Virus genome (UHGV): UHGV-0018110 | Length of the DNA: 24,291 nt | Direction: 5' to 3' (one strand) | From: a virus | Shown: positions 1-24,291 of the stretch, piece by piece | How the letters are laid out: every line of letters begins with the position of its first letter | Position numbering within the stretch: position 1 is the first letter of the stretch | Position numbers and translations under genes: made by a program | The notes under the pieces: model-generated | Seen by the model: the letters and a program-made list of their open reading frames with translations, nothing else | The model's database searches: none | What the model was told of the DNA's origin: nothing

Positions 1-72
1 CGTAAAGCTAAACTGTACTACCTGCGTGAGCGTACTGGTAAGGCTGCTCGTATCAAAGAGCGTCTTAACTAA
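1..72 (+). CDS. rplS: 50S ribosomal protein L19, 3' end (partial; start lies upstream of window)
   Basis: Frame-1 translation RKAKLYYLRERTGKAARIKERLN followed by TAA at 70-72 matches the conserved L19 C-terminus from memory; followed by an intrinsic terminator. Confidence 0.85.
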   Translation, partial: RKAKLYYLRERTGKAARIKERLN

Positions 73-110
73 GATTCGCTTTCGCGACATCCAAAGCGTG
101 TTAATAATCA

Positions 111-147
111 AGGGGTTAGCTAAGGGCTTACCCCTTTTTTTATTTTA
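111..147 (+). terminator. Rho-independent terminator downstream of rplS
   Basis: Imperfect GC-rich inverted repeat aggggttagc / ggcttacccct with a 4-nt loop, followed by a T-run (ttttttt at ttt). Confidence 0.6.
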
Positions 148-148
148 G

Positions 149-187
149 AGTCCACATAATGTCCACGTAGTTATGATTGTGTCCACC
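149..187. repeat. Three direct GTCCAC repeats; candidate integrase arm-type binding sites in the prophage att arm
   Basis: agtccaca (149-156), tgtccacg (160-167), tgtccacc (180-187) between the host terminator and the ogr terminator. The reverse complement GTGGACA resembles the P2 Int arm-site motif as I recall it. Confidence 0.35.
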
Positions 188-205
188 ATTAACACTGAGC
201 GTAGA

Positions 206-229
206 TAAAAAAAACCTGCCGAAGCAGGT
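206..229 (-). terminator. Rho-independent terminator of ogr
   Basis: Minus strand reads aacctgc-ttcg-gcaggtt followed by tttttttt immediately after the ogr stop. Confidence 0.75.
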
Positions 230-448
230 TTAAAGCCAAAGTTGCTGTTGCTGGTTTCTTACTGGATGGGGCGGGGCAGGCTCAACAGCTCCCGGCTTCA
301 TGATGAATCTCGATAGCGTCTCAAAAGTTATAAACGTGCAGCCACAATTAATGTTTTGGCACTGATGATAACGCTCTTTCGTTTCGGTACTAAGGTATCT
401 GCTAGTGCGAGCATGAGCGGCGTTCTGGCATAACGGGCAATGCATCAT
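230..448 (-). CDS. ogr: Late-gene transcriptional activator Ogr/Delta (zinc-finger)
   Basis: 72-aa ORF MMHCPLCQNAAHARTSRYLS...HQCQNINCGCTFITFE with the CxxC...CxxC zinc-finger arrangement; close to P2 Ogr from memory. Sits at the prophage end after gene D, as in P2. Confidence 0.9.
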   Translation of the reverse strand: MMHCPLCQNAAHARTSRYLSTETKERYHQCQNINCGCTFITFETLSRFIMKPGAVEPAPPHPVRNQQQQLWL

Positions 449-478
449 AATTTTTCCCCTGCTGGCGTTTCTGAGGGA

Positions 479-506
479 ATAATATACTTACAGTTTGCAT
501 TTGCAA
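479..506 (-). promoter_or_regulatory. Putative sigma70 promoter for ogr
   Basis: On the minus strand: -35 TTGCAA (501-506), 16-bp spacer, -10 TATTAT (479-484), in the 75-bp gap between the D stop and the ogr start. Confidence 0.4.
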
Positions 507-522
507 GTTAAGATTTGCTTTA

Positions 523-1692
523 TCACTCCTCGTTTTCCTCTGAGCTGTACTCTACGTCAGAAAGCTTAACCTCAAGCTCTAAGCCCGTCGTGAAGCCACT
601 ATTACTCAGATTGTGAGTTACCTTACTGATTAACCAAGATTGCTCATCTATGACGCGCTTAAAGCCTGATACGCGCACCGGCGTCTCAGGGAACAGGTCA
701 GCTCGACCGAAAGCCAGCGTAATTGAAAACTCCGCAACGCCTCGCTGCAGCTTATCCCACTTAGCCTGAGCGGCGCGCATCGCCTGCGCCTTAGAAGCGT
801 AGACAGTCGTCAGCGCCAGCACGTTATCGGCCTCACCGGCCATATACTCACCCTCGCGCGCCTCCGGCTCTTTTTTGGCCTTTGTCTTTTTGCTAACCGG
901 CTTTGCTTTCGGGTGCTCCAGTGCGCGCAGGTGCTTCTCTTTTGGCTTACGTTTCAGTGTTACTCTCTGCTTTTGCGGCTTTGGGTCTTTGGTGTGCAAC
1001 CATTTTGCCGTTACGCCGGTATAAGCCCCACGGTCGGCAATTGCAAACTGGTGACGGTCGCCATCGCTGCGGGTCAGCGTCATTTGTGGGACGGGTTTAC
1101 CGCTGGCCGTCATCGCACTGCCGGCTTTCAGAAACAGGAGTTTCCCCGCTTTCACTGACACCGCCGCCCCATTTCGGTCAGCCAGCCGGGTCAGAAATAC
1201 GGCGTCGGACTCCTGCGACTGGTCGATATGCGGTACCGGTATTTTTTTCAGCGAATCCGCGACACTGGCCGTCAGTTTATTGCGCTTTGCAATGGTGCTG
1301 ACCAGCTCACCGAGGGTGGTGTCGTGCCATGATTCTTCATGCCGTGAATTGAGTGTTCCGCGAAAATCTGCACTACGCGCCCGGATGGTAAGGGTATCAG
1401 GCGCGCCCCGATGCTCAATCTCATCGACCGTGAAATCGCCCTTATTCAGAAGTGCCGAACCCTGCCAGCCAAGCCACAGCGTCAGCACAGCCCCGCGCAG
1501 GGGTAACTCGACTTTGCCGTCGGTGTCGTCGAGCTCAATGTCGAGCTGGTCAGCCTCAAAGCCCCTGTTGTCGGTCATGGTGAGAGAAATCAGCCGGTCA
1601 CTAAAATTGCTGGTAATGTCCTGACTGTTCAGCGTCAGCATAAATGCCGGTGCAAGGCTGGTACCGGCGTCAATGGTCATGCCCATAATCAT
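523..1692 (-). CDS. D: Tail protein D (late control gene D family)
   Basis: 389-aa ORF; similar to P2 gpD from memory; start overlaps the U stop (ATGA-type coupling); position U-D-ogr matches P2. Confidence 0.9.
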   Translation of the reverse strand: MIMGMTIDAGTSLAPAFMLTLNSQDITSNFSDRLISLTMTDNRGFEADQLDIELDDTDGKVELPLRGAVLTLWLGWQGSALLNKGDFTVDEIEHRGAPDTLTIRARSADFRGTLNSRHEESWHDTTLGELVSTIAKRNKLTASVADSLKKIPVPHIDQSQESDAVFLTRLADRNGAAVSVKAGKLLFLKAGSAMTASGKPVPQMTLTRSDGDRHQFAIADRGAYTGVTAKWLHTKDPKPQKQRVTLKRKPKEKHLRALEHPKAKPVSKKTKAKKEPEAREGEYMAGEADNVLALTTVYASKAQAMRAAQAKWDKLQRGVAEFSITLAFGRADLFPETPVRVSGFKRVIDEQSWLISKVTHNLSNSGFTTGLELEVKLSDVEYSSEENEE

Positions 1693-2174
1693 GCGGTTAG
1701 TCCTCCGAGCGCACCCTGCAGCTTATCAGTCAGATTACCGGCAGAGCCGAGTAGCTCGCTTGCCTGCTTATTCAGGTCGCCAAACATTGCCGTCAGTGAT
1801 TCGTCGACCCGTTTCAGCGAAAGGGTAAAATCAATCTTTCTGGCCGCGCCGTCGCTGAAAAACTCGGCATGCGTGGTCGACACCTTATCGACGATATACA
1901 TCCCGAAGATATTGCCGGTTCCCTCAATAAGCGGCCATGCTCTGCCCTCGTCGGCCATCAGCTCAACAGCCAGCAGGGATATGCGACCGCCGGTAATAGC
2001 AGGGTAAAGCGTACCGGCAAGCTGGATCGAGTTCTCCCCCTCGCCGAGAAACTGGTATGCAGGAGGTTTACCGACCCGGTCATTAGACGCCCAGCGATAA
2101 TCTTTCGAGTGTTGCATCGACTGATAAGGCAGGGTGCGGCGTTCAAACACAAACATTCCAAGCGCAAGCATCAT
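1689..2174 (-). CDS. U: Tail protein U
   Basis: 161-aa ORF between T and D, size and position as P2 gpU. Confidence 0.85.
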   Translation of the reverse strand: MMLALGMFVFERRTLPYQSMQHSKDYRWASNDRVGKPPAYQFLGEGENSIQLAGTLYPAITGGRISLLAVELMADEGRAWPLIEGTGNIFGMYIVDKVSTTHAEFFSDGAARKIDFTLSLKRVDESLTAMFGDLNKQASELLGSAGNLTDKLQGALGGLTA

Positions 2175-2186
2175 CGTTTATTCCTC

Positions 2187-4628
2187 TCAGTCATGGCCCA
2201 TACTGGCACGCTGACGCGCACGCTTTTCGCGCTCAATCTGTTCGAGCGTGTCGCGTAGCTGTCTGTCAAGCTGATGCCCCGGCGCAACACCTCCCGGCAG
2301 AGTGATGTTGTATTCGCTTTTGCTCTGGTCAATGTAAGAGCGCCCCGCCGGTACGGTAACTGGCTGATAAGCCTGATAGCCGCCATATGTGTTGGTTGCC
2401 GGGATGTAGGAATTACCCTGCGTGGCAGCGTTGGTTTTGGCGGCAGTCTGGTCGAGGCTGTCCGATTCTTTGTTGATGATGCCGAGTTTTTCGAGAAGCC
2501 AGTCGACACCGCTGCGCAGCTTGTTAAAAACATTGAGCGGAGCCATCAAGGCAGAGGCCAGTGCCTGACCAAAAATAACGCCGACATTTTTGCAGCTATC
2601 AAGCGTCTCCTGCGTGGCCTTGACCGGGGCAATCAGGTCTTTAAACCATTGCCAGACGCCGTGCAGCTTCTCACCGAGTCCGTCAAAGATTGGAGCCAGT
2701 GGAGCGAACATTTCCCCGACCGGCGCAAAGGCGCTCATGATGCCCTCAATCACCCCCGAGAAAAATGCGCTGATGGGCTCCCAATATTTGCGGATGAGTA
2801 GCGCCCCGGCCACAATCGCCGCACCGACGGCCACAATCGGCCAGGTAATCGCACCGAGCGCTGTCACAATGGCACTACCAGCAACAGTAAAGACCGTACC
2901 CAACACGCCAGCAGCGGCGATAATGGCGTTAATCCCCATGACAACCGGCCACGCAACGAGACCAATGCCGCCGATGATACCAATCAGAGCAAGTGCGCCA
3001 CCGGCAATAATGCCGATAGTTGTCGCCAGACCTTTGTTTTTCTGGATCCAGCCGTCGAGCTTTAACACATACTGCGTGGCGGTTTGGGTGAGTTTACGCA
3101 GCGAGCCCTCTTGCTGGTCAAAAAGGTCGGTACCGACTGCCTCATAAGCCGACTGGAACTCTTTAAAGTCGCCGCCGAGGTTATCCTGCATAACCTTAAC
3201 CAGTTCCTCGGTTTTACCGTCCGAGGCTTTAAAAGCGGCAGTAAGCCGGTCAAGTTTGCCGCTTGAGGCTGCCTCCATAAGCACCGCCGCCGCCGAGCTG
3301 GCCTCCTCGCCGAAAATGGTTTTCATATACTCGCCGCGCTGGCTTGTTCCGAGGTTGTTTTTCTCAAAGCTGCGCTGCATTTCTTTCAGGATAGAGAATA
3401 TCGGGCGCGTGTTCCCCTTGCTGTCGGACGTTTTGACGCCGAGTTCCTTAATGGCCTCAAACGCTTTTCCGGTGGGAGCCTGCAGGCGGCTGAGAATGGC
3501 GCGGCTACCCGTACCCGCCATTGACCCGGTGATTTTGGCGTCGTGCAGCGCACCGACCATTGCGGCGGTTTGCTCAATGCTCACCCCGGCATTTTTCGCC
3601 ACTGGCGCGGCATAGGTCAGCGCGTCGCTCAGTCCGTCAAAATCGGCGGCGGTTTTGTTCATCGTCATCGAGAGAACGTCGCCAATGTGAGCAATCTTGT
3701 CGTTTGAAAGTTGAAACGCTGATTTCATCCCGGTCAGCAGCGCAGCGTTTTCCTCCATAGAGCGCCTGTTTGACAGCGCCATATTCAGCGTGACCGGCGT
3801 CGCCGCCTGAATGGCAGCAGCGTCACCGCCGCTTTTCGCAATGATGATTTGCGCGCTCGCTGCGTCATCTGCAGAGGCGGCAGTATTGTCGCCGAGCTGG
3901 CGCGCCTGTTTGCGTAGCGCTTCCATTTCTGGCGACTGCTTATCGACCCCGAGCACGGCCTGCAGCTCGGAGTTTTTTTGCGCAAAGTCATAACCGGGCA
4001 TCAGCAATTTAACCCCGGCCATCGTTCCCGCTGTCGCAATACCGACCCCGGCAGCACCTGCAGCGGCCATGTTACCGGCAAGCTCCTTACCCGATTTATA
4101 TCGCTCTTTCACTCGGTTTAGGTGCGCCTGCTGTGCGCTGACCTTCGCCAATGCTTCACGCTGCCGGTTGAGCTGCGCCGTCGTCTCGCTGATACGTGTT
4201 TTAAGCCCCCGCTCATCGTTTGCCAGATTGCGGGTATTGATACCGGCGGCACCCAGCTCGCGTTGCTGGCGTTTAACCGACTCGGTGAGGCTGTTGTATT
4301 TAACCTGCAGCCCCTCGGCGGCACGTTTTGCGGATTCGAGCACCTGTGCCTGCGCTCGCGTCGGGCGCTCAGTATTTTTGAATTGCGTGGCAAGCGCTTC
4401 AGCCTCGCGCTTTGCCTTCTCCAGCGACTGGCCGGTTACGGCCAGTTGAGCGCTGGTTTTGCGAAAGCCGTCGATTTTCGCGGCCTGCCCGTTCAGGTCA
4501 CGCAGCCCTTTTTGTGTGTCGCGAATATCGCCCGACAGGGTTTTACTCGCGGTCTGGATGGATTTAAGCGGTCGGGTCGCCTGGTCGACCGCTTTCAGCA
4601 AAACCTCAAGTCTCAGGTTATTACTCAT
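2187..4628 (-). CDS. T: Tail tape measure protein
   Basis: 813-aa ORF, coiled-coil-rich N-terminal half (QAAKIDGFRK..., repeated A/Q/E/L/R), Gly/Ala-rich hydrophobic segment, immediately downstream of E/E'; typical tape measure. Confidence 0.9.
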   Translation of the reverse strand: MSNNLRLEVLLKAVDQATRPLKSIQTASKTLSGDIRDTQKGLRDLNGQAAKIDGFRKTSAQLAVTGQSLEKAKREAEALATQFKNTERPTRAQAQVLESAKRAAEGLQVKYNSLTESVKRQQRELGAAGINTRNLANDERGLKTRISETTAQLNRQREALAKVSAQQAHLNRVKERYKSGKELAGNMAAAGAAGVGIATAGTMAGVKLLMPGYDFAQKNSELQAVLGVDKQSPEMEALRKQARQLGDNTAASADDAASAQIIIAKSGGDAAAIQAATPVTLNMALSNRRSMEENAALLTGMKSAFQLSNDKIAHIGDVLSMTMNKTAADFDGLSDALTYAAPVAKNAGVSIEQTAAMVGALHDAKITGSMAGTGSRAILSRLQAPTGKAFEAIKELGVKTSDSKGNTRPIFSILKEMQRSFEKNNLGTSQRGEYMKTIFGEEASSAAAVLMEAASSGKLDRLTAAFKASDGKTEELVKVMQDNLGGDFKEFQSAYEAVGTDLFDQQEGSLRKLTQTATQYVLKLDGWIQKNKGLATTIGIIAGGALALIGIIGGIGLVAWPVVMGINAIIAAAGVLGTVFTVAGSAIVTALGAITWPIVAVGAAIVAGALLIRKYWEPISAFFSGVIEGIMSAFAPVGEMFAPLAPIFDGLGEKLHGVWQWFKDLIAPVKATQETLDSCKNVGVIFGQALASALMAPLNVFNKLRSGVDWLLEKLGIINKESDSLDQTAAKTNAATQGNSYIPATNTYGGYQAYQPVTVPAGRSYIDQSKSEYNITLPGGVAPGHQLDRQLRDTLEQIEREKRARQRASMGHD

Positions 4629-5108
4629 TGTGGTGTCCGCTACGCTGCAGCGCCTTTTCGCGCCATGTGATGAGCTCGGTCAGGCTCAGGGAATAGAGAT
4701 CTGATAGCGGCCAGTGGAATATCACCGCGATATCCGCCATCAGGTCATCGGTCGACAGGTCGGGCGGGAAATCTACTCCGCCGAAGCCGGTGACAAAAAA
4801 CCAATCACCTTAGCGGCCAGCGACAGCATATCGGGCAGGTTCATTGCGGTAAGCTCCTGCGCCGTAAGCGCGGGGTAGGTCATGCGTGGCAATACCTTAA
4901 TCAGCGCATCGACTTCGGACTGCGCCACCGCTGCCAGACTGACACCGCGCAGGGTACCGGCGTTGGGCTCAATCAGGGTGACTTTATCAATCGTCTGACC
5001 GGCGCGCTTAATCGGCTTGTCGAGGGTCACGACGTTCGGGTTTACGGTGTCAATTTCATTGCCAGCCGTATCAACAAATTCAGCGGTTTTACGTGGTGCT
5101 TTAGCCAT
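4621..5108 (-). CDS. E': Tail assembly chaperone E+E' (-1 programmed frameshift fusion)
   Basis: Slippery heptamer T TTT TTG on the minus strand (4794-4800) in the X XXY YYZ phase of the E frame. The -1 frame then runs 57 codons with no stop (VTGFGGVDFPPDLSTDDLMADIAVIFHWPLSDLYSLSLTELITWREKALQRSGHHNE) and ends at a TAA that overlaps the T start codon, as in the P2 E/E' arrangement. Confidence 0.7.
4773..5108 (-). CDS. E: Tail assembly chaperone E (frame-0 product)
   Basis: ORF upstream of T; start chosen at MAKAPRKT (internal Met of the track ORF 4773..5153) from gene spacing after FII; ends TAG at 4773-4775. Confidence 0.75.
   Translation of the reverse strand: MAKAPRKTAEFVDTAGNEIDTVNPNVVTLDKPIKRAGQTIDKVTLIEPNAGTLRGVSLAAVAQSEVDALIKVLPRMTYPALTAQELTAMNLPDMLSLAAKVIGFLSPASAE
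4794..4800 (-). other. -1 ribosomal frameshift slippery site TTTTTTG
   Basis: Seen directly: plus strand caaaaaa at 4794-4800 is TTTTTTG on the coding strand, in the correct phase. Confidence 0.7.
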
Positions 5109-5170
5109 GATTTTTTCTCTGCTCTGAAAGGGGATTAATAACCGGCCAGCCATGCTGACCGGTCAGGGAA

Positions 5171-5689
5171 TTACAGCCCGATTGCGCGGCGGTGCTGTTC
5201 CAGACGGTCGACGCCGTTCACCTTCTCGACCATGTTGACGGTGTCGATTTCGATGACGTCGCTACCATCAATCGTCAGGCGGTAATAGGTGCAAACGGTC
5301 GACAGTTTGGTCGAGGTGTTTTCACCCTGCTTATTTTCGCCGCCGTCGATTTCTTTATGACGGCCACGCATGACGACCTCGACCGCGATGATTTCGCCGG
5401 TGTCGTCGCGCTGGTAGGATCCAGCAAAACGCAGCGGCACAGCGTCAGCACCCGGCGCGGCGTACTGCGCCCACAGAGCCACATCAGGCAGGCCACCGAC
5501 AGACCACTCGACGGTGAGCGCATCATCGTCGAGACCGAGGTCAATCGCCGCCGCCCCATTCATACCGCCGCCGCGATAGTTTTCGAGCTTGCGGGTCAGC
5601 TTCGGCAGCGTCACGGATTCAACAACGCCCATGTAGCTCAGACCGTCGTTGAACATATTCAGATATTTGAGTTTGCGGGGTAGTGCCAT
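5171..5689 (-). CDS. FII: Tail tube protein FII
   Basis: 172-aa ORF directly downstream of the sheath gene; size and position as P2 gpFII. Confidence 0.9.
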   Translation of the reverse strand: MALPRKLKYLNMFNDGLSYMGVVESVTLPKLTRKLENYRGGGMNGAAAIDLGLDDDALTVEWSVGGLPDVALWAQYAAPGADAVPLRFAGSYQRDDTGEIIAVEVVMRGRHKEIDGGENKQGENTSTKLSTVCTYYRLTIDGSDVIEIDTVNMVEKVNGVDRLEQHRRAIGL

Positions 5690-5704
5690 GTTATTTCAGG
5701 CTCC

Positions 5705-6883
5705 TTAGCTGTTGACCGATTCGGCCAGATTCACCAGATATTTATCGGTGATACGCTGGCGCAGGGTCAGGCTTTCCAGTGGTGGAACCGGCGTATAGTC
5801 GTAGTCGATATACAGTTTCCCGGCCTTGAGGGTTTCCTTATCGTTCGATTCCTCGTCGAACCAGCATTCACCGTCCACGATGTAGCCATTTGATTTCAGC
5901 TCGCGGAATTTGGCATTAATGCCGTCGACAATGTCACGGATGAGCGATGCGGTGATGGGCTTATCGACCGCCCACATGTGCGCCTCAGCCATCGTGTCGG
6001 CCAGCACCTGCGCGGTGCGGGTGTAGTTCTCAAACAGGAAAAGCGGGTCATCAGAGCAGGTGCGGTTACCCCAGAAGCGGAAGCCATCCTTACGCACCAG
6101 TGTCGTGACCCCGGCCTCGTTGAGCAGATCAGCATCGGTGCCGGATGCCTGCAAATCCCAAAACACTGACGCACTGATGCCGGTAACACCCTGCACGCCG
6201 ACGTTAGACAGGGTTTTGTGCCAGCCGACGGTCTGGTCGATATAGGCACGCAGGCCGAGTGCGCGCGCGGTGGCGTAGGCTGTTGCGGTGGCGTTCGCGG
6301 TGGTGTCCCATGCGAGGAAATCAGGCCAGATAAGCATCAGTTCGCGCTGGCTGAAATTCTCGCGATAGGCCATCGCCTCGGAAATAGTCTTACAGCCCCA
6401 TGCACTGACATAGCCAAAGGCGCGCAGGCTGATACAGACCGACGCAAGTGCGACTGCGACCTCTTTGGTATCGAGCCCCGGCACGCCGAGAATGCGCGGC
6501 TTAACGCCGGTGACCGCTTCGGCAGTCAACAGCGCCTTGATACCGGTGTATTTACCGTTCTCATCCGTGCCGCCGATGATATTGGAAATGGTCTGCGCTT
6601 CCGCGTCTTCTCCGGTACCTTCGGCAACACGCACGACAACGGTGACGGGCTTTGACTGGTCGGCGATGGCCTGCAGGGAGGCAGACAGCGTGCCTTTTTT
6701 ACCGGCTTTCGCAATGGCGCTCTGCACATTGGTAATCAGTACCGGCTCGTTGAGGGGAAATGTCGCGGCATCCGCATCGCTGGCCGTGCAGACCATGCCG
6801 ACGATTGCAGTCGCGACCGTAGAAATAACACGCGTACCGTCATTGATTTCGATGACCTGCGTGCCGTGGTGAAAATCACTCAT
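5705..6883 (-). CDS. FI: Contractile tail sheath protein FI
   Basis: 392-aa ORF, first gene of the FI-FII-E-T-U-D block; similar to P2 gpFI from memory. Confidence 0.9.
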   Translation of the reverse strand: MSDFHHGTQVIEINDGTRVISTVATAIVGMVCTASDADAATFPLNEPVLITNVQSAIAKAGKKGTLSASLQAIADQSKPVTVVVRVAEGTGEDAEAQTISNIIGGTDENGKYTGIKALLTAEAVTGVKPRILGVPGLDTKEVAVALASVCISLRAFGYVSAWGCKTISEAMAYRENFSQRELMLIWPDFLAWDTTANATATAYATARALGLRAYIDQTVGWHKTLSNVGVQGVTGISASVFWDLQASGTDADLLNEAGVTTLVRKDGFRFWGNRTCSDDPLFLFENYTRTAQVLADTMAEAHMWAVDKPITASLIRDIVDGINAKFRELKSNGYIVDGECWFDEESNDKETLKAGKLYIDYDYTPVPPLESLTLRQRITDKYLVNLAESVNS

Positions 6884-6984
6884 CCGGTTAACTCCGTGGT
6901 TAGTGGGCGAGTGTTATTGTCCTGGCTGGTCTGGTGAGGGGCTATTTGTCGGCGATGGGTAGCGGATGGCACATAAACAAATCA

Positions 6985-7008
6985 TAAAAAAGACGGGCAT
7001 CAGCCCGC
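6985..7008 (-). terminator. Rho-independent terminator after the tail fibre assembly gene
   Basis: Minus-strand stem cgggc-tgat-gcccg (plus 6994-7007) followed by a T-run (plus-strand aaaaaa at 6985-6991). Confidence 0.55.
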
Positions 7009-7014
7009 CTCGCA

Positions 7015-7443
7015 TTATTCCGGTTGTTCCGGCCATTCAATATCTGTTGAATTGATATCTATAGCGTCCAGCTTATCAATGTAGTCCAAAACAGCATTCA
7101 ATCTTAGAGTCTCGCTCTCAGTTAGCTTTCTGCCCGCCTGCATCTTTAATTGAATAACAGCTATAGAGCTCATAGCATTATCAATTCGGTTTTGCCTGTC
7201 AGCCTCAACTATTGCAATCAATTCATCGTGTGAAGGCGGAGCCAAATCAGCCCACACAGGCAAACCCTGTGCGCTGGCCGTCCTGTATTTATCTTCGGGA
7301 ACTAAACCCATGAAGTATTTCTGAAACTCTGAATCCGTGATTTCAACAATATCATCTGGCAGTGTTCCGGCTTTCTTATACGAGTCCATAAGAACACCTG
7401 AATACGCTATATTCTCTGATGGTGAATAATAATACTTCTGCAT
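7015..7443 (-). CDS. G: Tail fibre assembly protein (gpG-like chaperone)
   Basis: ORF directly downstream of H; start set at MQKYYYSPSE (internal Met of track ORF 7015..7515) because it abuts the H stop; AT-rich like the H 3' part. Confidence 0.75.
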   Translation of the reverse strand: MQKYYYSPSENIAYSGVLMDSYKKAGTLPDDIVEITDSEFQKYFMGLVPEDKYRTASAQGLPVWADLAPPSHDELIAIVEADRQNRIDNAMSSIAVIQLKMQAGRKLTESETLRLNAVLDYIDKLDAIDINSTDIEWPEQPE

Positions 7444-7445
7444 AA

Positions 7446-8489
7446 TTAGTACCCTATAGCCAGCCAATGGACGGTAGGGGTATACCCCAAAATGCGGGAG
7501 GTGACAGAGACACATGCATTTGTGCGCGAGCCTGCTTTCCCATCACTCCCGGCGCTCATATTTGAGCGTATAAACGTATTGAATTCGTTAGCTTGCCCCT
7601 CAAAAGTAGAGCCTGCCAAAGTCATGAAATTGACCAACGCCATATTAGGGAAAGCAACCGTATAAAGAGGCTTTGTATAATGGGTGTACCATGTTACCCC
7701 CCCCACTGTTTCCGAGTTATAGTTACCGACAGCTGATAAATTCCATATTCCCCATTGAACAATTATGCCACTCGGTAAATATTGAATACCATTTGACCCT
7801 TTCGTCGCCTGAAAAAATGACATATCCGGTACTTGCCCACTTCCCGAACCTACATTTTTTTTGGCGGCATTCCCTAACCCGAGGTTTTCAAAAAGCTTAT
7901 CAATCAGCCCCGCGTCGGCTATCTCCTTGAGCGCATTAGCAATCAGGGGGTACTGTCTGTGCGGGTTAGCTGCATCAACATGCTTTTTCATCAGGTCATC
8001 AGCATAGGCTTTCACCTCGATAACCTTATCGTCAACATACTGGCGCGTTGCCAGCACGACCGACGGGTCGATTTTCAGGGTGATGGCCGACGTGCTCGAC
8101 ACAATCAGAATCATGCGAATGGTCTGCGTGCGGCCGCTTCCCTCCTGCAGTTGCGGTTTGTAGGTCTCCGGACAGTTCGCCACGGCAATCAGAATACCGT
8201 CGTCGTCATAAAGGCCAATCTCGCGGATCCAGAAACCACCTTCATTCTCGGGAATAATCTGTTCCGCGATAATCTGACTGGTATTGGCCGGGTCAACGGT
8301 CAGCAGGTTCAGCGGCGCGATGCGTTTCTGGTTAATGAGCTTCGTCTGCGCCGGGTCAGGGGTCGGCAACGTACCATTCGCATCACCGACGGCCATCTGC
8401 GTCAGGTTGAGTTTGGTACCGAGTGCCGCCGCGTTCGCCAGCCGCGCCGCGCCCTGATTGGTCAGAATGGCAAAATATTTTGCGGTCAT
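7446..8489 (-). CDS. H: Tail fibre protein H (conserved N-terminus, divergent C-terminal receptor-binding part)
   Basis: 347-aa ORF; N-terminus (AILTNQGAARLANA...MAVGD...GGFWIREIGLYDDDGILIAVAN...EGSGRTQTIRMILIVSS) resembles the P2 gpH N-terminus from memory; the C-terminal half is AT-rich and unrelated. Confidence 0.85.
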   Translation of the reverse strand: MTAKYFAILTNQGAARLANAAALGTKLNLTQMAVGDANGTLPTPDPAQTKLINQKRIAPLNLLTVDPANTSQIIAEQIIPENEGGFWIREIGLYDDDGILIAVANCPETYKPQLQEGSGRTQTIRMILIVSSTSAITLKIDPSVVLATRQYVDDKVIEVKAYADDLMKKHVDAANPHRQYPLIANALKEIADAGLIDKLFENLGLGNAAKKNVGSGSGQVPDMSFFQATKGSNGIQYLPSGIIVQWGIWNLSAVGNYNSETVGGVTWYTHYTKPLYTVAFPNMALVNFMTLAGSTFEGQANEFNTFIRSNMSAGSDGKAGSRTNACVSVTSRILGYTPTVHWLAIGY

Positions 8490-9094
8490 GCGTTCACTCT
8501 CAGATTATCAATCAAATGGATGGCCGAGGCCGGGTAATATTCACCGCCGACGACAATCTCCTCGGGGGTGTAGGGGTAAACAGTCAGCGCGTCGCCGTGA
8601 TAGCATCCCGCGCCGACATACAGTTCGCCGGTCGAGCTCAGACTGATAGCCAGCCCGGTCAGGTGGCGACTTGCCGGTTTGGCGTCTTCAATCAGTCGCT
8701 CAAGCTCCTGATACATTTCGTCAGTGATGCCGCTGTCGAGGACGCCAACAACGAGGCGGAATGTGCCTGGCTCCTCGTCGAGTTGCCACCACTCGCGCAC
8801 CTCAATCAGAAAGCCGAGCGGCTCGACGACCCGACGCAATGCGCTGATGGTGCCTTTGTGCTGATGGACGAAAAACGAGGACGCGCAGACGCTGCGCTTT
8901 GTCGCCTCCAGCCATTTCTCATCCCACCTGTCGACCGACAGCGCCCACGCCAGATACGGCAGCAGCTTTACCGGGCAGGTGCGCCAGTTCCACAGGGTGC
9001 GCAGCGGTACCGGCACGCGCTGAATCTCAGAGAGTGCAGCAGCGGCGGCAACTTCCAGCGGCGACGAGCCAACGGGTAACAGCCTGTCACTCAT
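8486..9094 (-). CDS. I: Baseplate assembly protein I
   Basis: 202-aa ORF between J and H, coupled by start/stop overlap; P2 gpI position and size. Confidence 0.85.
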   Translation of the reverse strand: MSDRLLPVGSSPLEVAAAAALSEIQRVPVPLRTLWNWRTCPVKLLPYLAWALSVDRWDEKWLEATKRSVCASSFFVHQHKGTISALRRVVEPLGFLIEVREWWQLDEEPGTFRLVVGVLDSGITDEMYQELERLIEDAKPASRHLTGLAISLSSTGELYVGAGCYHGDALTVYPYTPEEIVVGGEYYPASAIHLIDNLRVNA

Positions 9095-9995
9095 CCGAGC
9101 CCCCGATAGTTATCTGGTACTCGGTGCAGTTCGACGCCTGCGACTTACTCAGCACAATATCGGTCTGAGGTGATGCCAGCTCGACACGCTGCACCCCCTC
9201 AACATGCAGCGCCGCGTAAATGGCCGACAGACGGATATCACGCCCGAGGCGGTGCTGCGCGCTGATGTAGCTCTGCAGCTTCTGCTCTGATGCCTGCCTG
9301 ATGGGTTCAGATTCGGGGCCGGGGTAAACGTAGAGCGTCGCGTCAATCTGGTACGGCACAATCTCGGCTGACTGGACGGTAACCCGGTCGGCCACCGGGC
9401 GCACATCTTCGGCATTCAGCGCTTTATCAACAATCGCCAGTAGTTCAGGACTAGCAGTGCCGTCACCCTCGCGCGATAGCACGGTAATCGTCACGCAGGC
9501 TGGCGACGGACTTGCGACCGAGACGTCAGCGACCCGCCCGTCGGCGCTGCGACCGTGATACTCATATGCCCCGACCGGACCCGCCACGCTCAATCCCTCA
9601 AACGCCTGTTGCGTGCGCAGTCGCAGGTCAGTATCGGATTCCATAACGGCAGGTGTCGGCGGAATGGTGGTGTCATCCGCCGGGGCGATGGTCAGGCGTT
9701 CGGTATTGTTGTTCCCTGCCACGACGTCGAGGTCGTTACCGGCGGAATATGCCAGCGTCACCGCCTGCGCGGCTTCGTTCACCCGCTGACGCCAGATAAC
9801 TTCACGGTAGGCGTTTTCCTGCAGCAGCTTAACAATCGGCTCTGACTCAAGCGCGAGCGTCCGGGCAATGGACTCCTGCTGGTCTTCGGGATAGAGCGAA
9901 ATCAGTATCGCTTTGCGTTCCGCAAGGATGGTTTCATAGTCCAGTTCCTCAACCACGTCGGGAACGGGTAACTGACTCAGGTCAACGGTTGCCAT
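9087..9995 (-). CDS. J: Baseplate assembly protein J
   Basis: 302-aa ORF between W and I; P2 gpJ position and size. Confidence 0.85.
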   Translation of the reverse strand: MATVDLSQLPVPDVVEELDYETILAERKAILISLYPEDQQESIARTLALESEPIVKLLQENAYREVIWRQRVNEAAQAVTLAYSAGNDLDVVAGNNNTERLTIAPADDTTIPPTPAVMESDTDLRLRTQQAFEGLSVAGPVGAYEYHGRSADGRVADVSVASPSPACVTITVLSREGDGTASPELLAIVDKALNAEDVRPVADRVTVQSAEIVPYQIDATLYVYPGPESEPIRQASEQKLQSYISAQHRLGRDIRLSAIYAALHVEGVQRVELASPQTDIVLSKSQASNCTEYQITIGGSDE

Positions 9996-10001
9996 AGTGA
10001 T

Positions 10002-10349
10002 TTAACTCAGTGAAACAGTGGTTGAAACTGACGCACCGGTATCGGTACGCATCCCGGTAATATCGACATACATTTCGCCAGCGTCGCCGGTCTCAAAGCT
10101 GATGGCGGTAAGCCGGATGCGCGGCTCCCACTTCTGGATAGCCGAATAGCACGCCACCATAATTTGCAGCCTGAGCGCCGGGTTTTGCGGCATATCAATC
10201 AGCGCCGACAGAAGCGAGCCATATTCACGGCGCATCACCCGCGAGCCGACCGGCGTCAGCAGTATGTCGCGCATGCTCTGACTGATGTGCTCAGTGTCGC
10301 TGATGCCGAGGCCGGTATTTCGGTTCATCCCCTGATAGCGCGCCGTCAT
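10002..10349 (-). CDS. W: Baseplate assembly protein W (gp25/GPW family)
   Basis: 115-aa ORF between V and J; size and order as P2 gpW. Confidence 0.85.
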   Translation of the reverse strand: MTARYQGMNRNTGLGISDTEHISQSMRDILLTPVGSRVMRREYGSLLSALIDMPQNPALRLQIMVACYSAIQKWEPRIRLTAISFETGDAGEMYVDITGMRTDTGASVSTTVSLS

Positions 10350-10981
10350 AACGGAGCCCCCGTTTGCCCGCCGCTGTCGCCCGGGTGTTTATGGGTGTGG
10401 AGCACCTTGCCATTAGACGACAGTGACCCGCCGGAATGTTCGATATTGCCGCTCATCTTGCCGCCTTTCTGCACCTCAAGCGTCGCCGTCGTCAGCTTAT
10501 TGGTGCAAATCACCTCCGGGGTGTCGAGGGTGATACTGGTCGAGGCTTTCACCAGTACCAGCGGCACGGTTACGGTGATGGACTCCGATGCCGTCACGTC
10601 GGCCGTTTTTATGCCGCTGACCGTCAGCGCGCCGGTTTCGGGCTCGTACTCAATGACCGCACCATCAGGGAAAGCCACATGCCACGCATCCGCCGAGGCC
10701 GACGGAGCGGGGTTATCGTCGGAGAAAATACCCGGCAGCACGAAAGCGGTATCAAGCTCACCACCGATTGCCAGCAGCAGAACCTGCTCACCGACCGAGG
10801 GAGCCCACCACGTCCGCGAACGACCGGCACGGTTGGTCAGCCAGTTCAGCCATGTAGTCTGGATCCCGCCGCTTTGTACGCGGCACAGCCCCTGCACGGT
10901 ATCAACCTCAGTCACCACGCCTGAGCGGATGAGGTTGCGAATCGCGCGCGCGAGCTCCTGTATCGTGGATAACGTATTCAT
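10346..10981 (-). CDS. V: Baseplate spike / assembly protein V
   Basis: 211-aa ORF upstream of W with start/stop overlap; P2 gpV position and size. Confidence 0.85.
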   Translation of the reverse strand: MNTLSTIQELARAIRNLIRSGVVTEVDTVQGLCRVQSGGIQTTWLNWLTNRAGRSRTWWAPSVGEQVLLLAIGGELDTAFVLPGIFSDDNPAPSASADAWHVAFPDGAVIEYEPETGALTVSGIKTADVTASESITVTVPLVLVKASTSITLDTPEVICTNKLTTATLEVQKGGKMSGNIEHSGGSLSSNGKVLHTHKHPGDSGGQTGAPL

Positions 10982-11049
10982 AGTGCAAGGATGCCTCTGG
11001 TCTGTAGTCGCGCCAATTCGCGCGGCTCCGGTGGTGGTTCACACAATAT

Positions 11050-11499
11050 TTATTTGCCGAGGTGCCTGATAATGACGTCTTCAATCATCTGCTCATCGTC
11101 GCGGGTGAAGCCGAGCAACGGGCGGGCATCGTACTGCACATCCCGGCTGTTGCGGTTTGGCCGGTCTTTGAGCCCGTACTGATGCACCCGCGCCATGCGC
11201 TGCACCTTGCCGGTAAACTCCACCACCGCCGCACTGTCGCTGCCTTTAGCTTTCATAAAGCGGTTGGTGCGCAGTTTGGCGAACATTTCACGTTTAATCC
11301 GACCTTTCTTGCTCCGCACCGGCTGGCGCTTACGCGCGGCATACGGGGTGCCGTCGGGTGCCTGCTGGCGCTTGATGCGCTGTTGCTGACTGGTACGCAA
11401 CTTTTTCGCAACCTCAGCCGCCATTTGCCGACGTGCCGCCGGTGACAGGCTGGCAATCAGACCGGCAAGGCGTTCCTGCAGCGCGGTTAATTCACTCAT
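11050..11499 (-). CDS. S: Tail completion protein S
   Basis: 149-aa ORF downstream of R with overlap; P2 gpS position and size. Confidence 0.85.
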   Translation of the reverse strand: MSELTALQERLAGLIASLSPAARRQMAAEVAKKLRTSQQQRIKRQQAPDGTPYAARKRQPVRSKKGRIKREMFAKLRTNRFMKAKGSDSAAVVEFTGKVQRMARVHQYGLKDRPNRNSRDVQYDARPLLGFTRDDEQMIEDVIIRHLGK

Positions 11500-11959
11500 C
11501 CCACTTACTCACCAGTTCGCCGTTAACGTACAGCTCGACCGGGCGCGTCACCGGCTCAGGCAGCGGCGGCTCAGGGGCATAGCTGACATGCAGCGCGCCG
11601 TCGACCTCTTTGACGAGCGTGCGCTCGGTGAGCCTCAGGCTGATACTGATATCGAGCGAATCGTCGTTATTGATATCAATAATCCAGGTGAATCCTTTTT
11701 CCCGCCCGTTGTCGGTGGTCATAATGTCCGGCTGATGTTCACGCAGCCACGCCTGCACCGGCACGAATATCAAATCAAGGTCACCGGTGAAGTCGGTCAC
11801 CACCACGTTAAGCACGTACACTTTTTCAAACGACAGCGAGCTCGCCAGTCGGGAATCGGTATGTCCGTTGTCGGCAAACAGGCGCAGCATATCGGGGTTG
11901 TTTCGGAGCTGCGGCACGGCGTTAATCAGCGCTTTGCGCAGGCTTTTGTGCTTCTGCAT
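11492..11959 (-). CDS. R: Tail completion protein R
   Basis: C-terminal region (PDMLRLFADNG...LSFEK.Y.LNV.VTDFTGD.DL...REHQPDIMTTD...ELYVNGELVSKWDE) matches P2 gpR from memory; start set at MQKHK (AGGA 9 nt upstream). Confidence 0.85.
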   Translation of the reverse strand: MQKHKSLRKALINAVPQLRNNPDMLRLFADNGHTDSRLASSLSFEKVYVLNVVVTDFTGDLDLIFVPVQAWLREHQPDIMTTDNGREKGFTWIIDINNDDSLDISISLRLTERTLVKEVDGALHVSYAPEPPLPEPVTRPVELYVNGELVSKWDE

Positions 11960-12212
11960 CGAGTTCATCCTGACAGTGTTTGACGGTTTTAACCTGCAGC
12001 GCGCAGGCGGTCAGCGCGCCCTCAAGGCGGCGGATATCCGCGCTCAGGTCGCCATTGGTTTTCGGGTCACTTCCCGGCATCGGGCAAAGGCTCACCCTCG
12101 GGCATCCGTTTACCACAATCACCGGCGCTGGCGCAGGCGGTGCGGATGTGCAGCCGACGCACAACGTCAGGCAGAGCAGCGTTATACCAGCGGCGAAAGG
12201 CTTCATTTTCAT
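11922..12212 (-). CDS. lysC: Outer-membrane spanin lipoprotein (LysC/Rz1-like), embedded out of frame in lysB and overlapping R
   Basis: 96-aa ORF in an alternate frame of lysB, N-terminal signal-like segment ending in Cys residues (LLCLTLCVGC), Pro-rich mature part; classic embedded o-spanin layout. Confidence 0.55.
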   Translation of the reverse strand: MKMKPFAAGITLLCLTLCVGCTSAPPAPAPVIVVNGCPRVSLCPMPGSDPKTNGDLSADIRRLEGALTACALQVKTVKHCQDELDAEAQKPAQSAD

Positions 12213-12480
12213 TAAGTAACCTCGTTATCGTCTGCTCACGGCGGCTGGCTTCCTCGCTGGCCTTTGCGAGCTGTTCGCGCAGTTCCACCTGCGCGGATTC
12301 ATTACGTCGGGCGAGCGTACCGGCAACACTGAGCTGATTTTTCAGCATGCCAATCGTCGTCTTTTGCTCGCTCGCGACGCGATTTGCCGTCTCAAAGGAG
12401 CGGGTTAAATTGCCGTTCTCATGGCGCAACCACAGCAGCCCGAGCACGGCCAGCATCAGCAGCGTTATCAGGATTTTCAT
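12067..12480 (-). CDS. lysB: Inner-membrane spanin (LysB/Rz-like)
   Basis: Start MKILITLLMLAVLGLLWL gives an N-terminal transmembrane segment followed by coiled-coil-like sequence; the ATG overlaps the K stop (ATGA). Confidence 0.75.
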   Translation of the reverse strand: MKILITLLMLAVLGLLWLRHENGNLTRSFETANRVASEQKTTIGMLKNQLSVAGTLARRNESAQVELREQLAKASEEASRREQTITRLLNENEAFRRWYNAALPDVVRRLHIRTACASAGDCGKRMPEGEPLPDAGK

Positions 12481-12974
12481 GCCATCACCCCGCCAGCCGT
12501 GCGCCACACAGTGACCAGTTTGTCGAGGCTGTGCTCACGCTGACCGTAACCTGCACCCGGCAGCGACGCCCAGATATTGCGGCAACGTGAGATTGCTCGC
12601 TCAATACGCCCCGCTTTAATATCCTCAATGGCACCGCGCTCCCGGATTAACTGAATCGCAAGTTTGTCCTGCGACAACGGGCTGAAATCAGGTAATGCGA
12701 GCTGTTTCTGATAGTGCGGCCAGTAGAGATAAAGCTGCTGGTAACGCCCTGATGCCGTGGATTTTTCGCCGCGTCGATTAAACACTTTCGCTGGTCTGCC
12801 ATGTGCGAAAGGGTGGTCGGTGTAGTCGGTGAAAATTTCCGGCTTGCCATCAATGCCAGTGACAATGACGTCGTAACCACGATTTTTCGTCAGCGGATGC
12901 GTCGCCGTCCCTTCGGAATAGGCCAGCATGTCCAGAAACGCGGCGATATTCTGGTGAGTATTAATGACCGGCAT
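12477..12974 (-). CDS. K: Endolysin (phage lysozyme K)
   Basis: Start MPVINTHQNIAAFLDMLAYSEGT matches the P2 gpK N-terminus from memory; lies between the holin and the spanins. Confidence 0.9.
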   Translation of the reverse strand: MPVINTHQNIAAFLDMLAYSEGTATHPLTKNRGYDVIVTGIDGKPEIFTDYTDHPFAHGRPAKVFNRRGEKSTASGRYQQLYLYWPHYQKQLALPDFSPLSQDKLAIQLIRERGAIEDIKAGRIERAISRCRNIWASLPGAGYGQREHSLDKLVTVWRTAGGVMA

Positions 12975-13257
12975 CGCTATCCCCCTGTTGTGACTTAAAG
13001 CGGCGCTGAATGGCGATTTCCACCACCTGATAACCTGCAATGCCTAGCATGGATCCAATCCCACAAACGGCAGGCAGTGACATATCTGGAAACTGCACCA
13101 GAACAACACCGGCGACCATTGAAACAAAACCGCCGAGCAGCATGCGGCCGATAAACAGGCGCGGGGTAATGGGCTCACCACCCGCCAGCACTTTTCCGAC
13201 AACAATCATCACGCCAATCACAAACAGTGACAGGACGCCTTTTTCCCCTTCTGTCAT
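12961..13257 (-). CDS. Y: Holin Y
   Basis: 98-aa ORF with hydrophobic membrane-spanning segments (LSLFVIGVMIVVGKVLAGG, LLGGFVSMVAGVVLV) and a charged C-terminus, directly upstream of the endolysin. Confidence 0.85.
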   Translation of the reverse strand: MTEGEKGVLSLFVIGVMIVVGKVLAGGEPITPRLFIGRMLLGGFVSMVAGVVLVQFPDMSLPAVCGIGSMLGIAGYQVVEIAIQRRFKSQQGDSDAGH

Positions 13258-13260
13258 GGT

Positions 13261-13464
13261 TTACTCCCAAAGGTTGATAGTTTCTGTTACGGGTGACGAT
13301 GCCACGTCGGGCAGGTCAATTGCCGTGCCATGCGGCAGAATGACGCCCAGCTCAGACAGACCTGGATTAGCCTGCAGCACCGCCTTGACCACGTTCTCAG
13401 TGCGCCCGTAATACCGGGCGCAAAGCGCGTCGATGGTGTCGCCCTGCATCGCGTAGACTTTCAT
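13261..13464 (-). CDS. X: Tail protein X (LysM-like)
   Basis: 67-aa ORF (MKVYAMQGDTIDALCARYYG...NPGL) at the P2 gpX position between L and Y. Confidence 0.85.
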   Translation of the reverse strand: MKVYAMQGDTIDALCARYYGRTENVVKAVLQANPGLSELGVILPHGTAIDLPDVASSPVTETINLWE

Positions 13465-13973
13465 CAGAGCTGACCCACGATGCAGCGCGGCTTATCCTGC
13501 AGGCGCGAGACCGACCAGCGCATATCCCGCCACAGGTCATCAATGGTGGTTTCGACGCTGTCGGCTTTTTTGTCACCCTTGCCGGTGGCCTCAACCCCGC
13601 GATAACGCTCATACAGGGTGGCGGTCGCCATCGCCGTCACGGCGCTGAGGTAGTGGAAAACGCGCACATTCTCGCCGTCGATTTCCTCGACGTCAGGCAC
13701 GTCGGCCAGTGTCTTAAACCCTGCGGCAATCTGGCGTAGCCGGTAGTCGTAAAGCTCCGCATTGGTTTCCGCCATGCCGGTCTTGATGGCGTTGCGCAGG
13801 CGCGCATCGGAAACCGTCTGCTCAAGGCGCATCAGCTCGCGCACCCGCTTCGGATCCACATCAGGGAAAAAGAACGTGTTTTTAATCACTGCGTCGCCCG
13901 TCTCCGGTGCAGGAATCACCACGCCCGGTACGTCCTGCGGTTCGTCGGGTTGATTCAGTATTACTGTCGTCAT
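13464..13973 (-). CDS. L: Head completion/stabilisation protein L
   Basis: 169-aa ORF downstream of M; P2 gpL position and size. Confidence 0.85.
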   Translation of the reverse strand: MTTVILNQPDEPQDVPGVVIPAPETGDAVIKNTFFFPDVDPKRVRELMRLEQTVSDARLRNAIKTGMAETNAELYDYRLRQIAAGFKTLADVPDVEEIDGENVRVFHYLSAVTAMATATLYERYRGVEATGKGDKKADSVETTIDDLWRDMRWSVSRLQDKPRCIVGQL

Positions 13974-14065
13974 GACAACCTCATTAGGTTGGGCGGTGGA
14001 CGCCGGTCGCCGTCAGGGGCAAACCCGCTTTGACCGGCGTGCCGCCCGGCTCGGGGAGCGTTCAG

Positions 14066-14817
14066 TTAACCGGCGGTTTTTACCGCCTTTGGTGGACGCC
14101 CGCGCTTTGCTGCCGGTTTGGTGGCAGGTTTGCGCGTGCGCGGTTTAGTCGTTTTACGGGGCGCGGCCTCGGGCTTAGGCTTCAATGCCCGCTCCAGTCG
14201 CTCAATCTCTTTGCGCACACCGGCATTGCGGTCGAGTTGCATCGCGCGCTGAAACTGCGCCAGCGCTTCGGCGTTCTGACCGGCATCGCGCAGGGTCAGA
14301 CCAGTCACCTTATGCAGACGGGCGCGCACCATATCGGGAACGTCAGCGCCGTCGGTCAGGTTGAGGGTGGTCATGAGTAATGCGAGGTCGACAGGCTCAC
14401 CGGCATCGCGCAGGCGCAGCGCGGCAAGCGCTACCTCTTCAACTAGCATGTAAGGCGTGGTGCGGCGATGGTCAGAGGCGAGGCCGTATTTCAGCGCGTA
14501 GGGCGCAATCTCCAGCGCGCCAGCGATATCACCGGCATCAAGACGCCACAGCATGACGGTCATCAGAATGTCATCCTGTGCGCCACGGCCATCAGCCAGC
14601 ACACCGGCGACCCACGGCGCGTAGAACGGCAGCAGCTCGCGCTTTTTCGCGGCTTTCAGTTCGTTTGAACGGATGGTTTTCAACGTGCGGCGGTCATCGG
14701 CCAGCTTTACCAGCATCTGCTCATAGGCGGTTGCGTGGCGCAGCGGGGCTTGTTCCCGCTGCGCGGCTTGAGAGGCCGAGACCCGCATCATGTGACGCTG
14801 TGCGGGGCTCGTCATGG
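14066..14817 (-). CDS. M: Terminase endonuclease (small) subunit M
   Basis: Start set at internal Met MTSPAQRHMMRVSA, which matches the P2 gpM N-terminus from memory and abuts the N stop; basic Lys/Pro-rich C-terminal tail. Confidence 0.85.
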
Positions 14818-14819
14818 GT

Positions 14820-15887
14820 TTACTCTCCGCCTTCCGGTGCTTCTGGTGCGGTGAAATCGCCCAGGGTGATGTTTTCCAGCAGGCACCCGGCGGCATACGC
14901 TTCGACCACATAGTCGATATTCATCGACTCGTAGTTTTCCACGCGGTCTTTTTTCGGGTTTTCATCAATGCTGCGGCGGTGGCTCTCATCCATGAAATAG
15001 ATAGAGAGGTTTTCCAGCGTGGTCACGAATACCGCATTCGCCGGGAAGTACGGCACGCGCACGGCTGGCAGGTTGCCGATGCGCTTCTGGCTGATGATGA
15101 TATCGGCCGCGAGCGATTCGCTGTTTTCCTGCTGTTTGTTAACCAGCGGGAAATATTTGTCGGCCAGCAGCTTACGACCAACGATAGCGACGAGTTTCGG
15201 GTCATCCTGATAAATCTCGTCAATCAGGGTGTTGGTACCATCCATCACCAGCGCATCGAGGTTTTCATAGTCGCCGTTTTTACCGACACGAATCACATCA
15301 GATACGACCTTACCCTCAGCATCGGTGATTTTGCTCATCACGCGCGCCGGGGCTTCATTGCGGTACTTCTGCAGCCAGCCGACAGCCACATCCTGCAGCA
15401 TCGGGTTTTTAATGCGGTCTGAAGTATCAGCGCGGGTGATGCCATTAAAACCGGCCATGATGAAATCCAGAGCCTGACGCTGGACAATGGCGTCGCGAAT
15501 GCGGCGCTGGAAGTCCTGAAAACGCGCCCACAGGTCGAGGCGCTTATAGGTCAGGTGGAAGTCAAAGTTAATCTGATTACACTCGTACTTGTTGGACTCA
15601 AGCGCGGTGAAATCTGCGGTCTGGCGCTCTTTGTCGCCCGAGGTGTCGGTCGTGCTGGCGATAGTGCCGGTCACACCGACGCCGATTTTCTCGCCCTTCA
15701 TTTCTGCGACCGGTAGAATGTTAATCATCTGCAGAAAAGCGGATGACGCCTGCACGGTGTTCATCAGGGTTTGCGTAACGGACGGCTCGACGGTGAATTT
15801 TTTACTGATGTCATCAACGCTGATGCCGTTCAGTTTGGCTAGCTGGCTCAGATAGGCATTGAATTTAAAACGGGTTTCCTGACGCAT
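14820..15887 (-). CDS. N: Major capsid protein N
   Basis: Start set at MRQETRFKFNAYLS, matching the P2 gpN N-terminus from memory; directly downstream of the scaffold gene O. Confidence 0.9.
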   Translation of the reverse strand: MRQETRFKFNAYLSQLAKLNGISVDDISKKFTVEPSVTQTLMNTVQASSAFLQMINILPVAEMKGEKIGVGVTGTIASTTDTSGDKERQTADFTALESNKYECNQINFDFHLTYKRLDLWARFQDFQRRIRDAIVQRQALDFIMAGFNGITRADTSDRIKNPMLQDVAVGWLQKYRNEAPARVMSKITDAEGKVVSDVIRVGKNGDYENLDALVMDGTNTLIDEIYQDDPKLVAIVGRKLLADKYFPLVNKQQENSESLAADIIISQKRIGNLPAVRVPYFPANAVFVTTLENLSIYFMDESHRRSIDENPKKDRVENYESMNIDYVVEAYAAGCLLENITLGDFTAPEAPEGGE

Positions 15888-15963
15888 AGTATTTCCTGTA
15901 TGAATTAATTGGTTAGTCACAGCATCGGGCGGGGTCGCCGCCCGGTTTCAGACCTGCGGGTTA

Positions 15964-16818
15964 TCAGCAGTCGGTCAGCAGCTCATCGCCACCGCCGCCG
16001 CTGGCTTTTGCGCGTCGCGGCTGGCTGAAACTTTCGGTTTTGTCGAGGGTGTTTTTCAGGGCGGAAAATGCCTGGCTGGTTTCTTCGACCTTGCCGGTCA
16101 GCTCCTGTTTGAAGGTGGCAAACGCGGTTTCCATAGCGGAAAGGCGCTCGTCTTGCTTGGTCAGGTTGGTCTGCACATGTTCGCTGACGGTGGTCACCGC
16201 CTCATGCACATCATTCAGGCGCGCATCGTCGCTGACCTGCTTACGACTGAAAATGGCTTTCACCTTATCGGCCAGGCTGTTGAGCACCGTGTCGGGAACG
16301 TCTTCAAATTCCAGCTCGGCCAGCGTGGCAACGGAAAAGACGTTTTCAGGGTTGGCCTTAAAGCGCTGCAGCGGGTTGTGCTTCGCGTTGCGGCAGAATT
16401 CGAGGTACTCGGTACCGAGGCTCGCCGGGTCATCGGTGACCGCAAGGCCGACGAGGTAGCATTTGCCGGTATTGGCAAAATTCGGCTGAATTTCCATTGA
16501 GGTGTAGACCTTCTGCGCGGCTTTATTCATCGCGATAAGGTCATCGGTCGGGGTGATTTTAGCGAACAACGCCCATTTGCCGTTAAGCGCAGAATCGTCG
16601 TCAATCTTCTCGGCTTTCAGTTCGACCACATCGCCATAGCGCTTGAATACGCCATCAGGCAGCAAGCCGCGCAGGTGTTCAAGGTTGATACGGCAACCGT
16701 AGACGCGCGGGTCGTAGGTTTCGGCCATTTCCTGAATATCGCCGGCGCTGATAATGCGCCCGTCGCAGGTATCACCCTCGACGCCGATGCGAAAGAACTT
16801 TGAGACTTTTTTTGCCAT
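15964..16818 (-). CDS. O: Capsid scaffolding protein O
   Basis: 284-aa ORF divergent from P; P2 gpO position and size. Confidence 0.9.
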   Translation of the reverse strand: MAKKVSKFFRIGVEGDTCDGRIISAGDIQEMAETYDPRVYGCRINLEHLRGLLPDGVFKRYGDVVELKAEKIDDDSALNGKWALFAKITPTDDLIAMNKAAQKVYTSMEIQPNFANTGKCYLVGLAVTDDPASLGTEYLEFCRNAKHNPLQRFKANPENVFSVATLAELEFEDVPDTVLNSLADKVKAIFSRKQVSDDARLNDVHEAVTTVSEHVQTNLTKQDERLSAMETAFATFKQELTGKVEETSQAFSALKNTLDKTESFSQPRRAKASGGGGDELLTDC

Positions 16819-16983
16819 TGTCAGGAGTCCTGAGGTTGGGGTTACTGGTCACCGCCAGTTTCCAGACTCGTGACACGCCAGACCACCAATGACGACTGGA
16901 CAACCGCCCACACAACAGCACCTTAGCGAATCACTGACGGCCATTAAGTAGCCTTGCCCTGAATCCACTACGGCGAGGCATCA
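16819..16983. promoter_or_regulatory. Divergent late-promoter region between O and P (expected Ogr-dependent promoters)
   Basis: 165-bp non-coding gap between divergently transcribed O and P, the position of the P2 late promoters. I could not find a clean TGT-N12-ACA activator site, so this is positional only. Confidence 0.3.
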
Positions 16984-18753
16984 ATGACCATCTCCACCGA
17001 TACAACCTTGTTGCATGACCCGCGACGGCAGGCATCGCTGCTTTACTGGCAGGGCTTTTCCGTGCCACAGATTGCCGAAATGCTGCAGGTCAAGCGCCCG
17101 ACCGTGCAGAGCTGGAAGCAGCGCGACGGCTGGGACGGTATCGCACCGATTTCCCGCGTCGAAAGCAGCCTTGAGGCGCGCCTGATTCAGCTCATCGCCA
17201 AGCCGCAAAAGTCAGGCGGCGACTTCAAAGAGATTGACCTGCTCGGGCGGCAGATTGAGCGACTGGCGCGCGTTAACCGCTACAGCCAGACCGGCAACGA
17301 GGTCGACCTTAACCCCAATGTCGCCAACCGTAACAAGGGCGAGCGTAAGAAGCCGAAAAAGAACTTTTTCAGCGACGAGGCTATCGGGAAACTGGAGGAA
17401 TTATTTTTCGACCAGTCTTTCGAATACCAGTTGCAGTGGTACCGCGCAGGACTGGCGCACCGTATTCGCGACATTCTCAAATCCCGCCAGATTGGCGCGA
17501 CGTTCTATTTTTCCCGCGAGGCACTGCTGCGCGCACTCAAGACCGGCCATAACCAGATTTTTCTTTCAGCCAGTAAAACGCAGGCTTACGTGTTCCGTGA
17601 ATACATCATCCAGTTTGCGCGACTGGTCGACGTTGACCTGACCGGCGACCCGATTGTCATCGGCAACAACGGCGCAAAGCTGATTTTTCTCGGTACCAAT
17701 TCCAACACGGCGCAGAGCCATAATGGCGACCTGTATGTCGACGAAATTTTCTGGATCCCGAACTTTCAGCGGCTGCGCAAAGTCGCCTCGGGCATGGCCT
17801 CGCAAAAACACCTGCGCTCAACCTATTTTTCAACGCCCTCCACGCTGGCGCATGGCGCTTACCCCTTCTGGTCTGGCGAACTGTTCAACAAGGGGCGCAG
17901 CAGTATCACCGAGCGTATCGATATCGATATCAGCCATACCGCGCTCGCCGGTGGTCAGCTCTGCGACGATGGACAGTGGCGGCAGATTGTCACCATTGAG
18001 GACGCGCTTGCCGGTGGCTGCACCCTGTTTGACCTTGACCAGCTCAAACGCGAAAACAGCGCAGAAGACTTTAAAAACCTGTTTATGTGCGAATTTGTCG
18101 ACGACAAAGCGTCGGTGTTCCCGTTCGAGGAGCTGCAACGCTGCATGGTCGACGTGATGGAAGAATGGGAGGATTTTGCCCCGTTCGCCGATTATCCATT
18201 CGGATCCCGCCCGGTCTGGATTGGCTACGACCCGTCACACACTGGCGACAGCGCCGGGTGCGTCGTACTCGCGCCGCCGGTGGTCTCGGGTGGCAAGTTC
18301 CGCATGCTGGAGCGCCATCAGTGGAAAGGCATGGACTTTGCCGCACAGGCAGAGGGGATCCGAAAGCTGACCGAGAAATATAACGTTGAATACATCGGCA
18401 TTGACGCGACCGGCCTCGGCCTCGGCGTTTATCAGTTGGTGCGCTCATTCTTCCCGGCAGCGCGCGGTATCCGTTACACGCCTGAAATGAAAACCGCAAT
18501 GGTGCTCAAGGCAAAAGACACCATTCGCCGCGGCTGTCTGGAATACGACGCCGGGGCAACCGACGTCACTCAGTCGTTTATGTCCATCCGCAAAACCATG
18601 ACCAGCAGCGGGCGCAGCGCCACCTATGAGGCCAGCCGCACCGAGGAAGCCAGTCACGCCGATATCGCATGGGCGACCATGCACGCCCTGTTAAACGAAC
18701 CGCTTTCTGCCGGTAGCGGCATGCAGCCTAAATCTATTCTGGAGTTCAACTAA
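16984..18753 (+). CDS. P: Terminase ATPase (large) subunit P
   Basis: 589-aa ORF divergent from O and followed by the portal gene with TAATG overlap; P2 gpP position and size. Confidence 0.9.
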   Translation: MTISTDTTLLHDPRRQASLLYWQGFSVPQIAEMLQVKRPTVQSWKQRDGWDGIAPISRVESSLEARLIQLIAKPQKSGGDFKEIDLLGRQIERLARVNRYSQTGNEVDLNPNVANRNKGERKKPKKNFFSDEAIGKLEELFFDQSFEYQLQWYRAGLAHRIRDILKSRQIGATFYFSREALLRALKTGHNQIFLSASKTQAYVFREYIIQFARLVDVDLTGDPIVIGNNGAKLIFLGTNSNTAQSHNGDLYVDEIFWIPNFQRLRKVASGMASQKHLRSTYFSTPSTLAHGAYPFWSGELFNKGRSSITERIDIDISHTALAGGQLCDDGQWRQIVTIEDALAGGCTLFDLDQLKRENSAEDFKNLFMCEFVDDKASVFPFEELQRCMVDVMEEWEDFAPFADYPFGSRPVWIGYDPSHTGDSAGCVVLAPPVVSGGKFRMLERHQWKGMDFAAQAEGIRKLTEKYNVEYIGIDATGLGLGVYQLVRSFFPAARGIRYTPEMKTAMVLKAKDTIRRGCLEYDAGATDVTQSFMSIRKTMTSSGRSATYEASRTEEASHADIAWATMHALLNEPLSAGSGMQPKSILEFN

Positions 18754-19799
18754 TGGGTAAGCAAAAATCCCGCAAAGCCGCTGCGCAGAAGGCCAGCAAG
18801 CCACAACACCTGACCGCCAGCGCACCGCCAAAAACAACAGCTTTCACCTTCGGCGAGCCGGTGCCGGTACTCGATAAGCGCGACATTCTGGATTACGTCG
18901 AGTGCATCAGTAACGGCAAGTGGTACGAGCCGCCGGTCAGCTTCTCCGGGCTGGCAAAGAGCCTGCGCTCTGCTGTACATCACAGCTCACCGATTTACGT
19001 TAAGCGCAACGTGCTCGCGAGCACCTACATTCCGCACCCGTTGCTGTCCCGTCAGGATTTCAGCCGCTTTGCGCTCGACTATCTGGTATTCGGCAATGCC
19101 TTTCTTGAGCAGCGCCACAGCGTCACCGGCCAGTTAATCAAGCTGCTGGCCTCACCGGCCAAATACACCCGGCGCGGGGTCGACGATTCTATATTCTGGT
19201 TTGTGGAAAACTTCACTCTACCGCATGAGTTCGCGCCTGATACGGTGTTTCACCTGCTGGAGCCCGATATTAATCAGGAGATTTACGGCCTGCCCGAATA
19301 TCTCAGCGCGCTTAATTCTGCCTGGCTGAATGAATCCGCGACGCTGTTCCGCCGCAAGTATTACCAGAACGGCGCGCACGCGGGTTACATCATGTATGTG
19401 ACCGACCCGGCGCAGAGCGCGACCGACGTCGAATCGCTGCGCGAGGCGATGCGAAACTCGAAAGGGCTCGGCAACTTTAAGAACCTGTTTTTCTACGCTC
19501 CCGGCGGAAAACCGGACGGCATCAAAATCGTGCCACTGAGTGAGGTCGCCACAAAGGATGACTTTTTCAACATCAAGAAAGCCAGCGCCGCCGACCTGAT
19601 GGACGCGCACCGCGTACCGTTCCAGCTCATGGGCGGCAAGCCCGAGAATATCGGTTCGCTCGGTGACGTTGAGAAGGTGGCAAAAGTATTTGTGCGTAAC
19701 GAGCTGTCACCCCTGCAGGACAGGTTCAGGGAGGTAAACGACTGGCTCGGCATGGAGGTCATCAGGTTCAAAGAGTACACCCTCGACAACCCGGAATAA
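18753..19799 (+). CDS. Q: Portal (capsid) protein Q
   Basis: 348-aa ORF immediately after P and followed by a terminator and the cos site, as in P2/186. Confidence 0.9.
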   Translation: MGKQKSRKAAAQKASKPQHLTASAPPKTTAFTFGEPVPVLDKRDILDYVECISNGKWYEPPVSFSGLAKSLRSAVHHSSPIYVKRNVLASTYIPHPLLSRQDFSRFALDYLVFGNAFLEQRHSVTGQLIKLLASPAKYTRRGVDDSIFWFVENFTLPHEFAPDTVFHLLEPDINQEIYGLPEYLSALNSAWLNESATLFRRKYYQNGAHAGYIMYVTDPAQSATDVESLREAMRNSKGLGNFKNLFFYAPGGKPDGIKIVPLSEVATKDDFFNIKKASAADLMDAHRVPFQLMGGKPENIGSLGDVEKVAKVFVRNELSPLQDRFREVNDWLGMEVIRFKEYTLDNPE

Positions 19800-19807
19800 T
19801 CCCCCTC

Positions 19808-19832
19808 AAGCCGCCAGCATGGCGGCTTTTTC
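19808..19832 (+). terminator. Rho-independent terminator after Q
   Basis: Perfect 7-bp stem gccgcca-gca-tggcggc (19810-19826) followed by ttttt. Confidence 0.7.
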
Positions 19833-19975
19833 ATACCCCGCCACCATCACGCCTCAGATGCGCCACACGCGCACCACCACACCCGACCACCAACGAACCG
19901 ACAGCGACCACGACCGCGCCATCACGACGCGCTCAGACGATAATTTTTATTATTACGCACCACCGCTGGCGCGCA

Positions 19976-19994
19976 ATGCTTTCCCCGCCACGCC
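19976..19994 (-). other. cos site (19-nt cohesive end) of a P2/186-family phage
   Basis: The reverse complement of 19976-19994 is GGCGTGGCGGGGAAAGCAT, identical to the 186 cohesive end and two mismatches from P2 GGCGAGGCGGGGAAAGCAC as I recall them. Adjacent sequence (tgcgcgc.agcggtggtgc, cgtctgagcgcgtcgtga) also resembles the P2 left-end sequence. Confidence 0.6.
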
Positions 19995-20089
19995 TGCCCG
20001 CTTAACGGGTCGCTTTTAATGCAGGTGCATCAGGAGCCCCGAGCCGCGCCAGCGCTGGCGCTGGCTCACAAATTCTGGAATCAAAAACG

Positions 20090-20225
20090 CATGCAATTTA
20101 ATGCAAGATAATGCATTCAAATTGAGTTTATGATACTGATCGGTCAGTCATGCCTTCATTCTTAGGTTTGATATGGCACAGGCTACCTTGTAACAATTAG
20201 GGATTTTTCAAAAAGGTGACTACCC
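20090..20225 (+). promoter_or_regulatory. Putative promoter/operator region of the AT-rich three-gene operon
   Basis: AT-rich leader with three ATGCA motifs (atgcaattta atgcaagata atgcattc, 20091-20118), -10-like tatgat and taacaat candidates, and AAGGTGA about 7 nt before the ATG at 20226. Confidence 0.35.
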
Positions 20226-21284
20226 ATGGCAGGTGAAACTCAAAATATTTCAGCAATGGCGGAAAAGATATCTTCCGATTTATTTAAGTGGTTCAAGTGG
20301 GAGCTTGTTGGGGTAACCAATGAAAACTTTCAGTGTTTGAAGTCTACGCAACATAAAACAAAGTCTGGAACACACCCGACTGATGTTGTTTTTTCCTATA
20401 AGGATCCATACTTAAATCGGACGATTTTTTTAAATACAGATTTAAAAAGTTATGTAAAAGGGTCGATAACAGCAACCTCAATGCGAAACGCATTAGTCTC
20501 ATTGGCTAACTCTATTGATTGCGCAGAAGGTAGCAAGGAATGGAAGGATAGATACTCTTATCAAAGTGGCTCTTCTGAGGTTAGAGGAATGCTCTTTGTA
20601 TATAATCATGATGGTGAGTTTGACAGATCGTTCTATGATGTGTTTTATCAGTCTTATAATGCAGAAACTGATAAAACAAAACGGGGTATTAACCTTGATA
20701 ATATTCCTCTAAAACAAGGTCAGAAGATTCATATTATTGAGCCGAGAACTATAAATTATTTGCAATCAATAATTACGGACTTGTCTCAACTGAGTCACAA
20801 TCGAGAATTTCCTTTAGGTAAAAATTACCAGTTCTTTTACCCAGACCTATCACTTCATAAAGTTAGCGGGTCACCTGAAGAACACCCGGCAACAGTAGAG
20901 TTGTTAACGGGGCCTTTTTTGATAATTAAACACAACGATGTTAAACATTGTGATGAAGAAACTTTAGAGTGGAAAACAACCTATAAGCATGGTTATGTTA
21001 TTTATTACAATGGCGAGGGTAATAATGAATTAGAGTTTGTTTATATTCTTGATACGTTATCAAAATACCAACTCTTGGATGGAAATGAAAAGATAAGAAT
21101 TAGAATTGTACATCCAAGCATTTATAAAGATGTTCGCAGTATTTTTATGCGTGCTAAGGAAACATACTGTAGAGAATGGGGTTTCGATGAACATAAAAAA
21201 ACCATCATTGATGCCATTGATTTTCACCAAGTTGAATTTACAAAACCTCACTTCAGTTCTGTTGAGATTGGTTGGGAGCGATAA
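20226..21284 (+). CDS. Hypothetical protein, operon gene 1; possible PD-(D/E)xK-type nuclease motif near the N-terminus
   Basis: 352-aa ORF with good RBS and AT-rich codon usage. Residues around 50-74 read HPTDVVF...IFLNTDLKSY, a hPD...(D/E)xK-like arrangement. No family recognised. Confidence 0.7.
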   Translation: MAGETQNISAMAEKISSDLFKWFKWELVGVTNENFQCLKSTQHKTKSGTHPTDVVFSYKDPYLNRTIFLNTDLKSYVKGSITATSMRNALVSLANSIDCAEGSKEWKDRYSYQSGSSEVRGMLFVYNHDGEFDRSFYDVFYQSYNAETDKTKRGINLDNIPLKQGQKIHIIEPRTINYLQSIITDLSQLSHNREFPLGKNYQFFYPDLSLHKVSGSPEEHPATVELLTGPFLIIKHNDVKHCDEETLEWKTTYKHGYVIYYNGEGNNELEFVYILDTLSKYQLLDGNEKIRIRIVHPSIYKDVRSIFMRAKETYCREWGFDEHKKTIIDAIDFHQVEFTKPHFSSVEIGWER

Positions 21285-21286
21285 GT

Positions 21287-22411
21287 ATGAAAATCGGTTT
21301 GTATAGCGTTAATGACAAAGCTATGTTTGATGCTCTCAATCAAACAAAGGTGACTCATGAAGACATGAAAAGCCTTTTTTTCAAAAGAGGCACTATTATT
21401 TCTAAGGATACAAAACGGAAGACTTTAGCTTTGGATTTTTCGAAGAACTTCCACGGCTATTATGACTTTGAATATTTATCAGAAATTCTTGGATCTGTAG
21501 GGAGAAGAGAGAAAGTATCAATTAATATTGTCAACAGTGCAATTAGTTTAAGTGATATGGAAGTCACAATAAAATCTATATGTGAAGAATTACAAAAAGA
21601 GGGGGATGTAACAAATATCAATTACACCGAGAATGGATTTGAGGTGTCAGTAAAATATGTCAAGCTGGATTTTAAAATGAGCGAGTTTCGGCAATCCTCA
21701 TCTCGCGAGGCTAAAATACAAGTAGAGTTGAATGATGAGGGAGAGTATATTACGCGCTTCCCTCAGAATGCCAAGGCACATGAGTTTAATGAACTTTTGA
21801 TTAAAAAAATAAAAGAAACTAATAATGATGAGCCTGTAAGTCTTGAAGAGATATCGCTTGAAACGGTCAAAGATTCAAATGAACGTAGTCGTTTCTTTAA
21901 AGAACTGATCGTTAGTATGCCAAATTACAAATGTGTCGATGTGTCAGATGTTTATGTCACCCATCCAGTATTAGAGGTTAAAAAACCATCTGAATCTGAA
22001 GATGATGAAGATGACTCGGATGAGGATGATGATGCTGTAATAGACACTGGGTATCATATTTCAAAGGCATCATTGAAAGGAAGGGGTGTCCTTGAATCAC
22101 CAGAACTGGAAGAGTTATTGGGTAATGGGTTTTACATTACAAAGATAATATGGAGTTCGGTAGTCGAAGGTTTTAAAGACTCCGATAAGTATGAATTCGA
22201 AGCCCAGTTTGTGGATCCGGATAAATGTAAGCTGTTTTCTTATCTCGTTCGTGGATGTTATAAATATAAAAAAGTAAATGTGTTTACTAATCGGCAAAAT
22301 GTGGATAAGGAAAAAGAAAATGTGCTATTATTATCAATAGAAAAAACGGCTCGAGAAATCTCTAATAGAATAATATCTTTAAATACTCTCGAGGTAGTCA
22401 CTGAAAAATAA
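21287..22411 (+). CDS. Hypothetical protein, operon gene 2; contains a poly-acidic tract
   Basis: ATG 2 nt after the gene 1 stop with GGGAG upstream (the track ORF begins slightly earlier at a TTG); about 374 aa; tract SESEDDEDDSDEDDD at nt 21989-22033. No recognised motifs. Confidence 0.7.
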   Translation: MKIGLYSVNDKAMFDALNQTKVTHEDMKSLFFKRGTIISKDTKRKTLALDFSKNFHGYYDFEYLSEILGSVGRREKVSINIVNSAISLSDMEVTIKSICEELQKEGDVTNINYTENGFEVSVKYVKLDFKMSEFRQSSSREAKIQVELNDEGEYITRFPQNAKAHEFNELLIKKIKETNNDEPVSLEEISLETVKDSNERSRFFKELIVSMPNYKCVDVSDVYVTHPVLEVKKPSESEDDEDDSDEDDDAVIDTGYHISKASLKGRGVLESPELEELLGNGFYITKIIWSSVVEGFKDSDKYEFEAQFVDPDKCKLFSYLVRGCYKYKKVNVFTNRQNVDKEKENVLLLSIEKTAREISNRIISLNTLEVVTEK

Positions 22412-22422
22412 AAGGAGTTGTT

Positions 22423-23094
22423 ATGAAAACAAAATGGTTTACTGCCAACTTCCCTGCCGGTCTCGATAGGTTATACCAGGCCATCATAAACACGCCTTTT
22501 GACAGTGACAAAGGTTGGGGGTTTAGTATTCTTTCATATGAAGATAAGTATATATCTTCAAAATATATTGAAAGGGTTGAGGTAAGCGAAGTAATCATAG
22601 ACCCCTATGGTAATGAAACTGAGTTTAATCATTTCAAATATGTGCAGTTTAACTTTTGGTTTTTTAAAGCTCAAGGCGGTAACTTCATTTTAATAATTGA
22701 TTCTCCGCCTAGAAGTATCAAGGGTTTTATCTCCAATGTGATTAAGGCAACTGAATCCGATTTTAATGTTTCTTATCTTGTGATTCAAATTGATGAGTTT
22801 ATAAAATTTATCACGCCTCACTTCGAAAAGGTTCAGGTGCACAAGGCCAAATTAAAGGATTTGACTTTTAGTAAAAATACATCTGGCATTTTAGAACTTG
22901 AGTCTTCAAATGACGCGATAGATGAGATGAGAAATATTTTTAAAAATGCAAAATTCACGATTGATAAAGTTAAATTGAGTGTTAAATCTAACACTGGCAA
23001 TGAAACATTAGAAGTGAATTCCAATGGTTCTCTTAGCTTCTCAGAGGAGCTTTTTGATAAGATATTCTCTGCAGTTGAGCGTTTCACTTTCTAA
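22423..23094 (+). CDS. Hypothetical protein, operon gene 3
   Basis: 223-aa ORF with a canonical AAGGAG RBS 5 nt upstream, 11 nt after gene 2; AT-rich; followed by a terminator. No recognised motifs. Confidence 0.7.
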   Translation: MKTKWFTANFPAGLDRLYQAIINTPFDSDKGWGFSILSYEDKYISSKYIERVEVSEVIIDPYGNETEFNHFKYVQFNFWFFKAQGGNFILIIDSPPRSIKGFISNVIKATESDFNVSYLVIQIDEFIKFITPHFEKVQVHKAKLKDLTFSKNTSGILELESSNDAIDEMRNIFKNAKFTIDKVKLSVKSNTGNETLEVNSNGSLSFSEELFDKIFSAVERFTF

Positions 23095-23106
23095 GATAGA
23101 GTTGAA

Positions 23107-23142
23107 AAGCACTCTTAGTAAAATAAGGGTGCTTTTCATTTT
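23107..23142 (+). terminator. Rho-independent terminator of the three-gene operon
   Basis: Stem aagcactctta / taagggtgctt (one mismatch), loop gtaaaa, followed by ttcatttt. Confidence 0.5.
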
Positions 23143-23284
23143 AACTTTAAAAGTTTTTCGAAATCCGAAAGTGTTCGCGAGATTTGTTACCTCGTATTCA
23201 TTTTGATTAGCGAGTTTTTATCAAGGTCAATGCTCTTATAGGTATCGAAACCTGAGCCCGCATGTAATACCCGGAGCTTAAATT

Positions 23285-23467
23285 CTATTCGGCTTTATAG
23301 AAAATATCCGGGTCATCCTCAGCACTTTCACTGTTCGCTAAATCAGCAATAAGAGTGAGTGCGAGCTTAAGGTCTGACGGTTTGCAATTTGCAATCAGAG
23401 ACACCTCTGCAATGAATTGTACACAAGCCCACTTTTGCTGAGTTCGGCTGAAATGTTCGCCAACCAT
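23285..23467 (-). CDS. Small hypothetical protein downstream of a LexA box (candidate SOS-induced gene; tum/antirepressor-like position)
   Basis: 60-aa ORF with a strong SD (GGGAGGG 5 nt before ATG) and a consensus LexA box 22 nt upstream of the start codon; acidic C-terminus. No sequence identity to a known protein established. Confidence 0.4.
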   Translation of the reverse strand: MVGEHFSRTQQKWACVQFIAEVSLIANCKPSDLKLALTLIADLANSESAEDDPDIFYKAE

Positions 23468-23489
23468 GAAATCCCTCCCATAGAGTTTT

Positions 23490-23509
23490 TACTGTATGTT
23501 TGTACAGTA
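23490..23509. promoter_or_regulatory. LexA (SOS) box
   Basis: tACTGTatgtttgtACAGta: perfect CTGT-N8-ACAG palindrome with consensus-like TA flanks, in the gap between the A-like gene stop and the small ORF. Confidence 0.65.
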
Positions 23510-23583
23510 TCACGTATTGGCAAAAGATGGGAAGAAAAAAAACGAATAGGTCGATTGCCGTATGTGCATGATATGGATATGAA

Positions 23584-24291
23584 TTACTCATGTATTGGTT
23601 TTGATGCTTTAGCCATCACCGCAACACGATTAAGGATTTTCCGAGCTTTAGCCTCATGCGATGGCGCTGCGGAAAATATTTCTCCTTTGGCCGTTCCGCG
23701 TAGCCATTTGCCATCAAAACAACTTTTACCACCGGCCATCAGGTGCAGCGCTTCGCCCCGGCTGATTGTGATGCCGGTTGTCAGATGTATCTCGTCGATA
23801 GTTTTCGCTATAGCTGCGTTTTGCTCATCCGTTCCGTGGATAATTTTTCGCCGTGTTGCTGGCTTTTGCTTCCTTAGTCGGTTGGTCAACTCTCGTCTTT
23901 CACGCCGACTCAGAGGTTTTGTTAAATCCAGTATCGGTGGATCGCTTTCGCTTCCCGTACAGTTATTGACAGAACTCCGAGAGGGCGCAGGAGCGCCCTT
24001 AACGTCAACGGCCAAATCAACGGCACGCTTAGGCACAATTTTCCACTGCGTTAACCGGGTTAAAATAGGGGTACCAGCGCCGACAACAGAGTCGTAAACA
24101 CCACGGATACAGACGGTTTCCTCGCCATACTGATTAAAATCAGCGCGCGGTTCATACAGTGTGCGCACCTGCAAATCATCGCGACGGACAAACGGCCCAC
24201 CCTGCGCATTAACGTAACCAGCCCAGTCACCGGCGTCAGCGGCATCATGGACGGCGGCAAATTCAACGCTCAGACCGTGCGCGGTCTCGGT
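23584..24291 (-). CDS. A: Replication initiation protein (gpA-like), C-terminal part; ORF continues beyond the window edge
   Basis: Open minus-strand frame from the window edge to the stop at 23584 (236 codons, no stop); assigned mainly by position next to the cos-proximal accessory slot, as in P2/186; not confirmed by sequence recall. Confidence 0.45.
   Translation of the reverse strand, partial: TETAHGLSVEFAAVHDAADAGDWAGYVNAQGGPFVRRDDLQVRTLYEPRADFNQYGEETVCIRGVYDSVVGAGTPILTRLTQWKIVPKRAVDLAVDVKGAPAPSRSSVNNCTGSESDPPILDLTKPLSRRERRELTNRLRKQKPATRRKIIHGTDEQNAAIAKTIDEIHLTTGITISRGEALHLMAGGKSCFDGKWLRGTAKGEIFSAAPSHEAKARKILNRVAVMAKASKPIHE

Follow-up and report, generated by a model that had tools for sequence, protein, structure and literature searches.

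The DNA analysed here, called the window throughout, is a stretch of 24,291 nt from the virus genome UHGV-0018110 and carries the late-gene region of a P2-like prophage. Genes on the minus strand follow the order ogr, D, U, T, E/E', FII, FI, G, H, I, J, W, V, S, R and onwards, and the terminase and portal are encoded on the plus strand. After the portal, positions 20226-23094 of the plus strand hold three consecutive ORFs of 352, 379 and 223 aa that match PADLOC Hp1, Hp2 and Hp3 (E = 3e-65, 6e-36 and 5e-8, respectively). These ORFs gave no Pfam match and the stretch is rich in A/T runs. The three ORFs probably represent a candidate anti-phage system at the P2 accessory hotspot.

Gene H encodes the tail fibre (Table 1). 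Its N-terminus matches Pfam PF12571 (E = 6e-63), the protein matches PHROG tail-fibre families, and the DNA for its N-terminal 150 residues is 94-95% identical to several P2-like phages. As in P2 gpH/gpG, the gene order is J-I-H-G-FI, with the baseplate genes J (PF04865) and I (PF09684) before H, an N-terminal Phage_tail_fib domain (PF12571) in H itself and a Caudo_TAP chaperone gene directly after it, which identifies H as a P2-type gpH. Unlike P2 gpH, which has 669 aa, the H of the window is far shorter at 347 aa, and its distal module bears no relation to the one in P2. Sequenced phage isolates offer no close homologue of the module, tblastn against phages returning only homologues of at most 41% aa identity. 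In P2, gpH is the first protein to bind the host and depends on gpG for assembly (PMC9594776). The start codon of G lies 2 nt past the stop codon of H. A mechanical ORF list stretches G to 166 aa (7015-7515, minus strand), overlapping the end of H, and some gene callers use a later start that gives 124 aa. We place the true start at 7443 because of the Caudo_TAP match, the gene calls at loci related to this one and the presence of an ATG 2 nt beyond the stop of H.

Table 1. Coordinates of tail-fibre gene H, its neighbours and the features within it, numbered from the first letter of the window.
Feature	Position	Strand	Details
Baseplate gene I	8486-9094	minus	Pfam PF09684; upstream neighbour of H, in I-H-G mosaic block
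Tail-fibre gene H, 347 aa	7446-8489	minus	N-terminal collar domain (residues 1-150) plus distal module
Distal module of H, low in GC and imported (residues 199-347, approximately)	7446-7895	minus	Recognised by GC, GGG-rich codons and occurrence on other scaffolds
hix/gix-like motif TTGAAAACCTCGGGTTAGGG, encoding (F)ENLGLG	7872-7891	minus	At module boundary in H
A8 homopolymer	7855-7862	minus (T8 on plus strand)	nt 628-635 of H, codons 210-212
G8 homopolymer	7697-7704	minus (C8 on plus strand)	nt 786-793 of H, codons 262-265
Chaperone gene G for tail-fibre assembly, 142 aa	7015-7443	minus	Pfam PF02413 Caudo_TAP, E = 3e-24

The distal module of H differs in composition from its surroundings. Its GC content is 45% versus 57-62% in the flanking tail genes, and distal H together with G forms a separate compositional block of 43-46% GC, with the change near position 7900. 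When the two parts of H are set side by side (7446-7895 vs 7896-8489), glycine codon usage shifts sharply and GC falls by about 12 points. This sharp shift in GGG usage and GC inside the gene marks the recombination joint. Residues 238-347 match PF21882 (Gp53-like_C) at 23.5 bits, below the cut-off of 24.9, and the homologues P0003-P0005 carry a precomputed match to the same family. Searches with the distal module and G by megablast and blastn gave no close match among phages, complete E. coli genomes and plasmids, and a sequence search of the PDB gave no match. An AlphaFold2 model of the distal 160 residues, built on a 6-sequence alignment, reached a pLDDT of only 47.5 and was too poor to place the Gly-Gly dipeptide discussed below; it gives only a hint of a beta-hairpin turn and is not counted as evidence.

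Four homologous modules were compared with that of the window as DNA; their protein identities are 87% (L019/P0001), 78% (L020), 76% (L001) and 64% (L021/P0003). In L001, a Pluralibacter MAG, the module and its TAP gene sit on a different fibre N-terminus, and in L020 (P0002, Klebsiella pneumoniae) the module lies in a cassette beside a Resolvase/HTH_7 invertase. L001, L019 and L020 all have a TAP gene after the homologous module, so G travels with the distal module. Because module and TAP gene recur on another fibre and in a cassette (L001 and L020), G8 lies in an exchangeable receptor-binding module. This agrees with the initial annotation, which had put the run in the receptor-binding region of a tail fibre.

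The motif TTGAAAACCTCGGGTTAGGG at the module boundary resembles, in our estimation, a hix/gix crossover site. The window contains a single copy of it and has neither an inverted partner for the motif nor a pair of inverted repeats. In L020, its counterpart forms one of the two arms of a 27-nt inverted repeat (5072-5098 and 6777-6803) beside the invertase gene, and the homologous fibre end is in the silent orientation. We considered an invertible-segment switch in the window and rejected it, as there is no invertase, the sheath gene coming straight after G, and no partner site. The L020 module and chaperone are like the Gin/Cin/Hin segments of Mu, P1 and e14 in forming an inverted-repeat cassette beside a serine invertase, and the window keeps one crossover-like motif at its module boundary. 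Unlike them, the window has neither an invertase between G and the sheath gene nor an inverted partner site, and a host-range switch of this type is therefore not operating in it. The motif is probably what remains of a site at which a DNA invertase once made its crossover, and the fibre end of the window probably descends from an invertible cassette. Judging by the arrangement in L020, the distal module would, in at least one relative, be switched by the classical invertase mechanism.

The coding strand of H does contain the run of eight G that was first described: the codons read GTG GGG GGG GTA, encoding V-G-G-V, and the run is placed 76% along the gene. The second run that was pointed out, in the codons AAA AAA AAT (K-K-N), is also real. 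It was said to lie about 155 nt downstream of G8, which is true in plus-strand coordinates only; in the direction of the gene it lies 158 nt upstream. Both are uninterrupted mononucleotide runs inside an ORF and are long enough for slippage to be elevated.

Runs of at least 8 nt number four in the 24.3-kb window, three of A/T and one of G/C. Two further A8 runs are on the plus strand at 207-214 and 23535-23542, the first just past the point where the ogr-like gene (230-448, minus strand) ends. G8 is the only G/C run of at least 6 nt, where a first-order Markov model predicts 6.9. The same model expects 0.35 G/C runs of at least 8 nt per window and produces at least one in 30% of simulated windows. 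The window's genes encode 36 Gly-Gly dipeptides, of which only this one is written GGG-GGG, and a codon-usage model over these dipeptides expects 0.13 G runs of at least 8 nt. G8 is uncommon in the window, yet it is not statistically remarkable, nor is it beyond chance. Bacterial genes in general contain fewer poly-G/C runs than expected (PMC2831843).

It is less remarkable still in view of the glycine codons of the module. GGG makes up 11 of the 19 glycine codons in the distal module (58%) and 1 of the 11 in the N-terminal part of H, and its share is 18% window-wide and 19-40% in the homologous modules. With GGG encoding 58% of the module's glycines, a GGG-GGG pair is unsurprising there. L020 has a G6 run at another Gly-Gly, in CCA GGG GGG ATC. 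G runs appear to arise sporadically where GGG-rich codon usage meets a Gly-Gly dipeptide, with no conserved site among the modules compared.

We computed what slippage in either run does to H. Loss of one G (G7) gives GTG GGG GGG TAA, an immediate stop and a product of 264 aa. Gain of one (G9) gives 264 residues and 17 out-of-frame codons (GNMVHPLYKASLYGCFP) followed by TAA, for a product of 281 aa. G6 is equivalent to G9, and G10 to G7. In the other run, A7 leaves 212 aa and A9 leaves 255 aa. None of the G- or A-run slips computed fuses an alternative C-terminus to the fibre, and every one of them drops at least 83 of the approximately 110 residues matched by Gp53-like_C. The truncation predicted in the initial annotation for a +/-1 change is real, with the loss being exactly 83 residues and not about 90. 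Because both G8 frameshifts merely truncate the protein, host range could only be lost by them, not changed, and because no frameshift supplies another C-terminus, an "off" state could be nothing other than a fibre that lacks the distal domain. Such a truncated fibre would presumably be non-functional.

The sequence G_GGG_GGG is, in the zero frame, a formal slippery heptamer of the type X XXY YYZ, raising the possibility of programmed recoding, in which a ribosomal -1 frameshift, or transcriptional slippage on G8 or A8, would leave a defined share of the fibre truncated at 281 aa. However, there is no RNA structure downstream of the heptamer (the minimum free energy has a z-score of +0.65, and 143 of 200 shuffled sequences fold as well), the -1 frame lasts a mere 17 codons, and none of the homologues has the heptamer. 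For these reasons we regard recoding as exceedingly improbable. A matching protein is also missing from the 15-billion-protein collection searched.

At the nucleotide level, the run does not extend to the homologous modules. The aligned Gly-Gly is written GGC GGC in all four (L001, L019, L020 and L021), with no run. The codon before it is ATA or GTA and the codon after it ATT, ATC or AGT, giving I/V-G-G-I/V/S. The A8 position is broken in all four as well, and L019 writes the same K-K-N as AAAAAGAAC, the synonymous AAA AAG AAC.

Variation within the allele carried by the window was examined in public sequence data. The exact H protein is on record as BAO36522.1 from Serratia marcescens SM39 and is also listed as "MULTISPECIES [Enterobacterales]"; single-residue variants of it are named from Klebsiella (K. 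pneumoniae) and E. coli, and its 90% cluster has 22 members. It occurs in 44 index blocks and its T49A variant, P0008, in 36, with the frame intact. DNA was retrieved for 24 distinct public records of the near-identical allele. The tract is G8 in 22 of them, G7 in one and G6TG in one, and no record has G9; A8 is unchanged in 24 of 24. The G7 record, L031 (Logan ERR315167), has a called product of 264 aa (P0014) and carries an independent P59L substitution in H. Its missing G is the only indel relative to the window in 6.8 kb, a length that includes six other homopolymers of at least 6 nt. The G6TG record, L016 (Logan DRR198810), has a synonymous GGG to GGT change at codon 264 as its sole difference in the 1044 nt of H, and its sheath, tube and E genes are 4-8% different from those of the window. 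The tract is thus not retained across alleles or orthologues: the conservation in relatives that had been put forward as a check fails both at the GGC GGC of the homologues and at this synonymous change.

About 12-15 distinct variant events are found in the 1044 nt of H. Two of them fall inside the 8-nt run; on a count of 12 DNA events, approximately 0.1 would be expected there (binomial P of about 0.004), an enrichment that is biased, as L031 was fetched for its 264-aa product. These two events, with G7 in 1 of 24 records, are in line with the warning that the run is prone to slippage or a sequencing hazard. Two other losses or apparent losses of H came to light among the records. In L039 (ENA ERZ28614768, a metagenome assembly), a 4-nt deletion (GGAA) at H nt 349-352 splits the gene into ORFs of 124 aa and 222 aa, an independent inactivation unrelated to homopolymers. 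L022, which has no H call between I and G, was considered as an H pseudogene and rejected. Its DNA is identical to the H of the window, and the missing call is therefore an index gap and not a frameshift. The only other indel besides G7 among the compared loci is a length polymorphism of the T6 at 5111-5116, in the intergenic region between the tube gene FII and E, which has an extra base in L014, L016 and L017.

Frameshift products were also sought as proteins. Ten of them, together with seven remnant ORFs, were absent from the 15-billion-protein collection by exact look-up, which covered G6, G7, G9 and G10 in the commonest background, G7, G9, A7 and A9 in the two commonest, and seven possible C-terminal remnants. 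Such protein look-ups under-count frameshifts because NCBI assemblies annotate frameshifted genes as pseudogenes without a protein. A flank-anchored pattern, AACTCGGAAACAGT N{5,12} TAACATGGTACACC, had 0 copies in viral and metagenome contigs.

The near-uniformity of G8 among the records has to be read against the history of the locus. Among the prophages L014-L031, the I-H-G segment (7015-9094) is only 0-0.2% diverged (I up to 0.7%), versus 3-8% for the sheath, tube, E and T genes on either side (4446-6883 and 9095-11499). I-H-G looks like a host-recognition module that has been exchanged recently and widely across three genera. Given this low divergence, uniform G8 within the allele reflects youth and not selection, and because the segment spread so recently, conservation of the run inside the allele is uninformative either way.

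A purely technical reading would hold that G8 is stable, that both variants are short-read or assembly errors, and that the run is a hazard to sequencing only. Each of the two variants was seen once, in an automated assembly of a public run (a Logan contig), and confusion of GGT and GGG is a known Illumina error type. In addition, a 1-kb contig (L047, Logan ERR10101736) begins inside the G run, at H nt 787, which hints at assembly breaks there and suggests trouble in the assembly graph. On the other hand, L031 matches the window in length at all six other homopolymers, so its assembly is not generally error-prone, and its P59L substitution marks a distinct strain. Slippage in runs of 8 nt is well-established biology, the indel rate climbing exponentially with homopolymer length in E. 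coli (PMC8510543). We find the technical reading unlikely, and the G7 of L031 was probably made by slippage and not by sequencing error.

The same variants bear on the suggestion, made in the initial annotation, that the run is an on/off switch for host range. In its strong form, G8 would be an evolved contingency locus, kept as a hypermutable switch of the fibre, with populations mixing ON and OFF phages as a form of bet-hedging. Its place in a receptor-binding module, the variant enrichment of the tract, an OFF allele that is the one indel in the 6.8 kb of L031, and its standing as the only longer G/C run in a window otherwise depleted of them are all in keeping with this, and there are phage precedents in the polyG tracts of Campylobacter phages and the simple sequence repeats (SSRs) of T-even phages. 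However, the tract is absent from every homologous module and is synonymously broken in the otherwise identical allele of L016. The OFF state simply destroys the sole long-fibre gene, by truncation only and with no alternative product. Neither a +1 variant, an A-run variant nor any predicted frameshift product was found, and approximately 80 index blocks and the exact look-ups yielded no further OFF record. The run is also late in the gene, and GGG-rich codon usage accounts for its origin. The hosts, moreover, are Enterobacterales, which are taken to be proficient in mismatch repair, unlike Campylobacter; to our knowledge, the Campylobacter host lacks the classical mismatch repair system.

Known homopolymer switches differ from G8 in similar ways. 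PolyG tracts are used in the receptor-binding genes of Campylobacter phages (Fletchervirus; Sorensen 2021, Cell Rep 35:109214, as cited in PMC10877375 and PMC12823448). As the citing papers present them, these are like G8 in being G homopolymers inside a receptor-binding protein gene, where a +/-1 slip shifts the frame. Unlike G8, they are, by the same accounts, recurrent and conserved, with demonstrated length heterogeneity and phenotype; the tract of the window is found in one allele only and is absent in the homologues, with a single G7 among 24 records. SSRs of at least 6 nt have been proposed as contingency loci across coliphages (Gomez, Barrick & Waters, bioRxiv 10.1101/2025.10.21.683753). 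By the working definition of that study, G8 counts as a "putative CL", and it resembles the agt and rIIA loci of T2/T4 in being a mononucleotide run of at least 6 nt in a phage ORF, open to reversible +/-1 slippage frameshifts. The T2/T4 loci, however, were validated by reads at approximately 2000x, revert about 1e3-1e4 times faster than point mutants and lie in dispensable genes subject to trade-offs. The same study finds fewer SSRs than expected (0.77x) in the tail-fibre genes of coliphages and in their other infection genes, which also argues against a fibre switch. In bacteria, the poly-A of Listeria inlA is likewise an intragenic homopolymer in which slippage creates a premature stop, and functional homopolymer tracts are biased to the 5' ends of genes (Orsi et al. 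2010, PMC2831843). Functional bacterial tracts of this kind lie preferentially at the 5' end and recur independently across strains, unlike G8, which lies far along its ORF and is lineage-specific. As far as the records allow comparison, G8 appears to lack the hallmarks of such loci: conservation across alleles, frequent ON/OFF states, a 5' position, and a useful OFF state or alternative product. We therefore consider an evolved switch highly doubtful.

A weaker form of the same idea is that G8 is a young contingency locus that already works, slippage during lysogeny or phage growth continuing to yield fibre-OFF genomes with G7 or G9. The G7 record and the enrichment of variants in the tract also fit this, but we judge it very unlikely. 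If it were true, the G7 of ERR315167 would be a natural OFF and the GGT of DRR198810 a "locked-ON" derivative, and the gain would be one of bet-hedging, for example through non-adsorbing particles or protection of sibling lysogens. The range of phage contingency loci would then take in a temperate phage, P2-like and with enterobacterial hosts proficient in mismatch repair, as well as a gene essential for adsorption.

Taken together, our results favour, with a probability of roughly three in four, the reading that G8 is an incidental, allele-specific by-product of codon choice and a modest frameshift hotspot. The conserved Gly-Gly would have come to be written GGG GGG between the valine codons GTG and GTA, creating the run within a receptor-binding module that is low in GC, rich in GGG and a recent import into the fibre gene of a P2-like prophage. 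An 8-nt run of G would then act as a local hotspot of replication slippage and be awkward for sequencers. A -1 slip should stop translation at once and a +1 slip 17 codons on, either one costing 83 of the approximately 110 distal residues and presumably leaving a dead fibre gene. Slips may occur now and then as part of prophage decay, and would be neither maintained nor used as a switch; the run itself is presumably under no selective maintenance. So far, with one -1 variant and one run-breaking substitution, G8 appears to behave as expected of a homopolymer of 8 nt.

The practical consequence concerns annotation. Long-read or low-coverage assemblies of Serratia, Klebsiella and E. coli lysogens that carry I-H-G may mis-call G8, and a mis-called run would enter the annotation as a "frameshifted" tail-fibre pseudogene. 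The tract is worth verifying before such a prophage is engineered or induced. Knock-outs by slippage have already been described in bacteria, in Campylobacter phages and in T-even phages. For the biology of this P2-like prophage, G8 would matter little, as one more mononucleotide run able to kill a phage gene by slippage.

Follow-up and report, generated by a model that had tools for sequence, protein, structure and literature searches.

The 24,291-nt stretch of DNA analyzed here (UHGV virus genome UHGV-0018110; hereafter, the window) very probably harbors an intact lysis cassette from a phage or prophage that is 186-like (Eganvirus-type, P2 family); this cassette would carry out lysis by the canonical three-step holin–endolysin–spanin route known for Gram-negative hosts. 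The identities of the genes, their geometry and their conservation, as well as purifying selection on the lysC frame, have been established by comparison with protein family models and with related phages. Both of the features pointed out in the initial annotation, i.e., the absence of a P2-type lysA after K and an o-spanin gene running past lysB into R, are already known, the former from 186 and the latter from P2.

Gene layout of the lysis region

The cassette is located on the minus strand directly downstream of the tail gene X (13261..13464, 67 aa; PF05489 Phage_tail_X, E 8e-28), which occupies the same position as Orf23 in 186 and X in P2. Next to it is the holin gene Y (12961..13257, 98 aa), the product of which matches PF04550 Phage_holin_3_2 (E 6e-42) and PHROG 175 holin (E 9e-46) and is a homolog of 186 Orf24 and P2 Y. 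Its end overlaps by 14 nt with the start of K (12477..12974, 165 aa), encoding an endolysin according to PHROG 90 (E 2e-68) and to the matches with the lambda lysozyme structures 1AM7 and 3D3D in the PDB (E 1e-43). The protein is lambda R-like, a homolog of lambda R, and shares 92.7% of its residues with P2 K and 91.5% with 186 P. Since no N-terminal hydrophobic segment was found in K, it is likely a cytoplasmic endolysin, and its release is expected to be holin-dependent.

The K gene is followed by lysB (12067..12480, 137 aa from its ATG), which codes for the i-spanin. The LysB sequence matches the equivalog model TIGR03495 phage_LysB at 159.1 bits (cutoff 92.75) over residues 2–136 as well as PHROG 89, an Rz-like spanin family (E 8e-54). 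It features an N-terminal transmembrane helix at residues ~2–18 (hydropathy maximum at residues 3–13), beyond which there is a charged, periplasmic domain. Position 12507, where the initial annotation had put the right end of the region, corresponds to an upstream GTG in the open lysB frame, and the ATG at 12480 is the likely start. Pfam contained no match for either K or LysB, so their identity was taken from PHROGs, NCBIfam and the PDB. Overall, the order of holin, endolysin and lysB proposed initially holds in its coordinates, and each of these assignments is confirmed by the profile or PDB matches.

The o-spanin gene, lysC (11922..12212, 96 aa with a predicted mature form of 76 aa; NF038368 P2_Rz1 equivalog), comes next and is followed by R (11492..11959, 155 aa; PF06891 P2_Phage_GpR, E 9e-42), coding for a tail completion/terminator protein. 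The R start at ATG 11959 has an AGGA Shine–Dalgarno sequence 8 nt upstream and agrees with the annotated starts of P2 R and 186 N; the alternative ATG at 11968 is poorly placed and would give a protein of 158 aa and a lysC/R overlap of 47 nt. The downstream context is represented by S (11050..11499, 149 aa; PF05069, E 8e-40), a gene for a tail completion/virion morphogenesis protein. As judged by the listing of open reading frames and the profile matches, the genes adjoining the lysis cassette are all intact. The Rfam scan of positions 10900–13600 at E <= 0.1 returned no match, and the promoter/terminator scan revealed nothing above shuffle expectation.

The overlapped lysC gene and its product

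The lysC gene begins within lysB in the +1 frame, shares 146 nt with it and ends 145 nt past the lysB stop, in line with the start in another frame and the overhang described originally. The overlap with the start of R is also there: counted from ATG 11959, it spans 38 nt (11922..11959) read in different frames. The 107 nt from the end of lysB to the beginning of R (11960..12066) are covered by lysC only. A Shine–Dalgarno motif inside lysB, GAGG (12220..12223), precedes the lysC ATG at a distance of 7 nt.

One could argue that lysC is just a frame that happens to be open in GC-rich DNA and that the 107-nt segment covered by it alone represents an untranslated spacer. Indeed, unsupported open reading frames of similar size (65–142 aa) are also found on the plus strand of this region; such frames being common in GC-rich DNA, an open frame alone carries little weight here. 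Still, the five plus-strand frames of this size across 11588–12590 do not match any PHROG family at E <= 0.01, whereas LysC matches the NF038368 equivalog at 128 bits (cutoff 27, E 1e-37) and PF23793, “Rz1-like lysis system protein LysC”, at 49.2 bits (cutoff 27, E 5e-13). Moreover, the database search yielded 175 homologs of LysC, almost all of them with PF23793.

The substitution pattern is even more telling. In the lysC-only segment, all six differences from 186 fall on third codon positions of lysC and are synonymous; the same is true for the differences from Escherichia phage vB_EcoM-613R3 (three) and from Escherichia phage Midge (two). In the comparison of this segment with P2, the lysC frame displays 11 synonymous and 9 non-synonymous changes among the changed codons, and the other two frames give synonymous to non-synonymous ratios of 3:21 and 1:21. 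Among the three frames, a synonymous pattern of this kind (six out of six against 186, 11 out of 20 changed codons against P2) is seen for lysC alone. Within the lysB/lysC overlap, synonymous changes are retained in both coding frames (10 and 8), compared with 0/22 in the third one. Hence, the lysC frame is under purifying selection. Together, the HMM matches, the substitution pattern and the 175 homologs make lysC more than a chance frame; the probability of the spacer reading is practically nil, and the substitution pattern excludes it. A lack of conservation in relatives, which according to the initial annotation would have spoken against LysC, was not seen: the frame is open in every relative examined.

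The N-terminus of LysC is organized as MKMK (n-region)–PFAAGITLLCLTL (h-region)–CVG–C21–TS. The n-region is basic (K2, K4), the hydrophobic core comprises residues 5–17, and the hydropathy peak falls on residues 9–19. The putative lipobox features C at −3, V at −2 and G at −1 relative to Cys21, with Thr (and no Asp) at +2. The initial suggestion of a LysC-like lipoprotein stands in part: the signal peptide and Cys21 (predicted signal peptide plus lipobox, codons 1–21, 12150..12212; Cys21 codon 12150–12152) are present, but the Cys at −3 is non-canonical, as it is in LysC of P2. The strict core of PROSITE PS51257 is not matched due to this residue, although the version allowing Cys at −3 is. 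Likewise, the sequence L-C-V-G-C of the window deviates at −3 from the o-spanin lipobox consensus [LVI][ASTVI][GAS]C (Kongari et al., PMC6139136), and several deviant o-spanin lipoboxes, one of them validated, are on record (PMC6139136).

The alignment of 75 full-length LysC homologs puts this deviation into perspective. Cys21 is present in 74 of the 75 sequences, and G, S or A occupies position −1 in the same number (74/75). At −3, Cys is found in 65/75, and Leu, giving canonical L-S-G-C, in 8/75; the pattern C-[AV]-G-C occurs in 65/75 homologs, P2 LysC (L-C-A-G-C) included. Since the deviation at −3 is family-wide, the lipoprotein reading of LysC was kept: the protein is predicted to be a lipoprotein, consistent with the rest of its family. 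In the SpaninDB supplement, the spanin of the 186-like phage PsP3 is listed as “ovl” with an overlap of 146 nt and an o-spanin of 96 aa with a periplasmic part of 76 aa, so cleavage before Cys21 is implied there. The mature LysC would contain Cys37, Cys43, Cys70 and Cys80, the first two near-invariant among the homologs, and LysB possesses Cys116 and Cys122; thus, cysteines that might form intermolecular disulfides are present in both partners.

The real product of lysC might conceivably be one of the shorter annotated forms (81, 57 or 52 aa), none of which would possess a signal peptide or become an outer-membrane lipoprotein. In public records, starts are placed at the equivalents of residue 16 (81 aa), residue 40 (57 aa) or Met45 (52 aa): the 159-nt (52-aa) version is annotated in Midge and vB_EcoM-613R3, and 81-aa proteins starting with “MLC[AV]GC” appear in 29 of the 120 listed homolog clusters, along with the 57-aa and 52-aa forms. 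However, codon 16 in the window specifies Thr, not Met, so the start of the 81-aa form is absent from it. The 96-aa frame, on the other hand, is open in all the relatives examined together with the MK.K n-region, the hydrophobic core and Cys21 (74/75), a conserved N-terminal signal which a shorter product would leave unexplained. In addition, the GAGG motif is positioned 7 nt before Met1, the curated SpaninDB lists the 96-aa protein with its 76-aa mature form, and the starts of overlapped o-spanin genes are often annotated wrongly (PMC6139136). A short LysC is, therefore, considered highly unlikely, and the 96-aa lipoprotein precursor is preferred. In this respect, the region exemplifies the miscalling of overlapped o-spanin genes, LysC being represented by 52, 57, 81 or 96 aa in public records. 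Of these four forms, the one of 96 aa alone contains the signal peptide, which is required for function.

The K/lysB junction and the absence of lysA

The stop codon of K and the start codon of lysB are fused into an ATGA (12477..12480; TGA at 12477–12479, ATG at 12478–12480), as was noted from the beginning and can be read directly from the sequence. With this overlap, another gene could not fit in between. The tblastn search of the whole 24-kb window with P2 LysA, a multi-pass membrane protein, and the LysA-like protein of Midge as the queries gave a best E of 0.14 for a chance match inside the terminase gene. Since nothing better was found across the window, LysA is absent from it rather than relocated, and the statement that the cassette lacks the P2-type lysA is correct.

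This absence could be the trace of a recent deletion in a decaying prophage, leaving a defective cassette. In favor of this, P2 lysA is located exactly at the K/lysB junction (the gap there amounts to 439 nt as measured to the LysB ATG chosen), and the DNA homology with P2 breaks at the same junction, at 12380–12486 of the window. Nevertheless, the same ATGA junction (−4) is found in 186, 613R3 and Klebsiella phage ST147-VIM1phi7.1, the latter being only ~75% identical in DNA, and PSP3, BIS20 and SEN1 align over the junction in one piece of ungapped length. The lysA-less junction, common to the former phages and aligned across in the latter, is thus lineage-wide, and a recent degenerative loss of lysA is excluded on these grounds. 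The intact state of all the neighboring genes and the P2 record, according to which lysA (141 aa) affects the timing of lysis and is non-essential, also speak against a deletion that crippled the cassette, so this scenario is rated as extremely improbable. For the 186 lineage, lacking lysA is normal and has been published; it represents neither a defect nor a novelty. LysC-like sequences were counted in 193 records of the phage collection, compared with 79 for LysA-like sequences.

Over positions 11400–13500, the DNA identity of the window amounts to 97.8% with vB_EcoM-613R3, 90–92% with PSP3 and several Salmonella phages and ~75% with Klebsiella phages. At ~98% identity, the cassette is also found in ~60 complete genomes of E. 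coli, its lysB and lysC being annotated by RefSeq. The same gene order and the same junctions as in the window are encountered in 186, PSP3, several Salmonella phages, a Klebsiella phage and E. coli prophages.

A different situation is documented in Midge. Its lysB (from ~nt 20), lysC, R and S are ~96% identical to those of the window and have the same overlaps, but the part corresponding to window positions 12461–13290 (from X to the first 20 nt of lysB) is replaced by an unrelated block, which comprises genes for a class II holin, a SAR endolysin and a LysA-like protein (antiholin). As a separate observation, the 186-like Yersinia phages give a two-piece DNA match with 60% coverage, the same as Midge does.

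Since the 186-type cassettes are devoid of the dedicated P2 antiholin LysA, it is conceivable, if unlikely, that they time lysis by an unrecognized mechanism, e.g., through a property of holin Y itself or through a factor encoded elsewhere. Nothing in this analysis pointed to a new lysis component. Phages that are nearly identical in other respects swap the holin–endolysin(–antiholin) block from X to lysB as a whole, and the lineage would thereby provide a natural test bed for the co-evolution of antiholin and holin type.

Proposed lysis pathway and comparison with known systems

In the proposed pathway, holin Y would build up in the inner membrane and open holes in it at a set time. Through these holes, endolysin K would leave the cytoplasm and degrade the peptidoglycan. 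LysB and LysC would span the periplasm, so that, with the wall gone, the outer membrane would be fused or disrupted. The inner-membrane anchor of this complex would be the N-terminal helix of LysB; LysC, after cleavage by signal peptidase II, would be held in the outer membrane as a lipoprotein via its lipidated Cys21. As far as translation is concerned, the arrangement is compact: lysB is probably coupled to K by the ATGA, lysC is probably translated in the +1 frame from a separate ribosome-binding site, the GAGG within lysB, and R would be initiated before lysC ends, in its final 38 nt. The putative antiholin gene lysA, a non-essential timing gene in P2, is missing here, as it is throughout the 186 lineage. 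The lipidation and localization of LysC and the membrane-fusion step are suggested by analogy, from the literature on lambda Rz/Rz1 and P2 LysB/LysC; the work behind this mechanism is summarized in PMC6139136 and PMC3091744.

The significance of these findings goes little beyond correct annotation: Y, K, lysB, lysC and R can be called with confidence, and the element can be recognized as a phage of the 186-like kind whose lysis module is intact.

The comparison of the cassette with those of P2 and 186, proposed along with the initial annotation, revealed the same gene order in 186 and, in P2, the same geometry plus lysA. In phage 186 (NC_001317/U32222), the order is Orf23 (X), Orf24 (Y), P (K), Orf27 (LysB), Orf28 (LysC) and N (R). 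The record contains no lysA and displays the same ATGA between K and lysB and the same 146-, 145- and 38-nt overlaps; the gene lengths (98, 165, 137 and 96 aa) are alike in 186 and in the window. Over 2.1 kb (11400–13500), the two are 91.3% identical in DNA, and their proteins are 91.5% (K), 91.2% (LysB), 94.8% (LysC) and 94.8% (R) identical. The 186 cassette differs by point differences only, e.g., in LysC, residue 16 is Met (Thr in the window) and residues 23–25 are PEQ (SAP in the window).

The similarity to P2 (NC_001895; cassette Y-K-lysA-lysB-lysC) is more distant and more uneven. Homologous Y, K, LysB, LysC and R are all there, with an identity to the window of 92.7% for K, 62% for LysB, 73% for LysC and 73% for R, but P2 possesses a 141-aa lysA between K and lysB, which the window does not. 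The P2 record also mentions a perfect hairpin inside lysC, a putative attenuator, which is not conserved in the window: the equivalent stretch folds no better than its shuffles (z = −0.2).

The overlap geometry, in contrast to lysA, is common to all these phages. The window, 186, Midge, 613R3 and P2 agree exactly in the 146-nt lysB/lysC overlap, the 145-nt overhang, the 38-nt lysC/R overlap and the +1/+1 frame offsets, as found by de novo comparison, from which KP12 and a Pseudomonas phage were left out, their start-codon picks being unreliable; the 38-nt lysC/R overlap is also present in Klebsiella phage ST147-VIM1phi7.1. The lysC gene of P2 has been described as starting in the +1 frame within lysB and stopping out of frame in R (PMC3091744), and P2 is the prototype, or type example, of the “overlapped” architecture of two-component spanins (PMC6139136). 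Since P2 itself has the 146/145/38-nt geometry, the lysC overhang into R is the canonical P2 arrangement and is not distinctive of the cassette in the window.

As for lambda, its Rz/Rz1 models match neither LysB nor LysC, both of which match P2-type models. In lambda, the whole of Rz1 lies within Rz; lysC of the window, by contrast, extends 145 nt beyond lysB, which places it outside the embedded class. For P2 LysB/LysC, complementation of lambda Rz/Rz1 was reportedly found by Markov et al. in 2004. In the window as in lambda, the spanin genes are the last ones of the holin–endolysin cassette (PMC6139136). Judging by the family matches and the gene geometry, the LysB/LysC pair of the window can be assigned to the P2-type two-component spanins with the overlapped architecture.

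The lipobox and annotation of LysC

The predicted outer-membrane lipoprotein LysC (window 11922-12212, minus strand) carries the lipobox C-V-G-C at the end of codons 1-21 (12150-12212), i.e., with a cysteine at position -3, a residue that falls outside the standard lipobox patterns. The same residue is conserved in 65 of the 75 LysC homologues, including LysC of P2, and a further cysteine, Cys14, is present in the signal peptide. Codons 1-21 are also under the added constraint imposed by the overlapping lysB frame.

In public data, as represented by the phage records L003 (Escherichia phage Midge), L004 and L006 and the database proteins P0006, P0112 and P0120, the annotated length of LysC varies (96, 81, 57 or 52 aa), and its product is sometimes named "holin". 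The short annotations are devoid of the signal peptide, and the 81-aa form requires Met at residue 16, where the window encodes Thr.

The P2 record (NC_001895) annotates within lysC a perfect 8-bp hairpin at 8399-8417, GCTGGCAC-GCT-GTGCCAGC, labelled there as a putative attenuator of O-operon transcription. Its counterpart in the window (11997-12015, minus strand) has diverged in sequence from P2, and its folding was no better than that of shuffled sequence (z = -0.2).

Genes outside the lysis cassette

Next to the portal gene Q (18753-19799), the plus strand carries a run of three ORFs (352, 379 and 223 aa; 20226-23094) that lacked Pfam matches and were matched by the PADLOC models Hp1 (E 3e-65), Hp2 (E 6e-36) and Hp3 (E 5e-8), respectively. 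Judging by these model matches, they look like a candidate three-gene anti-phage system, which may be the one called "3HP". The run is located in the cos-proximal variable region between gpQ and gpA. This region has been described as a defence hotspot in P2-like phages (Rousset et al. 2022, PMC9122126).

On the minus strand, 7015-8489 harbors a short tail-fibre gene (347 aa), hallmarked by a P2 H-like collar domain (PF12571) at the N-terminus and a weak gp53-like match at the C-terminus, together with a downstream tail-fibre assembly gene (PF02413). The two ORFs overlap by 70 nt; the true start of the assembly gene probably lies further into its ORF.

Endolysin K and the cassette of phage Midge

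No Pfam-A family matched endolysin K (12477-12974, minus strand) at E <= 0.01, yet the enzyme is clearly homologous to the lambda lysozyme (PDB 1AM7, E 1e-43). Its copies in E. coli are labelled in RefSeq as either GH24 or GH104.

Midge and the window share approximately 96% identity across both flanks of the cassette (10901-12460 and 13291-13900), whereas an unrelated block in Midge replaces 12461-13290 of the window, from X to the first 20 nt of lysB. The cassette has been swapped cleanly, one junction lying in X and the other at the 5' end of lysB. Matches to the window from the 186-like Yersinia phages fall into the same two pieces as that from Midge, whose block encodes a class II holin, a SAR endolysin and a LysA-like putative antiholin.

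Follow-up and report, generated by a model that had tools for sequence, protein, structure and literature searches.

Results

Genes and features of the locus

We examined one strand of a virus genome (UHGV-0018110), and we refer to the whole 24,291-nucleotide stretch analysed as the window. It is identical (100%) to DNA of E. coli MRSN346647 (NZ_CP018206.1). Three coupled genes occupy positions 20226–23094 on the plus strand and encode proteins of 352, 374 and 223 amino acids, designated here Hp1, Hp2 and Hp3. The features of the region are as follows.

20059–23325: low-GC cargo insert, flanked by the cos-proximal backbone on one side and tumA/gene A on the other (GC 0.351 versus 0.565 in the backbone; limits from DNA homology)
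20059–20225, plus strand: upstream non-coding region with a candidate promoter and the Hp1 ribosome-binding site AAGGTG
20226–21284, plus strand: Hp1, 352 amino acids
21287–22411, plus strand: Hp2, 374 amino acids from ATG
22423–23094, plus strand: Hp3, 223 amino acids
23103–23138, plus strand: intrinsic terminator of the operon, with a 15-bp stem and a 6-nt loop, followed by TTTTAACTTT
23285–23467, minus strand: tumA homologue, 90% identical to PSP3 TumA
23490–23509: perfect LexA box adjoining tumA

A sequence-only reading had described an AT-rich, plus-strand operon of three genes of these sizes, and the open reading frame coordinates and base composition agreed with it. The intergenic gaps were 2 nt (Hp1/Hp2) and 11 nt (Hp2/Hp3). 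GC content was 0.347 for the operon (Hp1 0.352, Hp2 0.347, Hp3 0.339), compared to 0.565 for the left P2-like backbone, where the lowest value among operon-length windows was at least 0.526. The strong ribosome-binding sites that had been claimed were found as Shine–Dalgarno-like sequences before every start: AAGGTG for Hp1, GGGAG for Hp2 and AAGGAG for Hp3. An alternative upstream TTG start at 21272 would extend Hp2 to 379 amino acids; the RefSeq entry starts Hp2 at the ATG and labels all three genes hypothetical. The terminator also matched the earlier description; it begins 9 nt past the Hp3 stop and was the top-ranked terminator-like site of the region. The promoter attributed to the operon was not established. 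The best candidate sigma-70 site (20168–20197; TTGATA-18-AACAAT with TG) had 9 of 12 matches, a weak consensus, and the scan upstream of Hp1 gave 10 matches versus 12.1 expected from shuffles, showing no enrichment.

RefSeq context, Pfam matches in the backbone and homology of cos showed that the cassette belongs to a P2/186/PSP3-like prophage, where it separates the cos region from replication gene A; this confirms that it lies in the cos-proximal slot where P2 carries old and tin. DNA homology to P2-like phages on the flanks of the cargo was confined to 19800–20058 and 23326–23600. The interval first assigned to the operon, 19995–23583, does contain the cargo but overshoots it, taking in backbone up to about 20058 and again from about 23326. 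The 3' part of that interval, with tumA and the LexA box, is backbone and lies outside the cargo. At this locus tumB/dinI is missing, and tumA and the LexA box are kept. The position between portal/cos and gene A and a composition unlike the backbone (GC 0.35 versus 0.565) support the view that the operon is horizontally acquired cargo of the P2 cos-proximal hotspot.

The trio belongs to the 3HP family

All three proteins matched PADLOC profiles that followed the gene order. Hp1 matched Hp1 PDLC03004 (E = 3.4e-65; residues 1–345 against 1–325 of the 333 profile positions), Hp2 matched Hp2 PDLC03005 over nearly its full length (E = 6e-36), and Hp3 matched Hp3 PDLC03006 (E = 4.9e-8; residues 2–202 against 3–200 of 227). 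PHROGs also recognised all three. Rousset et al. (2022) cloned a trio named "hp+hp+hp" (plasmid pFR109, from E. coli E1114) from the same P2 hotspot, and among eight phages it protected against P1 only (PMC9122126); its DefenseFinder family name is Rst_3HP (PMC9090908). BLASTP against the E1114 proteins gave full-length alignments for Hp1 (35% identity, E = 5e-70), Hp2 (31%, E = 4e-38) and Hp3 (20%, E = 1e-10). The genes are adjacent, closely spaced and in the same orientation, as in 3HP.

We conclude that the interval almost certainly holds a complete, apparently intact copy of 3HP (Rst_3HP) as a self-contained Hp1-Hp2-Hp3 operon, to judge from these alignments. Homology to the tested E1114 trio supports its reading as a putative anti-phage system, and low GC, the hotspot and that same homology bear out the proposal that it is horizontally acquired defence cargo. 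The further proposal that the system was novel fails, because all three proteins match PADLOC Hp1–Hp3 and the tested pFR109 trio. The operon is already known, as a member of the catalogued and tested 3HP family of P2-like prophages.

A survey of co-occurrence, which the sequence-only reading had suggested, found the trio intact, in the same order and on the same strand, in all 76 informative loci, with an Hp3-family gene directly after Hp2 in every one. The phyla represented included Proteobacteria, Acidobacteria and Verrucomicrobia, among others. Neighbouring genes varied (integrases, phage genes, Gabija, type I RM, Abi), and the trio was also found in filamentous phages. Other E. coli prophages had it in this P2 slot too, as did a P2-like phage of Klebsiella in which 3HP coexists with DinI. 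Nine further complete E. coli genomes had a variant of the present subclade, at 76% DNA identity. In a Vibrio phage genome, the trio was annotated as Rst_3HP by its depositors.

Hp1 is a predicted nuclease

The first gene had been said to show no recognisable motif. Alignment of 83 Hp1 sequences instead revealed an invariant constellation of PD-(D/E)XK type: E4, H50-P51-x-D53 and D72-L-K74. Residues H43, H50, P51, D53, D72, L73, K74, S75 and N127 were 100% conserved, H128 was present in 80 of the 83 sequences and D129 in at least 95%, and E4 was found in 76 of the 76 sequences having a residue at that alignment column. The predicted active-site residues are E4, H50, D53, D72 and K74.

GAPS4 (GapS4a plus GapS4b) is a defence system reportedly described by Mahata et al. 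Hp1 matched the NCBIfam GapS4a model (NF047933) over residues 6–214 with 41.6 bits, against a family cut-off of 270, and hhalign of Hp1 with GapS4a^RiKo gave 93.9% (E = 1.6e-7). Hp1 homologues carry PF26115. In the alignment, D53 of Hp1 corresponds to D49 of GAPS4^RiKo, and a D-to-A change at this aspartate abolishes GAPS4 defence (preprint 10.1101/2025.09.07.674715). Homology and motif conservation thus point to Hp1 as a PD-(D/E)XK nuclease homologous to GapS4a. Because 41.6 bits is far below the cut-off of 270 and the motif differs (HPxD...DxK in Hp1, HGxD...SxK in GapS4a), we place Hp1 in a sister family, outside GapS4a proper.

Hp2 and Hp3 are predicted RdgC-fold proteins

Structure models (pLDDT 81.8 for Hp2 and 91.6 for Hp3) predicted an RdgC fold for both partners. 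In the Hp2 model, an RdgC-like alpha/beta body is combined with a helical domain at the N-terminus and a disordered acidic linker (residues 230–254); this acidic segment is conserved. Hp3 appears to be a second RdgC/Iml3/CENP-L-fold protein, without a counterpart in GAPS4. None of the three family profiles matched a PDB sequence, and the three proteins had no Pfam match with models that lacked PF26115 (homologues carrying PF26115 were equally unmatched).

A broad Hp2 profile (76 sequences, multiple phyla) matched GapS4b^MAVP-R with 24.5 bits, compared to maxima of 7.6 bits in 1000 shuffles and 3.3 in 1220 unrelated open reading frames; hhalign gave 80%, versus at most 0.7% for shuffled templates. 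This signal came from one of two GapS4b sequences; GapS4b^RiKo alone scored a non-significant 7.8 bits. A narrow, Enterobacterales-only Hp2 profile was not significant against GapS4b (hhalign, one or two sequences). The NCBIfam GapS4b model matched neither the three window proteins nor 43 Hp2 homologues, and the Hp3 profile did not match GapS4b. A tblastn search of plasmids with GapS4b returned just two copies, nearly identical to each other and insufficient for deepening the profile. We infer that Hp2, with its RdgC-like fold, may be a remote homologue of GapS4b.

Neither Hp2 nor Hp3 has a catalytic constellation, and the near lack of invariant residues in both is consistent with scaffold or sensor roles. 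In the present variant their pI values are acidic to neutral (4.98 and 5.51), unlike those of a simple DNA binder. Paralogy of the two proteins is unproven, because hhalign between them gave only 1% (not significant); a short KA[SK]LKG strand is all that they have in common.

Discussion

Proposed mechanism and its alternatives

The explanation that we favour overall, and consider rather probable, combines 3HP identity with a GAPS4-like mechanism of nuclease and clamp. In GAPS4, the trigger is linear DNA or DNA breaks, host and phage DNA are both degraded, leading to cell suicide, and neither gene alone protects; their products assemble into a stable heterotetramer (preprint 10.1101/2025.09.07.674715). 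For 3HP, Hp1 would be the sole enzyme, a PD-(D/E)XK DNase, and Hp2 and Hp3 together would form a DNA-binding clamp or horseshoe, either as a heterodimer as in Iml3-Chl4 or as a ring of Hp2 to which Hp3 is bound. Hp1 may dock onto the N-terminal helical domain of Hp2. When the clamp or sensor met linear or aberrant DNA from an infecting phage, Hp1 would be licensed to degrade DNA, and infection would probably end abortively, with degradation of host DNA as well, in line with reports on GAPS4. The conserved acidic linker of Hp2 could, speculatively, act as an autoinhibitory DNA mimic. Such licensing of Hp1 by an Hp2/Hp3 clamp is a tentative proposal, in which complex, stoichiometry, DNA binding and trigger are all deduced. 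Equally tentative, and with somewhat less than an even chance of being right, is the broader proposal that 3HP is a three-component sister of GAPS4, in which a heteromeric RdgC-fold clamp controls the Hp1 nuclease and fires on linear or broken DNA. The literature searched contained no mechanistic paper on 3HP and none tying it to RdgC or GAPS4.

The reported 3HP phenotype speaks against a GAPS4-like mode: of eight phages only P1 was affected, a narrow range compared with the broad one of GAPS4. Such a narrow phenotype would fit 3HP acting as a direct, non-abortive restriction factor, in which the RdgC-like pair would direct Hp1 exclusively against phage DNA and leave the host unharmed. Possible targets would be the terminally redundant ends of P1, recombination or replication intermediates, or a phage-specific DNA structure or nucleoprotein intermediate; RdgC-family proteins do act on recombination and replication-fork intermediates (PMC11077077). 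Moreover, the carriers are temperate phages, which must not kill their own lysogen needlessly. Nevertheless, GAPS4 is the closest characterised relative and destroys host DNA along with that of the phage, and the three proteins bear no sign of self/non-self discrimination, with neither a methylase nor a reader domain. We regard direct restriction as unlikely, though the most credible of the alternatives.

Tight coupling and strict co-inheritance of the genes, the conserved acidic disordered segment of Hp2 and an enzymatic look in one component only would also suit a module of toxin-antitoxin type. Here a constitutively toxic Hp1 nuclease would be restrained by Hp2 and/or Hp3, perhaps via the linker as DNA mimic, and released when infection stops host gene expression or degrades a labile partner. 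None of the components looks like a known antitoxin or a target of proteases, however, and the GAPS4 proteins form a stable complex in which neither gene alone suffices. The confidently predicted RdgC-like folds of both partners favour a DNA-facing role as well, and a toxin-antitoxin module seems improbable.

Still less probable, with only a slim chance, is that defence is not the primary role and that the cassette is an accessory module of the prophage for modulating RecA, SOS or recombination. The cassette does take the PSP3-type place of the RecA-filament binder DinI/TumB, adjoining the SOS-controlled tumA; tumB/dinI is absent where tumA and its LexA box persist, and RdgC lowers RecA activities (PMC11077077). 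But a homologous trio confers phage resistance from a plasmid, outside any prophage; the trio also occurs in filamentous phages, next to integrases and adjoining other defence genes, well away from any tum/dinI context; and the Klebsiella P2-like phage has 3HP plus DinI. Finally, a previously unknown defence or superinfection-exclusion system, the view originally taken, could draw on the hypothetical labels in RefSeq and the empty Pfam search, but it is refuted by the PADLOC and pFR109 matches, by recognition of all three proteins in PADLOC and PHROGs, and by the validation of the family in 2022 and its inclusion in DefenseFinder, and we give it next to no credence.

Significance

As an object the operon is ordinary, being another instance of a catalogued system in its discovery hotspot that standard defence finders label. 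Its remaining value is mechanistic: a catalytic subunit and active-site residues can be assigned, and both partners are given, by modelling, a DNA-encircling RdgC fold. Homology to GAPS4 would tie 3HP to a reported trigger (linear DNA or breaks) and outcome (indiscriminate DNA degradation). If true, the GAPS4-like proposal would be the first mechanism for 3HP, and would bring 3HP, GAPS4 and lambda RexA together as defence sensors that share the DNA-binding fold of RdgC/Iml3-Chl4. It also predicts side-effects in lysogens carrying 3HP, namely sensitivity to quinolones or DNase toxins.

Comparison with known systems

The usual occupants of the slot, P2 old/tin and 186/PSP3 tum, share with the cassette the locus between cos and gene A, and old/tin also share its role as swappable anti-phage cargo. 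P2 Old is an OLD-family ATPase-nuclease, whereas the cassette proteins lack homology to Old or Tin: no homologue of Old (OLD-family ATPase-TOPRIM nuclease) or Tin was found with PADLOC, Pfam and NCBIfam, whose matches were to Hp1–3 and GapS4a only. In this prophage tumA is a separate backbone gene on the strand opposite to the cassette. We therefore rejected old, tin and tum as the identity of the cassette, there being no homology and tumA being a separate neighbour.

The E1114 3HP system resembles the cassette in gene sizes, gene order, full-length homology of each protein and its place in the cos-proximal P2 hotspot, and both keep the Hp1 motif HP[ST]D...NTDLKSY and the Hp2 acidic linker. 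They differ in that the cassette represents a divergent subclade (35/31/20% identity) known here from sequence alone.

GAPS4 consists of two genes that are sometimes fused; 3HP adds Hp3 as a third that is always present (76 of 76 loci) and falls outside the two-gene or fused GAPS4 architecture. Hp1 is homologous to GapS4a, and its THPxD aligns with the GapS4a THGxD that holds the essential Asp; at the second nuclease motif, Hp1 has a canonical D-x-K where GapS4a has S-x-K. The C-terminal region of Hp1 (about 240–352) is extra relative to GapS4a and unaligned. Hp2, a putative remote homologue of GapS4b, aligns collinearly with it over about 250–260 residues (hmmsearch and hhalign default alignment). 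GapS4b has been modelled as a ring, and Hp2 is predicted to share the ring-forming RdgC fold.

With RdgC, the E. coli recombination-associated protein (PDB 2OWL), Hp2 appears to share fold but not sequence, Pfam RdgC and the PDB being unmatched, and Hp2 has an additional N-terminal helical domain and the acidic linker. RdgC inhibits RecA, and proteins with the RdgC/RexA/Iml3-Chl4 fold bind DNA as homodimers or heterodimers (PMC11077077). The match to lambda RexA, the sensor of RexAB exclusion (PDB 8TWQ), was weaker than that to RdgC or Iml3. DNA binding by RexA is uncorrelated with exclusion (PMC11077077), and its partner RexB is a membrane protein, not a nuclease such as Hp1 is predicted to be.

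Organization and limits of the cassette

We examined the operon at 20226–23094, in which a reading of the sequence alone had seen three coupled plus-strand genes. The ORF list and RefSeq both supported these genes, and the features in and beside the operon were as follows:

20226–21284, plus strand, Hp1 gene, 352 aa
21287–22411, plus strand, Hp2 gene, 374 aa from the ATG, as in RefSeq
22423–23094, plus strand, Hp3 gene, 223 aa
23285–23467, minus strand, TumA homologue, 60 aa, 90% identical to PSP3 TumA
23490–23509, perfect LexA box TACTGTATGTTTGTACAGTA, upstream of the tumA homologue

The Hp1 stop and Hp2 ATG were separated by 2 nt, and the Hp2 stop and Hp3 ATG by 11 nt. An in-frame TTG at 21272 would lengthen Hp2 to 379 aa; RefSeq prefers the ATG. 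The expected ribosome-binding sites were found as SD-like AAGGTG, GGGAG and AAGGAG ahead of the Hp1, Hp2 and Hp3 starts, respectively. A terminator belonging to the operon, likewise anticipated, lay 9 nt past the Hp3 stop at 23103–23138 (15-bp stem and T-run) and was the top terminator-like candidate of the region. A dedicated promoter was not established: the best sigma-70 match (20168–20197) scored 9/12, and the region held no more matches than shuffled sequence. The AT-richness noted by eye held on counting, with an operon GC of 0.347 versus 0.565 in the 20 kb to the left; every backbone window of equal length had a GC of at least 0.526. The operon structure showed that the three Hp proteins are co-translated.

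The window was 100% identical to a prophage in E. coli MRSN346647 (NZ_CP018206.1). Its backbone was P2-like, with GpD, tape measure, tail fibre, tail-fibre assembly protein, P2-family capsid, GPO scaffold, terminase and portal to one side of the cassette and replication endonuclease A, CII, Fil and CI to the other. DNA homology to P2/186/PSP3-like phages covered 19800–20058, which is the cos region (a cohesive end is annotated there in Erwinia phage EtG), and resumed from 23326, so we placed the cargo at about 20059–23325. The interval flagged by the sequence-only reading, 19995–23583, does hold this cargo; its 3' end is backbone, with the TumA gene and the LexA box, the sole perfect one in the window (chance expectation 0.01). 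In PSP3, tumA is followed by tumB/dinI, gp37 and gp38, whereas here these genes were absent and the cassette stood in their place.

A second low-GC patch at 7001–8500 (GC 0.44–0.46 versus about 0.57) took in the portion of the tail-fibre gene (7446–8489, minus strand) that encodes the C-terminus, together with the tail-fibre assembly gene (7015–7515, minus strand); it probably represents a host-range module that has been exchanged. In the GC-rich cos region, lying between portal terminator and cassette, the plus-strand stretch 19819–20019 contained a RefSeq CDS (19858–20019) for a 53-aa "hypothetical protein", WP_162780151.1. Because it had no Pfam match and overlapped DNA conserved as non-coding cos in related phages, it is probably a spurious call.

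Identity of the cassette

PADLOC-DB matched all three proteins, in gene order and near full length (Hp1, E 3.4e-65; Hp2, 6e-36; Hp3, 4.9e-8), which answered the defence-finder check suggested by the sequence-only reading. In PHROGs, each protein fell in one function-unknown family (E 3e-156, 3e-152 and 7e-84 for Hp1, Hp2 and Hp3). Exactly this P2-type hotspot was described by Rousset et al. 2022 (PMC9122126), whose Table S2A gives the protein sequences of the pFR109 "hp + hp + hp" trio from E. coli E1114. Full-length BLASTP of the window proteins against that trio gave identities of 35% for Hp1 (E 5e-70), 31% for Hp2 (4e-38) and 20% for Hp3 (1e-10). DefenseFinder names the system Rst_3HP (here 3HP), a family that is mostly prophage-encoded (PMC9090908), and a Vibrio phage record was already annotated Rst_3HP__Hp1/2/3. 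Every feature by which 3HP membership could be tested was present in the cassette.

We concluded that the cassette is an already known system, which standard defence finders would label, and that it is a divergent 3HP subclade whose anti-phage role here is assigned by homology. Low GC, hotspot position and homology to the pFR109 trio bore out the earlier idea of horizontally acquired anti-phage cargo. The supposed novelty of the system did not survive, since PADLOC-DB, DefenseFinder and the Rousset trio already cover the operon. What may be new is a mechanistic assignment for 3HP: a 2024 survey listed Rst_3HP among systems without a recognisable domain, and the literature searched contained nothing linking 3HP to RdgC or GAPS4.

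Distribution of the trio

A scan with the Hp1 alignment, at one genome per species, yielded 80 loci from Gamma-, Beta-, Alpha-, Delta- and Epsilonproteobacteria, Acidobacteria, Verrucomicrobia, Cyanobacteria, Bacteroidota and candidate phyla; four loci obtained earlier brought the set to 84. HMMs of the three families were run against six-frame ORFs of these loci. Hp1, Hp2 and Hp3 were adjacent, co-oriented and in the same order in 76 of 84. At each of the remaining eight, the contig broke off inside Hp1 or Hp2 or immediately behind one of them, and no two-gene variant was found among the 84. The nearest flanking genes were mixed (integrases, phage GPA and portal, S24 repressors, UmuC-like, NERD, GajB, type I specificity subunits, AbiL-like, resolvases), a heterogeneity which argues that the trio is a self-contained mobile cassette.

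The trio occupied the same slot in a Klebsiella P2-like phage and lay between integrase and repressor in the Vibrio phage. Pseudomonas phage 99-2 (OR621024.1), a 13.5-kb filamentous phage (Tubulavirales, Pf-like), carried a complete trio at 4995–7892, at its accessory end and adjoining repressor and excisionase, with Hp1 annotated as "nuclease related protein"; it is noteworthy for an inovirus to carry defence genes. A further nine complete genomes of E. coli had a variant at 76% DNA identity.

In E. coli 401651 (NZ_CM129040.1; locus L086, 7132–8360), the 76%-identity variant had an IS3-family transposase directly 3' of Hp3, at the position of tumA in the window and immediately next to where replication gene A ends. 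A frameshift or stop interrupted Hp1 and/or Hp2, leaving two ORFs, in Aureimonas sp. Leaf454 (L064, 6950–9125), in Photorhabdus noenieputensis (L047, 7996–9109) and at locus L008 (1667–2770). These split copies are apparently decaying systems or, in L008, which is a MAG, assembly errors.

Hp1 as a putative nuclease

Nine residues (H43, H50, P51, D53, D72, L73, K74, S75 and N127) were 100% conserved in 83 Hp1 sequences. H128 was kept in 80 of the 83 and D129 in at least 95%, and E4 was present in all 76 sequences with a residue at that alignment column. Judged from these residues, the E...HPxD...DxK array of Hp1 is a PD-(D/E)XK constellation. The NCBIfam GapS4a model gave a sub-threshold match (41.6 bits, residues 6–214). 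Precomputed tables placed PF26115, worded in UniRef as "GAPS4 PD-(D/E)XK nuclease domain", on every Hp1 homologue; the Pfam copy used here did not contain PF26115, and a Pfam-only check would wrongly imply that Hp1 is domainless.

We rebuilt the GapS4a^RiKo sequence from the AlphaFold3 file deposited with a preprint on GAPS4 (10.1101/2025.09.07.674715). The hhalign comparison with the Hp1 profile gave 93.9% probability (E 1.6e-7, 207 columns) and set THPxD53 of Hp1 opposite THGID49 of GapS4a. D49A in RiKo and D59A in MAVP-R abolish GAPS4 defence (10.1101/2025.09.07.674715). Because of the GapS4a homology and the motif conservation, Hp1 is very probably an active DNase.

Predicted folds of Hp2 and Hp3

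Searches of Pfam, NCBIfam and PDB gave no relatives of Hp2 or Hp3 by sequence. AlphaFold2 models built from the family alignments were confident (Hp2, pLDDT 81.8, pTM 0.71; Hp3, pLDDT 91.6, pTM 0.84). The structure-based search that had been proposed gave independent evidence: with Foldseek, the top named matches of Hp2 among viral models were phage "Recombination-associated protein RdgC" (E 7e-6 to 1e-4, probability 1.00). On these models and two search programs, Hp2 and Hp3 are predicted to adopt the RdgC fold. RdgC is a ring-shaped dimer with a basic pore around dsDNA, and RexA, Iml3 and Chl4 have the same fold; Iml3–Chl4 forms a heterodimer through an extended antiparallel sheet and contacts DNA (PMC11077077).

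To the RdgC fold the Hp2 model added an N-terminal four-helix domain (residues about 10–69) and a disordered acidic linker (230–254, 13 D/E in 20 residues), which recurred across the family (median 10 D/E per 20 residues). Almost no residues were invariant in Hp2 and Hp3, which fits scaffold or sensor roles better than enzymes.

No significant similarity between Hp2 and Hp3 was detected by hhalign. The sole segment it aligned (E 0.05) paired Hp2 255–265 (22049–22081) with Hp3 138–147 (22834–22863); the short strand motif conserved there (H-I-S-K-A-S-L-K-G in Hp2, V-H-K-A-K-L-K-D in Hp3) may descend from a common ancestor or may be an interface strand that the two share.

Relation to GAPS4 and proposed mechanism

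GAPS4 is an a2b2 complex in which GapS4a docks on the helical globular domains of GapS4b; it senses linear DNA or DNA breaks and degrades host and phage DNA (10.1101/2025.09.07.674715). We rebuilt GapS4b sequences from both deposited models. Their comparison with Hp2 gave a mixed picture. GapS4b was missed by an Hp2 profile confined to Enterobacterales. A 76-sequence multi-phylum profile matched GapS4b^MAVP-R collinearly in hmmsearch (24.5 bits, HMM 18–269, protein 17–282), and hhalign aligned it with GapS4b over 253 columns (Hp2 2–271, GapS4b 3–285; E 1.4e-5). GapS4b^RiKo alone against Hp2 was not significant (7.8 bits), and no similarity was found between Hp3 and GapS4b.

Controls for the Hp2–GapS4b match
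hmmsearch, 1000 GapS4b shuffles: best 7.6 bits; real 24.5 bits
hmmsearch, 1220 unrelated ORFs: best 3.3 bits; real 24.5 bits
hhalign, 30 column-shuffled templates: best 0.7%, score 20.4; real 80.1%, score 46.0

We read 3HP and GAPS4 as sister systems, in which Hp1 would correspond to GapS4a and Hp2 to GapS4b. Hp1 would very likely be the nuclease, with D53, D72 and K74 as its active site. Hp2 and Hp3 would form a DNA-binding clamp, either as a heterodimer like Iml3–Chl4 or as a ring of Hp2 to which Hp3 is added, and Hp1 would dock on the helical domain of Hp2. By analogy with GAPS4, the system would be triggered by linear or broken DNA and would end in abortive DNA degradation; more speculatively, the acidic linker might autoinhibit. 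Against this scheme count the overall acidity of Hp2 (pI 4.98) and Hp3 (pI 5.51) in the window's variant, the failure of DNA binding and exclusion to correlate for RexA (PMC11077077), and the narrowness of the sole published 3HP phenotype, which is P1 only (PMC9122126).

Comparison with known systems

With old/tin, the cassette has the locus alone in common. It shares the predicted fold of the RdgC family but falls outside the family by sequence. It differs from GAPS4 proper in scoring under the NCBIfam cut-off, in having DxK rather than SxK, and in having three genes rather than two. On our reading, the extra component of 3HP would be a second, obligatory subunit with the RdgC fold. We tentatively suggest, at somewhat less than an even chance, that 3HP is a relative of GAPS4 with three components, arranged around a clamp of the RdgC type.

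Follow-up and report, generated by a model that had tools for sequence, protein, structure and literature searches.

A divergent three-gene 3HP operon of a P2-like prophage encodes a predicted PD-(D/E)xK nuclease and appears related to GAPS4

The operon and its prophage setting

The window, meaning the whole stretch of 24,291 nucleotides that was analysed, contains a compact operon of three genes on the plus strand, with intergenic gaps of 2 nt between genes 1 and 2 and 11 nt between genes 2 and 3. The products of these adjacent genes match, in order, Hp1, Hp2 and Hp3 of PADLOC, the three components of 3HP (Rst_3HP). A promoter-like site and a terminator-like hairpin flank the genes, as listed here.

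20168..20197, plus strand: promoter-like site upstream of gene 1 (TTGATA-18-AACAAT, extended TG), a consensus match only
20226..21284, plus strand: gene 1, encoding Hp1 of 352 aa (PADLOC Hp1, E 3.4e-65)
21287..22411, plus strand: gene 2, encoding Hp2 of 374 aa when read from the ATG shared with its homologues (PADLOC Hp2, E 6.1e-36)
22423..23094, plus strand: gene 3, encoding Hp3 of 223 aa (PADLOC Hp3, E 4.9e-8)
23103..23138, plus strand: terminator-like hairpin 9 nt past the stop codon of gene 3, whose 15-bp stem precedes a run of T

Promoter-like sites are no more numerous in the region than in shuffled sequences. A Pfam scan of Hp1-Hp3 with a model set that lacks PF26115 and PF26110 returned nothing significant. 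A reading of the operon as a restriction-modification system was ruled out by the absence of a methyltransferase from both the operon and the related loci.

The chromosome of E. coli MRSN346647 (NZ_CP018206.1) contains the window at 100% identity; there, the operon sits in a P2-like prophage, in the interval between the genes of the portal gpQ and the replication endonuclease gpA. This interval is a defence hotspot of P2 (Rousset et al. 2022, PMC9122126). The structural genes of the phage have a GC content of ~58%, which drops to ~34% across the three-gene operon (window 20000-23300), as would be expected if the P2 hotspot had acquired this cargo recently. A megablast search of the phage collection with the operon found no match. 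Small ORFs lie on both sides of the operon, at 19819-20019 on the plus strand and 23285-23467 on the minus strand; RefSeq annotates hypothetical proteins at both, as a CDS (19858-20019) inside the former and as the latter itself. A GC-rich stretch at ~20020-20070, beside the portal gene, may be the cos region.

A three-gene system without predicted domains that resides in the P2 hotspot protects against P1 (Rousset et al. 2022, PMC9122126). Among eight phages, this 3HP system protected against P1 only, and it is the only 3HP system, as cloned in that study, for which anti-phage activity has been shown (PMC9122126). A 2024 survey lists 3HP as unclassifiable, and our literature search on 3HP found no experiment on any 3HP protein, the queries on mechanism leading to census papers only. 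The window trio shares with the 3HP system of Rousset et al. the gene order, the gene sizes and the gpQ-gpA site. L009, a P2-like element of E. coli, fits the PADLOC models Hp1/Hp2/Hp3 end to end with 792/820/520 bits, whereas the window trio scores only 219/122/31 bits and its Hp1 is ~35% identical to that type. By these scores, the window operon represents a divergent subtype of 3HP.

The predicted nuclease domain of Hp1

The initial annotation had read a possible PD-(D/E)xK signature in residues 50-74 of gene 1, at 20370-20450. These residues, HPTDVVFSYKDPYLNRTIFLNTDLK (translation of window 20226-21281), match the described motif exactly, and the codon positions agree with the coordinates to within 3 nt. 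The motif H50-P-T-D53 ... D72-L-K74 spans 20373-20447, and its elements are placed as follows.

20235..20237, plus strand: E4, a glutamate in helix 1 of Hp1, conserved in 330/330 sequences and aligned with the invariant E3 of GAPS4a
20373..20384, plus strand: the 'PD' element H50-P51-T52-D53, corresponding to HGxD of GAPS4a
20373-20375, plus strand: codon of H50, from the translation
20382-20384, plus strand: codon of D53, from the translation
20439..20450, plus strand: the '(D/E)xK' element D72-L73-K74-S75, at the end of strand 65-76
20439-20441, plus strand: codon of D72, from the translation
20445-20447, plus strand: codon of K74, from the translation

Of the shuffles of the gene 1 protein, 95% contain the loose pattern D...(D/E)xK, as do 18 of the 28 long ORFs of the window; PxD...(D/E)xK is found in 12% of the shuffles, and the strict pattern with its hydrophobic context in 0.8% of the shuffles and 2 of the 28 long ORFs. 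As such patterns are common in shuffled sequences, the bare motif is weak to moderate evidence. What makes it significant, and we regard this as decisive, is its conservation across the relatives of Hp1. We aligned 349 Hp1-type sequences to a single profile; two database searches and a set of 80 genomic loci had supplied them, and they share 30-100% identity with the window protein. H50 and D53 are each present in 344/344 sequences and P51 in 341/344, while D72 is found in 343/344 (the single exception being E), K74 in 345/345 and S75 in 344/345.

The same alignment bears on the motif I acid, a role for which the initial annotation had proposed E26. This position is E in just 120/341 sequences and K/T/Q/D/N/S elsewhere, and E26 was discarded as a catalytic residue for its poor conservation. 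E4, which sits in the same N-terminal helix and is E in 330/330 sequences, would be the likelier motif I acid. Judged from conservation, the putative catalytic constellation of Hp1 comprises D53, D72, K74 and H50, and probably E4 as well.

Three further residues, C37 (20334-20336), H43 (20352-20354) and C99 (20520-20522), do not vary in 341-345 Hp1-type sequences; both cysteines are likewise invariant in GAPS4a. The residues could bind a structural metal or make a disulfide.

The AlphaFold2 model of Hp1, predicted from 40 homologues, has a pLDDT of 86.4 and a pTM of 0.86. Its N-terminal part consists of a helix (residues 2-22), four β-strands (33-36, 49-52, 54-60 and 65-76), a second helix (83-102) and a further strand (117-127), an alpha-beta-beta-beta-alpha-beta order of elements as in the restriction-endonuclease fold. 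D53 opens the strand 54-60, whose hairpin partner is the strand 65-76 that bears D72 and K74; the register of this hairpin would place D53 opposite D72. The proposed geometry of the active site is deduced from this secondary-structure register in addition to the conservation.

Fold comparison matched Hp1 to the R2 endonuclease domain, MGME1, Hjc, McrC, Cap4 and Can2, among others, with 90-150 aligned residues each that cover the N-terminal domain only. Foldseek of Hp1 against the PDB gave nothing at E <= 1e-3; its credible matches, at weaker values, are HamA and the R2 endonuclease domain. The low-probability Argonaute/PIWI and dehydrogenase chains in the same search were treated as noise. Sequence-profile searches of the PDB with the alignments of Hp1, Hp2 and Hp3 returned nothing meaningful.

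Altogether, the N-terminal domain of Hp1 (~residues 1-130) is predicted to adopt the PD-(D/E)xK fold, and a conserved C-terminal domain lies beyond it. Hp1 shows these features of the PD-(D/E)xK superfamily: the predicted core fold, the conserved acid at the start of strand 2 and the conserved (D/E)xK on strand 3. Structure prediction, from which an unrelated fold might have emerged, instead agrees with the initial reading of the fold, which is supported by the conservation and by the homology to GAPS4a as well. Hachiman HamA, Shedu SduA, Cap4, Can2/Card1 and Lamassu LmuA resemble Hp1 in possessing a PD-(D/E)xK fold, but a sequence relationship to Hp1 is absent, and they differ from 3HP in their partners (helicase, SAVED/CARF, SMC-like) and in their activation signals.

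Comparison of the three subunits with GAPS4

GAPS4 is a defence system that requires both of its genes, assembles into a 2:2 heterotetramer and protects against many phages, degrading phage as well as host DNA on sensing breaks in DNA (bioRxiv 10.1101/2025.09.07.674715). It is triggered by nalidixic acid and by a T6SS DNase and inhibited by phage HNH homing endonucleases, and the pair of GAPS4b subunits was modelled as a ring (bioRxiv 10.1101/2025.09.07.674715).

Several annotations connect Hp1 to the nuclease subunit GAPS4a. The family PF26115 (PDDEXK_GAPS4) has a precomputed Pfam match on a protein identical to Hp1 and, among the matches listed, on all Hp1 homologues that cover the greater part of the query. 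Several homologues bear the UniRef name 'GAPS4 PD-(D/E)XK nuclease domain-containing protein', and PGAP names an E. coli homologue, 76% identical at the DNA level, 'PD-(D/E)XK nuclease domain-containing protein'. The NCBIfam model GapS4a (NF047933) matches Hp1 with an E-value of 8.6e-11, but with 41.6 bits against a cutoff of 270, and it matches 13/33 members of the Hp1 family, none near the 270-bit cutoff. Such scores, far below the cutoff, place Hp1 in a sister family rather than in GapS4a proper.

We compared the two families directly, with GAPS4a sequences that Mahata et al. provide in their supplement (bioRxiv 10.1101/2025.09.07.674715). Profile-profile alignment by hhalign gave a probability of 98.1% and an E-value of 8.8e-14 over 239 columns, and reciprocally the PADLOC Hp1 model matches GAPS4a with an E-value of 2.6e-5, which identifies Hp1 as a remote homologue of GAPS4a. 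The alignment sets T-H50-P-x-D53 opposite T-H46-G-x-D49 of GAPS4a and pairs E4 with E3, W25 with W25, C37 with C36 and C99 with C97. D53 of Hp1 is thereby aligned with D49, an Asp essential for defence: substitution of the HGxD Asp in two GAPS4a homologues (D49A or D59A) abolished defence (bioRxiv 10.1101/2025.09.07.674715). D72 stands opposite S69, the Ser of the GAPS4a 'SxK', and a gap of 4 residues follows L73; an ungapped continuation would put K74 opposite K71 of GAPS4a. Hp1 hence carries HPxD...DxK in place of the non-canonical HGxD...SxK of GAPS4a, and with D72 where GAPS4a has Ser, the chemistry may differ in detail. By homology, we infer that gene 1 encodes the effector nuclease of the system, as the initial annotation had suggested.

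Hp2 has far fewer detectable relatives than Hp1 (52 versus 381 matches) and no Pfam or NCBIfam match, and the Pfam model GAPS4b_N does not match the Hp2 family. With a profile of the GAPS4b family, hhalign aligned Hp2 collinearly over 211-238 columns, with a probability of 52-61% and E-values of 8e-5 to 1.4e-4. When the GAPS4b HMM was run without filters on 1,513 ORFs from the 80 related loci, the top 18 were Hp2 ORFs, which also make up 70 of the 84 matches at E <= 10. These comparisons suggest a weak but consistent homology between Hp2 and GAPS4b.

The predicted fold of Hp2 is the DNA-ring fold of RdgC; no sequence similarity between the two proteins is detectable. RdgC is a toroidal DNA-binding dimer (PDB 2owl; PMC1885664, PMC2965237), and RexA of phage lambda is related to it (PMC11077077). 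What sets Hp2 apart from RdgC is a helical domain at its N-terminus and a disordered, acidic insert. This insert, residues 230-256 (window 21974-22054, SESEDDEDDSDEDDD), is a strongly acidic linker predicted with low confidence, and the stretch of GAPS4b aligned to it is not markedly acidic. Within this putative DNA-ring protein, the linker could serve as a DNA-mimicking autoinhibitory loop.

Hp3 is poorly conserved, with 19-23% identity across the family, and its PHROG is a group of unknown function. Comparison with the GAPS4b and Hp2 profiles, PDB sequences and annotated families found no relation. Its position is constant: Hp3 always follows Hp2. Among the 80 loci collected with the Hp1 profile, 73 have enough sequence to be assessed, and 71 of these contain the intact trio Hp1-Hp2-Hp3, mostly with overlapping genes. 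The hosts are spread over many phyla and include Gammaproteobacteria, Cyanobacteria, Acidobacteriota, Desulfobacterota, Verrucomicrobiota and Zixibacteria. The remaining two loci have intact Hp1 and Hp3 with a fragmented Hp2 (L089 5990-7082; L063 1389-1853) and may be decaying copies or assembly errors. In two Vibrio cholerae loci (L004 and L006), a 74-aa HNH-domain gene lies directly past Hp3 (8898-9122, minus strand); it is missing from the otherwise identical loci L003 and L005. Its presence beside Hp3 is curious in view of the HNH homing endonucleases reported as GAPS4 inhibitors.

The two systems share a nuclease gene (~310-350 aa) that is followed by a partner gene (~375-385 aa). They differ in that GAPS4 is defined by two genes or their fusion, whereas three genes are present here and in 71/73 related loci. 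The GAPS4 loci that we compared (L010-L013) have two genes only, and those of the E. coli type lie within tra regions of conjugative elements. Hp3 is the obligate third subunit of 3HP and is absent from GAPS4. The tested range of 3HP, P1 only among eight phages, is also narrow compared to the broad range of GAPS4, and together with the extra Hp3 this suggests that the trigger may differ from that of GAPS4. Hp3 may modify this trigger, because it is always present and fast-evolving and the tested range is narrow. Overall, 3HP seems to be a cousin of GAPS4 that has three genes.

Proposed mechanism and its alternatives

We consider it likely that Hp1, the product of gene 1, is the nuclease subunit of a 3HP anti-phage system that a P2-like prophage carries in its defence hotspot as cargo of low GC content. 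In the proposed mechanism, Hp1 would dock on an Hp2 dimer that forms a DNA-holding RdgC-like ring, in the same way as GAPS4a on the GAPS4b ring. The Hp1-Hp2 complex would be inactive by default and respond to a DNA signal associated with phages, of which free DNA ends or breaks are the likeliest; once activated, 3HP would degrade DNA non-specifically, so that the phage is stopped and the cell possibly killed. Hp3 may act as a regulator or as a sensor of the trigger. The docking, the DNA signal and the non-specific degradation are derived from homology and fold.

Some PD-(D/E)xK proteins cut RNA, or merely bind nucleic acid. Hp1 might thus combine the nuclease fold with an RNA substrate (tRNA or mRNA) and defend by translation shutdown instead of DNA degradation, for which some CdiA-CT toxins and Can2/Card1-type enzymes set a precedent; we judge this improbable. 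Inactive PD-(D/E)xK domains exist as well, and with Hp3 lacking an assigned function, the nuclease-fold domain of Hp1 might be a silent nucleic-acid-binding or sensor module that leaves the effector role to Hp2 or Hp3. However, the canonical catalytic positions are invariant in 349 sequences down to 30% identity, which a degenerate site would not be expected to show, GAPS4a cannot defend without the corresponding Asp, and neither Hp2 nor Hp3 displays an enzymatic fold or motif, making a silent Hp1 very improbable. The idea that the motif arose by chance and that the gene 1 protein is not a nuclease could draw on the loose pattern, so frequent in the shuffles and in the other long ORFs, but it is contradicted by the results on fold and conservation, and we give it hardly any credence.

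Another alternative keeps the nuclease-plus-ring chassis of GAPS4 and changes the trigger: Hp3 would recognise a specific phage protein or DNA structure, for instance of P1, and free DNA ends by themselves would be insufficient. The obligate presence of Hp3 (71/73 loci) and its absence from GAPS4 loci speak for such a role, as do its fast evolution, often seen in sensors, and the P1-only range of 3HP set beside the many phages countered by GAPS4. Yet the narrow range could also stem from the expression level or from the phage panel, and we hold this alternative to be possible though rather unlikely. Our own tentative proposal is that 3HP is a three-subunit elaboration of GAPS4, in which the RdgC-like ring of Hp2 would load on phage or broken DNA and license Hp1, and the fast-evolving Hp3 would determine when, or on what, the ring fires; we regard it as about as likely as not.

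The assignment of gene 1 as a nuclease is correct but not new, since Pfam PF26115 and some RefSeq product names convey it, and 3HP is already in PADLOC. None of the papers found in our literature searches connects 3HP with GAPS4, or GAPS4b or Hp2 with RdgC, and the GAPS4 preprint (bioRxiv 10.1101/2025.09.07.674715) mentions neither 3HP nor RdgC. The putative link between 3HP, GAPS4 and RdgC, drawn from predicted structures and remote homology, is the only point of novelty, and a modest one.

As a by-product, three proteins that have been catalogued as hypothetical since 2022 acquire a testable mechanism, with Hp1 as a candidate DNase of the GAPS4a type, Hp2 as a putative RdgC-like ring related to GAPS4b, and Hp3 as a specific extra subunit. 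The mechanism predicts that the Hp1 mutants D53A, D72A and K74A would lose defence, that cells carrying 3HP would be sensitised to DNA-breaking agents, and that phage homing endonucleases might inhibit 3HP as they do GAPS4. If the proposal is true, the orphan defence system 3HP would gain a mechanism, and toroidal clamps of the RdgC type would emerge, alongside RexA of phage lambda, as a recurrent DNA-sensing module of bacterial immunity.

Follow-up and report, generated by a model that had tools for sequence, protein, structure and literature searches.

The stretch of viral DNA analysed here (UHGV-0018110; the window, 24,291 nt in all) ends in part of a phage replication gene, and just beyond the stop codon of that gene lies an open reading frame of 60 codons, opening with ATG, that converges on a low-GC cargo operon. 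What does so small a protein do for its prophage, and is it a working trigger of induction, a factor with some other task, or a relic? The earlier note on this DNA had described a perfect CTGT-N8-ACAG box upstream of the ORF, a strong Shine-Dalgarno sequence before its start codon, a position immediately after the replication gene and a convergent arrangement with the cargo operon, and had pointed out that tum, the SOS-inducible antirepressor gene of phage 186, occupies the same place. All of these statements hold (Table 1): the distance from box to ATG is exactly 22 nt, and the 186 record has p95, a LexA site and tum in the corresponding place after gene A. We consider it very probable that the ORF encodes the stand-alone Tum antirepressor of 186-like prophages, that it is expressed from a LexA-repressed equivalent of the p95 promoter, and that its product would inactivate CI and thereby bring about induction.

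Table 1. Features of the tumA region, with positions counted from the first letter of the window
Feature	Position	Strand	Remarks
Low-GC three-gene cargo operon	20226..23094	+	352, 379 and 223 aa; convergent with tumA; outside the SOS module
Hairpin between an A-tract and a T-tract	23103..23138	.	Likely bidirectional terminator, serving tumA and the cargo genes
tumA, 60-aa stand-alone Tum-type antirepressor (predicted; N-terminal half of 186 Tum)	23285..23467	-	Homology, profiles
Shine-Dalgarno sequence GGGAGGG	23473..23479	-	5 nt before the ATG; read from the sequence
LexA operator (SOS box) TACTGTATGTTTGTACAGTA	23490..23509	.	20 bp, perfect palindromic arms; predicted
p95-like promoter, predicted	23504..23533	-	-35 TTCCCA at 23528-23533, 18-nt spacer, -10 TACTGT at 23504-23509, inside the LexA box
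Replication endonuclease gene, 3' end (homologue of P2 A and 186 A)	23584..24291	-	phrog_91, E = 4.8e-56; stop codon at 23584

Along the window, the 3' end of rplS comes first; an ogr-like gene, the genes for tail, lysis and head, those for terminase and portal, the cargo operon, tumA and the incomplete gene A follow in this order. The family to which gene A belongs, phrog_91, is annotated as 'nicking at origin of replication', and the gene is named 'replication endonuclease' in a near-identical E. coli prophage; tumA thus stands directly downstream of the rolling-circle replication gene, as it does in 186 and PSP3. Because the window starts in rplS, every complete E. coli genome matches it in part. 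Host sequence occupies positions 1 to about 230, with the result that one end of the prophage abuts rplS; yfiB borders the other end in a related prophage of E. coli MRSN346647, which places the element between yfiB and rplS. The prophage in MRSN346647 is the same one, with an overall identity of 95.5%, and across tumA and its box the two are 100% identical. The immunity region of the window prophage lies outside the window, and CI was seen in this relative, where the genes read int, DUF2511, CI (287 aa), orf, CII, Fil, B and onwards to A. The MRSN346647 repressor (L005:2478-3341, minus strand) has 84% identity to PSP3 CI and 30% to 186 CI; it combines two tandem Phage_CI_repr helix-turn-helix (HTH) domains with a 186-type C-terminal Phage_CI_C domain, whereas 186 CI (192 aa) has a single HTH domain. 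This fits a published description of PSP3 CI as longer than that of 186 (PMC3448106). The closest phage relatives of the window prophage are the Eganvirus members PSP3 and 186. Given the PSP3-type CI, CII and Fil in a prophage with an identical tumA region, the element is 186/PSP3-like (Eganvirus-type) and not P2-like, as the earlier note had proposed.

When phage genomes were searched with the DNA of this region, it matched Salmonella phage PSP3, and the gene beneath the match was tumA. A homology search with the 60-aa product, which the note had recommended, gave the same answer: PSP3 TumA aligns with all 60 of 60 residues at 90% identity (tblastn, E = 2e-29). The description of the ORF as unrecognisable can be traced to phage 186, since pairwise BLASTP of the ORF against 186 Tum finds no match; for the same reason the connection to 186 Tum rests on profiles together with PSP3. 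The profiles do make this connection. The family phrog_1993 is matched by the window ORF (E = 2.7e-30), by PSP3 TumA (2.7e-32) and by residues 1-61 of 186 Tum (1e-22), and a profile of 31 homologues aligns with 186 Tum residues 14-45 over 32 columns (hhalign, E = 1.4e-4, 34% identity), with the motif C...D..(I/L)AL.LIA(E/D) common to both; the window ORF itself is about 30% identical to 186 Tum over some 32 residues. Judged by these matches, the ORF is tumA, a homologue of PSP3 TumA and hence of the N-terminal, antirepressor half of 186 Tum, which favours the antirepressor among the identities that the note had listed. 186 Tum is a fusion of an antirepressor half with a DinI half, in PSP3 the two halves are separate genes, and in the window only the first of them is found.

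Scans of the ORF with Pfam, NCBIfam and PADLOC gave no match. In a large protein database the family comprises 207 clusters, almost all of 60-61 aa and several of them named TumA by UniRef, from Salmonella, Klebsiella, Enterobacter, Citrobacter, Cronobacter, Kosakonia, Pluralibacter and other genera. Its central block, WACVQFIAEVSLIANCKPSDLKLAL.LIADLA, is near-invariant, and the acidic C-terminal tail is variable. Compared with closer genomic relatives over the first 48 codons, dN/dS is 0.015-0.08, indicating strong purifying selection. In an AlphaFold model derived from the family alignment (pLDDT 71), two helices, 8-25 and 30-49, form a hairpin, and a disordered acidic tail follows. No similar solved structure emerged from the PDB: a sequence search with the family profile returned noise only (E above 1), and Foldseek with the model gave no match below E = 5, a result that is uninformative for so small a fold. 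Three further open reading frames of the region, 23367..23591 (-), 23395..23523 (-) and 23417..24097 (+), were rejected as genes; they are without homologues of their own and overlap the conserved frames of tumA and A.

Is the box in front of tumA a genuine operator? The pattern CTGT-N8-ACAG occurs once in the window, as TACTGTATGTTTGTACAGTA. A bare 8-base core of this kind is not unusual by chance, with 0.28-0.36 occurrences expected per window and at least one found in 25 of 100 shuffles; the full palindrome TACTGT-N8-ACAGTA is rare, with about 0.001 expected from base composition. Scored, as the note had advised, against a LexA position weight matrix, which was symmetrised and, with about 20 E. 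coli sites behind it, is approximate, the box reaches 24.8 bits, above the training-site median of 20.8 and far from the 10.3 bits of the second-best position in the window. It agrees at 17 of 20 positions with the consensus TACTGTATATATATACAGTA, the three mismatches all falling in the spacer, and a single spacer base sets it apart from the annotated LexA site of 186 p95. It also conforms to the E. coli LexA-operator pattern TACTGT-N8-ACAGTA, AT-rich spacer included, and the host flank of the prophage is E. coli rplS. The strongest evidence comes from conservation. Related loci were collected from one-genome-per-species contigs, giving 28 loci from about 15 enterobacterial genera, to which PSP3, vB_EcoM-613R3 and 186 were added; CTGT-N8-ACAG stands 17-23 nt before the start codon in 28 of the 28 and in all three phages (at two Pantoea loci the tblastn match begins within the gene, the true ATG lying about 22 nt from the box). 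Its retention in every one of them speaks strongly against a product of chance. When 16 intergenic regions from different genera are aligned, TACTGT and ATACAGT do not vary, and the bases to either side of them drift. By homology to 186 and PSP3, LexA would be expected to bind at TACTGTATGTTTGTACAGTA.

The same alignments point to a promoter beneath the operator. In 186, p95 is annotated as TTCACA-18-TACTGT, its -10 hexamer being the left arm of the LexA site, and the corresponding region of the window aligns base for base with p95 and the annotated site. A block CTTC(A/C)CAT, matching the p95 -35 element TTCACA, is kept 18 nt upstream in the 16 aligned regions. A generic sigma-70 scan called no promoter in 22900-23700; it misses the p95-like promoter because the -10 hexamer matches at 3 of 6 positions only. 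We infer the promoter, then, purely from its alignment to 186 p95. LexA seated on the operator would occlude it. The Shine-Dalgarno sequence is kept as GGGAGGGA in most related loci. A separate element of about 21 nt, ATCCATATCATGCACATACGG, lies at about 23558-23578 on the minus strand, directly after the stop codon of gene A; it is kept in 186, in PSP3 and at loci of many genera while the intergenic DNA around it varies, and it terminates in a LexA-like half site, ATACAG, without a second half.

From these elements the following course of events can be proposed. In the lysogen, tumA would be kept silent by LexA on its operator, which overlaps the -10 hexamer. Upon DNA damage, activated RecA would promote the self-cleavage of LexA, the p95-like promoter would fire, and tumA would be transcribed and translated. 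The small, predicted two-helix TumA would then bind the prophage CI non-covalently and stoichiometrically and prevent it from binding its operators, and with CI blocked the early lytic promoter would be released and the prophage induced. That TumA would sequester CI is suggested by its homology to the proteins of 186 and PSP3. The LexA-Tum-CI pathway is established for 186 (PMC7708051; PMC3121763), where Tum binds CI and prevents it from binding its operators (Lemire et al. 2011, PMC3121763). A passage in the same paper describes tum as split by a stop codon in Fels-2 and PSP3, and mentions, as a personal communication, that the antirepressor activity of PSP3 resides in the upstream gene (PMC3121763). 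In the prophage DuoHS of E. coli HS, deletion of tum or a lexA(Ind-) allele abolishes induction by mitomycin C (PMC12055606); this shows that a protein of the Tum N-terminal type can by itself be the trigger, although the DuoHS protein is of another subfamily than the window TumA.

The closest counterpart is PSP3 TumA (AAN08399.1, AY135486), which has 60 aa, follows an A-type gene and shows the same layout of LexA box, ribosome-binding site and promoter; its record notes 'similar to 5' end 186 tum; UV induction of prophage'. In PSP3, however, tumB ('similar to dinI and 3' end of 186 tum') starts 3 nt after tumA and is followed by orf37 and orf38, whereas in the window tumA is followed by non-coding DNA, the hairpin and the convergent cargo operon, without tumB. 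The 186 protein (NP_052290.1) shares with the window ORF the position after gene A, with p95 and its LexA site annotated there, but it is 146 aa long, has a fused DinI-like C-terminal half (PF06183) and precedes orf97; its CI target also differs, with one HTH domain against two in the CI of the window-related prophage. The tum gene of DuoHS (ECHS_RS04495, L038:8120-8552), which was deleted in the Phollow study, resembles that of the window in being short (62 aa), stand-alone, placed after gene A and preceded by a LexA box. Unlike the window ORF, its product belongs to phrog_698, a separate DinI-like gene comes next, and the CI is of the shorter, 186-like type. BLASTP of the window ORF against DuoHS Tum gave no match, and the two are linked by profiles alone; the link from DuoHS Tum to phrog_1993 is weak (E = 0.002; hhalign E = 0.11). 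186 Tum itself matches phrog_1993, phrog_8554, phrog_698 and phrog_37919; both the window ORF and DuoHS Tum hit at least two of the three families named first, an overlap that hints at a larger superfamily of short antirepressors of the Tum-N kind. The same logic, in which a repressor that cannot be cleaved is inactivated through the binding of a small, LexA-repressed protein, is followed by GfoA and GftA of the Gifsy prophages and AntC of N15 (PMC3121763); unlike the window prophage these are lambdoid or N15 phages, and the likeness is one of logic. In the Gifsy operon dinI comes first and the antirepressor second (PMC3121763).

The neighbour of tumA on the other strand deserves separate consideration. 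The cargo genes, at 31-38% GC against 55-60% for the phage backbone, sit between the portal/cos end and tumA. They match the PADLOC families Hp1, Hp2 and Hp3 (PDLC03004-6; E = 3e-65, 6e-36 and 5e-8) as well as phrog_7059, phrog_6531 and phrog_5850, and have no Pfam domains; other E. coli genomes contain copies at about 76% identity, in which one gene is sometimes annotated as a PD-(D/E)XK nuclease. Because they sit where related loci differ in content, they probably represent candidate anti-phage defence cargo. The hairpin that separates them from tumA, about 150 nt past the tumA stop codon, has 15 pairs and was called by a terminator scan on the plus strand only, as the end of the cargo operon. 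It also folds in the minus-strand RNA, where it is followed by UUUUC, and the scan makes no minus-strand call because just four U follow the stem. The hairpin probably terminates both tumA and the cargo operon; we infer its function on the minus strand. Rfam contains no RNA family matching anything in 19700-24291.

This arrangement raises the possibility that, beside antirepression and not to its exclusion, SOS transcription from the tumA promoter lowers the expression of the cargo through interference or antisense RNA. The layout is convergent, with about 190 nt between the stop codons; with four U after the shared hairpin, termination on the minus strand may be leaky, and the 186 record gives t95a, the first terminator of p95, as partial. 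A 15-bp hairpin between the two units would nevertheless act on both strands, and the content and orientation of the downstream DNA vary among related loci, which argues against any conserved relationship, and we regard such damping as unlikely. Stronger still, and very unlikely in our estimation, is the version in which transcripts reading through a weak minus-strand terminator silence the prophage's own defence-candidate cargo at induction; if this were true, the awakening of the prophage would be coupled to the shut-down of its own defence.

There is also the view, left open by the earlier note, that the ORF encodes a different small SOS-induced factor, one that modulates RecA or the SOS response in the manner of DinI or regulates the cargo, and is no CI antirepressor. 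The lack of a Pfam or NCBIfam model, the PGAP label 'hypothetical' and the adjoining cargo genes would all be compatible with such a role. The ORF, however, is a TumA homologue that shows no similarity to DinI: the DinI domain of 186 Tum (PF06183, NF007893) comprises residues 72-146, the ORF matches residues 1-61, and tumB is absent, which disposes of the DinI-like option. As for regulation of the cargo, no positive evidence was found; tumA is found together with the backbone, namely gene A and the p95-like promoter, and is not tied to the cargo, since what lies downstream varies from one locus to another. A job other than antirepression is thus highly improbable.

What, finally, of the missing second half? 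A tblastn search with TumB found nothing downstream of tumA in the window. The downstream content of tumA differs at almost every related locus, and tumB is likewise missing from 19 of the approximately 26 loci with sufficient downstream sequence, about three quarters. With tumB so often missing and the downstream DNA so variable, a stand-alone tumA is the common state and no peculiarity of the window, and tumA is the last backbone gene before a variable cargo site. The window prophage would accordingly possess the trigger and lack the SOS-modulating DinI-like module. That the ORF is a dead remnant, a tum truncated by insertion of the cargo with its DinI half lost and its LexA box a fossil, is almost certainly wrong: the absence of TumB/DinI and the fact that PSP3-like homology ends exactly at the tumA stop codon, where low-GC cargo DNA begins, would fit such a history, but 60-61 aa is the norm of the family, TumB is missing from most comparable loci, purifying selection is strong, the start codon, ribosome-binding site and box are intact and conserved, and the upstream gene of PSP3 is reported, in the passage cited above, to act as antirepressor on its own.

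The stand-alone Tum antirepressor remains, for these reasons, the reading that we prefer, and it places the window in familiar territory. The tum family, its operator, its position and its role were described for 186 between 1989 and 1998, annotated in PSP3 in 2002 and taken up in later papers; public genomes already contain identical or near-identical sequences, there is no new biology here, and the only gap is one of annotation. RefSeq/PGAP gives the label 'hypothetical protein' to all 81 copies from complete E. coli genomes. With Pfam and NCBIfam lacking a model for the TumA family, a trigger of prophage induction is routinely missed. If TumA works as proposed, DNA-damaging antibiotics should mobilise this prophage and, with it, the cargo operon.
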